DNA from: an uncultured virus (IMG/VR IMGVR_UViG_3300028840_003545)
Taxonomy: Duplodnaviria > Heunggongvirae > Uroviricota > Caudoviricetes
DNA length: 64,000 nt
Strand: one strand, 5' to 3'
Virus record (IMG/VR): IMGVR_UViG_3300028840_003545
Of this stretch, positions 1-64,000 are shown one piece after another. Under the pieces are notes generated by a model, which saw nothing but the letters and a program-made list of their open reading frames with translations, was not told the DNA's origin and made no database searches. A program made the translations under genes and the position numbers. Numbering within the stretch: position 1 is the first letter of the stretch; every line of letters starts with the position of its first letter.

Positions 1-286
1 ACCAATAACCCCATTCAGGTAACTTATCACGGGTCCTCCTGACAATCTAATCGCTCAACCTCTCACAAATCAAACGACTCGAATGAACCTTTATGATACA
101 AAATTTTTATTATTCAACCAATCCTTACCTGTGTCTGTCAAAAAGTACATACCAGGTTTAGATTTATTCTTTTTAATAAGACCCCATTCAACTAAATCAT
201 TTGCAACTTTATAATTATAAGCTCTTACTCTACAAGCTAAAACATCTTCCAAAAATATTTCATGTTCTTTCGTAAAATTCATAATG

Positions 287-556
287 TCACTCAAGTATGT
301 TTTTCATATTAAGATGATAAGCAATAGTCGCTATAGTTACAAGATCTGGATTCGCGTCATCTTCGAATACCAAATCAGAAAGCTGCTCTTCTGTCAAGTC
401 CAATTTTTGAGCAAGCCACTGCCTACTTAACTTTAGATCATTTAACTTTCTTTGTACATTATGACCGAAAGCTATTCTTACATCTTCTATACTATAAGCA
501 AGAGAATCTTCTTCACCTAATTCATTACCAAATATGTCTTTGTAAACTACAGTCAT
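287..556 (-). CDS. XRE-family helix-turn-helix protein
   Basis: LSRQWLAQKLDLTEEQLSDL...NPDLVTIATIAYHL matches the Cro/C1 HTH pattern. Confidence 0.7.
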   Translation of the reverse strand: MTVVYKDIFGNELGEEDSLAYSIEDVRIAFGHNVQRKLNDLKLSRQWLAQKLDLTEEQLSDLVFEDDANPDLVTIATIAYHLNMKNILE

Positions 557-812
557 TTCTTATTAATTAATTTGTTAATTGCCGATATAAGTAAGCAATC
601 TTTACATACATCAACAACTACAGTATCACTATAAGCTGAATCGTGAGTAGAATTAACATGACTACTGATAATTCTTTGACGAACTAAACTTTTAATATCA
701 TCTACACATTTATCAAGTCCATCATGTTCATATGAAATCTTATTCGATCTAAAGACTTCGCCACACTGATCGCATCGCTTAATCTTATTTAATACAACAG
801 TTACTTCCGTAG

Positions 813-1064
813 TCATTTTCTATCCAATTTTTCTTTCTTGAACTTCTTATACAGATCACGACGTTTTATATGCGTATCTTGATGCCAAAATCCAGTGCTA
901 CCAGCACAAGGTTCGTATCTAAGTGCTCCACAAATAGGACATGCTACATGAATTACACAAACTGGAACCTTTATATACAAAGACTTTGCATATTTAAGCT
1001 GCATCAATACGAATGCAGACCCAGGAAGTCTTACTATATTAGGCTCAAACGCTTGTCTACCCAT
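813..1064 (-). CDS. small phage zinc-finger protein
   Basis: CPICGA-x4-C...H-x2-R motif. Confidence 0.5.
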   Translation of the reverse strand: MGRQAFEPNIVRLPGSAFVLMQLKYAKSLYIKVPVCVIHVACPICGALRYEPCAGSTGFWHQDTHIKRRDLYKKFKKEKLDRK

Positions 1065-1798
1065 AATTAACTTTCTTTATATCCCAACGTTATTAAAGCA
1101 TCGACTTTCTTTATATTTATCTCAACAACTGGTATCTTTCTATCTAATAGAACTTCCACTTTACCAGGACTAAGAATGTACCCGGTATTGATAATCAAAT
1201 CAACCAATACTTCATTGCCACATCTACCTTTTACAGGACCAGATACATAAATTTTACCATCCGCATCTGTGAATCTAATCTCATACGTATTCATATTTTA
1301 ACGTTTCTGTTGATGGATATGCACTTTCCTTAACTTTAATTGAACTCTTCTGATGTGATCTGATATGTATTTAATTCTACTTTCTGCTAGTGCAAAATCT
1401 TGTACAATATCTTCATCAATATCTAAATCACATGAATCATTACCTAAAACTGGACCTACACTTGCCAATATGTCAAGACATATTCTAAGCTTTGTAGCTA
1501 TATTAGCAGCTTCTTCTACTTTAATAGCCTTTGAATCTATCTTTTTAGGAGGACTTGACGTCATCTTTTGATCACTTTTCTGTCTTTTAGACTGAATTCT
1601 GTAATACCTACATTAGCGCCTTTTGATATAGCAAATTTAGCCCACTGTATAACTAATCTCTGTTCTGTACCACCATAATCCATGTCACCATAATTATCAC
1701 CATATGTTTTATACAAAGCATCTAAAACTGGTAAAACTTTAACTTTACAATATTCACAACCAAGAGCATTTTTACTTGCAAATATTACAGATTTTCGA

Positions 1799-2299
1799 TC
1801 ACAAGGCGTGAGTACCCTTGTTTATGTAATAGATTGCATTTTGACAGGTAAAATCCAACCTATCACTAAATGGAATACCCAATCGTTCAGCCCACCAAAT
1901 CTGATATCTAACTTTAAAAGCATTTTTAGGTGCTCCCAAAACACATTTACCACTCTCTTTCCAATATCCCCATTCATCATTTGTTGTTAAACCTGGCATG
2001 TTTTCCATATTGCGTGGAATCCAAAATATAATACAATCACAATACTCTAAACAATCATTTTCCCAATTCAACTGATCATCATATTTAGGCCAATGCTCAC
2101 CTTCTATTGGTTCTGGTACAAAAATATTACCATCAAAACCTAATTGTTCAAGTATACTTATTGCTTCAGGTCGCCAGGATTTCCCTTCACCAAATCCATC
2201 CATTACAGTGCTAGATCTAGGAGTAGGACCAGCCAAGAAGATAGACTCTTTACCTTCTTCGATATTATATTTACCTGCGTATACTATATTAGCTGTCAT
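1799..2299 (-). CDS. nucleoside 2-deoxyribosyltransferase-like protein
   Basis: SIFLAGPTPR...SWRPEA...FVPE...WE...CDCIIFWIPR...TTNDEWG motif series. Confidence 0.8.
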   Translation of the reverse strand: MTANIVYAGKYNIEEGKESIFLAGPTPRSSTVMDGFGEGKSWRPEAISILEQLGFDGNIFVPEPIEGEHWPKYDDQLNWENDCLEYCDCIIFWIPRNMENMPGLTTNDEWGYWKESGKCVLGAPKNAFKVRYQIWWAERLGIPFSDRLDFTCQNAIYYINKGTHAL

Positions 2300-2449
2300 T
2301 TTTATATCCCTCTTTTTGTACTGGATATGCTACCCTAAGTTCTCCGCAACAATGTTCACACTGCCAAACCCATTCGTCTTTTTTATGTAAAGATGGTTCA
2401 CAGTATACATCTATATAAATAATTCCACACACATTACAGTAGACTCTAA

Positions 2450-2749
2450 TCATTTCTTAGCTCTAATAGGATTGTCGCTATCGTACTCTATGTCAGAATC
2501 TTTGAGCCATTTTAAATAATCTTTACGTGGTCTACCAAAAAGCCTGTAATGTGAACCACTTTCCGTAATAAATTCTCTACCTTGAACTGATTTTACTGTG
2601 CCAGTTCTTATCTTATTACCATCATCAAATTTATTAGAACCGTAAACTATACCTACAATAACTCTACCTGCTCGTTCAAGCGGTTGATACGGATCGGCGG
2701 ATAAATAATATACTGCCCATTCTTTAATAATAGGAACACTCATCCACAA
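2450..2749 (-). CDS. conserved phage hypothetical protein
   Basis: G-x-VYG...F-x-DG..IRT..V...TESGSHYRL pattern; intact ORF within the operon. Confidence 0.5.
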   Translation of the reverse strand: MWMSVPIIKEWAVYYLSADPYQPLERAGRVIVGIVYGSNKFDDGNKIRTGTVKSVQGREFITESGSHYRLFGRPRKDYLKWLKDSDIEYDSDNPIRAKK

Positions 2750-2968
2750 CCTACAATTCTAACGTGTTTATCTGCTATACGTATTGCTCTGCTCCTAAAA
2801 TGTGTTCCGTCTGCTCCCTTTAGAATCGCCCAGCGGCGACGCGAGGAGGGGGCTAGTAGCCACCAAATCCACGTTGCTAGGTCCCACCATGAGGCAGAAA
2901 CGCAAGCCCACACAGCCCCGCTAGAGTCAATTATGGCTGTATTTGGATCAACTTCTACCTTAACTAAC

Positions 2969-3757
2969 TTAGCCATTGCCATTTAGTATATCGTCAAACT
3001 GTGTTTTAGTATCCTCAGCTTCCAAAACTAGCTTGATACTCCTTTCACATAACTCTGCACTTTGTGCATGTAAATTATTCATCTTTTCTCGTAAAGAGAC
3101 AAGTCTAGATCTGATACTTTCACTATCATCTTCGTTAGATGAATTAATAATCAATTTGTTTAAATTCCTACACCAATTAACATCAATTGGACCATCATGA
3201 TAGAATTCTTTTTCTATAACATCATACTGCCATACATGTTCAGTTTTATCACCAATCTTATCTGGTACCTCTACATCCCAATGGGAAGTCCATATCTCGT
3301 GATCTAAAATCCACCTTGGACTTCCTAAAAATTTCCAAAAAGCAGGTGAAATGTAAATTAGACATTTACCATATTTAGTAGCAATCCATTCAGCGATTTG
3401 TCTTCCTCTATCATTATACAAATCTGCGATAGCTTTACCATCCCACCTTTCATTTGCCTCTAAATCCAAAGCAGGATACAAGTCACCTTCACCATATTCA
3501 ACCGAATCTAGTTCTCTTTCAATAAATACTATCTGACGTTCAACTGCTTGCTTTTGTCTAAAGAAATGATACGTTCCAAAAACTACCCCTATGCCCTTAC
3601 ATGCATTCCTAAACTCTCTAAATCTTCTATCTGCTCTAGCTCCATAAGAACATCTAGCTATTAGAAATTCACATTGTGAAGTGAAAGTATCCCAATTAAA
3701 TTGATTAACATACTGATGATGTGAAACGTCTACACCTAGATGATTGTATTCGCTCAT
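2969..3757 (-). CDS. GH25 family lysozyme (endolysin) with C-terminal coiled coil
   Basis: GVDVSHHQ, GTYHFF, LDLE (DxE), WQY and DVN motifs. Start placed at MSEYNH after a GAGG SD; the ORF stays open upstream to 3931. Confidence 0.85.
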   Translation of the reverse strand: MSEYNHLGVDVSHHQYVNQFNWDTFTSQCEFLIARCSYGARADRRFREFRNACKGIGVVFGTYHFFRQKQAVERQIVFIERELDSVEYGEGDLYPALDLEANERWDGKAIADLYNDRGRQIAEWIATKYGKCLIYISPAFWKFLGSPRWILDHEIWTSHWDVEVPDKIGDKTEHVWQYDVIEKEFYHDGPIDVNWCRNLNKLIINSSNEDDSESIRSRLVSLREKMNNLHAQSAELCERSIKLVLEAEDTKTQFDDILNGNG

Positions 3758-3903
3758 TTCTACCTCTAAAGTAAAATGCTGCTTTATCTTTCTTATAGAT
3801 ATCTTGTCTTGTGGTCCAACCTTAACTTCACCTAAATGAATAAAATATTCTCCTTGATGATCCACTTTAGTTCTAGTTCTATCTATATTATGTACATTCT
3901 TTA

Positions 3904-4050
3904 TCATTTTACCCCTGAAGGAGCACCACAATAATCACATTCTTTAGATGTTACTAAACATTGACAATAATTGCATTTAATTATTGACGGTATATATGGT
4001 AATATGCCAGCCATTCTTAAGCATTCTACCAATTCATTATATTCACTCAT
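3904..4050 (-). CDS. 48-aa zinc-ribbon protein (below the ORF-track cutoff)
   Basis: Hand translation MSEYNELVECLRMAGILPYIPSIIKCNYCQCLVTSKECDYCGAPSGVK*, two CxxC pairs. Confidence 0.55.
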   Translation of the reverse strand: MSEYNELVECLRMAGILPYIPSIIKCNYCQCLVTSKECDYCGAPSGVK

Positions 4051-5172
4051 TTGGTTCGGTGCCCGATACTCGACACGGGTGTAAAGCCTGATTACTTATT
4101 CACCGATAAAGCTACGGCTTAATCCTTATCTTCTTCTACTTCTTCTTCTTTCCGATCGCTTTCTTCCTTCTCACGAGCGGCAGGAATGCGCTTTACAAGC
4201 GCAATATTGAGCATTTCAAGATCAGTCATGAGCTTAAAAGCCATTTCCTTAAGCTCTGGATCGGATAGGATAGTTCCATCTTCTACAATGACACGTTGTG
4301 TGCCTTGTCCAATTTTGCAAATGGCTTCTGCTAGAGCCAAATAAGCCATAACAGACCCATCTTCAGGCTTTGGGGGCTTTGGTGGCTCTTGCGGCGGTCC
4401 CATCATAGGCATTCCCATAGTCATCTCAATTAGTCCCTTTCGTATCCTCTATCTTGTTATGATCACCGATAAAGTTATTCAGTGCTATAAGCCACTTTTG
4501 ATACTCCATCGGATGGATCGGTTGTCCTTTTTTAACTTTAAGCTCTGGAATCTTGAATTCCAAATCTTTACAAGCTCTCTTAAGTAACTTAAAAGTACCT
4601 GGATGATTAGCCTCGTAAGAGGCTTTCATTTCTTCTGGAAATTGCTTAAAAACACTATAAGCGTAAAAACCATAAGTAGCTAAGAAACATCCAGCCATCT
4701 CGTTAGCTGTAAAACGAACAATCTCCATAGCTGGAACACCTTCTTTACTCATAGAGTATTGATGTTCCAATGCAGTTCGTTTAGTGTCATATTCCTGTAC
4801 TAACTCTTTGGCTAGTTTTACATCGCCTTTGTGAAACATTTAGTTCCTCTACAATAAAAACACGGTACGCGTTACATTCGCATCCCATTGAATTCAATTT
4901 CTTATCAGCATCTTCTTTGCTGCATGCTAACTTTAAACAACATGTGCCAGTAGTTATAATTTGATGTTTTATTTCTTCCAAGCCTAAACACGATAGGATC
5001 CAGAATTCCATTTTGCCCCCCCCAATCGTTATATGAAAGCCGTTAGGACCCTTCCCACGGTTAAAGAAAAGGGGAACTGAACTTATCCCCGTGGGAAAGG
5101 CTGGACAGGGCTTTATGTCCATTTAACCAAGCTTTTACTTAAATAGCCTCCCAAGATTTTTAGCTTGCGAAG

Positions 5173-5943
5173 CTACCTTTGTTTTGATCTGTAATCTCGA
5201 ATAGCTAAATAAAGCTCTCTGGTTTTTAATTCATTAAGTATTCCAAATTCATCTTCAATCGAAGTGCCAACCAAAAACGCATTTACATAAGGTAAATATT
5301 TCTTCACATTTTTGATACTGACACCAGAAGCTAATGCTAATGATGCTCTTATCGGAAAATTGATCATACCTAAAGTGCAACCAATCCCAGCAGATTCGTC
5401 AATTGCTTTACGCATAATTTTGACTTTATGTGGAGCGGCTTGCTTACCAGTACCAGGACCACTAGTAGTTACTACATGCATATACTCACTAGCATATCTA
5501 GCCGCTAGATCTAAATCACGAACTGGCTTCTGATATTTGAATGCGGTACCTCCAAAATAGATACCATGCCAACTAGATTTGTTCATCCTTTCTCTAAACA
5601 GATCTGCAGCAAACTGTGATTCATCATCTTCGTCTATTTGAGCATTATCAACCCATAGACCATCAAAAATTGGCCCCATGGATTCAACCTTACTAAATGC
5701 TCTATCATTGTTACACAGGAAATTAACACCAATAAAAAGATCTGGACCGTATTTAGACCTTAATTCTTCGCCTATCTCACAAATACGTTTTTGTGTTACT
5801 TTACCTTGTCTGATAATCCAAATTCCATCACTAAACTTTACAGCAATCTCTACACTTTTCCAGAATTCTACCTCACTATGATAGTGAACTACCGGCATGA
5901 ATACTGGGCCTTTTTCGAACGTATATTCAATCACGTTAATCAT
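5173..5943 (-). CDS. BtpA/SgcQ-family TIM-barrel protein
   Basis: PVVH, IGVNFL, GLWVDNA, FGGTAFKYQ, TTSGPGTG, LASGVS..NV, FLVGTSI. Confidence 0.75.
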   Translation of the reverse strand: MINVIEYTFEKGPVFMPVVHYHSEVEFWKSVEIAVKFSDGIWIIRQGKVTQKRICEIGEELRSKYGPDLFIGVNFLCNNDRAFSKVESMGPIFDGLWVDNAQIDEDDESQFAADLFRERMNKSSWHGIYFGGTAFKYQKPVRDLDLAARYASEYMHVVTTSGPGTGKQAAPHKVKIMRKAIDESAGIGCTLGMINFPIRASLALASGVSIKNVKKYLPYVNAFLVGTSIEDEFGILNELKTRELYLAIRDYRSKQR

Positions 5944-6321
5944 TTTTTGCTACCTTTTTGTGCAGCTAATATAGCATCTAGTTCAACTAGCGTATCTAGA
6001 TAATGATTCCTCTGAATGTTCTTATTATTCAATAGTCTAATGTATTCTTTAGCTATTTCAATATTTTCAGGACTTGGATCATTTACAACCACAGTCACCA
6101 CAGTCAATATATCTATATTAATACACAAATCATCAAGATAAATGTCTATTATTTCTTTTAAATTTGATTTGCGCTCAGAATCTTCCTCACTACAAAACGC
6201 GTTTATTGCTTGCCATACTACTGCTTTAGCTTTTTTATTTTCTTCCGTGCTCATATTAATCATCCAGGTACTTATATCCGGTTACCATTTTTCAGGAAGT
6301 TAATAGCTACATTAAATCCAT

Positions 6322-7155
6322 TCATGGTCGCCAATTGGGATTATATTTATTCCAATCAGAATGTTTGCATAAATTGTCTACTGCTTTTAAAAGCGTAGCC
6401 GCCTCATTTGTCACATGTTTTAGATTACTCATAGCTTGACTTACAGCTTCCCAATCGGCATTCGCAGAATCGGCATTCGCAGAAATCAAACAATGCTTTA
6501 GAAAAACGAAAGCAGTCTTTAGAACATCAGTTAAACAATACTCTGCTACAGTTAAGTCTTTTCCTTCTTTATACAAATCATATGTTTTGCTACCGTCTAC
6601 CTCACCCTTGCCGACAAGTCCAGCAAGTTGTGCCATATGATCTAAACTATGTCCTTTGAACATACCATCAGCAAATTCATGCTTTATATCGATATGTCGT
6701 GGTCTATTAACGGTACTCTCAGGATTAATAAACTTATTTCCTTTATATCCGTAATACCAGTCAGTTCTAATAGAATAACTAAACATCCTAGTTAGAAGTA
6801 CAGCCATATCAAATTTTGTTCCATGTTGAGAAACAAAACATACATCATATTCTCGATTACTAAAAATAATTTGCTGCAAAAAATCAAACAACAAATCTCT
6901 TTCATTATCGTACATCGTAATATATTCAGATGCTTTAGCTAATACGGAAGAATCTTCATCAGAGAGATCCGCTTTACTTCTCAATTGTGCTGAATGCAAC
7001 TTTTTAACAATACTGTTAGCTCCAATTACACAATAGCCTATAGTCTGAATTTTATGAACATGAAGCGGAGGAAACTCCTTTTCATCTTTAGGCGTCCAAA
7101 GATGAGCAGTTTCAGTTTCAGGAATAGTCTCAATATCGAATACGATGTAATCCAT
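6322..7155 (-). CDS. stand-alone 3'-5' exonuclease (PolB proofreading-like, DEDD)
   Basis: ExoI VFDIET, ExoII HG.KFD, HID, ExoIII YCLTDV. Confidence 0.8.
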   Translation of the reverse strand: MDYIVFDIETIPETETAHLWTPKDEKEFPPLHVHKIQTIGYCVIGANSIVKKLHSAQLRSKADLSDEDSSVLAKASEYITMYDNERDLLFDFLQQIIFSNREYDVCFVSQHGTKFDMAVLLTRMFSYSIRTDWYYGYKGNKFINPESTVNRPRHIDIKHEFADGMFKGHSLDHMAQLAGLVGKGEVDGSKTYDLYKEGKDLTVAEYCLTDVLKTAFVFLKHCLISANADSANADWEAVSQAMSNLKHVTNEAATLLKAVDNLCKHSDWNKYNPNWRP

Positions 7156-7718
7156 TACTTACCTGACTTTATCTTTATTTCTGTGTTAGCTGGAAGCAGA
7201 AAACTCTTTAATCTGTCACTGTTGGGTAAACAGTATTCAATTTCTATCAATTTACCTTCTAATACCAAAGCATCTATATTGTCAAACAAACTTGCCACTT
7301 GTTTTCGATTTTGATCTTCCGTAACACATGCTAATGCTATATCTTTGTTCGCTGCTAGCTCCATTGCTTTGCAGCCTTGTTTGCGTGTTACAGTGTCTAC
7401 TATCAGTCCCTGTATTACTTTTCCCATTATACCACTCAACTCGTTTAAATTCTAAAGAATCAAGATAATCGAATATGTCAGAGTGTATGTTTGCATATTT
7501 AAAGTAAGTAAGATATCTTATTGCAAACTCTACTAACTCTCTAATTATAACAAGCTCTAGTCTATCCCTTTCTACTATAACATATTTACAATACTGCGGA
7601 TGACCTTTAACATGTTCAAAGGTGTTTACTAATGTTTCTGCTACCCATCTAAATCTAACAGACTCTAACTCGTATTGCTCATCACTTTCATATATTATAG
7701 AGCATAGAGCCATTTTAG

Positions 7719-7792
7719 TGGATCCGGTCGGGATCGAACCGACAACCGCCCGGTTATGAGCCGGGGGCTCTGACCAATTGAGCTACAGATCC
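7719..7792 (-). tRNA. tRNA-Ile2 (CAT anticodon; elongator Met not excluded)
   Basis: GGATCTG..TAGCTCAATTGGTCAGAGC..CCCGG-CTCATAA-CCGGG..GTCGG-TTCGATC-CCGAC..CGGATCC-A; no encoded CCA. Confidence 0.9.
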
Positions 7793-7810
7793 TTTTATCC
7801 ATTTAATTAG

Positions 7811-7889
7811 TGGGAGAAGAGGGAATCGAACCCAATGCACTGGCACCTTATAAGGATGCTGCCAACGCGACCAGTCGGCACCTTCTCCC
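7811..7889 (-). tRNA. atypical tRNA with TAT anticodon (Ile, AUA-decoding)
   Basis: GGGAGAA/TTCTCCC acceptor stem, GCCGA/TTGGC D stem, GCATC-CTTATAA-GGTGC anticodon arm, GGG-TTCGATT-CCC T arm. Confidence 0.75.
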
Positions 7890-7895
7890 TAAAAA

Positions 7896-8423
7896 TCAAC
7901 CACACATTTTATTAGCATCTAAAACATTAACTAAAGGATTGATATTTTGAGCTTTAATGTAACATAATCTTTCTCCTTCATCATAATCGAATTCTATTGC
8001 TTGAACTAAATTTATATTATCCACATTTTCTAAATTGACCCAAATATCACCATCCCATACAAGAATTTGCTCAGACGGTACCATATCTGTAGTATAATAA
8101 GCGCTATGGATTTCATCAACCATAGCTTCATCTTCAAATACATTTTCAGGTTTAGGAAAAGTCAACACTACAGGGACGAAACCACTTTCCAAAATATTAT
8201 CGCTTTGATTTTCCGCACCTTGCTCTGCTTCAAAATACCAATGTCTTATACTCTTAAATTCAGTAAAAAAAGTTTTTCCTTTACTATGACCAATATAAGC
8301 TAAAGCGCTTAGTCCAGTCTGATAATCAGGATTCAATCCATGTTCTTTAATACTTTCCAAGTTTCTTGCGAAAGTAACATGATAAACCCAATCTTTATTA
8401 CTTACTGTCATTGTTTCCTTCAT
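7896..8423 (-). CDS. ADP-ribosyltransferase-fold protein (Tpt1/DarT-like)
   Basis: N-terminal VYHVT..NLESIKEHGL motif typical of H-x-T ART-fold proteins. Confidence 0.55.
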   Translation of the reverse strand: MKETMTVSNKDWVYHVTFARNLESIKEHGLNPDYQTGLSALAYIGHSKGKTFFTEFKSIRHWYFEAEQGAENQSDNILESGFVPVVLTFPKPENVFEDEAMVDEIHSAYYTTDMVPSEQILVWDGDIWVNLENVDNINLVQAIEFDYDEGERLCYIKAQNINPLVNVLDANKMCG

Positions 8424-8519
8424 CCTGCTTTATAAACTTGTACACGTCAGGTTTTTTATTATCCTGACCTTCTCTTTTCTTTTCTCTTCTTTTGCGCTTC
8501 TTTCTTTCGCTTTTCTTAC

Positions 8520-8972
8520 TCATTTAGTCCCCGTAGATCCGAGTCCACCACTACCTCTAATAGTATCTCCTAAATATTCAATTTTATCTACTGTATTAAT
8601 CCTGGCTTGAATTACAGGACAGACTACACCTTGCGCTATCCTTTCGTAAGGAAGAATAGTATAACGCTTTTTAAACATATTGAACAATCCGACTATGATC
8701 TCACCTCTATAATCACTGTCTACAGTACCAGGTGAGTTAATAACTGTCAACCCATGTTTAATAGCTAGTCCACTTCTAGGTCTTATTTGAATTTCATATC
8801 CTTTAATGATACTAACATATAAACCTGTTGGTATTAATTCAACAGAACTTGGTTTAATTATTAATGGCTCATTGATATTTGCTTTAAAATCAAAACCACT
8901 AGAACCAGGTGTAGCGTATGTTGGAATGCACCTAGAATCTTTAGCGAATACCTTTAATAGAACATTATTCAT
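8520..8972 (-). CDS. dut: trimeric dUTPase
   Basis: SGFD, RPRSG, GTVDSDYRGEI, RIAQ and RGSGGLGSTG motifs 1-5. Confidence 0.97.
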   Translation of the reverse strand: MNNVLLKVFAKDSRCIPTYATPGSSGFDFKANINEPLIIKPSSVELIPTGLYVSIIKGYEIQIRPRSGLAIKHGLTVINSPGTVDSDYRGEIIVGLFNMFKKRYTILPYERIAQGVVCPVIQARINTVDKIEYLGDTIRGSGGLGSTGTK

Positions 8973-9879
8973 GATATTGATTATCCTTTCTTAGTTCCTC
9001 TACAGTTCTAAGTTCGTGACCCCATAAAACACCCTGTATAAAGCCAAGCCATCTCTGAGCTTTTGCTATATTTCCTTTTGCAGCTATATTCTTAACTTCG
9101 CCAGCCATCCACATAACGTGTCTAAGTCTATAGTATCTAACAGGTAAGTGCGAATGTGCCTTTATAGTAACTGTCTTACCGTCTTTTACAATAGTTATAT
9201 CTTTAATTTGCTGTGGCTGAACACCTATCTTTTTAAGAATTCCAATGTAAGTGTCCGCCATGTGAATGGCTATTTTTACTTGCTTGCTCATTACTCTTTA
9301 AAATTACTTACCATCTCTCTAGATTCATCTACAGATACCTTAAATCTTTTTACCAATGTATCAATAATTGCTGAATCATGCTTCTTAAGTCTCTTATTTA
9401 CAGATATGACCTTATGAATTTCAGTCATTTTCTTAGCTAAGGCAGAATTTTTTGGAATAGAAGGTTGAGTAACGTCATACCTAATAGTAACCCTTATTTC
9501 TGCAACGTCCTTAAACATTCCAGACATTCTAGATATGATTTCTTCTGGCTTTCCTATGAATTCTACAACATGAGTTTCTTTCATAACGTACCACCCTACT
9601 CAAAACTGAGATCTTCTCAGTTTTGTTTGATATAGGTTTCAGCCACCAAGTTTCGTTAGCGTCACAACGAAATTCTGGCCGATTTCCGGGTATTTATTGG
9701 ATTTACGGTTGAACTTAAACGCAATGGTAGAATCGTCTTTCGACACTACCCTATGCGTTACGTCTTGTCCTTCAAAATGACGGATAGCGCGACGTCGCAC
9801 CTTATCCTTAATTTCAGTAGGAAGATCTTTTGCTAGCGGTGTGTACTTAAAACGCATAACTATTCCCCTTTCTTATCCG

Positions 9880-9955
9880 TGGTACCCCCAAAAGGATTCG
9901 AACCTTTAACCAATAGCTTAGAAGGCTACTGCTCTATCCGTTGAGCTATGGGGGC
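9880..9955 (-). tRNA. tRNA-Arg (TCT)
   Basis: GCCCCCA..TAGCTCAACGGATAGAGC..GTAGC-CTTCTAA-GCTAT..AAAGG-TTCGAAT-CCTTT..TGGGGGT-ACCA; encoded CCA. Confidence 0.95.
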
Positions 9956-9959
9956 TCGG

Positions 9960-10770
9960 GGAATTTTACAACTCCCCTTCTGTTTATAGTCCTTTAAGAC
10001 TCGATCAACTTAGACCAATCAGCGTTTTTTCACCGTTTACTTCGAAACTTTTAGGTACCGTTTATATAGTCAATCAGAAGGTTTTTACTGAGAGACTCGA
10101 TCAACTTAGACCAATCAGCGAAGTGCTTTTAGATTGTGCAACTGATCCAGTTTTATACAATCTCAGGGTATAACCTGCCAAATCAACACCAGGGTCTAGA
10201 ATTCTGTGTGTCTGACCGGATTCATGTCTTTCGACACTACTATTTACAACCCTTTGCCTTCCACCGTTTTACTTCTACATCTAGTGTTTACGTTTACTAC
10301 AGGGAGCTTGTCTTTGTAAAGACGCTAACACTTTATTTAGCGCTCCCCCAGCTTCACCGGAAGCTGTTGACATACCTTAATTATCTTAAAAGAACACCCA
10401 AGCTCACTTTCATGAGCAACGTTTTATTAATCGCGCGCCTAATGACGCTAGAGATTTCAAATCTCAAACGATTTAATAAATACGCTTAGACTCCGGTAGC
10501 TAACCATCCATGTCCGAGGTTCTTTTTCCTGCATCATTTAAATCTACTACAATTGTCAACATTCTTCTTACCTAGAATAGTCGCATGGCAGTTTCTCCAA
10601 TTCTATTAATGTTAACGCCATTTTTCGGATAACCACTATTGGTAGATTGTTTTCACCGAACTTACAATCTTAGACTGCTTTATACGCCCGACCCTTTACA
10701 GTCTATTGCGCTACAATCTTTTACTTCATTCATTTAAAAATTGAGTAGGTGTAATCCTATTTACAACGGT
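9960..10770 (-). ncRNA. candidate large structured non-coding RNA
   Basis: About 800 nt with no minus-strand ORF in an otherwise gapless genome; many hairpins, including GAAA-looped ones; lies directly upstream of tRNA-Arg. Confidence 0.5.
9997..10120. repeat. 28-bp direct repeat, two copies
   Basis: AGACTCGATCAACTTAGACCAATCAGCG at 9997-10024 and 10093-10120. Confidence 0.95.
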
Positions 10771-11748
10771 TCAAAGGGATCCAAACGAATTAACCGTTCG
10801 CATTCCATTATATGTGCCTCCTTTACTAATTTTACCTTTAGCGTTTCTACCAAACTTGACACCACGCCAAATGTCGCTAGTCAAGATAGCCGCAAGAACA
10901 ATTTCTTGAGGTTCTGATAAAAATTGCTTAACTTTACCATCTAAAATCAAACCAGAACGAAAATATTTGGGCAAATATTCAGTCTCTAACGCCTCGTTTC
11001 TGGCTTTCTTTCTCTGAGGAAAAAGTTGATTAGGTCGTCTGAAACAATTACGATCCTGATCATTTTCTGGCTTTCTACCAATTACTTCAAGACTTTCATT
11101 TTGAAGATTAGGAAAATTCCTATCTCGCTGACTCATAAGTAAAAATTCCAATTTACATCCTATAATTTCATTAATAGCTAATGGAATACTACCCATAAAA
11201 CCAGTATCAACTAAAAGTTCCTTGCCAGTAAAACCAGCTTTAGTTAAAAAAACCTTCACTGCTTCTCGATCATGATGATTTACAACATTCCTACTGATTT
11301 CAGGTAAAAATAGAGTCTTAATATCTCTTTTTCTAGCCATAACCTCTAAAGCCCAAACATCTCTACCAGCTAGAAAAAGTCTATCACAACCCATAACTTG
11401 ACGCTTACGTTCTGCTGCAAGTAATGTCTCGCGCAAAACGTCAAAATGCAAATTTCCCCTATCGCGCCTATTATACGTTAACGTAGACCAACCAATGTTG
11501 AGCTGATCGCATAACGCACGCAATTTGCGCAATTCTGGCGGAAAAGTATTCCACCATTTGCACGATTCGTATTCTTCTATTGGGATTCTAACAGGAAAAA
11601 AATCTGATACATCTTTTGGATCGGCACTATATTCTTGGTAACCATAACCATAATTATAATTACTATTCGATTTATCCATACATTGTTTAGCTAAACAAAT
11701 CGCTGGATAAACGAATTGATAGAAATGGTCGCGTAGCCAGTTCCCCAT
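10771..11748 (-). CDS. hypothetical protein, possibly PRTase-like/HAD-associated domain
   Basis: FLAGRD and LVDTGFMGSI resemble FLARD...VDxGxxG motifs; has its own promoter. Confidence 0.45.
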   Translation of the reverse strand: MGNWLRDHFYQFVYPAICLAKQCMDKSNSNYNYGYGYQEYSADPKDVSDFFPVRIPIEEYESCKWWNTFPPELRKLRALCDQLNIGWSTLTYNRRDRGNLHFDVLRETLLAAERKRQVMGCDRLFLAGRDVWALEVMARKRDIKTLFLPEISRNVVNHHDREAVKVFLTKAGFTGKELLVDTGFMGSIPLAINEIIGCKLEFLLMSQRDRNFPNLQNESLEVIGRKPENDQDRNCFRRPNQLFPQRKKARNEALETEYLPKYFRSGLILDGKVKQFLSEPQEIVLAAILTSDIWRGVKFGRNAKGKISKGGTYNGMRTVNSFGSL

Positions 11749-11775
11749 TGGACACGTTCCCCTTGTGCTCCACCA

Positions 11776-11804
11776 AGTTGAGCATCGGTGGGAACGGTTG
11801 TCAA
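11776..11804 (-). promoter_or_regulatory. sigma70-type promoter
   Basis: TTGACA-N17-TCAACT upstream of the 11748 gene. Confidence 0.5.
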
Positions 11805-11859
11805 CTTTTTTGTAAGCTTGACTGTCGTTTTTTCGGAAAAGTGCGTAATTTCGAATAGT

Positions 11860-11909
11860 TACGCGAAGGTGCTGAACAGATTTCTACGCGAAGGTGCTGA
11901 ACAGATTTC
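11860..11909. repeat. 25-bp perfect tandem duplication
   Basis: TACGCGAAGGTGCTGAACAGATTTC twice, abutting the stop of the 11910 gene. Confidence 0.95.
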
Positions 11910-13364
11910 TTAGGAAACTGTATGCATTATAAGCTTAAACTTAAAAGTACCAGGCTCACCAACAGCGACCTGAACGGTAAAATTGCCCGGATTTTTTAAT
12001 GATATGCCAGGAAATGGAAATGACGCATCGTTATCAACTAATTCTGGATGGACAGTATAATCAGTGTCAGCAGTTATGGTACTTATATAAGGTGGTTGAA
12101 CAAGAATTTGTGTTGGAGTATCTGCTGGAATTGATGCATTGTTAATATAATGGAAAGTTCTGTTCACTCCATTATTGTTGGTATCCAATGCTGCCTGATG
12201 GAATTCAGAGCCAAGCATATCAAAATTACCGTTAGCAGTGGCAACTGTGTTAGCATCGCATTGGATAGTGTCTGCTACAGTTGTTAAGAAAACAGCATTT
12301 CTTGCTCTAACAAGCCAATCTGAAGTAGTATTTGTATTTGCTGAATTAAATATGAAATTTCCTTGTATCTCTGCATGATCGAATACTCCAACCAATGCGC
12401 CAGTGTATTCATCAGTAGAATCAAATTCAATATTTACAGACGATATAAGACCATTGCATTTTATAAACGGAAGATCGTCTGGACTATTACTACTTTGTAC
12501 TATCGTACCTCTTATCGCTCCTTCGATCACTGACCCTTCATGAATTTGTACATTTGCTTGATTAGATAATACAATATCATCCTTTGCACTTAATCTGTAG
12601 AATCTATATGAATCTTTACCTCCAGATGGTTCAGTGCCACCAGTATTGTAGTCTGCATTTATCTCTTCACCAACTACTGAATCGAAACATTCTACAGAAC
12701 CGCAATTAACTAAACTAATACCACCTTCTGCTACATTTTCTATTATAATTAATTGATTTAGTAAAGCAGTATTTACATATCTTAAATCTAGAGCGTGCCC
12801 TGATTCCATAGATGAAACTATGTAACAATCATCTATGGTAAGCATTCCTACAAGACTTAATGATGGGAATGAAGTTAATGCATTTGTGCAATCTACTAAT
12901 ACTGCTTGATTACCTTCACTATTTAGGATGTATAGATTTTTTAATGAAAGACCTACTAAAGTGGACGTAGGTTGGCAATTGATAGTAGCATCGGTGTCCG
13001 TTGCATTCTGAATTATAGTATCATGTTCACCTGATCCCATAATAGTAACATTGTCTGCTATATTACTTAAATCCAAATCTTCCTGATATGTTCCGGGGTT
13101 AATATAAATCACATCTCCAGTTTGAGCAGCATTTACTGCAGATTGGATAGTTTCAAATTTATCAGTCCAATAATTTCTTTCTCCTGTTGGAGCAGGGCCT
13201 GGGCCGGGATCATTTTGATCAACAAACAAAAAATTTGTCCATTGAACATCTAAAGTATCCCCACCACCACATAAAGCTTTATTTATCTTAGCCTGAAGTG
13301 CTTTAGCAAAATGAGTAAGTCTTTGATCTTCATGTACTAACGGAGTTCTCGGTAAACAACCCAT
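11910..13364 (-). CDS. putative spike/receptor-binding protein, parallel beta-helix (paralog A)
   Basis: FETIQSAVNAA..GDVIYINPGTY.E beta-helix cap motif; N-terminus nearly identical to 13382..14803. Confidence 0.65.
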   Translation of the reverse strand: MGCLPRTPLVHEDQRLTHFAKALQAKINKALCGGGDTLDVQWTNFLFVDQNDPGPGPAPTGERNYWTDKFETIQSAVNAAQTGDVIYINPGTYQEDLDLSNIADNVTIMGSGEHDTIIQNATDTDATINCQPTSTLVGLSLKNLYILNSEGNQAVLVDCTNALTSFPSLSLVGMLTIDDCYIVSSMESGHALDLRYVNTALLNQLIIIENVAEGGISLVNCGSVECFDSVVGEEINADYNTGGTEPSGGKDSYRFYRLSAKDDIVLSNQANVQIHEGSVIEGAIRGTIVQSSNSPDDLPFIKCNGLISSVNIEFDSTDEYTGALVGVFDHAEIQGNFIFNSANTNTTSDWLVRARNAVFLTTVADTIQCDANTVATANGNFDMLGSEFHQAALDTNNNGVNRTFHYINNASIPADTPTQILVQPPYISTITADTDYTVHPELVDNDASFPFPGISLKNPGNFTVQVAVGEPGTFKFKLIMHTVS

Positions 13365-13381
13365 GATTTAAATCCTCCAGA

Positions 13382-14803
13382 TTAGATTTGATTTTGCATA
13401 ATCAATCTAAAAGCAGCGGAAACCGGAGCTGCTCCACATCTACAATCGAAGTTGTTTACATTTTTACTTGCAGCAACAATTGATATATTAGGATAATTAA
13501 CACCATCATCAACTAACTCTGGATGAACAGTGTAATCAACTCCAACACCAATGTATGGAGGTGAAATTGCAATAACATTTGGACCAACACCTTCTGTTAA
13601 TGCTGTTACATCTATATAATGTAAAGTTCTATCCACACCATGATTATTTGTATTTAATGCTACTTGAGTAAATTCAGCACCTAACATATGTAGATGCCCT
13701 TTCTGCTCTGCAGCAATATCACATTGAATTACACCTGATGATGTTGTCTTAAATACGGCATTTTCAGCCCAAACATGATATTCTGTAGCATTTCCTGCTG
13801 CAGAATTGAATATAAAATCGTTTTCTATAATAGCCTCATCAAACCAGGCTATATTGCATTGAGCCCATTCTCCATTGGAATCAAACAACATGCTAACTCT
13901 AGTTAAATCACCATGGAAATGTATATATGGAAGATCAGCAACATCACCGCTTATTCGACTTACTGTGCCTAGAAATACCTCAACCTCGCATCCTTTATTA
14001 AAGTGTACTGAAGGCTGATTCCATAATGTAATCGATTCTCCATGTATATATGTATCTCTGAATACGCTTACCTCTCTTCCTACAGTTGTTTGAGTTACAT
14101 CAGTAAGATCGTAGTCAATTTGACTAGCTCCATCTATCTCAGTATTGTAGGAATGTATGTTTGTGTTATATAGATAAATACCACTCTGAGGTATCCACAA
14201 ATGTTCAGTTGTAACACGATTGACATATCTGATATCTAATGCATTGCCCTGACCTCCAGTATCAGTGACAATAACAACTCTATCGAAATTAAGAAAATTA
14301 TCCGTAAAACTACCTAATGCATCTTCACAATCAACTACAACTGCAATATTATTATCAGTATTTTGTATAGTCAAGTCTCTAAATGTTAAACCAAGTAATG
14401 CTGAACTTGGATCTACTAATATCGTAGGAGTAGTATCATTGCTATTTGATATTATAGTAGCTTCTCTGCCTGATCCCATAATAGTAACGTTATCCGCCAT
14501 ATTACTTAAATCCAAATTTTCAATATATGTGCCTGGATTGATATAAATTACATCTCCATCTTGAGCAGCATTTACTGCAGATTGGATAGTTTCAAATTTA
14601 TCAGTCCAATAATTTCTTTCTCCTGTTGGAACAGGTAATGGGCCAGGATCATTTTGATCAACAAACAAGAAATTTGTCCATTGAACATCTAAAGTATCCC
14701 CTCCACCACAAAGAGACTTATTGATTCTAGCTTGTAATGCTCTAGCAAAATGAGTAAGTCTTTGGTCCTCATGCACTAACGGAGTTCTAGGTAAACAACC
14801 CAT
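13382..14803 (-). CDS. putative spike/receptor-binding protein, parallel beta-helix (paralog B)
   Basis: Same cap motif; shared ~115-aa N-terminus and shared C-terminal DYTVHPELVD. Confidence 0.65.
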   Translation of the reverse strand: MGCLPRTPLVHEDQRLTHFARALQARINKSLCGGGDTLDVQWTNFLFVDQNDPGPLPVPTGERNYWTDKFETIQSAVNAAQDGDVIYINPGTYIENLDLSNMADNVTIMGSGREATIISNSNDTTPTILVDPSSALLGLTFRDLTIQNTDNNIAVVVDCEDALGSFTDNFLNFDRVVIVTDTGGQGNALDIRYVNRVTTEHLWIPQSGIYLYNTNIHSYNTEIDGASQIDYDLTDVTQTTVGREVSVFRDTYIHGESITLWNQPSVHFNKGCEVEVFLGTVSRISGDVADLPYIHFHGDLTRVSMLFDSNGEWAQCNIAWFDEAIIENDFIFNSAAGNATEYHVWAENAVFKTTSSGVIQCDIAAEQKGHLHMLGAEFTQVALNTNNHGVDRTLHYIDVTALTEGVGPNVIAISPPYIGVGVDYTVHPELVDDGVNYPNISIVAASKNVNNFDCRCGAAPVSAAFRLIMQNQI

Positions 14804-14863
14804 GATCTAAACCTCTTATTTCCTGATTCAAAATGTAACGCGTTACCTTGTATAGTAGCACAG

Positions 14864-14892
14864 TTGACAAGCTCCATCCAAGCCTCTACACT
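14864..14892 (+). promoter_or_regulatory. near-consensus sigma70 promoter on the non-coding strand
   Basis: TTGACA(14864-69)-N17-TACACT(14887-92). Confidence 0.6.
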
Positions 14893-14940
14893 GTACCTTG
14901 GTGGTCGTTCTGCGTGCGACACTTCCCCCTCCCCCCCCCG

Positions 14941-14976
14941 GCAAACCCCGCGAGTCTCCTCAATCGCGGGGTTTGC
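14941..14976. terminator. 13-bp GC-rich hairpin (terminator or sRNA 3' end)
   Basis: GCAAACCCCGCGA-GTCTCCTCAA-TCGCGGGGTTTGC. Confidence 0.7.
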
Positions 14977-14981
14977 TCTAT

Positions 14982-15482
14982 TTAGCCATTTTCACGTCCA
15001 GTTAGATAATCCTTTTGTTTACATCTAGGACTATTAGGATTTTTATATTTACAATATCTAGACCAAGCTAAAGCAAATGCATATTGTTTTGCCTTTCCTT
15101 GATCTAAGTGTTCGTAGTAATACCTACGAACATCTTTAGGAATATCAGTTTCACCTTCGTATAAGAAAGAAATGGTTCTTTTATCTACCAATTCTAAAAA
15201 TTCATCAACTAATTGATCGAAATCATCAGTTTCTGTAAGTAATACATCTTTCACCTTATAAGGAGATTTTTCTTGTAAAACAAATAACGATACCTTATTT
15301 TCATCATCTTCATGTGGAGATATCATTAAAGGATACCGTTTACCTAAGATAGATTCTCCATCAGATGAAACGGTTCCTGTAACACCTTCTCTATATCTAA
15401 CGTGTCGTAGAATTTGATCTTTAGTGTACATTTTAAACTTATTCTTTTTTCTTATTAAATGGTCCAAACCAACTAGATTCAA
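14982..15482 (-). CDS. hypothetical protein with ChaB-like C-terminal segment
   Basis: IP..VRRYY.E......KAKQYAFALAWS pattern; weak. Confidence 0.35.
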   Translation of the reverse strand: MNLVGLDHLIRKKNKFKMYTKDQILRHVRYREGVTGTVSSDGESILGKRYPLMISPHEDDENKVSLFVLQEKSPYKVKDVLLTETDDFDQLVDEFLELVDKRTISFLYEGETDIPKDVRRYYYEHLDQGKAKQYAFALAWSRYCKYKNPNSPRCKQKDYLTGRENG

Positions 15483-16176
15483 TATTCCCTGTTACACAAT
15501 TACCTTCACTACAAGAAAATCCGCTTTGTATATAATTTATATTACTATCGCCAAAAGTAGGGGGATGCTCCCTATAAAGTTTAACCATCTTTTTCATTCT
15601 AGATGCGCTAGCATCCCCGCCTTTATCGCAAGATCCACTAGCATACACTCTCAATCTATTATTAAAAGAAGCACCTGGACATGCTTTAAATGATCGTCTA
15701 ATAATGTGAAGTCCAGCTGCTACACATTTACGCCTATCAGCTATTAAATCTTTGCCAGTCCAACCATGTGGAGTATTGTTAGCACTATTTACTACTGCAT
15801 TACCATCAATCATTCTAGACTTATTACCTAGATTAATTTGCATCATACACCAACTTCTGCCGTAATCATTCCAACCATATCTAGATAATCTCTCTCTTTC
15901 TATACCAATATCAATATCTCTTCTAAATCCACTTTCAAAATACATGATAGATAAAACTGTTAAAGCGGTTCTAGCTCTGCCGTGATTTCCTGTCCAAAGT
16001 GGCGTAGAATCTGGATGATAAACTACTTCCGCAATTGATTTACTAATTCCATTATATCTGGATTCGCACTGCTGAATACTTTCTTGAGCATACGTAGGAA
16101 CATAATAATTCTTTTTACATGGTACAATAGAAAGCATTATGCTTAAAAGCCACGCTGAAGCTACTTCGATCGACAT
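15439..16176 (-). CDS. secreted lysozyme/transglycosylase-like protein
   Basis: Hydrophobic N-terminus; MYFESGF...SWCMMQIN resembles the catalytic ES and GxMQ motifs; GGAG SD before MSIEV. Confidence 0.55.
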   Translation of the reverse strand: MSIEVASAWLLSIMLSIVPCKKNYYVPTYAQESIQQCESRYNGISKSIAEVVYHPDSTPLWTGNHGRARTALTVLSIMYFESGFRRDIDIGIERERLSRYGWNDYGRSWCMMQINLGNKSRMIDGNAVVNSANNTPHGWTGKDLIADRRKCVAAGLHIIRRSFKACPGASFNNRLRVYASGSCDKGGDASASRMKKMVKLYREHPPTFGDSNINYIQSGFSCSEGNCVTGNIESSWFGPFNKKKE

Positions 16177-16497
16177 TGGTTTTACTCCTATGTGATTAGC
16201 TGGGGCGAGTATTAGCAAACCACATAGGATTGTCAACCGAATTCTTATTCCTTAATGCTTCTTTCAAATTCTTCAAAAACTACGTTATATGGAATTCTAT
16301 TTTTATCTGCATATTCTTTCAAATTATCGATACTATCAGGTAATGATTTATTCATTAAATTTCGACGTCTAATTTCTTCTGCAACAATCGTAGCTGGTAT
16401 TCTTTTAATTCTACTGTACTCACCTATGTCTTCAATTTTGACAGGAAACATATATGTCTTGTGACAAACTGGCTCTGCTATTTGCTTTTTCATGTTA

Positions 16498-18303
16498 TTA
16501 TCCTACCTCTAGACCAATACTCAACCCAGATGCAAGTGCTCCAGTTTTAGTAACTTCAAAAGAAATTCTATCATCAGGATTAACTATCGCATAATTAGTT
16601 GGATCTCCTGCTGTTTGTTCTGCCCCAGTAAAAGTCATTGTTAATTGTTGAACACCATTTACAAGTACGTCAACTACTACTGTATCAGTACCACCTGGAG
16701 CTACAGCTAAATATCCATTTAAATTTCTTGCAATAGAATTACCAACAACTAACTGTGGCATATCATCAGTTGCACTTTCACTGAAATCCGGAAGTGCAAA
16801 ATTAGTCCCAACACTTATTGGTCCAGCTATACCTGCTCGCATTGGTCCAGAAGTACCAAAATTATCACCAGTACCAACCTTTGTGTTAGATCCTGGAATT
16901 ATTATAGGACCATCATTAATTGGTACAATAATTTGATCTGGATACATTAAAACACCTTGAGTCCAGCCAGTTACTGTATGGGTAAATATTTCTGTATAAA
17001 TCGAAGATCCATCATACATGCGACCTTGATAGGTTGTACCTGTTATATCTCCACCCCAATTTACTGAATTCTCAAAAACAATTTTAGAATGTTTACCCAA
17101 ATATACTCCATAATTGCCAAAGTCACCAAACATATCAACATCTTCAAAGAATCCTAAATACGATACATTTTCACAAAAGACTGCTTCAGAAACCCATGGT
17201 GCTAGACTTATATCTATAGTAACATAGCTATTTTGTGTAATTCCAGATGAATTTTCGAATAAGGAAATAAGTCCATATGCACCTGTATAAATCGTAAATC
17301 TACCTCCATATGCAGTAATATTCCCGCAACAATTGTATGTAAATAAAGCGGCATCAAGAGGTACCATATAAAGATTATTACACCCCGCAATATGTGTATC
17401 AAGTACACTAGATGCAAAAACCCATGCATTTGAATTTGAATTTGTTAGATTTACAAATTGCAATGTACCATTATATGATAGTAAAGTTTCAAAAGTTACC
17501 ACAGAATATGTCTGTACTTCAAAATTATCTCCAGGAGCAGGGACAGCACTTGAAGGCCACGATAAACTATCAGTTGCTATATTTGATACACGAGCATCAT
17601 TAGCTCCTTCATCGGCCAAAATCCATGCTCCATGATCAGCTGCTGCTCCATCTGTAAACCTAATAAAATCACCAATATGATCTGCTACCGTCCAATTATC
17701 ATCTCTAACTAAAATTCCAGTTGTTCCTGTTCTAGCTGTAAACAAAGATACCGTGCCAGAATATTGATTTGTTCTAGTAGTCCCAACTATAGTAACAGTT
17801 TCTCCGTAAGATTTTACACCAACTGGATCTGTTGCTAGTAAATTTGTTTCAATATTTACTGTCATAGCAACTTTAACGCCATTTGGCTCTACTCTACGTC
17901 TAAATTCAGCAAAAGTAGCTAATTGATTTCCATTTGAGCCATCATTTTCATCATTACCATTATCCGCATTTATATACCATACAGCTTGTCTAGACCATTT
18001 ACTATCTGGAGTAAGTTTTCTAACCCATCTACCTGTTCCAGAATTAGTAGCTACAATAGATTTACCATCTACAGTTTCTGTAGAATTCTTATCTAATACA
18101 AAATTGTCAGCTACAGTATTTACATATTTTTCACTACCATCTTTAATGATAGTATCAGGTATAGTAGATAATTCAGCTAAATCTGTAACTGGAGAACTAC
18201 TACTTACAATGTTACGTATTTGCTTGTAAAGTTTACGTAATTGTGCTTGAATTTCAAACGAACTATTACCTGCCAAATATGGTTTTCCCATTTTAAACTC
18301 CAA
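16498..18303 (-). CDS. putative spike/fibre protein, beta-rich
   Basis: GTGRWVR carbohydrate-binding-like motif; WYINADNGNDENDG (DUF1565-like); N-terminal IQAQLRKLY helix shared with the 19282 gene. Confidence 0.55.
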   Translation of the reverse strand: MEFKMGKPYLAGNSSFEIQAQLRKLYKQIRNIVSSSSPVTDLAELSTIPDTIIKDGSEKYVNTVADNFVLDKNSTETVDGKSIVATNSGTGRWVRKLTPDSKWSRQAVWYINADNGNDENDGSNGNQLATFAEFRRRVEPNGVKVAMTVNIETNLLATDPVGVKSYGETVTIVGTTRTNQYSGTVSLFTARTGTTGILVRDDNWTVADHIGDFIRFTDGAAADHGAWILADEGANDARVSNIATDSLSWPSSAVPAPGDNFEVQTYSVVTFETLLSYNGTLQFVNLTNSNSNAWVFASSVLDTHIAGCNNLYMVPLDAALFTYNCCGNITAYGGRFTIYTGAYGLISLFENSSGITQNSYVTIDISLAPWVSEAVFCENVSYLGFFEDVDMFGDFGNYGVYLGKHSKIVFENSVNWGGDITGTTYQGRMYDGSSIYTEIFTHTVTGWTQGVLMYPDQIIVPINDGPIIIPGSNTKVGTGDNFGTSGPMRAGIAGPISVGTNFALPDFSESATDDMPQLVVGNSIARNLNGYLAVAPGGTDTVVVDVLVNGVQQLTMTFTGAEQTAGDPTNYAIVNPDDRISFEVTKTGALASGLSIGLEVG

Positions 18304-18311
18304 TTAGCGAT

Positions 18312-18635
18312 TTACTTATCAATTCTAGGTTTTGCCCAAGTTAACGGATAACTATCTGTTAATCTATATCCAACAGCCCATCCTAAAGTTACTGCAGCCA
18401 CATCTGTTACTGCGTTTTCAGGAGTATCATAGGTATTCTGTCTAAACATTCCAAAACCATCTGGTCTAAAACGTTCCAAAATCTCCCATCCAATAGCTAC
18501 AACTAACATGGTAGGTAAAGATGCTCTAGCTAAACCTAAAGCAAGTCCACCAACACCATGAGCGATTGTATATCTATCTAAAGTGTGATAATCAGTTTCG
18601 CCCTCTCGAGCCTGTCTGACAGATAAATTAGACAT
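18312..18635 (-). CDS. small integral membrane protein
   Basis: D.YT.AH...WEILE...EN..TD with 2-3 hydrophobic helices. Confidence 0.55.
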   Translation of the reverse strand: MSNLSVRQAREGETDYHTLDRYTIAHGVGGLALGLARASLPTMLVVAIGWEILERFRPDGFGMFRQNTYDTPENAVTDVAAVTLGWAVGYRLTDSYPLTWAKPRIDK

Positions 18636-18941
18636 TTAATCATCTTCCAGTAATGTTTCGGCGTATTCCAATTCTGCAGCTACTCTAGTTCCATCTACTT
18701 CTATAAATCCTAATTTAGTTTCTAAAAATTCTCTCTCGTATGGATCTTTTTCTCTTCTTAACTGTCGCTTAGTGAATTTATATTTATTCCTAAGCATATT
18801 TAATACTTTTCTATGAGCTTCTACATCTATAGTTACTGTACATCTCCCTTTACATCGAAAGCATATACCAGATCCAGGCCAAAAATTTGATGACCCCCTG
18901 CCACCACATCTAGGGCAATCAATTATAACCTTGCTGCCCAT
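18636..18941 (-). CDS. DnaJ-type zinc-finger protein
   Basis: CPRCGGRG...CFRCKGR. Confidence 0.65.
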   Translation of the reverse strand: MGSKVIIDCPRCGGRGSSNFWPGSGICFRCKGRCTVTIDVEAHRKVLNMLRNKYKFTKRQLRREKDPYEREFLETKLGFIEVDGTRVAAELEYAETLLEDD

Positions 18942-18947
18942 TCTTGC

Positions 18948-19259
18948 TTATCCTATACTTTGTTCAATAAATTTAGCGAATTGATTAGCATTCATAACAC
19001 CTGACTGCTTCTTAACCATCCTGTTATCTACTACAACACCAATTGTTGGAACAGATTTTACAGAGAAATGTCTAGCTATCTGCGGAGAAACATCTATATC
19101 TACTTTTGCAAAAGTAACATTAGGGAATTGACTTTCTACTTGACTAAAAATAGGTGCAAACATCTTACAAGGTCCACACCATGATGCCATAAAATCTATG
19201 ACTACTACCTCGGAATTTTCAACAACTTGATTGAAGTTTTGTATAGTTAGATCTATCAT
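18948..19259 (-). CDS. trxA: thioredoxin
   Basis: WCGPC active site and SVPT cis-Pro motif; start after an AGGAG SD. Confidence 0.95.
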   Translation of the reverse strand: MIDLTIQNFNQVVENSEVVVIDFMASWCGPCKMFAPIFSQVESQFPNVTFAKVDIDVSPQIARHFSVKSVPTIGVVVDNRMVKKQSGVMNANQFAKFIEQSIG

Positions 19260-19281
19260 AATGTCTCCTACCTTAATAAAT

Positions 19282-20556
19282 TTAAGGTGTTTTATTGTAA
19301 ATTCCACCACCAGTTAAACTTCTACTAACTTCCACATCGGTATATTCCTGAATATAATTCCAACTTAATGATTGTGTACCATTTCCACTTGGAATTAAAT
19401 ATATTCTAGACATACTTGGAACATATATTCCACCTCTAGATCTAACGACTGTAACAGGATTATAAGCAACTACTTCACCTGTTTTGCCGTCAATGTAATG
19501 CAAAGTGGATTGTGTAGCTTGGTTCATTGGAGCCATGTATATTCTGTTTGTAACTGGTGAATACGATGCTCCCTCATAAGCATAATTTTCAGTTGTTACA
19601 CCATTTTCATATGCTACTACTTGATTTGTATCACAATCAATGTAATGCCAATAAACTTCTGGCCCCTGTGAATACGGTATGAAATATATCCTTTTTAATG
19701 TTGGGGCAAAAATTGCTCCAATATATGCTCCTGAGCTGAATTGACCAGACACTGTACTTAGTATATTGATAGAACCGTCATTGCAATCTAAATACGCTAC
19801 TCCATCTGTTGCTGGAAAATAATATGGTGCAAAATAAATCCTATTATTTATTGGATCGTATGCTCCTCCAGCACACGTATTTGGAACTGGTGTAGTAGGG
19901 GTGTAAGCTTCAATATTTTTAGTATCACAATTTACATAATGATAATCACCTTGATCGTATTGTGAACCAGGAGAAAAATACACCCTGTTTTGAAGTGGAG
20001 AGAATATAGCTCCAAGGTATGAATAATTAGCTACAACTCCAATTCCGTGTGTATAAGCGACTACCTCACCTGTTTTACCATCAATATAATGCCATTTGGA
20101 CTCCGGACCTTGAGCATACGGACTCATCCATATTATATCATTATAAGGATCGTAACATCCATAGTAATACGCTTCACTAACTGGGGTATCAGCACCTAAA
20201 TTATGAGCGTAAGTAACAACTTCACCAGTATTACAATCAATGTAATGCCAATTTGCCTGATTTGCAATCGCAGAAGGTATTAAATATATACGATTTAGTG
20301 TTGGCGCATATACTGCTCCGTGATATGCAGAAAATCCCAATGAACCTACACCTGTAACGTATTCTCCTACCCCAAATTCACACTTCTGAGCTTTACGATG
20401 TATAGGATCAAGATAATTCCTCAATCCTTGGTAACTAGTGTTATTAAAACATAAATCAGGTATAACCCCATTGTGCTCTGCAATGCGTTCATAAAGTTTA
20501 CGTAATTGTTGTTGAATACCTAATTGAGTATTTGATGACAAAATTGGTAATTTCAT
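19282..20556 (-). CDS. beta-propeller repeat protein (putative spike)
   Basis: About seven ~50-aa repeats Y.GA.Y.P..NRIY..P....WHYID..TGEVVAY. Confidence 0.65.
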   Translation of the reverse strand: MKLPILSSNTQLGIQQQLRKLYERIAEHNGVIPDLCFNNTSYQGLRNYLDPIHRKAQKCEFGVGEYVTGVGSLGFSAYHGAVYAPTLNRIYLIPSAIANQANWHYIDCNTGEVVTYAHNLGADTPVSEAYYYGCYDPYNDIIWMSPYAQGPESKWHYIDGKTGEVVAYTHGIGVVANYSYLGAIFSPLQNRVYFSPGSQYDQGDYHYVNCDTKNIEAYTPTTPVPNTCAGGAYDPINNRIYFAPYYFPATDGVAYLDCNDGSINILSTVSGQFSSGAYIGAIFAPTLKRIYFIPYSQGPEVYWHYIDCDTNQVVAYENGVTTENYAYEGASYSPVTNRIYMAPMNQATQSTLHYIDGKTGEVVAYNPVTVVRSRGGIYVPSMSRIYLIPSGNGTQSLSWNYIQEYTDVEVSRSLTGGGIYNKTP

Positions 20557-20557
20557 T

Positions 20558-21349
20558 TCAACCTCTTACAATAATCGGACCTTCATCTTTACTTTCTAAA
20601 TCAGCCCATACTATTAAAGTAGCTACAAGTCCAACAGTAAATACACCTAATGCTATTACTCCCCAAGGTAAACCATCTTCAACTTTACTATCTTTTTTAT
20701 CTCCTACGACAACTTCACCTTCTTGCTCTATAATAGGAGGAGGTTGCTTAGTAGACTGACTAGCAAATTTTTGTGACTGAACTTGATCATTGCCTAATAT
20801 ATCACCCCACCATCTAGCATAAGCCTCACCTAATGCTATCTCGTCTGGTGTGGGCCAATGATCTGGTAGTTCACTAACAGATTGACATTTATGTGGATCA
20901 AACTTGAAGTGTGGACCCCAATATTTCGTATTATCAACTGTACTATTATTTTGATAACAATAGGAACCTACTGCCTTTGATTTAGATGCTAAAAATTGAC
21001 CTAACCAATATCCGCAATTGCCATATTTTATCTGTGTTAATAAAGTTTCCACTTGCAATATATTATGTGAAAAAACCCATCTACAAAAAGCACCCCATTG
21101 TTCCCAATCTACTGATTGAAATGACGGTCTAGATATGAATGTTTTACATGGATCAGTTGAAACGACATCCATTAAAAGATTAATGTACATCTCATTAGTA
21201 TCAAAGCCATATTCAGCTCCCCATGTATGCTGTTGCTCTATATGTGCTATTTTGTATGCTCTACCCCAATCTAATTGATTGTCCCAGAATAAAAACTGAG
21301 TATTGGCTGGTAAATCTTGAACGCGTCCATTAGTTGCATAAAGTGGCAT
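20558..21349 (-). CDS. putative virion membrane protein, C-terminal TM
   Basis: GLPWGVIALGVFTVGLVATLIVWA. Confidence 0.55.
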   Translation of the reverse strand: MPLYATNGRVQDLPANTQFLFWDNQLDWGRAYKIAHIEQQHTWGAEYGFDTNEMYINLLMDVVSTDPCKTFISRPSFQSVDWEQWGAFCRWVFSHNILQVETLLTQIKYGNCGYWLGQFLASKSKAVGSYCYQNNSTVDNTKYWGPHFKFDPHKCQSVSELPDHWPTPDEIALGEAYARWWGDILGNDQVQSQKFASQSTKQPPPIIEQEGEVVVGDKKDSKVEDGLPWGVIALGVFTVGLVATLIVWADLESKDEGPIIVRG

Positions 21350-21352
21350 TTT

Positions 21353-21724
21353 TCACCTACTAGCTAACCAAATTATTCCTGTAACTATACTTCCTATTAT
21401 TGCTACAACTCCAGTTATGCTAGTAACAACACCACCAAAAGTTTGCACTTTTTTTAAAACTATTTCAGAATTTGTTAGCTCATCTTTATATGCTTTATCT
21501 ATTTTTTCGCTAATTCTAGCTGTTTCATTTTTAGTATCAACAACAGTTTTGGCTATACCGTCTCCCTTTTCTCCAGTAGCCTCGTTAGGAGGTTTTCCAA
21601 TAGCTTTTAATGCGGACGACACTTCACCAGTTAAAGTACCAACGCTAGCTTCCATTTCGTCGACCCTCCCTACCAAACTATCAAATTCACGCCTTGTTAT
21701 CTCCGACGGCATTTTTAGTTCCAT
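21353..21724 (-). CDS. coiled-coil protein with C-terminal TM (holin-like or virion membrane protein)
   Basis: Heptad N-terminus, hydrophobic C-terminus. Confidence 0.45.
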   Translation of the reverse strand: MELKMPSEITRREFDSLVGRVDEMEASVGTLTGEVSSALKAIGKPPNEATGEKGDGIAKTVVDTKNETARISEKIDKAYKDELTNSEIVLKKVQTFGGVVTSITGVVAIIGSIVTGIIWLASR

Positions 21725-22954
21725 TCTTCTTATCTAGGATGTAAGATAGAACGTTTACACCAGCTAAAGCTAGAACAGAAATCCAAAGAGATCTAACTAG
21801 CACTGGTGCTAACGCTCTAGCCGTAAATACAGCGTTTTCCCCACCCCCCATATGTCTAACCAAACAAGCAATAATAGATATGGTAAAAATGAGTAAAGTT
21901 ACTCTAAAAAGACCATCTATTATTGGATACTTTTTTCTGATAGATGCTGCCAAACCTGCGGTTATTATCGTAATATGTTCATCACCAAAATTTAATTCTT
22001 CCATTACTATCCCCTAAAAAGATCTTCAATTTCATCCGCAGTTACTTCTAAATATGCTGCGGATTGATCATGTAATTCGGCAGATTCTTTCCAAGCAAAT
22101 GGCTGATTAGTATTTCCATGTTTAGCTAAACTAAGCGCTTCTGCTCTTCTTTGAAGCTCGAATCCAGCTAAAATACGTAAAATTTCAGGTACATCATATT
22201 TGATTATTAAACGTTTAAATGTTTCATAATCTTCTCTAGCTATAGTAACCATGAAAATTAGTCTTCACTGCCATCATCTGGCATTGAATCGTACCAAAGA
22301 CTTAATACTCTAATAGCATATTTTAAATCCCTTTTATCTTGTCTAGTTACTCCCTTAGCTTTACGATAATCTCTTTCAAGATTATTTAAAGCACTACCTA
22401 CCGTATTTTTAGTAAGTAATTTTTCATTTTTAGTTCCAATTGAACTGGCAACGGCATAAACAGGATCCCATTGTCCACCATGCCAAGCATATAAAGTAGG
22501 TTTGATGTCTTGATCAATTTCAATTACTACAGTGTGCATTAAAAATTCTCCGGTTCCTCTAAATCTGAAACATGTGATACTATATCTTCTTCTCTTTTCT
22601 TTTTATCTAAATACATCTTATAACTAAGAAGCATAGATCCAAAAGATGAAATCGCTAAAACAACAAATGCTCCTACATGTAATGATCTCCACCTATCTTC
22701 TTTTTCTTTAACTATCTCAGTAGGTGCGGCTAAATTAGTCGCTACTTGTGTAGTTGAATGTGGGATAGAAGCGGGAAGAACCATGCCCGGAGGTAAGGAG
22801 CGAGAAGGACCGCGCGTGCCAAAATTTGCCCGCGTAGGTGGCCCTGAAAGCCAGCGCTGGGGGGTGTATCCCTTAACCGACCACGGGCGACTCACGCCCC
22901 AAGGATGCCGCACCTCATCGTCTTTATTAAATTCATCCATTTAATTACCAATTG

Positions 22955-23323
22955 TTATGGTGCTTTTACATAACAAAGATATGCAAATATGCAATAGCTA
23001 ACTACTGCACTAGCAAATCCAAATGCTAAAGTATCCGTAAGTATGTAACTTATTTGTAAATCTGTTAACGTTAGAGAATTTACTGAACGTAAAAAGTACA
23101 GCATTCCCATAAACAAACCGGTCCAGAAACCAGTACAAAGACAACAACCTAAAAGAGTCGCTGGCCTTTTAGTGGCCTCTGGACCTGTATCGAATAAATT
23201 ATGTGGAGGTAATCCGCGATTGCCTATAGGTGGCGGAAAGAAGTTACGTATAGGTGCTGCAATCTTGGACATAACCAAGACTACGCTTAATCCTGCTGCG
23301 GCTAATATATACAGAAGCCACAT
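22955..23323 (-). CDS. DUF1360-like membrane protein
   Basis: LLGCCLCTGFW motif flanked by TM helices. Confidence 0.55.
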   Translation of the reverse strand: MWLLYILAAAGLSVVLVMSKIAAPIRNFFPPPIGNRGLPPHNLFDTGPEATKRPATLLGCCLCTGFWTGLFMGMLYFLRSVNSLTLTDLQISYILTDTLAFGFASAVVSYCIFAYLCYVKAP

Positions 23324-23518
23324 TACTTAATAAATCCTCTTTTACGAGATTCTTCGATAAGCTTTTCAAGACTTGACTTATTTAATGTTACGGTTTGACC
23401 ATGTTCAGTTAAAACTATCTTATCTTCATCAAAGATAGCATCTGGACAACAACCGTTACCACATTTTAGCTCTACTAGTTCAACTTTACTCATGGGTAGC
23501 CTCCATTTAGACAACACA

Positions 23519-23547
23519 AGACTACCACATACTCATGCGGTAGTCAA
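23519..23547 (-). promoter_or_regulatory. sigma70-type promoter overlapped by an inverted repeat
   Basis: TTGACT-N17-TAGTCT; GACTACC(A/G)CAT...ATG(C/T)GGTAGTC dyad. Confidence 0.55.
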
Positions 23548-24063
23548 TCAGATGATTGGATTATAGATACCACAGCAAGGTTCTAAAACTACCCTAACTA
23601 AAGGATTAGTTACAGTAACATAAGAAGTTTCATCTAGAAGCCAACCAACTTGCTTTATCCAAGTTCCAGCTCCACCCGGAGCTGATATATCTCCTAAACC
23701 ATCTACACCACCCACATATACAACATCACTAGGACTTGGAGCTATCGCATTTATAAGTCTAACATCAGCTTCACCAGCAAATCTAAAGAATCCCCATTCT
23801 CCTGCCGGTAAGCTATCAGCTAAACATACTACTGGAGTATCTCCGAATAAATACGTGGTTGGAGTGACTCTGTTATCTGCATCAAATCTGCAAAGCATCC
23901 CCTTAGTAATAGGAGACGCATCACCATTTAAAAGATACAAGACACCAGTTTCTGGATTATGAAGTAGCTTTGTTAAAAGACCACGAATACGTGCTAATGC
24001 TACAGCAGTTGGTCCATCTGAAACAGGCGATTTCTGAGTAGAAAATGCTTGCAAATTAAACAT
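23548..24063 (-). CDS. putative capsid decoration/spike-base protein (paralog 1 of 3)
   Basis: FNLQAFSTQKS N-terminus, GFFRFAGEAD core, C-terminal CC. Confidence 0.5.
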   Translation of the reverse strand: MFNLQAFSTQKSPVSDGPTAVALARIRGLLTKLLHNPETGVLYLLNGDASPITKGMLCRFDADNRVTPTTYLFGDTPVVCLADSLPAGEWGFFRFAGEADVRLINAIAPSPSDVVYVGGVDGLGDISAPGGAGTWIKQVGWLLDETSYVTVTNPLVRVVLEPCCGIYNPII

Positions 24064-24078
24064 TATTTACCCTTTCAA

Positions 24079-24627
24079 TTATGCTTGAATTTGGTTCTCA
24101 CAACACTTATCTAATATCATCCTAACGAAAAGATTAACTGGTGGACCAGCAGTATATTGAGAAGCATCTTTAATGTATCCTACTTTTCTAACCCATTCAT
24201 TATTTCCAGTAGGTGCTACATTTGTTCCAGATCCATATACAGTCGTACTAACATAAACTGACTCGCCAGCGCCAGGAGTTAGAGATGGTTCTAATATAGT
24301 ATCAGCTTCTCCAGCAAACCTAAAGAAACCCTTTTCGCCAGGCTCTACTAAATCAGATAAACATACAGCAAAGCCTCTACAGGTAAATGGTTGTCCTGGT
24401 CCATCGTCTGCATACGCTCTAACACATTGATAAATTTCATTATCTAGAGCTACAATTTTACCTTTAACAATATCTTCAACTACCTCACCACTTGTTAACT
24501 CTATAACACCAGTTTCTGGACTGTGGAGTAATTTAGTTAAAAGTGATCTTATTTTATTCAAAGCATTAGCAACGCTACCATCACTTACGCCAGACTTTTG
24601 GGTAGAAAATGCTTGCAAATTAAACAT
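24079..24627 (-). CDS. putative capsid decoration/spike-base protein (paralog 2 of 3)
   Basis: Same motifs as the 23548 gene. Confidence 0.5.
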   Translation of the reverse strand: MFNLQAFSTQKSGVSDGSVANALNKIRSLLTKLLHSPETGVIELTSGEVVEDIVKGKIVALDNEIYQCVRAYADDGPGQPFTCRGFAVCLSDLVEPGEKGFFRFAGEADTILEPSLTPGAGESVYVSTTVYGSGTNVAPTGNNEWVRKVGYIKDASQYTAGPPVNLFVRMILDKCCENQIQA

Positions 24628-24652
24628 TATTATCTCTCCTGATTGTTACCAT

Positions 24653-25174
24653 TTATGCCACTTGTGGACAGCAAAATTCTGTAACTATACGAACTAACGG
24701 ATTGGTAACGGTAACATATTCAGTAGCGTCAACTATAAGACCAACTCTTCTAAGTACAGCTGTTGCCTGATTTGTACCCAAACCATCTGTTGTAGAAAGA
24801 TTGATAGCCTGTGCTTCATCTAAATCAACTAGTCCATTTACTAGTCTTACGTCAGCTTCACCTTTAAATCTAAAATATCCCCAAGCCGATGGGGCAACGC
24901 TATCTGATAAACAAACAGCGAAACCTCTCTCTGCTGCCGGTGCGCCACCTTCAACGGCTCTTACGCATTCATTGGCTCCTGTTGATATAGCAACTATCAT
25001 TCCTTTAGTAATATTAACTGCTCCTTCATCGCTTTGAAGGTGTAAAACACCAGTCTCTGGACTATGCAGCAGATCATTTAGAAGATCTCTAATACGATTT
25101 AACGCATTAGCTGTTGCCCCATCAGAAACAAGTGATTTTTGTGCAGAAAAACCTTGCAAATTAAAGATACCCAT
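24653..25174 (-). CDS. putative capsid decoration/spike-base protein (paralog 3 of 3)
   Basis: Same motifs as the 23548 gene. Confidence 0.5.
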   Translation of the reverse strand: MGIFNLQGFSAQKSLVSDGATANALNRIRDLLNDLLHSPETGVLHLQSDEGAVNITKGMIVAISTGANECVRAVEGGAPAAERGFAVCLSDSVAPSAWGYFRFKGEADVRLVNGLVDLDEAQAINLSTTDGLGTNQATAVLRRVGLIVDATEYVTVTNPLVRIVTEFCCPQVA

Positions 25175-25189
25175 TTATGTGTCCTCCAA

Positions 25190-25582
25190 TTAGTCTTTAT
25201 CTCTTACTTTGTCAACCAAGTACCATATTCCGCCTACAGTGCCAGCGGTACTAACAGCAAACATAACTATACCTAAAACAGCCATTCCTGCACCAATGCC
25301 ACCCGCTGCGCCAGCCATTGTATCAGTGTCGCTATACTGACCAACACCAGTGGCTACTAAAGGACTACCAGGTACCCAAGACATAGGAATGCGAATCTTT
25401 TGTCCTACTCTAATATCTTTTAAAGTGGGAATAGACTTTCCCATATAATCAAAATAATCTCTTGGTACCTGTGGATTGGCAGCAACTATTTCTGTAAATC
25501 GCCATGGATTTCCAGTAAACTTCTTTGCAATTCCTGCTAAGGTATCACCGTATTCAATTGTATAAACTTGGTATTCCATCAT
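25190..25582 (-). CDS. LysM-domain protein with C-terminal TM
   Basis: YTIEYGDTLAGIAKKF...IVAANP...IRVGQKIRIP. Confidence 0.85.
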   Translation of the reverse strand: MMEYQVYTIEYGDTLAGIAKKFTGNPWRFTEIVAANPQVPRDYFDYMGKSIPTLKDIRVGQKIRIPMSWVPGSPLVATGVGQYSDTDTMAGAAGGIGAGMAVLGIVMFAVSTAGTVGGIWYLVDKVRDKD

Positions 25583-25614
25583 TTATTCTCCAAAAAAAGT
25601 ATCACAAACAACAA

Positions 25615-26436
25615 TCACTTGTGGTATCTAGCCTTTTTAGGAAGAAATCTTCCTTTAGAATCACGCTTCATGCTTTTTGCTCTTTTAGATGCAGCACGAC
25701 GCTTCATAAACTTAGGCTTAGGTTCACTAACGCCTGATTTCTTAGGCTTCTCACTATCTCTTGCGGCTAAATAGACACCACCGCCACCTACTCCAATAGC
25801 AGCAATACCAATTAGGCCCCATGCCCACCAAGGTAAACCTAACCAACCTTCAGATACTTCTTTATCAGTAACATCTACTGTTATAGTGGTATCTCCGCCA
25901 CCTGTGCCGCCACCTGTACCTGGATCTTTATATACAGGAGCGGGTCCAGTACACCCGCCAGCCGCGTTAGCAATATCCATAAACGTTTGACCACTAGCAT
26001 CTAAATACTTTTGACTTTCTGGTCCCCAAGCTCCATCTGGATTAGGATTACCAGTTATCATTTGAACGTAGTAAATAGTCGCTGGATCAGTACATGCTTT
26101 ACTAGGATCATATCCTTGAGGAATATTGCCACCAGTGCCAGGATCATCTACAGGATAATCTCCACCCATAGCATCATAAGCTTTTCTACATTTTTCTAAT
26201 TCTCGATTAAATCTAGCGTCATCCCATGAATCACCAGACGCTTGTTCTGCTTCTGCAGCACAAATGAATGCATAGTTTTCTCTATCATCATTTGATTGAC
26301 CTACACCCATATAATTTAACTTGGTATAAGCTTTTCTTCTATCTTGCAATGTTGCGCCAAAGCTCTGACCAATATTTCCAGCAACGCAACCACCACCACA
26401 ACCATTGACTCCAAAATTATCCATTTTACTCTCCAT
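25615..26436 (-). CDS. membrane protein with peptidoglycan-binding-like motif, TM and basic tail
   Basis: PDGAWGPES (DG.xGP.T-like); LPWWAWGLIGIAAIGVGGGGVYL TM; Lys/Arg-rich tail. Confidence 0.55.
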   Translation of the reverse strand: MESKMDNFGVNGCGGGCVAGNIGQSFGATLQDRRKAYTKLNYMGVGQSNDDRENYAFICAAEAEQASGDSWDDARFNRELEKCRKAYDAMGGDYPVDDPGTGGNIPQGYDPSKACTDPATIYYVQMITGNPNPDGAWGPESQKYLDASGQTFMDIANAAGGCTGPAPVYKDPGTGGGTGGGDTTITVDVTDKEVSEGWLGLPWWAWGLIGIAAIGVGGGGVYLAARDSEKPKKSGVSEPKPKFMKRRAASKRAKSMKRDSKGRFLPKKARYHK

Positions 26437-27399
26437 TTATGCTTTTCTAATTAAAACAACCGTTCCAGCTATCAGGGCTACTGCGACAACACCGCCAATA
26501 GCAAGTCCCCATTTTAGGCCGCTTGTGACAGCTTTATTTGCATTATCGTATTTATTGTCTACTTCTATATCTTCTATTGGAGGTACTGTACCAGGAAAAA
26601 GACCCGCCCAATCTGGATCTGGCCATTTAGACGGTATTCTTAATTTCTGTCCAGCTACCCAACCTTTCCAAAAACACTCTTTTATTATATTACCTTCTGC
26701 TCCAATGAATTCTTGAAGCGAAAATTCATCCATATAATTGACATCTCTTAATTCTCTCCATCTTATTCTGGCACCAGGTAAAAATATTCTAGAAACTGTA
26801 TAAATGGTATCACCTGGTTGAACAATGTAGTAATAGCTTTTTACTTCATTGGATGGTTTTATATCCTGACAATATACACCATACCCAGTAGGCTCACCAA
26901 CCGGAACGTGCGGAATACTTCTAGCTACAGGGAATACTATATCTGTATCTAATTTTTCTTTAAATCTTCTTTGATCTTCAGTTACACCAAGAGCTAAAGC
27001 TGTGCCAGTTACACCAGTCCAGTTATTAGCTTGATAACCATGATGTCTTTTGCAAGCATTATACTTAGGTCCCCAAGATTTATTAGTATAAACAGGAAAG
27101 TCAGGCCAATTGCCTGGTATCTTTATATCCCATGGCCCTGGAGCCATTATGTAACTAACGTCACCGTTGCCCCAGTCTGCATAATGCATAGGAATATGAG
27201 GATTAGCTCCCCACAATTCAGCTAATTTATCTCTAAAATCTTCTTCTGAAATCTGATTTTTGCAAACTGCTCCAAACATACACCTTACTAAGTTATTATC
27301 AAAGAAATCTTCATTACCAGCCAAACAACAGAAATCTGGGTAATTTAAAGTATATGGTTTTACTGCTGGAACATCTGCCCTTCTAGGCCACGGTTGCAT
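26437..27399 (-). CDS. LysM-like protein with C-terminal TM
   Basis: YYIVQPGDTIYTVSR...GQKLRIP..WP; C-terminal hydrophobic helix followed by RK. Confidence 0.7.
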   Translation of the reverse strand: MQPWPRRADVPAVKPYTLNYPDFCCLAGNEDFFDNNLVRCMFGAVCKNQISEEDFRDKLAELWGANPHIPMHYADWGNGDVSYIMAPGPWDIKIPGNWPDFPVYTNKSWGPKYNACKRHHGYQANNWTGVTGTALALGVTEDQRRFKEKLDTDIVFPVARSIPHVPVGEPTGYGVYCQDIKPSNEVKSYYYIVQPGDTIYTVSRIFLPGARIRWRELRDVNYMDEFSLQEFIGAEGNIIKECFWKGWVAGQKLRIPSKWPDPDWAGLFPGTVPPIEDIEVDNKYDNANKAVTSGLKWGLAIGGVVAVALIAGTVVLIRKA

Positions 27400-27410
27400 T
27401 ATTTACTCCA

Positions 27411-27785
27411 TTATTCGTCTTCATTGGAAGCTAAATATGCTAATGTACCACTAGCTACGCTACCAATTGCATTACCAACTAAAAATCCAATTGCACCGCT
27501 AACTAAACCACCAAATAGAAATCCACCAACTCCAAGTATTACAGCGTGAGAACGTTTAATATAAACAGTATCTCCTACTGTTACTGTATTTCTGTCTGGA
27601 CTAATATGTAAAATGGAACCTACCGGTTCGACATTCTTTTTACATTCTTCAACTATCATATTAATAATTTCATCGTGCGTATATCCAGAATCTATAAGAA
27701 TACCAATTTCACCACTTTCAAACATGCGCTCAGTTGTTTCGTTAGCGCATGCTTCTACTTCTGGACTTAAAAGTTCGTCACTCAT
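27411..27785 (-). CDS. small Cys-pair helical membrane protein
   Basis: PEVEAC...SG...DSGYTHDEI...EECKK plus C-terminal TM; start reassigned to MSDELL. Confidence 0.55.
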   Translation of the reverse strand: MSDELLSPEVEACANETTERMFESGEIGILIDSGYTHDEIINMIVEECKKNVEPVGSILHISPDRNTVTVGDTVYIKRSHAVILGVGGFLFGGLVSGAIGFLVGNAIGSVASGTLAYLASNEDE

Positions 27786-28078
27786 TTTCGCCCTATAAAA
27801 TAACCAATCAATCCACCTACTGCTACACCTACTAAACCAGTTGCTCCAGCCCAATAATACTTATTCATATTAAACAGTCTTGACTCTTCTGTCAACCTTT
27901 GCTGACAATCCATCTCTATATCTGTTAAAAGCTGTTTTTCTGCCTGTTCTTTCGTCCAGCCGTTATTTAGTTTTTCGTTTACATATGCAACATACTGACC
28001 ATTAGCTACCATCAGTTGAGCAGTATTATAAACACATGCCTGAACTTCAGGGGTATTTGGATAATAATTAGTAATCAT
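27782..28078 (-). CDS. small Cys-pair helical membrane protein
   Basis: PEVQAC...NG...NNGWTKEQ...DCQQ plus C-terminal TM ending GRK. Confidence 0.55.
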   Translation of the reverse strand: MITNYYPNTPEVQACVYNTAQLMVANGQYVAYVNEKLNNGWTKEQAEKQLLTDIEMDCQQRLTEESRLFNMNKYYWAGATGLVGVAVGGLIGYFIGRK

Positions 28079-28536
28079 AAGTTCTTACCAATCAAAACGC
28101 CAACAATACCACTTACGATTGCTGTTCCAGCTACTACTGCTATAACAGTACCAGTTTTAACAGTAACCGGTTTACCTAAAGCTGTATGTTCTTTACTATC
28201 ATCCTCTAACTGCTTGGCGCATTCTGCCCATATTGCATCTGTAATTTGTTCATCAGTATAACCTGCATCTAATAGTCTTTGATAATCTCCAGAGTTTTTA
28301 GCTTTTTCTATAGCTGTATCAGTGCATACTGCAATTTCATTTACAGCGCCTACGCCTACCATACGTGGACTAAATTGCTCATTCCACCAGTTTTGCTGAA
28401 CTACTGGTGCATCTGAATATCCACTTGGATTAAAGCCGAATTCGTTACCCCACCAATTTGATGATTTATTACATTCATTTCCGCATCCACCACATTGTCC
28501 ATTACAATTGCCACTACAGCTTTTACAATTACCCAT
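28075..28536 (-). CDS. small Cys-pair helical membrane protein with Cys-rich N-terminus
   Basis: EIAVC...SG...DAGYTDEQI...ECAKQ plus C-terminal TM; start at MGNCK after GGAG. Confidence 0.55.
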   Translation of the reverse strand: MGNCKSCSGNCNGQCGGCGNECNKSSNWWGNEFGFNPSGYSDAPVVQQNWWNEQFSPRMVGVGAVNEIAVCTDTAIEKAKNSGDYQRLLDAGYTDEQITDAIWAECAKQLEDDSKEHTALGKPVTVKTGTVIAVVAGTAIVSGIVGVLIGKNL

Positions 28537-28601
28537 TTTAGTCTCCAAAAAAAAGTTGTGATATGGGGGAATTAATCCCCCAAAACTCAAATAAAATAAT
28601 A

Positions 28602-29117
28602 TCAGTCCATTAGCTTCATGGTTCCGATTGTAGCACCTACACCTAGCGCAGTGCCAACTACTGCAGAACCAATAATTAGAAGCCATGGTATATGAATCAT
28701 CATTTCATTATCACTGCACGCTGCTCTAGATATAATATCCCAACGTTTATCAGCGCTTTCCTGACCGTACTTTTCCACAAGTGCGGTATACATAGGATTA
28801 CTAGTAACCTTCATTGAATCCATAGCTGTAAGACATTCTTCTTGTGTTACAGCAGGAGGTGCGTCAGCTGCCTGATTTACACCAAACTGACGTCTTGCTG
28901 GACCTTGGAATCTATTAGGTATGCCTGCAACTTGACCTTGAAACATTGCCGGAACTTTATTAACAACCCAAGCGTCTGGAATTTTGACTCTATCACCAGT
29001 ACGTACCAGCTTAAAGTTGTTTAATCTAGCGATTTGATGCCAATCACTTTTACGATTGTATCTATCAGCTATGCCAGAGTAATTTCTATCGCCCATTCTT
29101 ACAGTTGTGTAATACAT
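28602..29117 (-). CDS. LysM-like protein with C-terminal TM
   Basis: YTTVRMGD..YSGIADRY...IARLN...VRTGDRVKIP. Confidence 0.7.
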   Translation of the reverse strand: MYYTTVRMGDRNYSGIADRYNRKSDWHQIARLNNFKLVRTGDRVKIPDAWVVNKVPAMFQGQVAGIPNRFQGPARRQFGVNQAADAPPAVTQEECLTAMDSMKVTSNPMYTALVEKYGQESADKRWDIISRAACSDNEMMIHIPWLLIIGSAVVGTALGVGATIGTMKLMD

Positions 29118-29142
29118 TGGTTACTCCATCGAAAAAGTTTTT

Positions 29143-29937
29143 CTAAAAACCTGGCTCCATGTAATCGTTTACGTTTAACCCACCCCATCGTTGAATTCGA
29201 TAGTAATCGGAATTGAATGTTCCAAATCCATGTAACGGTCCACGTGTTACTCTCCATTTGTAAACTCTTTTTGGAGTAACAGGACCATCTAATGGGATAA
29301 GCATTCTATTTAGCTCAATAAGTCTAGTTTGAGCTACAATATGCTTCCTTGTTGGATCAGGCCAATCTGCAGGAATTTTTACTATATCACCTGATTCCAG
29401 TCCTAAAGTATGGACAGGTTTATATTGTCCACATCTTTCTCCTATAGTAACTACTGGCTTATCTAAATTCGCACCCCATAATTGCATAAGCCTGGTGTTG
29501 TAATCATAAAACTTCTGCATATACGGCTTACTTCCTGGACACTTAGGAAGCGTAGCGTGACACTGAAGAAAAAATGTCTCAACTAAATAAAAGTCTAAAG
29601 GTTTATTATGTAACCATATTCTTGGATTATCGTTAAAACGATAAATATCCCAACTGTAACCGTATGTTTTTAACGATTTGCTTGGTATTCTGCGAACTTT
29701 TGGTGGTAACCAAGTATTTGGAATTGTTAAAGTCTGACCAACTCTCAGATCTTTAAACATCCAATATAAGTCACCATTTATATTGACTCTTTCTACTGGA
29801 TAATTTCTGTTTGATTGAACTAATTCTGGCCATCTGTTACGATCACCAGTGTATTTTTCAGATATGCTATCTACAGTGTCACCGTAGCGCACTGTATAGA
29901 CATATCTAGCTCCATTTGTGGTTCCTACACAATGCAT
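29143..29937 (-). CDS. LysM-domain protein
   Basis: YTVRYGDTVDSISEKY...LVQSN...LRVGQTLTIP; a second GDIVKIPADWP half-motif. Confidence 0.8.
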   Translation of the reverse strand: MHCVGTTNGARYVYTVRYGDTVDSISEKYTGDRNRWPELVQSNRNYPVERVNINGDLYWMFKDLRVGQTLTIPNTWLPPKVRRIPSKSLKTYGYSWDIYRFNDNPRIWLHNKPLDFYLVETFFLQCHATLPKCPGSKPYMQKFYDYNTRLMQLWGANLDKPVVTIGERCGQYKPVHTLGLESGDIVKIPADWPDPTRKHIVAQTRLIELNRMLIPLDGPVTPKRVYKWRVTRGPLHGFGTFNSDYYRIQRWGGLNVNDYMEPGF

Positions 29938-29950
29938 TCAAATTCTCCAA

Positions 29951-30784
29951 TTAGTCTTTACCCAAACTAATACCGGCTATTAAAACAAGTAAAAATGCTA
30001 AAGAAATGCCTCCGGCTATATAGTAATTCTTATACTTTTCAAAATGCACTTTCGCATCTGAGACATCCATTTCAGATGCGTGCTTAAACCAACCAGCGGC
30101 TATGGGATATCCGGCATCTTCTGCGTCTTTGCTAAACGCTAACATTATTTCAGAAGAATTTCCTGGATTAAAAAGCTCTTTACATGCATCTTGTCTTTGA
30201 TCTGATGGCATACTAGAATCAATATTCATTACACATTCACTCATATCTTTAGGAAATGGTGGCTCATCTGGCGGATCAATTACATGTTCGCCACCGTTGC
30301 CGCCGCTTCTTATATCAGCCATTTGTCTACACCAAGACGCATAAATTGGACTACTACTTTCAGCACTTTTAGCTGCCAAACGAAGTGCGTCGGCAGTTGT
30401 ATTTTCATTTAAAAGAAATTGACAGGCTATTTCTTTATCAATAGAACTTCCAGTGATAGATGAATCTGATCTACTAATACAATCATTCATATCTTCAGGT
30501 AATGAATAATCAGGTTCTTCTATACCTGTACCACTCCTAATTGCATTAGCTTTAGCTCTGCACCAAGAAGCATATTTAACTTGATTGGCTGCTTGCGCCA
30601 TCATAGCCATAGAATCTAGAGCATCTGGAAAAGTATTAGTTAAAAAAGCTTGACAAGCACCCTGTTTAGCCTGAAGTGTCCCAAAACCAGAATCTATATT
30701 ATCCATGCAATCTGTCATATTACTGGGATAATACCATTCCATAGTAGAAAGACTTGGACTGAAAACTAATTTAGGAGAGGACAT
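29951..30784 (-). CDS. membrane protein with three Cys-containing internal repeats
   Basis: P..M.DC...DS.....KQ.AC......A....YASWCR three times, plus C-terminal TM. Confidence 0.6.
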   Translation of the reverse strand: MSSPKLVFSPSLSTMEWYYPSNMTDCMDNIDSGFGTLQAKQGACQAFLTNTFPDALDSMAMMAQAANQVKYASWCRAKANAIRSGTGIEEPDYSLPEDMNDCISRSDSSITGSSIDKEIACQFLLNENTTADALRLAAKSAESSSPIYASWCRQMADIRSGGNGGEHVIDPPDEPPFPKDMSECVMNIDSSMPSDQRQDACKELFNPGNSSEIMLAFSKDAEDAGYPIAAGWFKHASEMDVSDAKVHFEKYKNYYIAGGISLAFLLVLIAGISLGKD

Positions 30785-30788
30785 TTGG

Positions 30789-31583
30789 TTATCTCCTAGT
30801 TAATGCGGTAGTAGGTTCTTCTTTAGATGGCATAAATGCTAATGCTGCCATTATTATCAATGTAACTCCGGCAATAGAGCCTAAAAAGATAGGCCAAGCC
30901 CACCCCTCTTCTTCATTACCTGTCTTAGTTCCTACTTCAGTAGTTGGCTTAATACCTTCACATTGTGGAGGAACCGGTAACCCGCTGAACTTATTATTTG
31001 GAATGTTTACTTCGTATCTCTGCTGAAATACCTTTGTAAACTCATCCAAATTAATATTAGTATTTAATGTTTCAAGATAATAATCTAAAACATCTCCAAA
31101 TGCTCCACCATTTGTCAATACCCACTCAAATTCTTCTTCACCTAAAGGCCAATAATCTACAGCACCTACGCCAGTGCCTCTAACAACTTGAGCTGGTAAA
31201 AGTGTAGCAGTAGAAGTATCACAGTCAAATACGCCAGTTATAGGAATCTTAGGAGAACTACTAATATCTTTGCCTGATTCTATCCAAATCTTCTCATAAA
31301 TATGATTTAATCCATCTTGATACATGGCTACAGCCCACTGCGCTGTAGTTTTAACTACTCCCCAAAATTCTAAATTAGCATATTCTTCTGATAAATCTTT
31401 TTCTACAAATAATTGATACGGAATTGTTACTTCATTTCCTGGATTACTTAAATCAACAGAAAGCATGTCAAGTAAAGATTGTTTTTGAGCTTTACCTTCA
31501 TCAGTGCTTAAGTCAAACACCATGAAATTAGAAGCCTTGACATTAGCCAAAACAGATTCTTCAGTTATTTCCATTTTAATCAC
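30789..31583 (-). CDS. putative virion membrane protein, C-terminal TM
   Basis: WAWPIFLGSIAGVTLIIMAALAFM. Confidence 0.55.
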   Translation of the reverse strand: MIKMEITEESVLANVKASNFMVFDLSTDEGKAQKQSLLDMLSVDLSNPGNEVTIPYQLFVEKDLSEEYANLEFWGVVKTTAQWAVAMYQDGLNHIYEKIWIESGKDISSSPKIPITGVFDCDTSTATLLPAQVVRGTGVGAVDYWPLGEEEFEWVLTNGGAFGDVLDYYLETLNTNINLDEFTKVFQQRYEVNIPNNKFSGLPVPPQCEGIKPTTEVGTKTGNEEEGWAWPIFLGSIAGVTLIIMAALAFMPSKEEPTTALTRR

Positions 31584-32385
31584 CTTCTTCGGCTTCGCAC
31601 AAATCTATTACTAATTCTCCTGCTATACGATAATATCTAGCAGTATTATTAGCAAAAACAAATTGATCTTCACTAGATGCCCATATGGGTAATGATTCAC
31701 CTGGAGGTTGAATTCTAGTTTCTGGATCCGTTTGACAGACAGATGCATAAAGACATATATCGCCTGGTCCTTTAACACTTATTCCTGTATCAGATATGTT
31801 ATTAAAGTTTCTCCATGGAAAACGTAAATCTTTCCACATTGAATAATCACTAATACCATGGCCTGGTGGCTTACCACCATTAGGTGGTTGATAGCCTGGA
31901 CTTAAAACATCTACTGATGTTGGTAATCTATGATAAAGAATACTAGATGCTATATTTCTAATATTTGGACTGTAACCAGGTGGTTGTCCAACTGAAGATA
32001 TAGCCGTATAACGTCCACCTCTTTTTGCAATACTTGGATCCCTTTTTATTAAATGCCAACTTACATTACCATCTGGAAAACACCAGGTAGGCGTTATAAC
32101 TGGCAATTCATAAACATAATTCTGCCCACCCACATCCTCTAGGATTGAAGCTATAGTTAAATATTGTCTTATGCTTCTAACAATAGCAATACAATCCGGT
32201 CCTATCTGCAATCCGCAGAGCCGAATTAAATATCTACTTCTTTGAGTATTTACTTGAGGAGTAGGGTCCGGCGGAAGAACAATGCCTAAAGAAGCGACAT
32301 CGCCTAAAAACGGGGAAGAGCCAACAATTGCTTTAGCTGGATCTCTATTAGAGGTGGAGACTATTACTCTATCGAATCGTCTCAT
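31576..32385 (-). CDS. putative minor capsid/vertex protein (beta-rich)
   Basis: Follows the capsid candidates; alternating beta-strand patterns; no TM. Confidence 0.35.
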   Translation of the reverse strand: MRRFDRVIVSTSNRDPAKAIVGSSPFLGDVASLGIVLPPDPTPQVNTQRSRYLIRLCGLQIGPDCIAIVRSIRQYLTIASILEDVGGQNYVYELPVITPTWCFPDGNVSWHLIKRDPSIAKRGGRYTAISSVGQPPGYSPNIRNIASSILYHRLPTSVDVLSPGYQPPNGGKPPGHGISDYSMWKDLRFPWRNFNNISDTGISVKGPGDICLYASVCQTDPETRIQPPGESLPIWASSEDQFVFANNTARYYRIAGELVIDLCEAEEGD

Positions 32386-32428
32386 TTTATTACCATATCA
32401 CATACAAAAACAAAATTCAACAACAAAA

Positions 32429-33064
32429 TTATCTTCTCTGTGGTGTTGTTTGTTCACATACTTCTGGACATATTCCAACCTTTCTTAAGGCGCATAATGC
32501 TTCTGTATAGTCAACAGCTTTTAGACTACAACCAGAAAGCTCTAACATGTGGATAGTCATGATGACAGTATAAGGAACCTCATCCTGTAGCAAATCTCTC
32601 TTTGTTTTAAAATCAACGTATATATTTTGATCTCTAGTAACTACCCAGGCATTTCCTAGTACATTTGCGCCAGGTGCTCCATTGGTATGTGAAGCAATAC
32701 TCTCAAGGGGAGTAAAGCTATTTGTAATTTTATATTTATCTATTCCTTCTATCCTTACAAACACATCAATGTAAGACTCTAATGCGGCATAATTGTCAGA
32801 CTGCCATTTTGCAATATTACCAGCAAATGCATCTGGACGTCTAATTGTGTATCTTAGATCTCTAATCCAAGCATCTTGAAACATTCTTTCATATAGGGCA
32901 CCAGTTAATTCTTCATCTGCTGCTGTGTCTTCAAAAGTTACTTCTATGTTGTATGCACGTGGTACTAACTGATTCCCTCTAACTAAAAGATATGCTAATC
33001 GTGGATTTAGCATAGCAATCGAACGAATCATATCCATGTTTATCGGCCACGCTACGTTTTCCAT
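32429..33064 (-). CDS. putative small single jelly-roll capsid protein
   Basis: Beta-strand patterns (AYNIEVTF, YIDVFVRI, NIYVDF, YTVIMTIH); strong GGAGG SD; adjacent to the 412-aa candidate. Confidence 0.4.
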   Translation of the reverse strand: MENVAWPINMDMIRSIAMLNPRLAYLLVRGNQLVPRAYNIEVTFEDTAADEELTGALYERMFQDAWIRDLRYTIRRPDAFAGNIAKWQSDNYAALESYIDVFVRIEGIDKYKITNSFTPLESIASHTNGAPGANVLGNAWVVTRDQNIYVDFKTKRDLLQDEVPYTVIMTIHMLELSGCSLKAVDYTEALCALRKVGICPEVCEQTTPQRR

Positions 33065-33175
33065 TTAATCCTCCGATATACAGAGTCAAAGTTTTGTTGT
33101 AATGCTGTCGTAGATAAGGCCGATCAGTTTAGATCGACCCCATCAGCTACAGAACTACAATGATAGCTTCACCAA

Positions 33176-34414
33176 TCATTCCTCACAAGCGTGACAGCTT
33201 AAACCACCAGGCTCGCCAGGTAGTGCGCCATTCTTAACTAGCGAAACAAGATCAGCACAGACTTGAGGTCTAACGAAGAATCCCTTTAGGCCAACGCCAA
33301 TACGCAATCTACCACCAGGAATCTTAGTCCAAGTGCTATAACCTTGTGTCTCAGTTGTTGGATTTTCATCATCCTCGAATAGAGTAATAGGATTAGTATT
33401 GGTAGCGATAGGAGCAATGCAACGTTGCATACACAACTCAGTCAAAAGACGAGTTAGATAAGGAGCGCTTCCATTATTTTTATAGAAGTAGATGCGAATC
33501 TTGGATTCTCTTTCGAGAGGGATAGGACAAGCAAAACGATGCCACTGTTCAATGGTCGGATTCATATACTCGCGACCAAATGCAGTAATATCAACAGGCT
33601 GACGATAAGGTGTAACAGTGGAAGTAGAGCCGTCTGCGCCGCTGAATCCTTGTTCAACGTTAAAGGGGAAGAAGTAACCAGCGTCGGCAGTAGAACCAAC
33701 ACCAGGGATATCACTATTGGTTACGTTAGGAAGTCCAACCCCATTTTGGATTTCATGCAAGCGATCGTTTACTGTTCTGACATACTGAATCCAGTTTGTC
33801 TTAGAATCGCCAAAACCTTCCGGTAGCGCATGACTGCAGCAGTTACCAACGTCTGCAACAGTATCGTCCATAAGGTATTCACCAGTGGACGTATCAGGAC
33901 ACTCAACGCGAATGCGATATGCATGCATAAATGCCCAAACTGCACGCCAAGTAGGATTACCCCAATCAAACTGCGCCTGACAAGCTACTTGATCAACAGG
34001 CAATCCTAAACGCTGCAAGTAAGTAGCTGTGCTACGTAAAAGAGTGGGCGAACCTGGGAATACAGCTAATGCCTCTAAAGCTTCCTGGCCTTGATACCAG
34101 TTACCATCCAATGCTAGAGCATGAGCCTCACCATATGCATAAATACAAATGCCCATCATAACGAATGGAGCATTCATGCTAAGGCCACGAGCCTGAAGAT
34201 TACTACTCGTAACCAAATCACTCTGATCTTCAGCTAGAGGATCATCAACGAATAGATTAATCTCTTGTAGATTAAAAAACTGATACTGACGATCATCAAT
34301 AGGAAGCTCGAAATTAACGAGACGATATTCAACGGTTGGAACGCAATGCGCTGGAGCACTTAAGCATTCAGATAAATTGTCTAGAACCTTACAGGGGGAA
34401 ACTTGCTTTGCCAT
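33176..34414 (-). CDS. putative major capsid protein (large single jelly-roll type)
   Basis: NLF...SNL...G...PF.M.GI and C-terminal I.V.LKG pattern recalled from SJR capsid proteins; GGAGG SD; visibly GC-shifted codons suggest high expression. Confidence 0.45.
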   Translation of the reverse strand: MAKQVSPCKVLDNLSECLSAPAHCVPTVEYRLVNFELPIDDRQYQFFNLQEINLFVDDPLAEDQSDLVTSSNLQARGLSMNAPFVMMGICIYAYGEAHALALDGNWYQGQEALEALAVFPGSPTLLRSTATYLQRLGLPVDQVACQAQFDWGNPTWRAVWAFMHAYRIRVECPDTSTGEYLMDDTVADVGNCCSHALPEGFGDSKTNWIQYVRTVNDRLHEIQNGVGLPNVTNSDIPGVGSTADAGYFFPFNVEQGFSGADGSTSTVTPYRQPVDITAFGREYMNPTIEQWHRFACPIPLERESKIRIYFYKNNGSAPYLTRLLTELCMQRCIAPIATNTNPITLFEDDENPTTETQGYSTWTKIPGGRLRIGVGLKGFFVRPQVCADLVSLVKNGALPGEPGGLSCHACEE

Positions 34415-34463
34415 TTTCTAATCCTCCAAAAAACTCAACACCTTCGATTGGTCTTTAACTCTA

Positions 34464-36320
34464 TCAGCCTGTCTTTTTGAAAAGATGGCCATAAACTCCT
34501 TGTGTACCAACACCTCTAACACCTGTCATTGACGGTGCCGTCTCGCTTCTTAAACGATACTGAAGTAGTGGATCCTTTGCTCTCTCAACTTTTAGCATAG
34601 CAGGAGGCATCTTCTTAACTCTAGCTGCTAGACCTGGATCATATGTTTCACTATCAGGACCTGGAACACCAGGGCCGCTAGGAACATTAGTACCACCTGG
34701 TTTAGCTTCACCGCCTCCATTTTGCATATAACTTGGGATCATGGGATCTGAACATGCGCCATCATCCGCACATGATTTAGAACCGCAAGCACTTCTTTTA
34801 GCTGCAGCAGCTAAAAAACTATGAGCTGGACCACTACCGCCACAACCAGCTGTGCCAACAGGTTTAGTAGCTACTGGACCAACACCTTTTACCGAAGGTA
34901 GTCTAAAGATATTAGGTCTACGACCTACACCCATTACTCCAGCAGTGATATCATTGCCATTACCATCAGAAGCACTTAGTCCTGCATAATCCTGCTTATC
35001 AGGATACAGTCTATTGGATAGAGACTGTTCTGTAGAACTATCTACCTTAAATAGAATAGGCATAAATACGTCTACTGCAACTTGAGTTAAGAATTTAACT
35101 CCAAATGCTAGACCAAAGCCAGCAAAACCAACGCTTGCAATCTGTCTACCTTCACTCTCATCACTGTACATTAGATATGCACCACCAATACCAATGGCTG
35201 TACCTAATGCACTTGTTCCCATGCGCCAAGCATTGGACTTAGTTCTGATAGCCTTAATAGCGTCAGTTCCAGTTAAAGCTGTATCAGCACCTTGTGGTGC
35301 CATAGTGGCTACAAATCTATCTAAAAGATCTGATCCAACAACGCCCAATAGAACGCCACCGGCGGCAGCGCCTACAACTGCAGGCTTAGACCAATCTGGA
35401 TTACTCTTAGAATATACGCGTTTAATCTCAATAACATTTCCCTCTTTCTTACCTTTATACTGCCCAACAGGTACATCGCGACGATATTTGCCACGCTGAC
35501 TTGTTTTTGGCTTTGCCTTTGTAGCAGCACGCTTTTTAGCGGCAGCAGCTTTTCTATGCTTTGCCTCGTAAGCGGCAGCTTGTTTAGCTGTCATTGTTGT
35601 ACCACGACTAGAGCCACGCCCAGCCTTAGCAGCCTTAGCAGCCTTAGCGGCACGAGCTTTAGCTAAGTTAGCTAACTGAGTCTTAGTTGCTTTTGATTTA
35701 GTTACCTTCTTTTTTGGAGCAGGCTCATAAACAAATGCTGGCTTAGACTTGGTTCCCTTTTTAGCAGGACGACGCTTGGTCGCTTTCTTTTTTGGCTTAG
35801 GCTCGAAAGTAGGCTTAATGCCACGTGCTTTCCAGGCCTTTCTTAAATTCTTTAGCGCATTTTCGCGCTTCTGTGCTTTAGTCATTGCCATTTGACTTTT
35901 CTCCATACACTGTTCTGAAAAACCACACCCAGGCTCGGCAGCCATAGGTAATTCACTCTTTTTTTGTTGTTTTATAACAGAAGTAGTTTTAGGAGTAATA
36001 CCAAATTTATTATATGCCTTTAAAATTCTACTTCTAACCTTCTTATACTGATAATCAGTCAGATTGCCTCTTATTTTTTGCTGATTTAATCTAGCCATTG
36101 CATTAATAGTATGACTTCTATCATTGATAGGATATTTACGTACTTTTTTACCCTTCTTATCAAAATAAACCCAAGCAAAGTCAAAATCTGACAGTGCTTT
36201 TCTTTGTTTAGTTGTAAGAGGGACTGGTTCTGATAAAAATACTCTTTCAGACGACTCTGAAGGTGGGCTATTCAAAGCAGACTCTAAACCATAGACGTAA
36301 TCTATATTATCTACGGCCAT
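34464..36320 (-). CDS. DUF6582-like domain + histone-like K/A-rich region + multi-TM domain (putative core/membrane protein)
   Basis: TTKQRKALSDFDFA...RKYPINDRSH..NAMARL; AAKAAKAAKA basic tract; three hydrophobic helices. Confidence 0.6.
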   Translation of the reverse strand: MAVDNIDYVYGLESALNSPPSESSERVFLSEPVPLTTKQRKALSDFDFAWVYFDKKGKKVRKYPINDRSHTINAMARLNQQKIRGNLTDYQYKKVRSRILKAYNKFGITPKTTSVIKQQKKSELPMAAEPGCGFSEQCMEKSQMAMTKAQKRENALKNLRKAWKARGIKPTFEPKPKKKATKRRPAKKGTKSKPAFVYEPAPKKKVTKSKATKTQLANLAKARAAKAAKAAKAGRGSSRGTTMTAKQAAAYEAKHRKAAAAKKRAATKAKPKTSQRGKYRRDVPVGQYKGKKEGNVIEIKRVYSKSNPDWSKPAVVGAAAGGVLLGVVGSDLLDRFVATMAPQGADTALTGTDAIKAIRTKSNAWRMGTSALGTAIGIGGAYLMYSDESEGRQIASVGFAGFGLAFGVKFLTQVAVDVFMPILFKVDSSTEQSLSNRLYPDKQDYAGLSASDGNGNDITAGVMGVGRRPNIFRLPSVKGVGPVATKPVGTAGCGGSGPAHSFLAAAAKRSACGSKSCADDGACSDPMIPSYMQNGGGEAKPGGTNVPSGPGVPGPDSETYDPGLAARVKKMPPAMLKVERAKDPLLQYRLRSETAPSMTGVRGVGTQGVYGHLFKKTG

Positions 36321-36760
36321 ACAAAACCTCTATGATTAACAATGCATGCATCTGGAAGTGCTAAACGGTATGCTTTTCCATCTTTTTGTTTATACAAAGG
36401 TACTGGAAACTCAAAGTCATGATGATATAAACCCTTTTTTCTTTTGCTTCCCTTTTTGCCATAGTAGACGACCGAAACATTGTTGATATATTGCCATGGT
36501 CCTGTAGGAATTTCAACCGTACCTGTAAGTAGCTCAGACTCTTTCACACCAAAATAAGCTTTTGCCGCTTTTTTAACGTTTGAATCCTTGATACTTACTC
36601 TGTTATCAACGATCGAGTAAGGAGCAATGAATAGATCACAACGATGGAGTATCGAACCACTAACATCGTGTACTAGTCCCCATGAGTCTGGAAGCTCGAT
36701 CACCCGACCATTTTCTAGCTGGAGTTTGATCAAGCTTCCTCTAATAAGTAAACTTACCAT
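36311..36760 (-). CDS. hypothetical structural-module protein
   Basis: Intact ORF coupled to its neighbours; YHHDF..P.PLY motif. Confidence 0.45.
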   Translation of the reverse strand: MVSLLIRGSLIKLQLENGRVIELPDSWGLVHDVSGSILHRCDLFIAPYSIVDNRVSIKDSNVKKAAKAYFGVKESELLTGTVEIPTGPWQYINNVSVVYYGKKGSKRKKGLYHHDFEFPVPLYKQKDGKAYRLALPDACIVNHRGFVWP

Positions 36761-37449
36761 TATATATCAATGTAACCTTTTTCTTTTGCCCACATAGAAC
36801 CAAAATAAGTTGCACTAGCTATCGATAAGCCAACTCCAAATACAGCTAAACCAGTTACTATTTTACTCGTAGGTTTGACAGGATGACCATCCCATCCTAA
36901 TTCTATTGCTCGATTGTAATTTTTAATTACATGATCAATGTATCCACAATTTTGAACTAATCCAAACATATTAGGAGAACAAGGTTCACTACTAGGATAT
37001 TTTTTACCAGTACCACAGTATGCTCCACCAGCATTGTATGAAGCTAATATATGAGGTAAATTACCATTGTACTTTTCATACAATTGCTTCAATAACTTAG
37101 TACCTAAATCAACATTCAACTCTGGTTGTAAAAGCTCTTGCTTTGATACTGATTTTCCAGCAACTATCTTAGCTGTACTAAGAATTATCTGCATAAGACC
37201 AAATGCATCTGCATAACTGCCAGCGTTAGGATCTCCCTGACTTTCTTGCCATAATACAGCAACAATTAATGCTGGAGCTACATTATACTTAGCAGCCTTT
37301 TTGTATACTAAATCTCTCCATTTAGATACATTTTTGGGCATTGGATTATCATGTTTGTAAACTCCAATTCCATCAATATAAAGCTGTCCATTCGGCATGT
37401 AATAGTATTGAATACCACTGCATCTACTTTTCATAACATGAGTTTCCAT
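36760..37449 (-). CDS. lytic transglycosylase (SLT domain) with C-terminal TM
   Basis: WQES.G.P.A.S...AFGLMQI...T; L..PELNVDLG; LASYNAG. Confidence 0.92.
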   Translation of the reverse strand: METHVMKSRCSGIQYYYMPNGQLYIDGIGVYKHDNPMPKNVSKWRDLVYKKAAKYNVAPALIVAVLWQESQGDPNAGSYADAFGLMQIILSTAKIVAGKSVSKQELLQPELNVDLGTKLLKQLYEKYNGNLPHILASYNAGGAYCGTGKKYPSSEPCSPNMFGLVQNCGYIDHVIKNYNRAIELGWDGHPVKPTSKIVTGLAVFGVGLSIASATYFGSMWAKEKGYIDI

Positions 37450-37450
37450 A

Positions 37451-38287
37451 TCAGATTAACCCTTTTGATTTAGCAAACATTACTCCACCAGCAGAAACTC
37501 CACCAACTAATAAAACAACACCACCAACAGTAGCTACAGTTTTCCAATTTGCTCCACGCTTTAATAAATTCTGATTGTATAATGGCTTATTACCATCTAG
37601 CTGAGTCATCCAAGGTGATATATAATTTTCTATCAAATTTACACCTATACCAACATGATCAGCATGAGATGTTTTACCATCATAATTACCATATAAAAAG
37701 TTACCATCTCTTTGCCAAATTCCTCCATTCAATTGAAAATTAATATTTTCCAAATCAAACTTGGATAAAAATGGTTTAATTGCTTCGGCGGAAGGTGCGT
37801 ATGGTATAGATGGTGGACCACCAAATGGACTAGTGGTAGCAAACATAGCTTTACTGCCACTACGAGATGCTTCTTTAGCAAATTTTAAGTAACCTTCTTT
37901 TATGCTCGAGCCATAATAACTATCCATAGCTAAAAAACAACTAATCATACCTCTAGATTTAGAATCTTTTAATATAGGATTATTTAATCCATGTGCAGCA
38001 CTAAATCCAGCTAAACATATTTGCGAATAATTATCTTCATCTATTCCTGCAGATTTTAACATTGCAGAAAGCTTACCGTTCTCTGGATATTGAGAGGCTA
38101 AGTTAGCAAAAGCATTTGAGCCTACACACTTTGGTATATCAGACTGTGGAAGTTGCCAATACTTAGAACAATTATAATTAGGATTAACTCCGTGATTGAT
38201 ATTCAAAATATCAGTTGGAGTAGACCATTTTACATTTTTCAGCTTACTTTCTGATACTGGACCATCCCATACAACTAAATGTTTCAT
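37451..38287 (-). CDS. alpha/beta-hydrolase-like protein with C-terminal TM
   Basis: LAGFSAA nucleophile elbow, AMDS, HADH. Confidence 0.55.
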   Translation of the reverse strand: MKHLVVWDGPVSESKLKNVKWSTPTDILNINHGVNPNYNCSKYWQLPQSDIPKCVGSNAFANLASQYPENGKLSAMLKSAGIDEDNYSQICLAGFSAAHGLNNPILKDSKSRGMISCFLAMDSYYGSSIKEGYLKFAKEASRSGSKAMFATTSPFGGPPSIPYAPSAEAIKPFLSKFDLENINFQLNGGIWQRDGNFLYGNYDGKTSHADHVGIGVNLIENYISPWMTQLDGNKPLYNQNLLKRGANWKTVATVGGVVLLVGGVSAGGVMFAKSKGLI

Positions 38288-39417
38288 TTTAACTCACCAG
38301 CTAACAATGAGCCAACGGTTTTGACTCCAGAATACAAAAGTCCGCCAGTTGTAAGAGCTAAGAAAGCATTTGAAACTGCTTTCTTTATCTTCTTATTCCT
38401 TTTCTCCTTCTTTATATCTTCTGGCGTACCTCCCCATTTTTCAGTCCTAAGATATCCATCTTTATCTTCATCTGGAATGGTTACAGGAGGATCTAAAACA
38501 CACCCCTGGGTATTAGAAGCACTACTGTCAAAACCATAAGTAATTACCTGCTTGGCAGCTTGCTTAGATTCAGGACTACCTTCAACGCACAATCCAGATT
38601 TAGGATCAATATTATTCCAATTAGGTACGACTATATTCTCTAATACTGCTGGTAAAACAACTTGAGCTTGATATATATGATCATTAATACCAGTTGGATC
38701 TACATTATCATATCCAAATATATAAAGACCCTTCTGATGAGCAAAATATTTATTGGGAGAAATTGTATAAATAGTTTCTGCATAATTATTAATACTATTA
38801 CCATGTAAATCGATAGGTGGATTATGTGAAACACCTAATATACCATCTGGAACTGGATCAGATGGTGCTAATTCTCCAAATAAAGCATAAAGTAAAGTCA
38901 TAGCAGTTTCTGTTGTAGAAACAAAAGGAGGCTTTATTGAAGAATGTGTTATTATACAATGACGCCTACCAATAGGTAATCCTTCACCCGGATCTACAGT
39001 TAGACTAGCTGCTATCCTAGCATATTCAATCCAAGATGCGATACCAGCTAAAGACCAATTACTTCTATCTTTATTGGCCTTCCCATTGAATGTTGTATGA
39101 ATACCGTCTATAGCTACTGCGGTATCAATGTATGCTGCATCAGCGCTAGTAAGAAATGCTCTAACACCTTGACAGCTTTCAGAGAAACCCAAAATACCTA
39201 CTCTAAGAGGTTTTAGTCCTGGTCTTAATCTCTGAATTACACCTTTAACTGGATGAGGCCATCCATATTTATACAGTTGTTCTGTATATTTGTTCCTACC
39301 TTTTGAAGCTGGCTCTGGAGTAGGCATTAAAATGAATTCAGTGGGACGCGTAAATTGCTTCTTTACGCTATCTGGAAACCCACTATGACCCCAATATATA
39401 AAAACATCCGCTTCCAT
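38284..39417 (-). CDS. alpha/beta-hydrolase-like protein with C-terminal TM
   Basis: ILGFSESC elbow, AIDGIH, THSSI, NDH. Confidence 0.55.
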   Translation of the reverse strand: MEADVFIYWGHSGFPDSVKKQFTRPTEFILMPTPEPASKGRNKYTEQLYKYGWPHPVKGVIQRLRPGLKPLRVGILGFSESCQGVRAFLTSADAAYIDTAVAIDGIHTTFNGKANKDRSNWSLAGIASWIEYARIAASLTVDPGEGLPIGRRHCIITHSSIKPPFVSTTETAMTLLYALFGELAPSDPVPDGILGVSHNPPIDLHGNSINNYAETIYTISPNKYFAHQKGLYIFGYDNVDPTGINDHIYQAQVVLPAVLENIVVPNWNNIDPKSGLCVEGSPESKQAAKQVITYGFDSSASNTQGCVLDPPVTIPDEDKDGYLRTEKWGGTPEDIKKEKRNKKIKKAVSNAFLALTTGGLLYSGVKTVGSLLAGELK

Positions 39418-39432
39418 TTTATTACCTACACT

Positions 39433-40794
39433 TTAATTCCTTGATAGAAAAGCTTTCGCAACTCTGCGATGACTTTTCGAACTGTTCTTATCAGCTAAAA
39501 TTTCTTCTGCAGTTTCATTAAGTCTAATAAGTTCATCTTCCGAAACATCAACAGTAACAATATCTACGCTATGTCCCCTACGAGATAATACGGCATAGAG
39601 TGGATCTGATTGTCCCCACCAATATTGTTGAAATACATTGTAAACATCATAACCTAATTTTATAGAACGTGGTCCTGGTTCAGATACTGCTCTAGAAGAA
39701 ACAACTTCTGCATCAACCATAGGTCTACCTCTACCTAAAGCTGGATATCTACCTTCAGAGATACGCTTAGGTCTAGGTCCGGCAAATCTATATATTCCAT
39801 ATCCAACTCCACCTACAACGCCAAGACCTAAAGCAACCAAAGATACAGTCTTAATGGTATCATAAAGAGCTTGTGTGTCGCTTGCTTTATTAGCAGCAGC
39901 TCTCGCTTCTTCATTTGTTTTTATGGCGGCAGTTGTGGCTTCGGTAAGACCTTTCGCCTTATTTAAACAATCATCATAACACTGCAAATCATTTGGAGGA
40001 CATTTTGTGTCACACGTGTCTATAACTTTATCCTGTTGACGTCTAATATCAGCAGCTTCTGCTCTAGTTAGATGATCGTCTAATAAATCACAAACTTTAT
40101 TGATAACCAATACTGTTCCTATAGTAAGACCTATAACTACTAATCCACCTACTACTATTCCAGTAATAGTTACTGGCTCGCCTACGCCTACTCCTGCTAC
40201 AAAATCAGAAGGTAAAACGTGCTTACTTCCTTCATTAGTGAAATTGGAAACAACTATATCCCCATCCTTATCATTGTAACCTACAGGAGCGTTAGGATCT
40301 TTACCTGTTCTGATAGTAGGTTCACCTTCAACTGCTAAAACTGCTGCATCTTTATTTAAGCTATCCCATGCTATAGCTCTTACACCTTTCTCAACATCTT
40401 GTAAATATCTAGCTATTTTAATTATTATATTATGAACAGATCTAAGATACGCATCATCTTCTGTAGTCCAACCAGGAGAGGATACGCTGTACTCCTGTAC
40501 CATTGTTCCATCGTTATCAAAAGCAGGTATACCTAATGCTTGTCTGTTCTTTAAAAAAGCATCATATCTAAGAACTACACCATTCCATTTATTGACAGTA
40601 TCTTCTGTCATATGTACAAAATACTCTTTCCAAGATTCTTGTGTTCTTGGATCAAGCATCTTAATACCTTCAGATAAAGTATATTTACCATTATATATTC
40701 CTTCAGTCATGGTATATGCGTCAGTAAATACTGCAAATACCTTATTTTTAGCATCTTCAGCAACGGCAGTGGTTACATCAATTAAACTAGACAT
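39433..40794 (-). CDS. two-TM coiled-coil virion membrane protein
   Basis: TM - Cys-rich coiled coil - TM - basic linker - small C-terminal domain. Confidence 0.55.
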   Translation of the reverse strand: MSSLIDVTTAVAEDAKNKVFAVFTDAYTMTEGIYNGKYTLSEGIKMLDPRTQESWKEYFVHMTEDTVNKWNGVVLRYDAFLKNRQALGIPAFDNDGTMVQEYSVSSPGWTTEDDAYLRSVHNIIIKIARYLQDVEKGVRAIAWDSLNKDAAVLAVEGEPTIRTGKDPNAPVGYNDKDGDIVVSNFTNEGSKHVLPSDFVAGVGVGEPVTITGIVVGGLVVIGLTIGTVLVINKVCDLLDDHLTRAEAADIRRQQDKVIDTCDTKCPPNDLQCYDDCLNKAKGLTEATTAAIKTNEEARAAANKASDTQALYDTIKTVSLVALGLGVVGGVGYGIYRFAGPRPKRISEGRYPALGRGRPMVDAEVVSSRAVSEPGPRSIKLGYDVYNVFQQYWWGQSDPLYAVLSRRGHSVDIVTVDVSEDELIRLNETAEEILADKNSSKSHRRVAKAFLSRN

Positions 40795-41545
40795 TTTTAC
40801 CTCTGATTACTAAAATCGTAGTTATCGCTGCTACAGATAAAGATAGACCGAATAAAGCTAGCCCCTTACTACTAGAACTATCTTTAACAAAATTTTCTTG
40901 CTTCTGGTGTTGAATGTACATTTTACTATCTACTACACCAACGAAGTCGCCTGTGGTTCTGAACTTACTAGCATCTGGTGGATACATTCCTCTATAGCAA
41001 AAACCCTTATCACATATTACACTACCGTCAGGTATATTAATCCATCTCTCTCTAGTTGGCGGATATGTTTGTCCAAATGGAAGCTCTATAGTTGTATCTA
41101 CAGGAATCCATCTTTCTGAATCTTTATCCCAAAATGCCCCCAATACATGTCCTATTTCACCAGATTTTTCATAACTATGTCCTACAACTGCTACTGGAAT
41201 ACCTAAAGTACCAACTGCTGATAAATAACTGATAGTAAGATCGTCACAATCTCCACCGTTGAATGTTATGCCATCACAGTTATCTAACATACATACAGCG
41301 GATTTCATCATTTCAGAATCCACTGGATCTAAAACGTATATCTTTTCTTTTTTTAATGCATCATACACAGCTTTAGCTTTGCCTACATCACTTTTAGGCG
41401 TACCAGCTGCTTTAACTGCATTAATAGCCCATTCATTTGTTCTAGGATCTATTCTATCCCTAGATACAAATTCAGCGACTTTTTGCAGGCTCTTTATGGC
41501 TCCCTTGCCGCCACGGGGCCACGGAGCGACCTGAACGCTCAACAT
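40787..41545 (-). CDS. transglutaminase-like cysteine enzyme with C-terminal TM
   Basis: GGDCDD (Cys), GHV (His) and WIPVDTT (Asp) triad; Y..DP...E upstream motif. Confidence 0.85.
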   Translation of the reverse strand: MLSVQVAPWPRGGKGAIKSLQKVAEFVSRDRIDPRTNEWAINAVKAAGTPKSDVGKAKAVYDALKKEKIYVLDPVDSEMMKSAVCMLDNCDGITFNGGDCDDLTISYLSAVGTLGIPVAVVGHSYEKSGEIGHVLGAFWDKDSERWIPVDTTIELPFGQTYPPTRERWINIPDGSVICDKGFCYRGMYPPDASKFRTTGDFVGVVDSKMYIQHQKQENFVKDSSSSKGLALFGLSLSVAAITTILVIRGKNV

Positions 41546-41706
41546 GGTACTACCTTCCCCCCAAATTTTGGCAGCAAACAGCAAATTTTACCGACTACCA
41601 AACCCCCCGAAACACGGTATCGGTTCCGTTTTGATTCCTGCATAATTCCCTTTCCATTAACAAACTCAAATTGTACATACTAATCATAACAGATTTTCTA
41701 ACTCGT

Positions 41707-42345
41707 TCAAGAATTTTCTATAGATTCGATAGTGTGAACAAAATCTTCACAATCATCTTCAATAGAAACAAATCTTCTGTTAAATTTATGAGCTATCTTT
41801 GCTATCTGTCCTTTCTTACTCGTTGGATCAAATATCCATTCTCCTTTCTTAGTATGAGATTTAATTAACATTTCTAGTAATTTATCCATACCATATTTCT
41901 CATAAAAACTATCCAAAATTTTAGCTGGATTAAACCATTTCTTACTACCAAATATTTTTCTTTTTCTACCTGTTATTCTAGATGGCTTGCTATCATCTTC
42001 TTTCATTCCTTCTAAATAAAAACAAGCCACTTCTCCAAAAGATGAACCAGATATCATATTATTAAATGTCCATCTTGTACTTGCTTCTGCTTTGACTACT
42101 AACTTATGTAATGGTCTTTTATTTCTTTCGCTATTCTTACCAAAAACATAAACCATAGATCCTTCTGCGCAGAACCTTTCTATAATCTTGAGATATTCCT
42201 CTACTGAGAACGACTCATCATATATTAATACAACGAGCGAAAATTTAGAAACAGCACTATCTTCTATAGCCTGCAATATACTGGTATCTAAAAAGTTACC
42301 TAATATTACTAAACCATCTTCGCTTTCATATATATCGATAAGCAT
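41707..42345 (-). CDS. degenerate N4/N6 DNA methyltransferase-like protein
   Basis: LLEMLIKSHTKKGEWIFDP...IAKIAHKFNRRFVSIE, but FxGxG is replaced and DPPY is absent. Confidence 0.55.
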   Translation of the reverse strand: MLIDIYESEDGLVILGNFLDTSILQAIEDSAVSKFSLVVLIYDESFSVEEYLKIIERFCAEGSMVYVFGKNSERNKRPLHKLVVKAEASTRWTFNNMISGSSFGEVACFYLEGMKEDDSKPSRITGRKRKIFGSKKWFNPAKILDSFYEKYGMDKLLEMLIKSHTKKGEWIFDPTSKKGQIAKIAHKFNRRFVSIEDDCEDFVHTIESIENS

Positions 42346-42348
42346 ACA

Positions 42349-44592
42349 TTATCCCCTTCTTACTGCATTTAGTAAGCTATTTCTTGTTACTGGTGGACCT
42401 TGATTTGTATCAGATTCAATAGGTGGAGGTTCGGCTATAGCCTCCCTTTGTGCTTCTGGTGGTGGACCTTGTTGATCACGTTTTTGTATTTCCATCTTTA
42501 GTTGTTGATTTTCACCAATTATCTGTCTCATTCTTTGTTCAATAGCTTGAAGATTATTTACCTGTCCAGGGCTAGCATTTCCGCCTTGCATAGCTATCTG
42601 CTCTTGAATTTGAGCCCATTTGCCGCCTACAATTTTTGCTATACCACCTAAATGTTCTGAATTAATAAATGCTGTTGTAAGCCAATCCATAGGCTTACCA
42701 GTTTCATTGTCATATGCAAAATTCCACCCAGGAGTTTTTACTACCCTAAATGGCATACCCTCGTATGGATCTTTAGACTCTGAATCTTCTTTACTAATAT
42801 TTGCTTGTGCCTCCTGATTTTCTACTGTACCAGGGCTAGATATACCTAACTGATTCGCTGCAGTCTTTATAGTATTAAAAAAACTATTGAATCCATTTAT
42901 TTGTTCTTGTATAGACTGTTGCTGATTTGATACTAAAGATTGCTGTTGAGTGATATTTGGTTGCTGTTGCGAATTATCTTGCTGTGGATTAGAAGGTAAT
43001 GGAACTGGAATGTATTGAATTTGATTTTCTTGAACAGGTGGAGGTGGAGGTATAGGTGGTAAAAATTGCTGAGTAACCTGTTGCGGTAGTGGAGCCTGCA
43101 TATGTTGTTGTATTGCAGGTTGAGGTATTACTTGTTGAACAGGTTGCTGTTGAACAGGTTGCTGTTGAACAGGTTGCTGTTGAACAGGTTGTGATACAAC
43201 TTTAGTTTCATGTATAATGGGTGGATTGAAATTATTTTCTGATGTAAAACTTAAGCTACCAGGAATATGTAACATTCCCTGAGGTATTCCTACATTAGCT
43301 GTAGGAGGTAATGGAGGAGGAGGTGGAGCATTAATCTGTTGCTGTCTATCCTTTTGCTCTTGAACCTCTTTTTTAAGACTTACAACCTCTTCAGTAAGCT
43401 TAGTCATTAATTCAAGATATTTATCTTCAGTTGTCTGTGGCTGAACAGGCTGTTGCTGTTGCATAGGCTGTTGCTGTTGCATAGGCTGTTGCTGTTGCAT
43501 AGGCTGTTGCTGTTGCATAGGCTGTTGCTGTTGCATAGGCTGTTGCTGTTGCATAGACGTACCAATGCCAGGTAAATTAGATACAGGTGCAGGATTACCA
43601 AAACCTGCTGGAACTTGCATATACATTGGCGGAGGAGGCATTGGAGGAGGCATATTAACTTCTGAACGCTTACGTCTTTTACCTCTTCTTCTTCTGTCAT
43701 CTACATAATCTTCATCATCTTCATAGTCATCTTCATCATCTATATAGTCATCTTCATCATCTTCATCAACAGCAGAAGTTATCTGCGCTTGTATACCTTG
43801 TAAATTAGGATTAAATGCTGGATCGTTCGATATTGGCTGACTAATAGGCTGTTGTCTACTAGATACCATCTCACTTACTTTATTATCTAAACCACGTATG
43901 GTATCAAACAAGAAAGTAAATCTTGGATCATCTGTAGATGGTGGCTGTTGTACAGGTTGTTGAATTGTTGGCTGTGGCTGCATAAAAATATGACCTGAAT
44001 TCATTGGTGAAGCTACACCAGCCATTCCAGGCATACTTAATGGAGTTTGAACTTCTTGTCTATTATCAGCCATTTGTGTAACCTGATTATTATTTGGATC
44101 CCATTTAGCCCTAACTCTTGGATCCGCTTGTAACTTCAATTTACCAACTGCTCTAATCATATTACCATATTGTACTATCTGCCATTTGTATTCTGTGTCT
44201 TCACCTCTCCAATATCTTTCTTTAATTATCTTAGTGAAACTACCCCAATCTGGAGCTTGAGTTAGAGGAATTGTATCCACATGAACATCTACAGGTAATA
44301 TCTGATCCACATAAACACTAGCGTTAGCACTAAAAAGCCTAGACGCTTCGTTGTACTTTATAGGATCCGTAGCATTCCAAGGAACGTGAGACTTACCACC
44401 TTTTTTTTGCTTTACAACCCTATTAAGACTCTTGTTAGCTTCAGCACTTTCAGAGTCTAAAGCTCCAAGTTTCTTAATATCATCTTCCATTATCTCCGTT
44501 TCTTCTTGCGGTATATATGCATCATCTGGCGCTGCTTTAGGCGGTTCAACGTCATTTATCGGAGCATAAACTGGATCATTCCTCTGTGGCAT
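42349..44592 (-). CDS. 747-aa Gln/Pro-rich low-complexity protein
   Basis: Q/P tandem repeats, an acidic tract followed by an Arg tract, coiled coils. Confidence 0.7.
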   Translation of the reverse strand: MPQRNDPVYAPINDVEPPKAAPDDAYIPQEETEIMEDDIKKLGALDSESAEANKSLNRVVKQKKGGKSHVPWNATDPIKYNEASRLFSANASVYVDQILPVDVHVDTIPLTQAPDWGSFTKIIKERYWRGEDTEYKWQIVQYGNMIRAVGKLKLQADPRVRAKWDPNNNQVTQMADNRQEVQTPLSMPGMAGVASPMNSGHIFMQPQPTIQQPVQQPPSTDDPRFTFLFDTIRGLDNKVSEMVSSRQQPISQPISNDPAFNPNLQGIQAQITSAVDEDDEDDYIDDEDDYEDDEDYVDDRRRRGKRRKRSEVNMPPPMPPPPMYMQVPAGFGNPAPVSNLPGIGTSMQQQQPMQQQQPMQQQQPMQQQQPMQQQQPMQQQQPVQPQTTEDKYLELMTKLTEEVVSLKKEVQEQKDRQQQINAPPPPPLPPTANVGIPQGMLHIPGSLSFTSENNFNPPIIHETKVVSQPVQQQPVQQQPVQQQPVQQVIPQPAIQQHMQAPLPQQVTQQFLPPIPPPPPVQENQIQYIPVPLPSNPQQDNSQQQPNITQQQSLVSNQQQSIQEQINGFNSFFNTIKTAANQLGISSPGTVENQEAQANISKEDSESKDPYEGMPFRVVKTPGWNFAYDNETGKPMDWLTTAFINSEHLGGIAKIVGGKWAQIQEQIAMQGGNASPGQVNNLQAIEQRMRQIIGENQQLKMEIQKRDQQGPPPEAQREAIAEPPPIESDTNQGPPVTRNSLLNAVRRG
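43133..43191. repeat. 15-bp coding tandem repeat (PVQQQ, about four copies)
   Basis: TGTTGAACAGGTTGC units. Confidence 0.9.
43447..43554. repeat. 18-bp coding tandem repeat (MQQQQP, six copies)
   Basis: AGGCTGTTGCTGTTGCAT, six perfect copies. Confidence 0.95.
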
Positions 44593-45170
44593 AACTCACC
44601 TAATTAAATAAATGTGATCGTTTCTTCTACGTTTATCTGAGGAATCCACTTCTCTAAAGAACCTTTAAACAAGCCTACCAAAGTAGCAATACGCTGATCT
44701 TCAGGTAAATCAGATATAGATACTGGTAATCCTATAGTTATCTCAGATGATACATCTGTATTACTAAAAGAAAAACTGGTAGCACCAATTTGATCAGCTA
44801 TAGCTTCAAGCTTAGTATTACAAACCCAATCTACTTTAGCCTCTGCAACCGTTGTATTCTGAAAATCATTTTTAAATGTGTAATCAAATTTAGCGTCCAT
44901 TTCTACCTCTCCTTTGAGAAACTATATTCCCTATAGTTCCTATTATCTGTGGAGCTCTAGCTACAACTTCTTTAGTTAATTCAAAAGCCTTGTCGCCCAT
45001 TCTTTGTTTAGCCATCTCTGAAGATATTGCCACCGCTACACCTTCTGGCAATTCTGCATCATCTTCTAGCCAATGGGAAGCTTTCCAACTAACTTTCCAA
45101 TCACCATTTTCTTTACATAATCCAAATACTAATATAACATCTGGAACAGTATCATCTACCATCCATTTTC

Positions 45171-45473
45171 TTATTCTTTCCCAGATTCGATCTTCTTTCC
45201 TTGTTGACATTCTTTCTTTCCTTTAACCCTTCCTTTAAGTACATTGCTTAATGTAGAAGGTGTAGTTTCTTCTGCTATATTATCAATAAGAGGTTCGTTT
45301 GCATACCACCTATGTATACTTTGCTCTATAGCTTGACCCTGACTAGTGGCACCAATAACCTCCATAAGTTTACGCATTTTGCGCCAACCTTCTGGACTTA
45401 ATGTGCAAGTAACAAAAACCCTTCCATTCTTAGTTGTCTTAGGACCATTTGATCTTGGTGGCATAACATTCAC
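45171..45473 (-). CDS. possible ribbon-helix-helix regulator
   Basis: RVFVTCTLSPEGWRKMRKL....SQGQAIEQSI strand-helix-helix pattern. Confidence 0.4.
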   Translation of the reverse strand: MNVMPPRSNGPKTTKNGRVFVTCTLSPEGWRKMRKLMEVIGATSQGQAIEQSIHRWYANEPLIDNIAEETTPSTLSNVLKGRVKGKKECQQGKKIESGKE

Positions 45474-46002
45474 TCCTTATTCTGTTTCTATATTTTCACT
45501 AGTAATTAACACTTTTTCGTCTACTATCGTGTCCCAGCTACTTATCTCAGAAATTGGCACTGTCCTAATAACAGTTAACCCTGCATCTTTATACTCTCCT
45601 CCTTTGTTAGCCAAACAAAATATTCTAAAAACATCATCTGCTCCTGACAAATGAAACAAACTTATTTTCTTTATAGTAACTTCTTCTGGAGAATACCTCT
45701 CCATTCTCAATTTTAAAGGATTCCAGACTAGCGGAGTACCATCCTCTCCAAATACAAATCCTTTAGCTGGCGGAAGTGGAGAATTTAGTAGATATTCTAC
45801 ACCTTCTTTAGTCGCTAGTCTTATATATTCTTCTTCATAGTCATCCTCTTCTTCTAATACACTGTCTTCTTCTTCCACTTCTGTTGTATTATCTTCACTA
45901 ATATTATTAGTGTTCAAATCAACAGTAGATTCGTCATTTGATATATCGCTACCTTCAGCATTACTAGCATTTAATACTGTTGTTTCTTCGTTCATAACTC
46001 CC

Positions 46003-46440
46003 TCAAATCAATTCTACATTCTTACCTAGTTTTTTGGCGTGCTTGATAGTGTTTTCAGTTCCACCTTTTCTATCTGAAGATACCATAGCAAAAACGAAAT
46101 CTGAATCATCAGCTACAATTAAGTTTCTTTCATAATACCTTTTAACTATCTGATTATATGTTTTAGCCCCGTTTAAGTCTGGGAAATGTTCAACAAGTTT
46201 AATATCAAATTCTAAACATGCTTTTTTGGCGAATAGATCTGCACCTTTTTTACACCCACCAGATACTATTACCAAATAATCTCCATATAATGCTTTAAGC
46301 TTTCTAACAGTTTCAAATATAATGTCTTTATCAATACCTGAATTCCTTCGCCTACTACCAACTATACCTACCTTTACAATTTCTTTTCTAAAAAGAGGTA
46401 ACTGTATTGGATGATTCCAGCTATATTTACTTTCATTCAT
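46003..46440 (-). CDS. SLOG-superfamily (DprA/YspA-like) protein
   Basis: VGIVGSR, IVSGGC..GAD, RN..V...D, GGTENT. Confidence 0.8.
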   Translation of the reverse strand: MNESKYSWNHPIQLPLFRKEIVKVGIVGSRRRNSGIDKDIIFETVRKLKALYGDYLVIVSGGCKKGADLFAKKACLEFDIKLVEHFPDLNGAKTYNQIVKRYYERNLIVADDSDFVFAMVSSDRKGGTENTIKHAKKLGKNVELI

Positions 46441-47475
46441 TTACATCACCATTGGAGCTATAGCGCATTTTATGTCTTTTGAAAATACTAGCACTGGATC
46501 CTGTGAATTTTTACCTAGATTTATAGAGAACTCTTTACCAGGAACCTTTCTGATCACATCTATAAAAAACTTTCCATTAACCTTAAAATCAACAGGGCTA
46601 GAATCACATTTAAAACCAATTACAGCTGCACTACTAGAATTATCATCTCCAATACATCTTAAATTACATTTTCCATTTTTAAATATAAAGCAAATTCCCT
46701 CATCAGTTAACGTTAATGACTGTAAAGCTCTTTGAAGTTCCAGTTTATCAAAAGATACAATACATTTTGCTGGAAAATTTAATATTTTGTTAAAATCTGG
46801 TATATCCACTGACTGCTGCAAAAAACATATACTAGAATCTACATTACTAACATATACCCACGTACCTTTTTTGCCAAGTCTTACATTTTTTTTACCTTTA
46901 ATCCATCTTTTTAGTATTGGTACAGTTGAAAAATGAATAAATATACTTTCATCAATATACTTTCCTAATTCCAACTCTCTACTAGATGAAGCTAACTTAT
47001 ATCCATCAAAACCAAACGAAGTAACTCTTTCTGCCCTTACTTTGACGCACACATTATTTGTTACTGGTCTGTCTCTACGAGACATAACGCAAAATGATAC
47101 ATTGTCTACTACACTAAAAAATTCATCCGACCCTAATTTAACAGACCAATCAAATTCTTTCTCACATATAATACCAATATCATCATTATCTGATAGAACT
47201 GGTAATTTATGAAAAACCTTTTTACCTGAATCACTTATCATATTGTTCTTGAATACTACAGAATCTCCAGGTAATGATTTAATCTTAGCGGCAAGCATTT
47301 TAGCACCAAATACAGCTATACCTTCCTGTGTTTTTTCACAAAAACTTAAAAACTCGTATTTTATACCAAGATTACTCATGCAATAAACTAGAACTTTATT
47401 ATCCTCTACAGTTATCCTAACAGTATCGAAATATTCTAGTCCTAAAAACTTCTCTTTATCCAATATGCATCTCAT
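46441..47475 (-). CDS. dnaN: DNA polymerase III beta sliding clamp homolog
   Basis: 344 aa; RDRPV.NNV, FDGYKLA, PDFNKI, N.KFFIDVI and C-terminal IAPM motifs. Confidence 0.8.
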   Translation of the reverse strand: MRCILDKEKFLGLEYFDTVRITVEDNKVLVYCMSNLGIKYEFLSFCEKTQEGIAVFGAKMLAAKIKSLPGDSVVFKNNMISDSGKKVFHKLPVLSDNDDIGIICEKEFDWSVKLGSDEFFSVVDNVSFCVMSRRDRPVTNNVCVKVRAERVTSFGFDGYKLASSSRELELGKYIDESIFIHFSTVPILKRWIKGKKNVRLGKKGTWVYVSNVDSSICFLQQSVDIPDFNKILNFPAKCIVSFDKLELQRALQSLTLTDEGICFIFKNGKCNLRCIGDDNSSSAAVIGFKCDSSPVDFKVNGKFFIDVIRKVPGKEFSINLGKNSQDPVLVFSKDIKCAIAPMVM

Positions 47476-47521
47476 ATCTTCCCTCTTTCTTGCTCTGTTG
47501 GCAAGGGAAAGTTGATAATCG

Positions 47522-47806
47522 TTACTGCTGTGTTGTGATTTGTGTCCTAATCCTTCGCATTTCTGAGGGGTTACGAAGGAGGTACTCCACTATATCCGAT
47601 GGTACTCTATTAGCAGATATCATTAATTCATCAAAGTCTACGTTAAGCACTTGCGACAATTTCTTTACAAGATCTTCGGACGGATTGGACTGGTTAGCCT
47701 CTAATCGTCTTAAATGTGTAGGAGATACTCCGATCATTTTAGATAACGTTCTAATACCTAAACCTCTTTCGGATCTTCGTCTTGTTATTATGGAACTAAA
47801 TCTCAT
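47522..47806 (-). CDS. XRE-family HTH regulator
   Basis: RGLGIRTLSKMIGVSPTHLRRLEANQSNPS. Confidence 0.9.
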   Translation of the reverse strand: MRFSSIITRRRSERGLGIRTLSKMIGVSPTHLRRLEANQSNPSEDLVKKLSQVLNVDFDELMISANRVPSDIVEYLLRNPSEMRRIRTQITTQQ

Positions 47807-49080
47807 TTCACTTTCCTAACATTAAATCTGCCATCATCTGGACTTACCTTTCTAGACTTCCTAACATTTATTCTTGGCATTCCAGAGCTTCGTGTTTCTA
47901 TAGCTGCAATCTTTGCACCTAACATCGCTCTTTGTGCATTATTTAAACCTTCTCTAACTTCCTTTATCGCAGCTTTTAGATTAGATCTATTAACAGTTAA
48001 AAGTCTAACTAAAGCTTCATCTTTAGTAATATTTAAATATTTTGCCATTAATTCTATCAACTTTATTACATCATATTCTTTATCAACCGGAGTTGATACA
48101 TAATATACCAAATCTCCTATAGGTATATCTTTTTCATGTTCCAATCTGGCTCTTAAAAGCTCATCAATTTGCTTCTTTCTGGCATAAGATATACCGGAAA
48201 CAGAAGCTACTACTTCTCTGTGTTTTGATAATTTTTCTAAATCTGAAGAAGTGATAGGTAAAGACTTTAACTTAAAAAGTCCAACCTTCCCTTCTAATAT
48301 ATCCTGATATGGTTCGCAGTTATCTGACTGGTCACAATAACAGCACCAGGCATTTAATTTAGGTGGAAAATTACAATTAGGATTTTCAGTCCTTTCTGCT
48401 GTCTTAATCATGTATCTTATAGCTGTTTCGCATTCTTCATCTGTTCTTGGACGGGATGGACGCTGTACATATCCAAGTCTAAGCATATGGTATTCGCAAT
48501 AAATATCAGTATTTACAAATTGAGGCCACAATTTTTTAGCTGCATATGTGTAAAGACTCATTTGTAGGTCTGTTTCTAGTTCAGACTTATTAAAAGGAAG
48601 TCTATTGCTTTTGTAATCAACTATATACAACTTACCATCTCTTACATCTACTCTATCTATTATACCATTAATTACTAATGTTCTACCATTCGACTCAACA
48701 GTTATGTCGAATGCATGTTCTGTAGATATAAAATCATAAGCTTCAACTATGCCTAGTTTTCTAACGTAATCTTGAATCATTTCTAAGCCTTCTTCATATA
48801 ACTCTACACCACTAAGTCTCATTCCATCTTCAGAATTAACCCATAAATCATCATATATATCTTTTACAAAGTCTAAATCCAATATTCCACAGAATTCTTC
48901 TTCTATAACCCATTTAAATAATTCTTCCAAAACTAAATGTAAAAACTTACCTATATCTGTTGCTGCTCCGTATGTTCCTTTTATCTTATCAATGTAATTC
49001 AACTTAAATGATAAAGGACATTGTTCGTATCTCTTTATTCTACTAACTGAAAGATGCTTGTTTTTGAATTTTTTAGCCAT
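47803..49080 (-). CDS. PD-(D/E)XK nuclease (RecB/AddB-like)
   Basis: LSVSRI..YEQCP, G...H..LE, GIIDRVD, IVDYKS, Q..LY, C..C.....C cluster. Confidence 0.9.
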   Translation of the reverse strand: MAKKFKNKHLSVSRIKRYEQCPLSFKLNYIDKIKGTYGAATDIGKFLHLVLEELFKWVIEEEFCGILDLDFVKDIYDDLWVNSEDGMRLSGVELYEEGLEMIQDYVRKLGIVEAYDFISTEHAFDITVESNGRTLVINGIIDRVDVRDGKLYIVDYKSNRLPFNKSELETDLQMSLYTYAAKKLWPQFVNTDIYCEYHMLRLGYVQRPSRPRTDEECETAIRYMIKTAERTENPNCNFPPKLNAWCCYCDQSDNCEPYQDILEGKVGLFKLKSLPITSSDLEKLSKHREVVASVSGISYARKKQIDELLRARLEHEKDIPIGDLVYYVSTPVDKEYDVIKLIELMAKYLNITKDEALVRLLTVNRSNLKAAIKEVREGLNNAQRAMLGAKIAAIETRSSGMPRINVRKSRKVSPDDGRFNVRKVK

Positions 49081-49084
49081 TATA

Positions 49085-49597
49085 TTATCTCCTGTTCTTT
49101 CTTACTTTCACTACCCTACTTCCAGGAAAAACAGAAACCATAGTTGTTATAGTTGCAAGATCTCTCCAGGTAAGTTCTATTCTTCTTTCTTTCTCATCAG
49201 TATATGAAGGAACTACAAAAACCTCTTCATCAAACTCATCAGCAGATAAAACCATAGTCATACCTGTTTTTTCCAACTCTTCTATATCGGATTCAGGTAT
49301 AACATATGGTTCGTCTGACTTTTGTTCATCTCTGGCTATAACAATTCTAGGTCTACCTTCTAATTCACTATCACTAGCTCCAACCCTAGTAGGTACACCT
49401 AATGATATCTCCTCTTCTCTCTTTTCTTTATTCTTACCTGGATTCTTTTTTAGCCATTCTGAGCAAATATGCTCATCTGGTAAAGAGCAGTGTCCACCTT
49501 TATTATAATGTTTACATTTTTTACTTCCTGGTATCTTTTCGTATCTTTCACATGTTATCTTGTTATATTTACTAGCGATAGCCATCTTTTCCTCCAT
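49085..49597 (-). CDS. hypothetical Cys-containing protein
   Basis: C..Y......KKCKHY..GGHC.LPD...C.EW. Confidence 0.5.
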   Translation of the reverse strand: MEEKMAIASKYNKITCERYEKIPGSKKCKHYNKGGHCSLPDEHICSEWLKKNPGKNKEKREEEISLGVPTRVGASDSELEGRPRIVIARDEQKSDEPYVIPESDIEELEKTGMTMVLSADEFDEEVFVVPSYTDEKERRIELTWRDLATITTMVSVFPGSRVVKVRKNRR

Positions 49598-49617
49598 ATG
49601 TTAGTTTTTGTTAAAAA

Positions 49618-49756
49618 TTGGCACACTAATTGCTCTTACGAGCGCGCGCCCAAGCCAGCAATTCCAGGATTTTTTATTTCGTTTATAAAACATAGACTAT
49701 AATGGTTAAAATCTTGGCACACTAATTGCTCTTACGCGCCCGCGCCTCAAGCCAGG
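49618..49756 (+). promoter_or_regulatory. duplicated sigma54 (-24/-12)-like box
   Basis: TTGGCACACTAATTGCTCTTACG at 49618-49640 and 49714-49736; GG-N10-GC spacing. Confidence 0.6.
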
Positions 49757-49959
49757 TTCTAATTTGAAGTTACTAAACTTGGAAAGTTTCCACATATGAT
49801 TCCGTAATATGCATAGTTTAAAAAATGAAGAAATAGAACACGTTTAATCTAAAACTAATACCCTGGTAAACCTTTGATTCTTCCCCTGATGTATTTTTAC
49901 ACCTACAGGTATTCCATGCTTTCTCAGGATCACTATCGACAATGAAGTATCTTGTAAAA

Positions 49960-50450
49960 CTTTCTTGAGATCTTGAGAATGACCATACGCAAGATCTCAG
50001 TAAAAGTGAGATCTTGAGATCTGAACTGTGCAGCGATTCGTATATAATTTCATACACTTAGCCTCAAGATCTCAAGATCTCAGTAAAATTAGGAGAGAGC
50101 ACTTAGAGAAAACATGGGTTTGATTTTTTTGTATCGTGGCACGATGCAATACGAAGCTAAAAGTATGCCAATTACGATTTCATATATTTCCATGTTCTAT
50201 GGCACAGTGAATGCAACGCGCGCGCGCCCAACCTCTCTACAAATTTAAAAGTGAGATCTTGAGATCATGATCAAATTTCAATAACTTACAAGGACAGTCA
50301 CAATACAAATCAGACTGACAACTACTACCATAATTGAATCATTTCGCGCACTTGACGCATCGTATCTGAGTATCTGTTCATAACTCAATTTCACGATTAA
50401 AACTGAGATCAAAGTGAGATCTTGACTCGAAAAAGTGAGATCTTGACCAA
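49960..50450. repeat. iteron-like repeats, putative replication origin
   Basis: AAAGTGAGATCTTGA at about 50003, 50248, 50411 and 50432; inverted CAAGATCTCAGTAAAA at about 49990 and 50073; directly downstream of the primase-helicase. Confidence 0.65.
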
Positions 50451-50579
50451 ATCCCCGGAGATTTTCATACTTACCATGCTCAAGTAGTTGATTTGCTTTA
50501 GAAATTTGAAGAAGCATGATTAGTTTCCAGGGCAACAGTACATCTTTTACTCATTTTTATGATAAACTAACAACTCAGA

Positions 50580-53500
50580 CTAGTTTATATTATCATTATC
50601 TGCATCATACCTACCGCCACCCCATAGTCTTGGTTGCTTTTTTGGAAATGGAGTAAATTCTAATCCTTCAGGTATTAAATCTGAGTCAATAACTACGCAT
50701 CTAGGTCTTGTGTTTCCAAGTTTAATTTGCTTACCACTATCAGTTACATATCCACCACGCTTTTTATTCTCTCTAATTATTCTTTTTAAAGACTTTAGTC
50801 CGTTTGTATCGTCACCTCTACCAGTAGAACGCCTTTGTTCTAGATACACTTCGTAGCAAAGTGGTAGATTTATATGAAGTTTATTATCTATGTACGTGTA
50901 ATGCTTTTCATCTTGTAAATCTCCAGACTGAGCATACACACTTAAAGATTCAATGAAACTATCCAAAGCACTTTTAACACCATCACCACCTTCCAACATC
51001 TCTTCTGTTAGTGCTTCAAATATTGGTTCTAATTCTATATCTGGTACTTCTACACCTAAATTTTCACAAATTGCTTCATATTGAAGTATACCAAATACCA
51101 TAACTGCTAAGTTATCAAAACATCTTAGTGGAGTTTTATCTATTTTCTTTATTTTTGTTAGTATTATTCTGGTAGTTTTCTTAGCATCTTCCATAGTTTT
51201 TTCTATTTCACAACCAAGTGAATATGTTATTATGTATGAAGCTAAAGCTGATAAATTTTGTACAGATACTTGCCTAAAGTTTCTTTGCATATCTGGGTTA
51301 TCTACTATAGTATTTTTTTCTGGACATACGCTTATCATTCTTTCTAGTAGAGCTGCATCTTCCATAGGTTTAGATTCGCCAGCTAAAACTATTGGAGCAT
51401 GTAGGTGAAAGCTAACTATAGTAAGGTCTTGCCTGCCCCTTTCTTCTGTTTCACCACCATATCCTCTACGCAATGCTCTATGCAATTTCTCCATTTTAAT
51501 TTTACCCATATCTTTAGGCTTGTATTCATCTAAAAATACAGGAATAGAGTCAGTTGCTGCTTGAAGTCTCATTAAGGCGAAATCAGTTTCGGTTACTGAA
51601 TAGGGGTCTGTTTTTCTAGCAACACCTAAAAGTGGCCAAAATATCTCTCTGACAATAGATGTTTTACCGGATCCCTGTGTCCCCCATATAACAAGTATAG
51701 GAAAGTGACCCATTAGTTGGTTTATACGTGGTTTAAATGGTGTAGAAAAAAACCATCCTAAAACTGGTATAACAACCTCTGGAACGTTTAATGTTGTTAA
51801 TTGAGCTAAAACCTCTTTAGCGACATCTTTAACTTCATCTTTACTTAATTCACTGTATTTCATTCTACGATTTAGTGATTCATAGTTACCATAATATACG
51901 ATATCAGGAGTTTTCATATGACCACTTTGATCAATTACATATTCAGAAGTGACCCATCTTCTGCCGTCTGCATCTTCAAAATAGCCTAAATTATCGGTAC
52001 CTTTATATGTAGGAACGTCAGCATTAGCTAGGTTTTGCATAAGATACTGAACATTATCATCGCTACCTGTCCACATTAAATCTGGATTAGGCAGTGCTTT
52101 AATAAGATCTTTTCTACTTACCCATGTACTTTTAGGGAATACAAACTTATTAGTAGTATGATCGTTGCTACTTGTTATATCTCCAACTATTAATTGGGTT
52201 GTTCCAGTATCTATCTTATATCTGGTTGTTATAACAAATGATGAGATTACGTCTACATGTTCTACCCCACCTTTTTCTGTTTTTACATAATAGAATCCTA
52301 AGTCTTCATATATTTTACCTCGTATACTTTCATCTATCTGACTTCGTCTTTTTTTAGCTTCTTGTTTCTTTTTCTTATCTTCTTGTCTTCCTTCTTCTTT
52401 TTGTCTCTTTCTAGATGCTTTTATAGTTGCCCTTACTTGTGGTTTAGATATTCTGAATGTTTTACATATATTTTCTGTGTATCTTTCAAGTTCTAACTCA
52501 GAACATGAACAAACAAGCTCACATACTTGTTTATATATTTCGTTCTGTTCTCTAGTAGGTGAGGATGTATCTACTTTAGATAATAGAAAATCTGGATATG
52601 CTTTTGCATTTTTTAGTACATTTTCTAGTTCTTCAATAGGATTATTTACTGTAAATTCATTTAAATCAATCTTATCTAAACCATCAGGTCTAGGAAGTTC
52701 AGCTATTCTAACGTCATTGCCAGCTTTATGAAGTTCAATAGATGTTTTTACTGCGCCATCTTCACCAGGTTTGGTTCCATCTGGTAAAACATCAGCGTCA
52801 TTACATATAATAAACTGGTCTGCTTTTTTAGCTAAAACTAGTAGTTTAGGTATATCTCTTTCTCTAAATCGTGTAGTTACTGGAGATATGCACGGAATAC
52901 CTGCTTGTTTAGCTGATATACAATCAGTAACACCTTCCGTTATTATAGCTCTTTTTACTCTTCTAACTAGAGCATCTTCGTTGTAGAACCATTCGTTAGA
53001 TACAGTTTTAGATACATATGTATGATTATCTCCATGAGTTAGGAGTTTCTTATATTTAGCTTTCTCCCAATCATCATCACTTGTATATGGTTCTGCTCTT
53101 CTTGCTATAGCATAAACCACCCTTCCTCTAAACCAGTATGGAAAGAATAGTCTATTTTTGAAAAAATCTTTTACACCTCCTCCTTTTATTTTTACAAAAA
53201 GTCCTGTTTTTAGTATATATTCGTGATCTTCTTCTTCTAGTTCTCTTTTTAGATATTTATATAGTTTTCCGTCAGCCCAACCTAATTGAAGATCGTTTAT
53301 TGTATCGTCAGTGAATCCATACTTTTGTTTGTAAAATTCGTCTCTTATTTTATTTGGTAGGTTTTTATGATAATAAGCAGTTGCGAGCGTTAGTATATGT
53401 TCTACTTTAATACGTTCTTCATAACTACTTGTTTCTTCATCATGAATCTCAGAGTCACTAAAATCTTTTTTTAACCAATAAGGTTCTAGTCCACATCTTT

Positions 53501-53768
53501 CGGCTAAAATTTCTACTGCTTCACTAAAACTGCATCCTATTTTCTTTTGTATATATTCGAATACATCCCCACCTTCTCCGGTTCCAAAATCAAACCAGCT
53601 TTCAGTGTTAGGATATACAGCAAAACTTGGATCTTTATCGTCTCTAAGTGGAGAACAGCATAATAGTACATTACCTTTTCTATTTAATTGAGCATCTTCT
53701 TCAACTATACTTACAATAGAGGTTCTATTTCTAACCTCTTCTACAAAGTCTTTGTAACTAGTATTCAT
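50580..53768 (-). CDS. DnaG-type primase fused to a P-loop helicase
   Basis: CHC2-like N-terminus (SPLR.DKDPSF..FDFG.GEGGD), Toprim ITEGVTD and DAD, Walker A GTQGSGKT, Walker B FLDE. Confidence 0.9.
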   Translation of the reverse strand: MNTSYKDFVEEVRNRTSIVSIVEEDAQLNRKGNVLLCCSPLRDDKDPSFAVYPNTESWFDFGTGEGGDVFEYIQKKIGCSFSEAVEILAERCGLEPYWLKKDFSDSEIHDEETSSYEERIKVEHILTLATAYYHKNLPNKIRDEFYKQKYGFTDDTINDLQLGWADGKLYKYLKRELEEEDHEYILKTGLFVKIKGGGVKDFFKNRLFFPYWFRGRVVYAIARRAEPYTSDDDWEKAKYKKLLTHGDNHTYVSKTVSNEWFYNEDALVRRVKRAIITEGVTDCISAKQAGIPCISPVTTRFRERDIPKLLVLAKKADQFIICNDADVLPDGTKPGEDGAVKTSIELHKAGNDVRIAELPRPDGLDKIDLNEFTVNNPIEELENVLKNAKAYPDFLLSKVDTSSPTREQNEIYKQVCELVCSCSELELERYTENICKTFRISKPQVRATIKASRKRQKEEGRQEDKKKKQEAKKRRSQIDESIRGKIYEDLGFYYVKTEKGGVEHVDVISSFVITTRYKIDTGTTQLIVGDITSSNDHTTNKFVFPKSTWVSRKDLIKALPNPDLMWTGSDDNVQYLMQNLANADVPTYKGTDNLGYFEDADGRRWVTSEYVIDQSGHMKTPDIVYYGNYESLNRRMKYSELSKDEVKDVAKEVLAQLTTLNVPEVVIPVLGWFFSTPFKPRINQLMGHFPILVIWGTQGSGKTSIVREIFWPLLGVARKTDPYSVTETDFALMRLQAATDSIPVFLDEYKPKDMGKIKMEKLHRALRRGYGGETEERGRQDLTIVSFHLHAPIVLAGESKPMEDAALLERMISVCPEKNTIVDNPDMQRNFRQVSVQNLSALASYIITYSLGCEIEKTMEDAKKTTRIILTKIKKIDKTPLRCFDNLAVMVFGILQYEAICENLGVEVPDIELEPIFEALTEEMLEGGDGVKSALDSFIESLSVYAQSGDLQDEKHYTYIDNKLHINLPLCYEVYLEQRRSTGRGDDTNGLKSLKRIIRENKKRGGYVTDSGKQIKLGNTRPRCVVIDSDLIPEGLEFTPFPKKQPRLWGGGRYDADNDNIN

Positions 53769-55180
53769 CAGATAATAAACTTTCTTGGCTCTCTGATGTC
53801 TAGCCCAATACTATTAAATATTCTTTTTCTTTGCATCCATCTTGCTAATAGAGTAGGTACTCTAACGTCTACTATATCGTATATAATTGCGCTATTTTTA
53901 CCCGGACGCATTACCCTACCAGCTCTTTGTGTTGTTCTTCCTTTGGCTTTACTTGGTAAAGCTAATATTAGTCTACTTAAATTAGGAACATCTAGACCTT
54001 CGTCAGCCAAACTAGTTGCTGTTAGACATTGAATTTCACCAGTTCTAAATTTATCTAATATTGGTTTTCTTAGTTTCTTTTTAGTTTTACCAGTTAATGA
54101 AGTACATTTAATTCCTTTTTTTGATATTTCTTCTGCTAAAAAGTAGCAATGTTCTACTCTGTTTGATAATACTAATATACTTTCACCTTTTCTAGCTTCT
54201 CTATTAGCTAATTCAATTATAATACTATTTCTCCATTCGTCAGTAATTAAAGCTCCAGTCATTTTATGAACATATTCTGTACTACTAGCCGATTCCCCAA
54301 ACATTTGAGAGAATGTAAAATCTGTTTCTATAGGCACAACAGATGCGTGCATTAAAAATCCATCTTCTATAAGCTTGTCCGTTGGATAATTAAATAGTTG
54401 AGTACCTAAAGACCAATACATTAAATTAGTTAGTCCATCTTCTCTATCTGGTGTGGCTGTTAGTCCAAATCTATATTTTGCTGGCAAATGTGGTAATATT
54501 TTTTGAAACGTATTAGCTGGAACATGATGAGATTCGTCTACTATCACTATCCCAAATCTTGTAAAAAGTTTGATATTATCTTTATTTTTTAATACATTTT
54601 CAATTGAATCTACTATAGCTACAGTAACATCTTGTATATCTACTATACCGTCTCCAATTTGACCTGCTTTTATTCCTATTTTTTTTAATGATTCAAGCCA
54701 TTGATCTCTTAGGTCTTTAGTATGAACTACTATTAAGGCAGTTCTTTTCATTTTACCTATAATGGATACACCAATAAATGTTTTACCTCCACCACAAGGT
54801 AATACTATAACTCCTTGCACTCTTTTTATAGCTGATTGCTGTGCATTTCTTTGATATTCTCTTAGACCTAAAGCGGCCTTACATTTTATTGGTTTACCAG
54901 TTGTTCTTCCATCTATAATTTGTACTATTATATCATGTTTATCTAGAATATTTCTTATAATATTAACTGCACCTCTAGGAGCGTGCGCATATCCTATTTT
55001 ATCTGGTTTTACACAATATATTCGTTTTGGTATATGATCCACATTACCACTTGAACTAAATCTTTTGGCTGCTATATAATAGGGATTTACGAAGCTTAAC
55101 GCTTCTCTAAGTTCATGAAATACAGGCTCTGGCAAACCTTTAATTATTATTTCGCCAGATACTAATGCTTTTACTTGCAT
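53768..55180 (-). CDS. superfamily 2 helicase (XPB/Rad25-like)
   Basis: LREYQ, PCGGGKT, DESHH, LTATPDR, EGLD, QRAGRVMR. Confidence 0.95.
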   Translation of the reverse strand: MQVKALVSGEIIIKGLPEPVFHELREALSFVNPYYIAAKRFSSSGNVDHIPKRIYCVKPDKIGYAHAPRGAVNIIRNILDKHDIIVQIIDGRTTGKPIKCKAALGLREYQRNAQQSAIKRVQGVIVLPCGGGKTFIGVSIIGKMKRTALIVVHTKDLRDQWLESLKKIGIKAGQIGDGIVDIQDVTVAIVDSIENVLKNKDNIKLFTRFGIVIVDESHHVPANTFQKILPHLPAKYRFGLTATPDREDGLTNLMYWSLGTQLFNYPTDKLIEDGFLMHASVVPIETDFTFSQMFGESASSTEYVHKMTGALITDEWRNSIIIELANREARKGESILVLSNRVEHCYFLAEEISKKGIKCTSLTGKTKKKLRKPILDKFRTGEIQCLTATSLADEGLDVPNLSRLILALPSKAKGRTTQRAGRVMRPGKNSAIIYDIVDVRVPTLLARWMQRKRIFNSIGLDIREPRKFII

Positions 55181-55196
55181 GATCTTTAGACTGATA

Positions 55197-55216
55197 CGCC
55201 CCGATAGTACGGGGCG
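55197..55216 (-). terminator. hairpin after the SSB-like gene
   Basis: CGCCCCG-ATAGTA-CGGGGCG. Confidence 0.5.
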
Positions 55217-55247
55217 CTAAATGATTTCAATTATTTATTTAGACAAA

Positions 55248-56051
55248 TCAGGCAAATGGATCATCTTCATCTTCATCATCATCGACCTTATCTTTATTTT
55301 CAAGTTTGTCTATGAAAGCTACAGCACTTTTAAGCTGATCTTCTTTAAGGTCTTTAATCTTCTTTATTCCAAATTCTTTTAGGAATTCAGTAAGCTCTTC
55401 TCTTGGTCTTAGTTTTAGTCTTTTGACTATATCTTGAGCATCGTCACTATCTATAGGTGAATCGTTTTTTCTTTTATTACTGTTGGATGATTTAGATTTT
55501 CTTTCTTTTTTATCGTCATCATTGTCATCATCGTCATCATCGTCATCATCATTATTTCTACCAGTAAGATCGAAAAGCTCTAGCTCAGAGAGCATTTCTT
55601 TATCTTCTTTCGTAAGTCTATCTTCTGGTAGTACGTTTATTTTATATCTTGTCTTAGTGCTTTTAGCCTTACCTTGTCTTTCAATTTCAAACCAATATTT
55701 TTCGAATCCATATTTTTCATCAGTGGCAACTAGATCATTAAAGAAGTATATACCTTGTTCAAAGATTCTTACCTCTTCAATGTCTTCTTCATCATAACCT
55801 TTCTTAAGTTTAGTGTATTGGGTTTTGACGTAAACGTTTATACTAAACTTAGCTTGTGGTGGGCCTTTTTTACAACGTTTGCAATCTTCTCCTTCACATA
55901 GCTCTGTACCACCATCCACCCAATGTATTTCTTTACCTTCAGGTTCACCTAAAAAGGCGACCATTATCTTATCGCCGTCATTTTCTAGCTTAATAAACGA
56001 ACCGCCGCCTCTAGATTTATCTGCTACTTCTTTAGCACTATCCCAGCCCAT
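55248..56051 (-). CDS. putative single-stranded DNA-binding/annealing protein
   Basis: FIKL..DGD...V.F, I.R.G.....TRY, acidic tracts, C-terminal DDPF; first gene of the replication operon. Confidence 0.65.
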   Translation of the reverse strand: MGWDSAKEVADKSRGGGSFIKLENDGDKIMVAFLGEPEGKEIHWVDGGTELCEGEDCKRCKKGPPQAKFSINVYVKTQYTKLKKGYDEEDIEEVRIFEQGIYFFNDLVATDEKYGFEKYWFEIERQGKAKSTKTRYKINVLPEDRLTKEDKEMLSELELFDLTGRNNDDDDDDDDDNDDDKKERKSKSSNSNKRKNDSPIDSDDAQDIVKRLKLRPREELTEFLKEFGIKKIKDLKEDQLKSAVAFIDKLENKDKVDDDEDEDDPFA

Positions 56052-56103
56052 GGTTTTTCTCCTATAGTTATTTTATGATGCATAGCACCATTGAACTGAA
56101 CGA

Positions 56104-56133
56104 AGTGTAACCTGGAACGGTTCCAGGTGTCAA
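56104..56133 (-). promoter_or_regulatory. replication-operon promoter with palindromic operator as its spacer
   Basis: TTGACA-N18-TACACT; ACCTGGAAC-G-GTTCCAGGT at 56110-56128. Confidence 0.65.
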
Positions 56134-56633
56134 TCGATGTCAACCTGGGTTACTCATCACAGTTACTATATGCTATGCTAGATACGTACTAGTTATGTTA
56201 ACTGTGCGGTAAGTAATGCACTTCTGACATGTGGATCATGTAGCTATATTTGATTGTTCCATGTTTTTAGTGAACATGGAAGAGGTATGATAAAAGGAAT
56301 CGTCTTTGTTTGGACGTAATTGACCCTGGGATCGATTTTGGGCTGATTAGTGTATAGGATACTTGAGTCACAATTGGACGCTATATAGCTAGCGAATTGG
56401 GGCAGTAATTGGCGCAATTGGGTAGCGCTCGGATTAGGGCAGGGGTAGAACGCGTTTTTGAGCCTAGGGGTAGGGGGTAGTGTAGGGGCAGGGGTGTCGA
56501 GCCTTTACGGGTCGATTTCAGGGGTAGGACAAGGTAGGATTTATCGAGTGTTAGAATTAAATAATAAAACGGTGGCTTTAGATCTATTTTGCTAAACCAC
56601 CGTTAACTAATTCTATAGACTTAAATGCGGAAA

Positions 56634-56651
56634 GCCCCGCTTTCGCGGGGC
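56634..56651 (-). terminator. intrinsic terminator of the 56683 gene
   Basis: GCCCCGC-GAAA-GCGGGGC followed by TTT on the minus strand. Confidence 0.75.
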
Positions 56652-56682
56652 CTATGTGGTGGGACGTAGTACGATGTAGGTT

Positions 56683-57228
56683 TTATTCTTCGTCGCTCGT
56701 GTCGTCGCTGTCGTCCACATTTTCCACGTTCAGGAAGTAGCGCGTTCCGCGTCGTTCTCCCTCTTTTCTTGCGGTTCCATCGGCGAGCATGGCTTTCGCG
56801 ATTCGGGAGACTTCCTTGCTTTCCAGACCACAGGATGCGGCGAGTTGACCCACCGTTTTTCCTTCGCCGTCGAGATGGTCAAGCAATGCTTCCTTTTCTT
56901 CATCGCTGGCTTTCGCCGTGTTGGTAGAAGAACCGGACGAAACAGACTTCTTACGAACCTTCAAGGACTGACAAAGGAACGTGATTTTGTCATCATCGGA
57001 CGCGGTGGCGCCCATGGGACCGGCGTCAAACCACTGCAAAAGTTCTGCTGCCTTTTCTTTGCGCGTGCCAAATCCGCTGATTTGCTCTTCGAGTGTCTTG
57101 ACCGCTTGCTTCGCCTTTTCTAGGCTTTCGTTCAGCTTCGTAAGCTCCGTTTCGTCATCAATACCCCAACCAACTTCACCATAGAAAACTTCGAGAAATG
57201 CGGACTGTGCTTTGTTAAGCTTCGCCAT
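56683..57228 (-). CDS. coiled-coil + winged-helix DNA-binding protein (GC-rich gene)
   Basis: GKTVGQLAASCGL..KEV...A..ML..G...KEGERRGTRYF; GGAGG SD. Confidence 0.7.
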   Translation of the reverse strand: MAKLNKAQSAFLEVFYGEVGWGIDDETELTKLNESLEKAKQAVKTLEEQISGFGTRKEKAAELLQWFDAGPMGATASDDDKITFLCQSLKVRKKSVSSGSSTNTAKASDEEKEALLDHLDGEGKTVGQLAASCGLESKEVSRIAKAMLADGTARKEGERRGTRYFLNVENVDDSDDTSDEE

Positions 57229-57332
57229 GTTGGTTCCTCCGTTGCTGTTCTTACGTGCGCCCATTTTGGTTCCCCTTTTCTTTGGGAACCGTTGTTTCGT
57301 TCTGGGTATCGGTTCCCGTTGCGTGCATTGGG

Positions 57333-57361
57333 AAGGTAACTCGGCTCAAAACCGTTGTCCA
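57333..57361 (-). promoter_or_regulatory. sigma70-type promoter for the wHTH gene
   Basis: TGGACA-N17-TACCTT. Confidence 0.5.
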
Positions 57362-57519
57362 CCCAAATTCGTATCGATATCCAAAAAAAAAATTACATAG
57401 GCAAAAACGGTTACTTACACATATGGCAATCGGCAACCTAACCGGACACGAACCGTTAATTAATTCGAATGGATTAGTTAAGTTATTGATAGCAAAGATT
57501 CTCGAGGATTAATGATTTT

Positions 57520-57624
57520 TGGCATATGGATTGCTAACGCGCGAGCGCTGTGTAAGACAAGGTGCGTGATAATTATGATAGCTGTTTTGCCAATTCTGGC
57601 ATATGGATTGCTAACGCGTGCGCG
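57520..57624 (+). promoter_or_regulatory. duplicated sigma54 (-24/-12)-like box
   Basis: TGGCATATGGATTGCTAACGCG at 57520 and 57597. Confidence 0.6.
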
Positions 57625-57727
57625 TTCCTTTCTCACGTTAGCGAAGTGTAGCAAAACGTTAACTAATTGCGTTCGATTAGTTATCGTTCGAAAAGAAAAT
57701 TGAATGGGAAAGGGATAGTATAGATAT

Positions 57728-58486
57728 CTAAATATCTGACAGACTTTCTATAAGCATATTAAGTTTTTCTTCTAGTTTAACAAGGGTCGGTGCCTTTAAG
57801 GTTCCGGCTCTTATGCTTTTATGCTTCTTAAGGTATGGTCTTATATGTGCCACATAACCTTTAGATGTTTTATTTGATAATTCAAAACCTCTTTTACCAA
57901 AAAAATCAGTACCTTTAGTTAATATTCTAGTACGCAATGTTGTAGCATGTTTGGTTGGTTTAGGCTCACTGATTGAATAAAAGTCATACTTACTTATATT
58001 AGCGTCACCTGCATCAGAAAATGAATAAAAGCCGCTGCCGGTAACTACTAGATGATCTACTACATCTATACCTATAATTCGACCGGCTTTAACACATTCT
58101 TTCGTTAGGTTAAGGTCTGCTCTACTAGGTTTTAACACGCCAGAAGGGTGGTTATGTGCTACTATTATATATACAGCACCAACGATAATAGCTGCTCTAA
58201 ATATATCTCTTATGTGTACACCTAAGTTATTAGCTGTTCCACGAGCTACCTCTGATACGCTTAATACCTTCATTTGAGAGTCTAAACAGATAACATAAAA
58301 TACCTCTTGTTCTTCAGAGGTAACTCTCTTTTCTAGTATATCCCAAGCCTCAGACGCTTCTCTAACTTCTCCTAAAACTGGTTTATCAAAAAACTTAGTA
58401 TCTCTACATATTCTAATCCATTCTGGACCGCTTCTTTCTATCTTACACGAAGATTTAGTATTGCTTTCCAAATTTCTTTTGCCCAT
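57728..58486 (-). CDS. radC: RadC/JAB (MPN+) domain protein
   Basis: EQEVFYVICLD, HIRDIF, HNHPSG..KPS.AD, DHLVV; start reassigned to MGKRNL. Confidence 0.9.
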   Translation of the reverse strand: MGKRNLESNTKSSCKIERSGPEWIRICRDTKFFDKPVLGEVREASEAWDILEKRVTSEEQEVFYVICLDSQMKVLSVSEVARGTANNLGVHIRDIFRAAIIVGAVYIIVAHNHPSGVLKPSRADLNLTKECVKAGRIIGIDVVDHLVVTGSGFYSFSDAGDANISKYDFYSISEPKPTKHATTLRTRILTKGTDFFGKRGFELSNKTSKGYVAHIRPYLKKHKSIRAGTLKAPTLVKLEEKLNMLIESLSDI

Positions 58487-59022
58487 TGTTGATATCCCTT
58501 TCCAGAAGGATGCACTCCATCTGGCAAATTTATGTCTAATTGATCTGATGGAAAGTTTTCTATCCCTGTTTGCAGCAGCTTTTCTCTTACTATATCTATA
58601 TTTTTCATGTTTACTTTTGGTGGCATTATCCAATAAATTCGAGCATTGCCAGCAAGCTTTCTTATTTGTTCTACATATTCTGGTACTTTGTTCGGATCTA
58701 CGAAGCCATAAGCGTCGTTTGTTCCTAAAGATATAAGTATAATAGTCGGTTTGAATTCTTTTACTCCTTGCCACCATGATTCTTTTATCCAATGAGTCAT
58801 AGCAGTTCCACCTTTAGACGATACGCCAAAAGGTACGTTTTGTGAATTAGCTATCTCTCTTAAAGGAGTTTTAAGGCCAACAGCTAAACTGTCGCCTATA
58901 AGGTAGACTCTTTGTTTACTAATATCTATTTTAGGTTTATAGAATATTGCAGTAGCAGTAGCACCTACTCCTGCTACTATCAAAGCTATAGAGCCGTATT
59001 TCAGTGTATCATTCTTGATCAT
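58438..59022 (-). CDS. SGNH/GDSL hydrolase with N-terminal TM anchor
   Basis: GDSL, G, GTND and DGVHP blocks. Confidence 0.9.
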   Translation of the reverse strand: MIKNDTLKYGSIALIVAGVGATATAIFYKPKIDISKQRVYLIGDSLAVGLKTPLREIANSQNVPFGVSSKGGTAMTHWIKESWWQGVKEFKPTIILISLGTNDAYGFVDPNKVPEYVEQIRKLAGNARIYWIMPPKVNMKNIDIVREKLLQTGIENFPSDQLDINLPDGVHPSGKGYQQWAKEIWKAILNLRVR

Positions 59023-59806
59023 CTTCCAAAAAATCCAATCCGTCAGATTCACTTTTACCACAGTGATGACATTTAGAGTTTACTTTCTTAAATCTATTAC
59101 AATGACTGCACTTGTCTACCTTAAACTGAATGAATGATTGCAAATCCGAAACATCTTGGGCTAGCATTTGTATTTGATCTGTAAAACCTCTAACATGTTT
59201 TTCTACAACCTTTAAATGTTCACTTGTTGTAGCTGCTTTAGCTAGTAGTACAGCATTGTAAAGTGTGTAATCTACACTTCCTTTTATCCATCCATCTGGA
59301 GTAAACACTTGTAAAGTAGGCCAACCATGAGCACCTTGTGGACCCTGCGTTTCAAATGACTTTAGCATAGCTTGCAAGGCTTCTTTACAAGCTAGCGTAA
59401 TAGCTTCCATCTGATAGAATTTTTTAGTTATACCTCTAAGCTCTTTAACTCTATCTGACGCTATCTCTAATTTGGATTTGGCTATTTCTGTTTCTCTATT
59501 TTGTTGATTTGCTTTTTCAACTATAGATTGTATCTGATTAGTTTGAGCTAATGTAATACCCATATTAGCCAGTTCAGTAAGAGCTTTCTGTCCTACAATA
59601 CTAACTATAATTTCTTCTTGTGTAGGCTGTCTTTGAGGAGCAGGAGAATTATCCTCTAAATCAGCTTCAGTTATATTCTGAACTGGGGTTGGGGTGGAAT
59701 TTTTAGACTCTTCTGTGGTTGATTCATTTTGCATATTAATATCCTTTTCTTTCTTTTCTTGTTGTTTTTTAGCTCTTCTTACTTTATCTCTGTAACTTTC
59801 ACTCAT
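59009..59806 (-). CDS. hypothetical coiled-coil protein with C-terminal zinc ribbon
   Basis: CSHC...CHHCG. Confidence 0.55.
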   Translation of the reverse strand: MSESYRDKVRRAKKQQEKKEKDINMQNESTTEESKNSTPTPVQNITEADLEDNSPAPQRQPTQEEIIVSIVGQKALTELANMGITLAQTNQIQSIVEKANQQNRETEIAKSKLEIASDRVKELRGITKKFYQMEAITLACKEALQAMLKSFETQGPQGAHGWPTLQVFTPDGWIKGSVDYTLYNAVLLAKAATTSEHLKVVEKHVRGFTDQIQMLAQDVSDLQSFIQFKVDKCSHCNRFKKVNSKCHHCGKSESDGLDFLEDDQE

Positions 59807-60567
59807 ACCGGAAGCCCAACCGTTCTGTTAGCATTTAAAATGCTTTCATAAAACTTCACCCACGTTTGGTCTTGAGCGCTAGCCATTCTAGCAGCTTCTA
59901 GTGCAGCAGTCCATTGTAGTACATTTACTAGTTTTAGTGCTCTATATGCATGTACTAAATTTGCTGCATTTAGATGCATATTGTACACCATGCATGATAG
60001 TAACGTATTTTCGAATTCTTGAACTATACCAGAAGCTATTTGTTTATATTCTTCATAAGAGAAATTAGTAACTTTAGTTTCTTCTTTAATTTCTATAGGT
60101 ATACCAAGAGATCCCATCGGTTGAGCATTTGGCTGATTTACCAATGGTCTATCTGGTTCTACTTCAAATGGAGGCTCATCTTCGTCAGGTTCTGGTTCAC
60201 GAACTTTAGTTGCCATTCTTTTGGTGGCTACGTTTGGTGCGTTTCTCTTTTTTCTAGTCTTTTTTTGACCACTTCTTTTTGAACCTGGAAGCAATACCTC
60301 TTCCCATTGACTTATATCTTTAAGACATAAGCTTCCGTTACCACATTCTTCAGCCCATTCAGAGAATGTCTTGTAATCTGAGAACTTTTCTAGTAAAAAT
60401 AACCTAACCTCTTCAGTGTCTTGAAAACCCCTAAATGGTTGTTCAGGTATAGATTTATATTTAGTTCTACTGTTTGCACCTGGCTTATGATTATTATCAT
60501 ACCCTACAACGTAAGCTTTAAATGCTCCGCCAGGAGTTTCTGCTATGTATAATTTTACTTCTTTCAT
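59803..60567 (-). CDS. hypothetical protein
   Basis: Long intact ORF coupled to its neighbours. Confidence 0.55.
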   Translation of the reverse strand: MKEVKLYIAETPGGAFKAYVVGYDNNHKPGANSRTKYKSIPEQPFRGFQDTEEVRLFLLEKFSDYKTFSEWAEECGNGSLCLKDISQWEEVLLPGSKRSGQKKTRKKRNAPNVATKRMATKVREPEPDEDEPPFEVEPDRPLVNQPNAQPMGSLGIPIEIKEETKVTNFSYEEYKQIASGIVQEFENTLLSCMVYNMHLNAANLVHAYRALKLVNVLQWTAALEAARMASAQDQTWVKFYESILNANRTVGLPV

Positions 60568-61073
60568 TTTCCACCCTGACCAACATCGGGCATAGAGATA
60601 ATTGGTTGAGTATGTATTTCAGCACCAGGAGCCAGATCTTCTATTTTCTCTGCTTCTTTTGGTATATCATCATACTGTGATGCTATACGTTTTGTTTCTT
60701 CATCTCTTGTTGTAACGAGTTTATCTAATCTTTTTTCCCATTCTTCGTTATCCAAAATTAGCTCTGGTTCTTTTAATTTAAGTCCAACCATTGATTCAAT
60801 TTCATCTGGCTCTATAGGATTATGAATAGGCTCCCCATCTTCCCAGAATACAACTATCGCTCCGAATTTATCTTCAAATTTTTCTATTCTACCAAAAACT
60901 TCTCTCCAGTTATCTGTTGTTATCTCTTTTACTCCTATAACATCTTTCATATACCATAATACAGCTTCACCTTGTTTTGTAAGGGTTCTTTTACCGTTTT
61001 TAGCTCTAGAATAAAATAGAGACTTGTCAGCCATATCTGTTGTGCTGTGTTTGATATCTTTAGCATCTATCAT
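60564..61073 (-). CDS. hypothetical protein
   Basis: Intact ORF with GAGG SD. Confidence 0.55.
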   Translation of the reverse strand: MIDAKDIKHSTTDMADKSLFYSRAKNGKRTLTKQGEAVLWYMKDVIGVKEITTDNWREVFGRIEKFEDKFGAIVVFWEDGEPIHNPIEPDEIESMVGLKLKEPELILDNEEWEKRLDKLVTTRDEETKRIASQYDDIPKEAEKIEDLAPGAEIHTQPIISMPDVGQGGK

Positions 61074-61472
61074 TTACTTACCTCTTGTGAACAAATTGGT
61101 AACAAAGTATGATGCATACATGTGTGTGGTGTCAACCGTTATCAACCCACGTGTAGACTAGAGCATTCGCAAGTCGCTGAATAGAAACAATTCTTCCATC
61201 CTTTGGGTACAGCGCAGCCCACTCGTCAAACAGAGATTTTTGATTTTTAAACAGTTTTCTTATATGTTCATGAACTTGTGGTATAGTTTCATAACCATAA
61301 TGAGGTTGATCTGGTACAGGCATTATATAGTATTTCCATACTAGTTCTCCAGACAGCTTTCTACCAACATGTCTATGTAATGCGTATATCTTGTAAAATC
61401 CTATCCTCATATACATGTATATAAGTATACTATCGTAATATGAGGTTTTACGCACATTTCCGAAAGGATGTT

Positions 61473-63530
61473 TCATATTATCTGATTTGGGTACAGTGTT
61501 GAGATTTTCTCTATGTTTTCTTCGATATTTTCGCCGTCTTTTTGCCAATCTTTAATAGCGTTACCAAAATTCTTCTTTAGTAGGTTTATGAATACGTCAA
61601 AAAATGCAGTAAACATTACGTTAGCAAATTCTTCTGCACTGTCATATTTTACAGTTTTATCTAGTTTACTGTTTACTTTTTCATTTCCGAATCCAGGTAA
61701 GGTTATCTGGTAACATTTCTCTCTTGTATATCCATGGAATAGTACAATTGGAACTTTAGGTGACATTACCATTGCGGATATACCAAAATTATGAACTACA
61801 ATTTGGGTCCAAAGTGTTATCGGGTATCTTTTACGTCCTGCTGTAAACCTTAACTCTACAAGACCTACCTTAGCTTCTTTAAACGGCATACTTGGAATCC
61901 AAGCATCTTCAGCTTTCCTTAGTCTTATTGCAGCTGTTCCTCCATACACTTTTCTTTCTTGCTCTATATTGTATTCTATTTCTGATAAGAACTTTCTTTT
62001 ACAGTCTAAATATCCAAGCTTCTTTTCTCTTGCTCTATTAAGTTCTCTCTCTTCTTTTTCAGCTTCAGGTAAACCTATCTCAGATTCGTATTCTCTTCTT
62101 AGTTGATTTCTTTCTGACCAGGTTAAATCTCTTGCTTCATGTTCTAATTTAGATAAGTAAATGTGTAATTTTTTCTTTAATTCTTCAGCTTTATCATATA
62201 CAGCTTGTTCTGATGCAGATTTTTTACTGTACATCTTTTCTAGGTCTGCTTCTTTTTGTTTTAGACCATCTGATGTTATATCTCCAATCCATTCTACATT
62301 AAATGCATATTTTTGGTTAGGTAACTTTTTAGCTTTCTTAGGTGGAGCTTTAGTTCCAGTAGTTACAATTTTACATCTGTTAACTTTAGTTTGTGAAACC
62401 CCTTTATATTCTCCGTGTTCTTTAACTGTACACATAAGTGTATGTTTAGAGCCTATAGTTAATTCTGTTATAGCTTTAGACGAATACCATAGTATGGCAT
62501 TTCCACTATCGTCTATCATGTCATACATATGAGTTGTACCACGGAAACCTTTAAAGCTTCTCACTGCTCTTACAGTTACATTTGATACTATCTTCTCTCC
62601 TACTTCACCTACATGCGTACTAGATTCAGCTTCTATTCCTTTAGCTAAATCTCTGTGATACGCTGGTACCATACTTGCTGCTAGGTATATATCCTTATCT
62701 TTTACGTACTCTCTCTTTGCTATAACATGTAAGTTCCATAGATAATCAGAACTAGTATTTTCATCTATATTCTTTCCCCATTCTACAGTCTTTTTAGCTG
62801 TTTCACGGTCTGATTCTTTTGGCGTGTACTTACCAGCTATTTTATCTGACCTAATTATGAATGTAGCTACTGTAGCTGTAGGTGCTATCGGTTCTAAGCT
62901 TGTTTTAAAACTTTCATCAGCTTTGCTTTTAGAGACGAATCCAGAAGTTCTAACTACATATGCTACGTACGTTAGATAAAAGTCTAAATAGAAAGCTTTA
63001 GCACTATCTGCTGCTGCTGATGGGTCAAAGTCACTTTCAGTTTCTAAAAAGTCTTTAATTAACACTAATCCGTCTGCTACGTCTGCTATAGCTGCTGGAT
63101 TTTGGTGTCCAGTGAAGTCTTTTAAACATTCTCTTCCAACTTGCTTGTAATCGACACCACCAACTTTTCTTATTAGGAATGTATCTTTTCTACGTCTATT
63201 AAGTTTACAGTGGTCGCATTTAGCTCCACTTTTTCTGTATTTTTTTGGTATAGGTAGCTTACTTAGTGGTTTTAGAACATTTCCTTCTTCGCTATGTTCT
63301 ATTTTACCAGCAAATTTCCATCCACCAATAGCGGGTAGATTTCCTGCTATAGTTACAGGAATAACTTCTACAACAAATTTATGACCTTTTTGATCTTCTA
63401 CTCGTTTAGCTTTAGTTTTTCCTAACTCATAGTCGAATGTTATTCCTAATTTAGATGCTTTATTCTTGAGTCTCTTTAGCTTTTTTACTACGTAGTCTAT
63501 ACGAGATTCTGGTATTTCGAATGTGGACAT
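61473..63530 (-). CDS. large phage protein with Zn-binding and OB-fold-like domains
   Basis: CDHC..NRRR.DT...VG.ECL.DF; HVGEVGEK...V.EH.EYKGV.QTKVNR OB-like segment. Confidence 0.6.
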   Translation of the reverse strand: MSTFEIPESRIDYVVKKLKRLKNKASKLGITFDYELGKTKAKRVEDQKGHKFVVEVIPVTIAGNLPAIGGWKFAGKIEHSEEGNVLKPLSKLPIPKKYRKSGAKCDHCKLNRRRKDTFLIRKVGGVDYKQVGRECLKDFTGHQNPAAIADVADGLVLIKDFLETESDFDPSAAADSAKAFYLDFYLTYVAYVVRTSGFVSKSKADESFKTSLEPIAPTATVATFIIRSDKIAGKYTPKESDRETAKKTVEWGKNIDENTSSDYLWNLHVIAKREYVKDKDIYLAASMVPAYHRDLAKGIEAESSTHVGEVGEKIVSNVTVRAVRSFKGFRGTTHMYDMIDDSGNAILWYSSKAITELTIGSKHTLMCTVKEHGEYKGVSQTKVNRCKIVTTGTKAPPKKAKKLPNQKYAFNVEWIGDITSDGLKQKEADLEKMYSKKSASEQAVYDKAEELKKKLHIYLSKLEHEARDLTWSERNQLRREYESEIGLPEAEKEERELNRAREKKLGYLDCKRKFLSEIEYNIEQERKVYGGTAAIRLRKAEDAWIPSMPFKEAKVGLVELRFTAGRKRYPITLWTQIVVHNFGISAMVMSPKVPIVLFHGYTREKCYQITLPGFGNEKVNSKLDKTVKYDSAEEFANVMFTAFFDVFINLLKKNFGNAIKDWQKDGENIEENIEKISTLYPNQII

Positions 63531-63532
63531 TA

Positions 63533-63922
63533 TTATCTAGCCTTTTTTAGTGTACGAAGTTTTACACCTAATTTATCAAATACACCCATAGGCTTGAATA
63601 TTGGTTTATGTGATTTAAGTACAGCTATTATATCTTGTACTTGTTTATCTGATGGGAATGGTGGGAATGTTTTATTCATTCTCTTTACATTTGCTATCCA
63701 TTTAGCTGTAAATGGTGTAGACATTCCCTCTTCTTTCAGTGCGTCGAAATACTCATCTAAAAACTTGATTGAGCTTCTAGCTACTTCTCTTTGAGATTTG
63801 CTATATTTACCATCCTTAGTTGTTGGTTTTTCTATAGCTTTAGTAGCGGTTTTTTCTTTCTGTAGTTGTGCTACAAACATTTCAGCTACTTTAATATCTG
63901 AAGAGTATTTTTTAGTTATCAA
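63533..63922 (-). CDS. hypothetical protein
   Basis: Intact ORF on the coding strand. Confidence 0.45.
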   Translation of the reverse strand: MITKKYSSDIKVAEMFVAQLQKEKTATKAIEKPTTKDGKYSKSQREVARSSIKFLDEYFDALKEEGMSTPFTAKWIANVKRMNKTFPPFPSDKQVQDIIAVLKSHKPIFKPMGVFDKLGVKLRTLKKAR

Positions 63923-64000
63923 TCCAATACCAGGTATGAAAATTAAAGTTCTTACACCTGGCTGTCCATAAGATACGTATGCATATTTACCAGGGCTTGT

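Follow-up and report, generated by a model that had tools for sequence, protein, structure and literature searches.

The window analysed here, a 64-kb stretch of DNA from an uncultured AT-rich phage, carries five plus-strand sites with the core TGGCAC-N5-TTGCW, in which the GG and GC doublets lie exactly 10 bp apart and at which 0-1 mismatch to the core is found. ACG and a GC-rich run begin 0-3 nt after the box at every one of them (5/5), and all are located in two gene-free gaps, three in a gap that bears iterons and two upstream of a winged-helix gene. Judged from sequence, the five boxes may be docking sites for sigma-54 polymerase with a GC-clamped melting region, poised against the gene traffic; this reading is held tentatively and at somewhat less than even confidence. 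In the mechanism proposed, host sigma-54 RNA polymerase would dock at the five plus-strand -24/-12 boxes, which would belong to a two-part element common to many phages and composed of a consensus box and a GC-rich run of alternating purines and pyrimidines. The run, lying at about -10 to +5, would be the stretch that an activator ATPase must melt, and the GC clamp would presumably keep the bound polymerase closed. Each copy would stand in a gene-free control region facing oncoming minus-strand transcription, either in the iteron gap after the primase gene or in the regulatory region of the GC-rich winged-helix gene, and the poised, mostly silent complexes may serve to mark unit boundaries and the iteron region and to insulate them. 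A short non-coding RNA would be fired only on opening by a host enhancer-binding protein or by strong negative supercoiling. Origin activation, a roadblock, antisense RNA and a decoy, the four outputs named in the original prediction, are all candidates. We lean towards a complex that is poised and for the most part silent, and away from an active promoter, because the melting region is GC-rich, no gene lies downstream, and no mapped transcript start of phage PAK_P3 falls at its boxes.

Box 1 (49619..49653, plus strand) consists of TGGCACACTAATTGCT at 49619-49634, CTT and the GC-rich run ACGAGCGCGCGCCCAA; it starts 22 nt past the start codon of the minus-strand gene 49085-49597 and is oriented away from that gene. 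Box 2 (49715..49749, plus strand) is its tandem copy 96 bp downstream, with TGGCACACTAATTGCT at 49715-49730 and CTT followed by ACGCGCCCGCGCCTCA. Box 3 (50200..50231, plus strand) is located within the iteron array and joins TGGCACAGTGAATGCA (50200-50215) to ACGCGCGCGCGCCCAA without a gap. Box 4 (57520..57549, plus strand) is made up of TGGCATATGGATTGCT, A and ACGCGCGAGCGCT and points away from the GC-rich gene 56683-57228, and box 5 (57597..57626, plus strand), a tandem copy 77 bp downstream, contains TGGCATATGGATTGCT, A and then ACGCGTGCGCGTT, with the palindromic arms AACGCG/CGCGTT. Two pairs being repeat copies, the five boxes represent three independent sequence families.

The original prediction had placed boxes at 49619, 49715 and 50200, and their coordinates and GG-N10-GC spacing were confirmed. 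A scan of the window with the strict pattern TGGCAY-N5-WTGCW gave five matches against a mean of 0.29 in 100 shuffled sequences, none of which reached five (0/100), and two of the matches (57520 and 57597) are outside the span originally reported. All five are on the plus strand and the genes are on the minus strand, so that the boxes do face against the genes, as had been claimed. It had also been stated that no credible plus-strand gene follows, and the window's ORF list indeed contains no plus-strand ORF of at least 60 aa downstream of any box. The loose TGGC-N9-GC pattern alone is not enriched (20 matches, 12.35 expected; 2 of 100 shuffles reach 20). A further, minus-strand box reported at 50155..50170 (TGGCATACTTTTAGCT) is present, but it has two mismatches to the consensus and no GC run, and it is counted as unsupported because matches with up to two mismatches are no commoner than chance in the window (33 against 25.0 expected); it is probably a chance match.

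Two other interpretations of the boxes were set aside. A structured RNA was dropped, as folding of the five boxes on both strands gave no z-score below -1.1 and Rfam at the gathering threshold identified two tRNAs only in the whole window and no family behind the boxes. Reading the reversed motif as a minus-strand sigma-70 promoter was rejected as well: one scan match was obtained (ATGCCA-16-TATCAT at 57602-57575), and the spacings at the other boxes misfit by eye. A terminator scan gave no match 3' of either the primase or the RadC gene, the two regions in which the boxes are found.

Behind the boxes the original description had noted a CG-alternating run, rare in this genome. A run is found at every box, and three of the only five (CG)n or (GC)n tracts with n>=3 in the window follow boxes. 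CGCG itself is not avoided elsewhere, with 48 occurrences observed and about 35 expected. If the GC of the box is taken as -13/-12, the start position inferred from it would place the alternating run at about -10 to +5, within the stretch that needs melting. Sigma-54 nucleates melting at -12/-11, where the run would begin, and GC-rich runs of alternating purines and pyrimidines can form Z-DNA. With only about 4-5 nt of the GC run predicted to enter the transcript, a stable primer hybrid is improbable, and the idea of a primer RNA (R-loop) was rejected.

Boxes 1 to 3 are located in a gene-free gap of 982 bp (49598..50579), a candidate origin or control region. Its upstream neighbour is the primase gene (50580..53768, minus strand), encoding a CHC2 zinc finger, a DnaG core, a Toprim domain and a C-terminal P-loop part. 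Its downstream neighbour (49085..49597, minus strand) encodes a 170-aa cysteine-rich protein that has no family match and is 46% identical to the product of the gene in the same position in a syntenic relative, contig C1. The gap contains an iteron array (49966..50446) with nine copies of TGAGATCTTGA (<=1 mismatch) in both orientations, absent elsewhere in the window, and the 19-mer ATTTCAATAACTTACAAGG (50275..50293, plus strand), which is identical in the homologous gap of C1 and is the longest word common to both gaps. The label of putative origin given to this region is favoured by the array, as a private cluster of short repeats beside a replication gene is what marks an iteron origin. The cumulative GC skew is monotonic with no turn, and no marked AT-rich unwinding block occurs, no 40-nt window being above 80% AT in a genome of 65% AT. 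No initiator family was recognised in the window. From its sequence the label appears plausible but unproven.

Boxes 4 and 5 are located upstream of the GC-rich winged-helix gene (56683..57228, minus strand) and point away from it. The 181-aa product shows a weak MarR-type winged-helix match at its C-terminus, contains no ATPase domain, and is 34% identical to the product of a C1 gene (E 7e-30). Between this gene and the boxes lie four copies of AACCGTT/AACGGTT (57287..57457), candidate regulator sites; the motif occurs 16 times in the window against 4.8 expected, and 4/16 are found here.

One syntenic relative was compared, the 136-kb contig C1, whose primase is 55% identical to that of the window. 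The strict pattern occurs only twice in the 136 kb of C1, as a tandem pair on the anti-gene strand with its copies 88 bp apart. The pair stands some 220 bp upstream of the gene homologous to the GC-rich one, from which it points away. In an alignment of this pair with boxes 4 and 5, TGGCA, TTGCT and the GC run are retained, the N5 spacer differs and the flanks have diverged. The pair at 57.5 kb is in this way conserved together with the spacing of its half-sites, but the boxes at 49.6-50.2 kb have no counterpart. The homologous gap of C1, about 860 bp long and in the same position, contains GC runs, iterons (5/8 of the C1 copies of the variant TGAGAACTTGA) and another direct-repeat pair, AATCGTGACAGGT twice, and no box. 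Because of this the proposed link of the boxes to an origin is not conserved: three boxes do stand within the iteron-bearing gap of the window, but the conserved site is the second cluster. The GC run is a phage feature; among sigma-54-consensus sites on non-phage contigs binned together with C1, 0/12 have it. This bin gave 14 sigma-54-consensus hits against 1 for a reversed-pattern control and contains two full enhancer-binding proteins; RpoN domains had no match in the bin, itself incomplete.

Further relatives were sought in several collections. Reference phages contained no relatives of the window at the DNA level, and tblastn against phages gave no match for the 170-aa protein and only matches of <=29% identity for the primase. 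Viral contigs scanned with the window primase, with P0002 (81% relative) and with P0003 (56% relative) yielded no relative, and neither the exact 22-mer of box 1 nor the winged-helix alignment was matched among them. A metagenome scan recovered the window's own sequence (L001) and 67 distant loci, with a GC content of 50-71% in 66 and 41% in L066; no strict box was present in the 67 loci, which did not include the contig of the 81% primase relative.

The composite of box and GC run recurs in public viral contigs of unrelated phages. In 89 distinct composites, the positions left unconstrained by the search show a pyrimidine before TGGCA in 80%, G after TGGCAY in 75% and a purine next in 72%, and the C/G alternation runs 8 positions further than the search pattern. 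The Barrios consensus for sigma-54 is YTGGCACGr-N3-TTGCW, which these unconstrained positions appear to match. The sigma-54 reading of the original prediction thereby gains sequence support from the cores with 0-1 mismatch, from the half-sites and spacing kept in the C1 pair, and from the 89 composites. Where boxes of the form TTGGCATG-N4-TTGCTA were sampled without a downstream constraint, ACGYG came next in 18/121, and an alternating run of >=8 was found in 14/121, compared with 0.7% for the remaining A positions of the same loci. What the GC run conserves across phages is a property, alternation, and not a sequence. The phage DNA carrying the composite ranges from 29 to 70% GC, and tblastn of the window and C1 proteins against 240 viral loci gave four weak hits only.

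Backward-facing copies of the composite do not predominate among viral contigs. By rough ORF calls at 78 loci examined, the flanking-gene pairs were (same,same) in 17, (opposite,opposite) in 14, (opposite,same) in 18 and (same,opposite) in 11, and PHROG-matched downstream genes were co-oriented in 13 cases and opposed in 6. Close tandem arrays with periods of 17-36 nt occur in the viral contigs, as do face-to-face pairs with abutting TTGC ends. Such tight arrays and face-to-face pairs are awkward for complexes of the size of a polymerase, and a smaller DNA-binding protein fits them better. Direct-repeat arrays are found within 250 bp on either side in about half of 66 loci; the idea that the box reads into tandem repeats was rejected, the arrays being upstream in 18 and downstream in 16 of the 66 loci (Wilcoxon p 0.47). 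Rfam on 20 viral loci gave weak hits only, below or near the gathering threshold.

The cultured carriers are about 42 Vibrio T5-like phages and Pseudomonas phages including PAK_P3 and PollyC, and they infect sigma-54 hosts. In Vibrio Thalassavirus (River4 and about 40 others), PAK_P3-like and PollyC-like phages, TGGCATG-N4-TTGCT is followed directly by ACGCGTGCGCG or ACGCGTATGCG, as in the composite. It is located in unannotated intergenic DNA and is annotated in none of the records. The River4 composite is part of the terminal-repeat region, and the pre-early genes A2/A1 follow about 370 nt downstream in the same orientation, whereas the boxes of the window stand against the genes. As gene orientation is mixed and the River4 copy is co-oriented with A2/A1, many copies across phages could be ordinary promoters. 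For PAK_P3, none of the starts in the published ONT-cappable-seq table is within about 10 nt of the position predicted for any of its three boxes (0/3). The table does contain a sigma-70 start at 51049, which is 77 nt downstream of the one predicted for the composite. Inspected for a roadblock, the read-through 3' ends are scattered (50630, 50787, 50872 and 50897), with no sharp stop at a box. Short or condition-specific RNAs could escape this assay.

Several known systems resemble the boxes in part. In bacterial sigma-54 (RpoN) promoters of the glnAp2, nifH and pspA type, as here, GG and GC are 10 bp apart, a pyrimidine precedes and a purine follows the core, and the half-sites are conserved while the spacer is free. 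The boxes of the window differ in that they precede no gene, stand against all genes, have no activator gene or upstream site found for them, and carry over the melting region a GC-rich alternating run that is absent at 12/12 chromosomal sites in the bin of C1. Intragenic and antisense sigma-54 sites, often antisense and driving no obvious gene, have reportedly been detected in E. coli and Salmonella, and such intragenic sites may hold closed complexes. They are dispersed within chromosomal genes, whereas the boxes are intergenic, paired, conserved in phages and joined to a GC run. Transcription is linked to replication at several phage origins, for example the T7 primary origin with its tandem promoters, T4 oriF/oriG and the activation of the lambda ori. 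The window resembles them in its paired putative promoters next to a replication gene and an origin-like gap rich in repeats, but their promoters are of sigma-70 or phage-polymerase type and are co-oriented with genes, unlike the boxes. For Pseudomonas phage YuA, the use of host sigma-54 at some promoters and activity in promoter traps are reported (PMC10914365), and the phage record annotates promoters with a '-24/-12 consensus' (Ceyssens 2008). The YuA -24/-12 fragments lie in the structural module, are co-oriented with genes and have neither a strict box nor a GC run, and YuA was discarded as a model for lack of the strict box.

A full-text literature search returned no paper on a conserved phage sigma-54 box with a GC-rich alternating run over the melting region, or on such boxes directed against genes. 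Sigma-54 promoters are textbook bacterial elements, and YuA is among the handful of examples on which their use by phages rests. Should the boxes bind sigma-54 polymerase, phages would be exploiting the only bacterial holoenzyme that can bind tightly and yet stay silent, and at origins and module borders it could act for them as a structural or regulatory device. If the boxes do not bind it, a widespread operator would mimic the sigma-54 consensus and confound the prediction of phage promoters. The presence of the composite in cultured, tractable Vibrio T5-like phages and in Pseudomonas PAK_P3 makes the question accessible to bench work.

The boxes might instead be active, activator-dependent sigma-54 promoters for short non-coding or antisense RNAs, which we regard as rather unlikely. 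Boxes 1-3 would then read into the iterons and the primase 3' end, for origin activation or antisense control, and boxes 4-5 into the RadC 3' end. The evidence for sigma-54 recognition serves this interpretation equally. Tandem pairs next to an origin are reminiscent of the primary origin of T7, and boxes that point away from a regulator gene with AACCGTT repeats between them have the look of a regulator target; the 13 to 6 excess of co-oriented, PHROG-supported neighbours and the River4 composite upstream of A2/A1 also speak for it. Opposed to it are the missing downstream gene, conserved RNA structure or Rfam family, a GC-rich melting region that works against opening, the PAK_P3 boxes with no listed start at any of the three, and the origin-like gap of C1 that has no boxes. 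No activator gene was found in the phage either: no PF00158 match was obtained on C1, no enhancer-binding protein was identified by Pfam among the window ORFs, and no upstream activator site was identified for the boxes. A host activator is possible.

With a similarly low probability, the motif may be an operator of another phage or host DNA-binding protein, which would recognise TGGCA and TTGCT as half-sites in helical phase, 11 bp from each other, and perhaps the GC palindrome; the motif's likeness to sigma-54 sites would be coincidental. Tandem arrays with periods of 17-36 nt and face-to-face pairs suit operators better than promoters. Mixed orientation to genes, direct-repeat arrays near about half of the 66 loci, as in control regions, PAK_P3 boxes with no listed starts and a winged-helix gene adjoining the conserved pair are in accord with an operator. 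On the other hand, three unconstrained flanking positions follow the sigma-54 consensus, and the GC run keeps its alternation and not its sequence. Moreover, because unrelated phages that share no proteins carry the element, a common reader would have to be a host factor, conserved across hosts and acting on phage DNA of 29 to 70% GC, and sigma-54 fits this description.

The docking-site reading can be extended to a broader proposal, which is distinctly doubtful. Phages of many lineages would share a sigma-54 site in which the potentially Z-forming alternating run replaces the melting region (-10 to +5) and which captures polymerase in a locked closed complex, freed by high negative supercoiling or by a stress-activated host activator. 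The site would then act as a supercoil- or stress-gated switch, an insulator or a polymerase sink at origins and module boundaries, and the phage would need no activator of its own.

It is very unlikely that a phage-encoded sigma factor or RNA polymerase, diverged beyond recognition by Pfam, uses the boxes as its promoters. Divergent phage polymerases do escape Pfam, the window covers 64 kb out of the roughly 135 kb (135,007) of its contig, and many of its ORFs have no family. No polymerase or sigma factor was identified by Pfam among the window ORFs, however, and searches of the complete 136-kb C1 detected no sigma-70 region 2, no sigma-54 domain and no single-subunit polymerase; the search with PF00940 was uninformative, its control matching nowhere. 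There are only five copies, none of them before a gene, and the composite also occurs in unrelated phages, including T5-like ones. In T5-like phages the pre-early genes are transcribed by host polymerase. Finally, functionless chance matches within recently duplicated repeat units are largely refuted: although boxes 1/2 and 4/5 are repeat copies and leave three independent sequences, three families still exceed the 0.29 matches expected, the pair is kept in C1 at 55% primase identity with a changed spacer and diverged flanks, and the composite recurs widely.

Five boxes of the strict sigma-54 type (TGGCAY-N5-WTGCW) are found in the window, at 49619, 49715, 50200, 57520 and 57597, all on the plus strand, against 0.29 expected, and a count of 5 was reached by none of 100 shuffles. 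The first three lie at the positions given in the original prediction, while the last two fall beyond the span that it reported. Enrichment holds for this strict pattern but not for the loose TGGC-N9-GC form (20 matches against 12.35 expected). Each of the five boxes leads, after 0 to 3 nt, into ACG and a GC-rich run, and the CG-alternating runs noticed there are indeed rare: (CG)n or (GC)n with n of at least 3 occurs five times in the window, three of them being box runs. The minus-strand box proposed at 50155-50170 is present but has two mismatches and no run, and matches with up to two mismatches are about as many in the window as chance would give (33, with 25.0 expected). No plus-strand ORF follows any of the boxes, as had been observed. 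None of 10 RNA folds (five boxes, both strands) exceeded shuffled sequence in stability, and no Rfam family was matched at the boxes.

The window has a GC content of 35%, almost all of its ORFs of at least 90 aa are on the minus strand, and no DNA-level relative was found among reference phages. Pfam and PHROG matches indicate that a phage replication module surrounds the boxes, with a helicase (53768-55180), a primase of 1062 aa (50580-53768), a PD-(D/E)XK nuclease, an HTH protein and a sliding clamp, together with a cysteine-rich protein of 170 aa that belongs to no family (49085-49597). Outside the module are lysis, tail-like and nucleotide-metabolism genes and three tRNAs, among which tRNA-Ile (anticodon TAT, 7810-7889) is called by ARAGORN and not by Rfam at the gathering threshold. 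A 913-bp region without minus-strand ORFs (9858-10770) contains a CG run (10432), one of few in the window, and has AACCGTT twice at its edge (10765, 10792).

The first three boxes are contained in a gene-free gap of 982 bp, which also holds all nine window copies of the iteron TGAGATCTTGA, in both orientations, and is a reasonable origin candidate. Boxes 1 and 2, with a spacing of 96 bp, face away from the 170-aa gene and begin 22 nt past its start codon. Neither the primase gene nor the RadC gene is followed by a terminator-like site in the terminator scan. The entire gap is flanked by a 20-nt inverted repeat with 85% complementarity (49599-49618 and 50553-50572), and a palindrome within it, ATCGTGGCACGAT (50131-50147), contains an orphan TGGCACG half-site. 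A GC-rich gene (56683-57228) has boxes 4 and 5, spaced by 77 bp, about 290-370 bp upstream and oriented away from it; its product, of 181 aa, has a weak MarR-type winged-helix match, and AACCGTT occurs four times between gene and boxes. This winged-helix gene lies in an island of positive GC skew (56050-57700), GC-rich at 41-47% per kb where the window as a whole has about 35%; the island also holds two hairpins after the gene (about 56560-56660) and a field of G-rich repeats, GGGGTAG/GGGCAGGGG, at about 56300-56540.

Homologues of the primase number in the hundreds, and most are named Myxococcota or 'Deltaproteobacteria'. The family is common among GC-rich Myxococcota genomes and MAGs (e.g. 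Corallococcus, Myxococcus); this phage and its relative C1 have 35-37% GC, and the spread of composition within this one protein family is wide. The primase relatives with 81% and 56% identity had no match in the viral contig collection. A metagenome scan returned the window's own sequence and 67 distant loci; 66 of these are GC-rich, and none carries a strict box. The genome scan was informative at one locus, L070 (55% primase identity), situated on contig C1 (G001:C1; 136,028 bp, 37% GC), which is binned with a Saprospiraceae MAG and was analysed in its entirety. C1 is syntenic with the window: the helicase and primase genes are followed by a gap of about 860 bp and a 171-aa gene whose product is 46% identical to the 170-aa protein. 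Its origin-like gap has iterons that differ by one base from those of the window (TGAGAACTTGA; five of eight copies are here) and one 19-mer identical to the window gap, and four of the seven CG runs of C1 fall in it. No sigma-54-type box is found in this gap, even with a looser pattern, and the place of boxes 1 and 2 is taken by two copies of AATCGTGACAGGT (L070 11949-12023). C1 has just two strict boxes, a tandem pair on the anti-gene strand with a spacing of 88 bp. The GC-rich gene has a homologue in C1 (34% identity, E 7e-30), and the pair lies about 220 bp upstream of this homologue and is oriented away from it. The homologue is likewise a GC-rich island; the island lies at the position seen in the window, reaches 58% GC and has 20-21-nt tandem repeats on either side. 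When the second clusters are aligned, the conserved islands are TGGCA, TTGCT and the GC run, while the N5 spacers differ (ATGGA in the window, GGGCC and GGTGC in C1). The expected conservation of the GG/GC spacing is therefore split, being kept at the 57.5-kb pair and absent from the origin-like gap, where C1 lacks the element. The link of the boxes to replication is positional only.

The bin holding C1 has 14 sigma-54 consensus matches against 1 for a reversed control and two full enhancer-binding proteins, none of them on the phage contig; no RpoN domain was matched in the bin, the assembly of which is incomplete, and no sigma-70 region 2 on C1. Most of the 12 non-phage consensus sites are followed by an open frame and none by a GC run, which is therefore a phage feature.

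The composite of box and run (TGGCAY-N5-TTGCT, gap 0-3, then ACGYGYG) was found at no fewer than 121 loci in viral contigs. In so large a collection this raw count is estimated to be not far above chance and is no proof by itself; the unconstrained features of the sites do carry weight. Among the matches listed, 89 distinct zero-gap sites have a pyrimidine before TGGCA (80%), G after TGGCAY (75%) and a purine at the next base (72%), and the C/G alternation extends eight further positions before fading. The three base preferences agree with the sigma-54 consensus reportedly given by Barrios in 1999. If the GC is placed at -13/-12, the run covers about -10 to +5. In a control sample of 121 boxes TTGGCATG-N4-TTGCTA with downstream sequence unconstrained, 18 continue with ACGYG and 14 have an alternating run of at least 8, a feature of 0.7% of the remaining A positions at these loci.

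On these sequence features the boxes are probably sigma-54 holoenzyme sites. The main rival outside sigma-54 is an operator read by a smaller protein, to which close box arrays point: extra strict boxes lie nearby at many viral loci among the matches listed, at some in tandem with the run on the last box only and at others face to face. Within the sigma-54 reading, poised, GC-clamped complexes that would stand against gene traffic are favoured over active promoters for non-coding RNA. Full-text searching found no description of this composite; the nearest known case is phage YuA, whose own annotated -24/-12 fragments differ in containing no strict box.

Cultured carriers include Pseudomonas phages (PAK_P3, PollyC and relatives). 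PAK_P3 has a composite at 50946 (+) back to back with a plain box at 50812 (-) in a 510-bp gap. The starts predicted for the three PAK_P3 boxes have no listed start closer than about 10 nt in the supplementary table of an ONT-cappable-seq study (PMC10914365), which does list the sigma-70 start at 51049. The farthest 3' ends that it gives for the upstream units (50630, 50787, 50872 and 50897) all precede the composite, without a sharp stop. This mapping argues against constitutive firing of the boxes; it does not distinguish a silent sigma-54 complex from a site that is no promoter.

About 42 T5-like Vibrio phages carry the composite as well, usually in two copies per record, which would fit terminal repeats. 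In Vibrio phage River4, one of the viral loci (L396), it is co-oriented with the pre-early genes A2 and A1 and precedes them by about 370 nt. Four strict boxes (562, 3956, 4059, 4281) fall in the first 4.3 kb of River4, the A1/A2 pre-early region, with a GC run at 4281 only.

The phages at the viral loci are unrelated to the window: tblastn with proteins of the window and of C1 found four weak matches there. Composite neighbourhoods are module borders, where small terminases, ParB-like proteins, helicases, repressors and an integrase are encoded. Composites face both ways relative to the flanking ORFs, and direct repeats within 250 bp occur at about half of 66 loci without directional bias. 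At L296, L319, L348, L352, L359, L378 and L380 face-to-face pairs have abutting TTGC ends, and the layout (TTGGCATG-N4-TTGCT, a few bases, AGCAA-N4-CGTGCCAA) is a palindromic super-site. At viral locus L192 a weak match to YrlA, a Y RNA-like family (847-903, minus strand; 32 bits against a gathering threshold of 69, E 0.005), lies about 600 nt downstream of a composite box on the same strand and adjoins a tRNA-like match.
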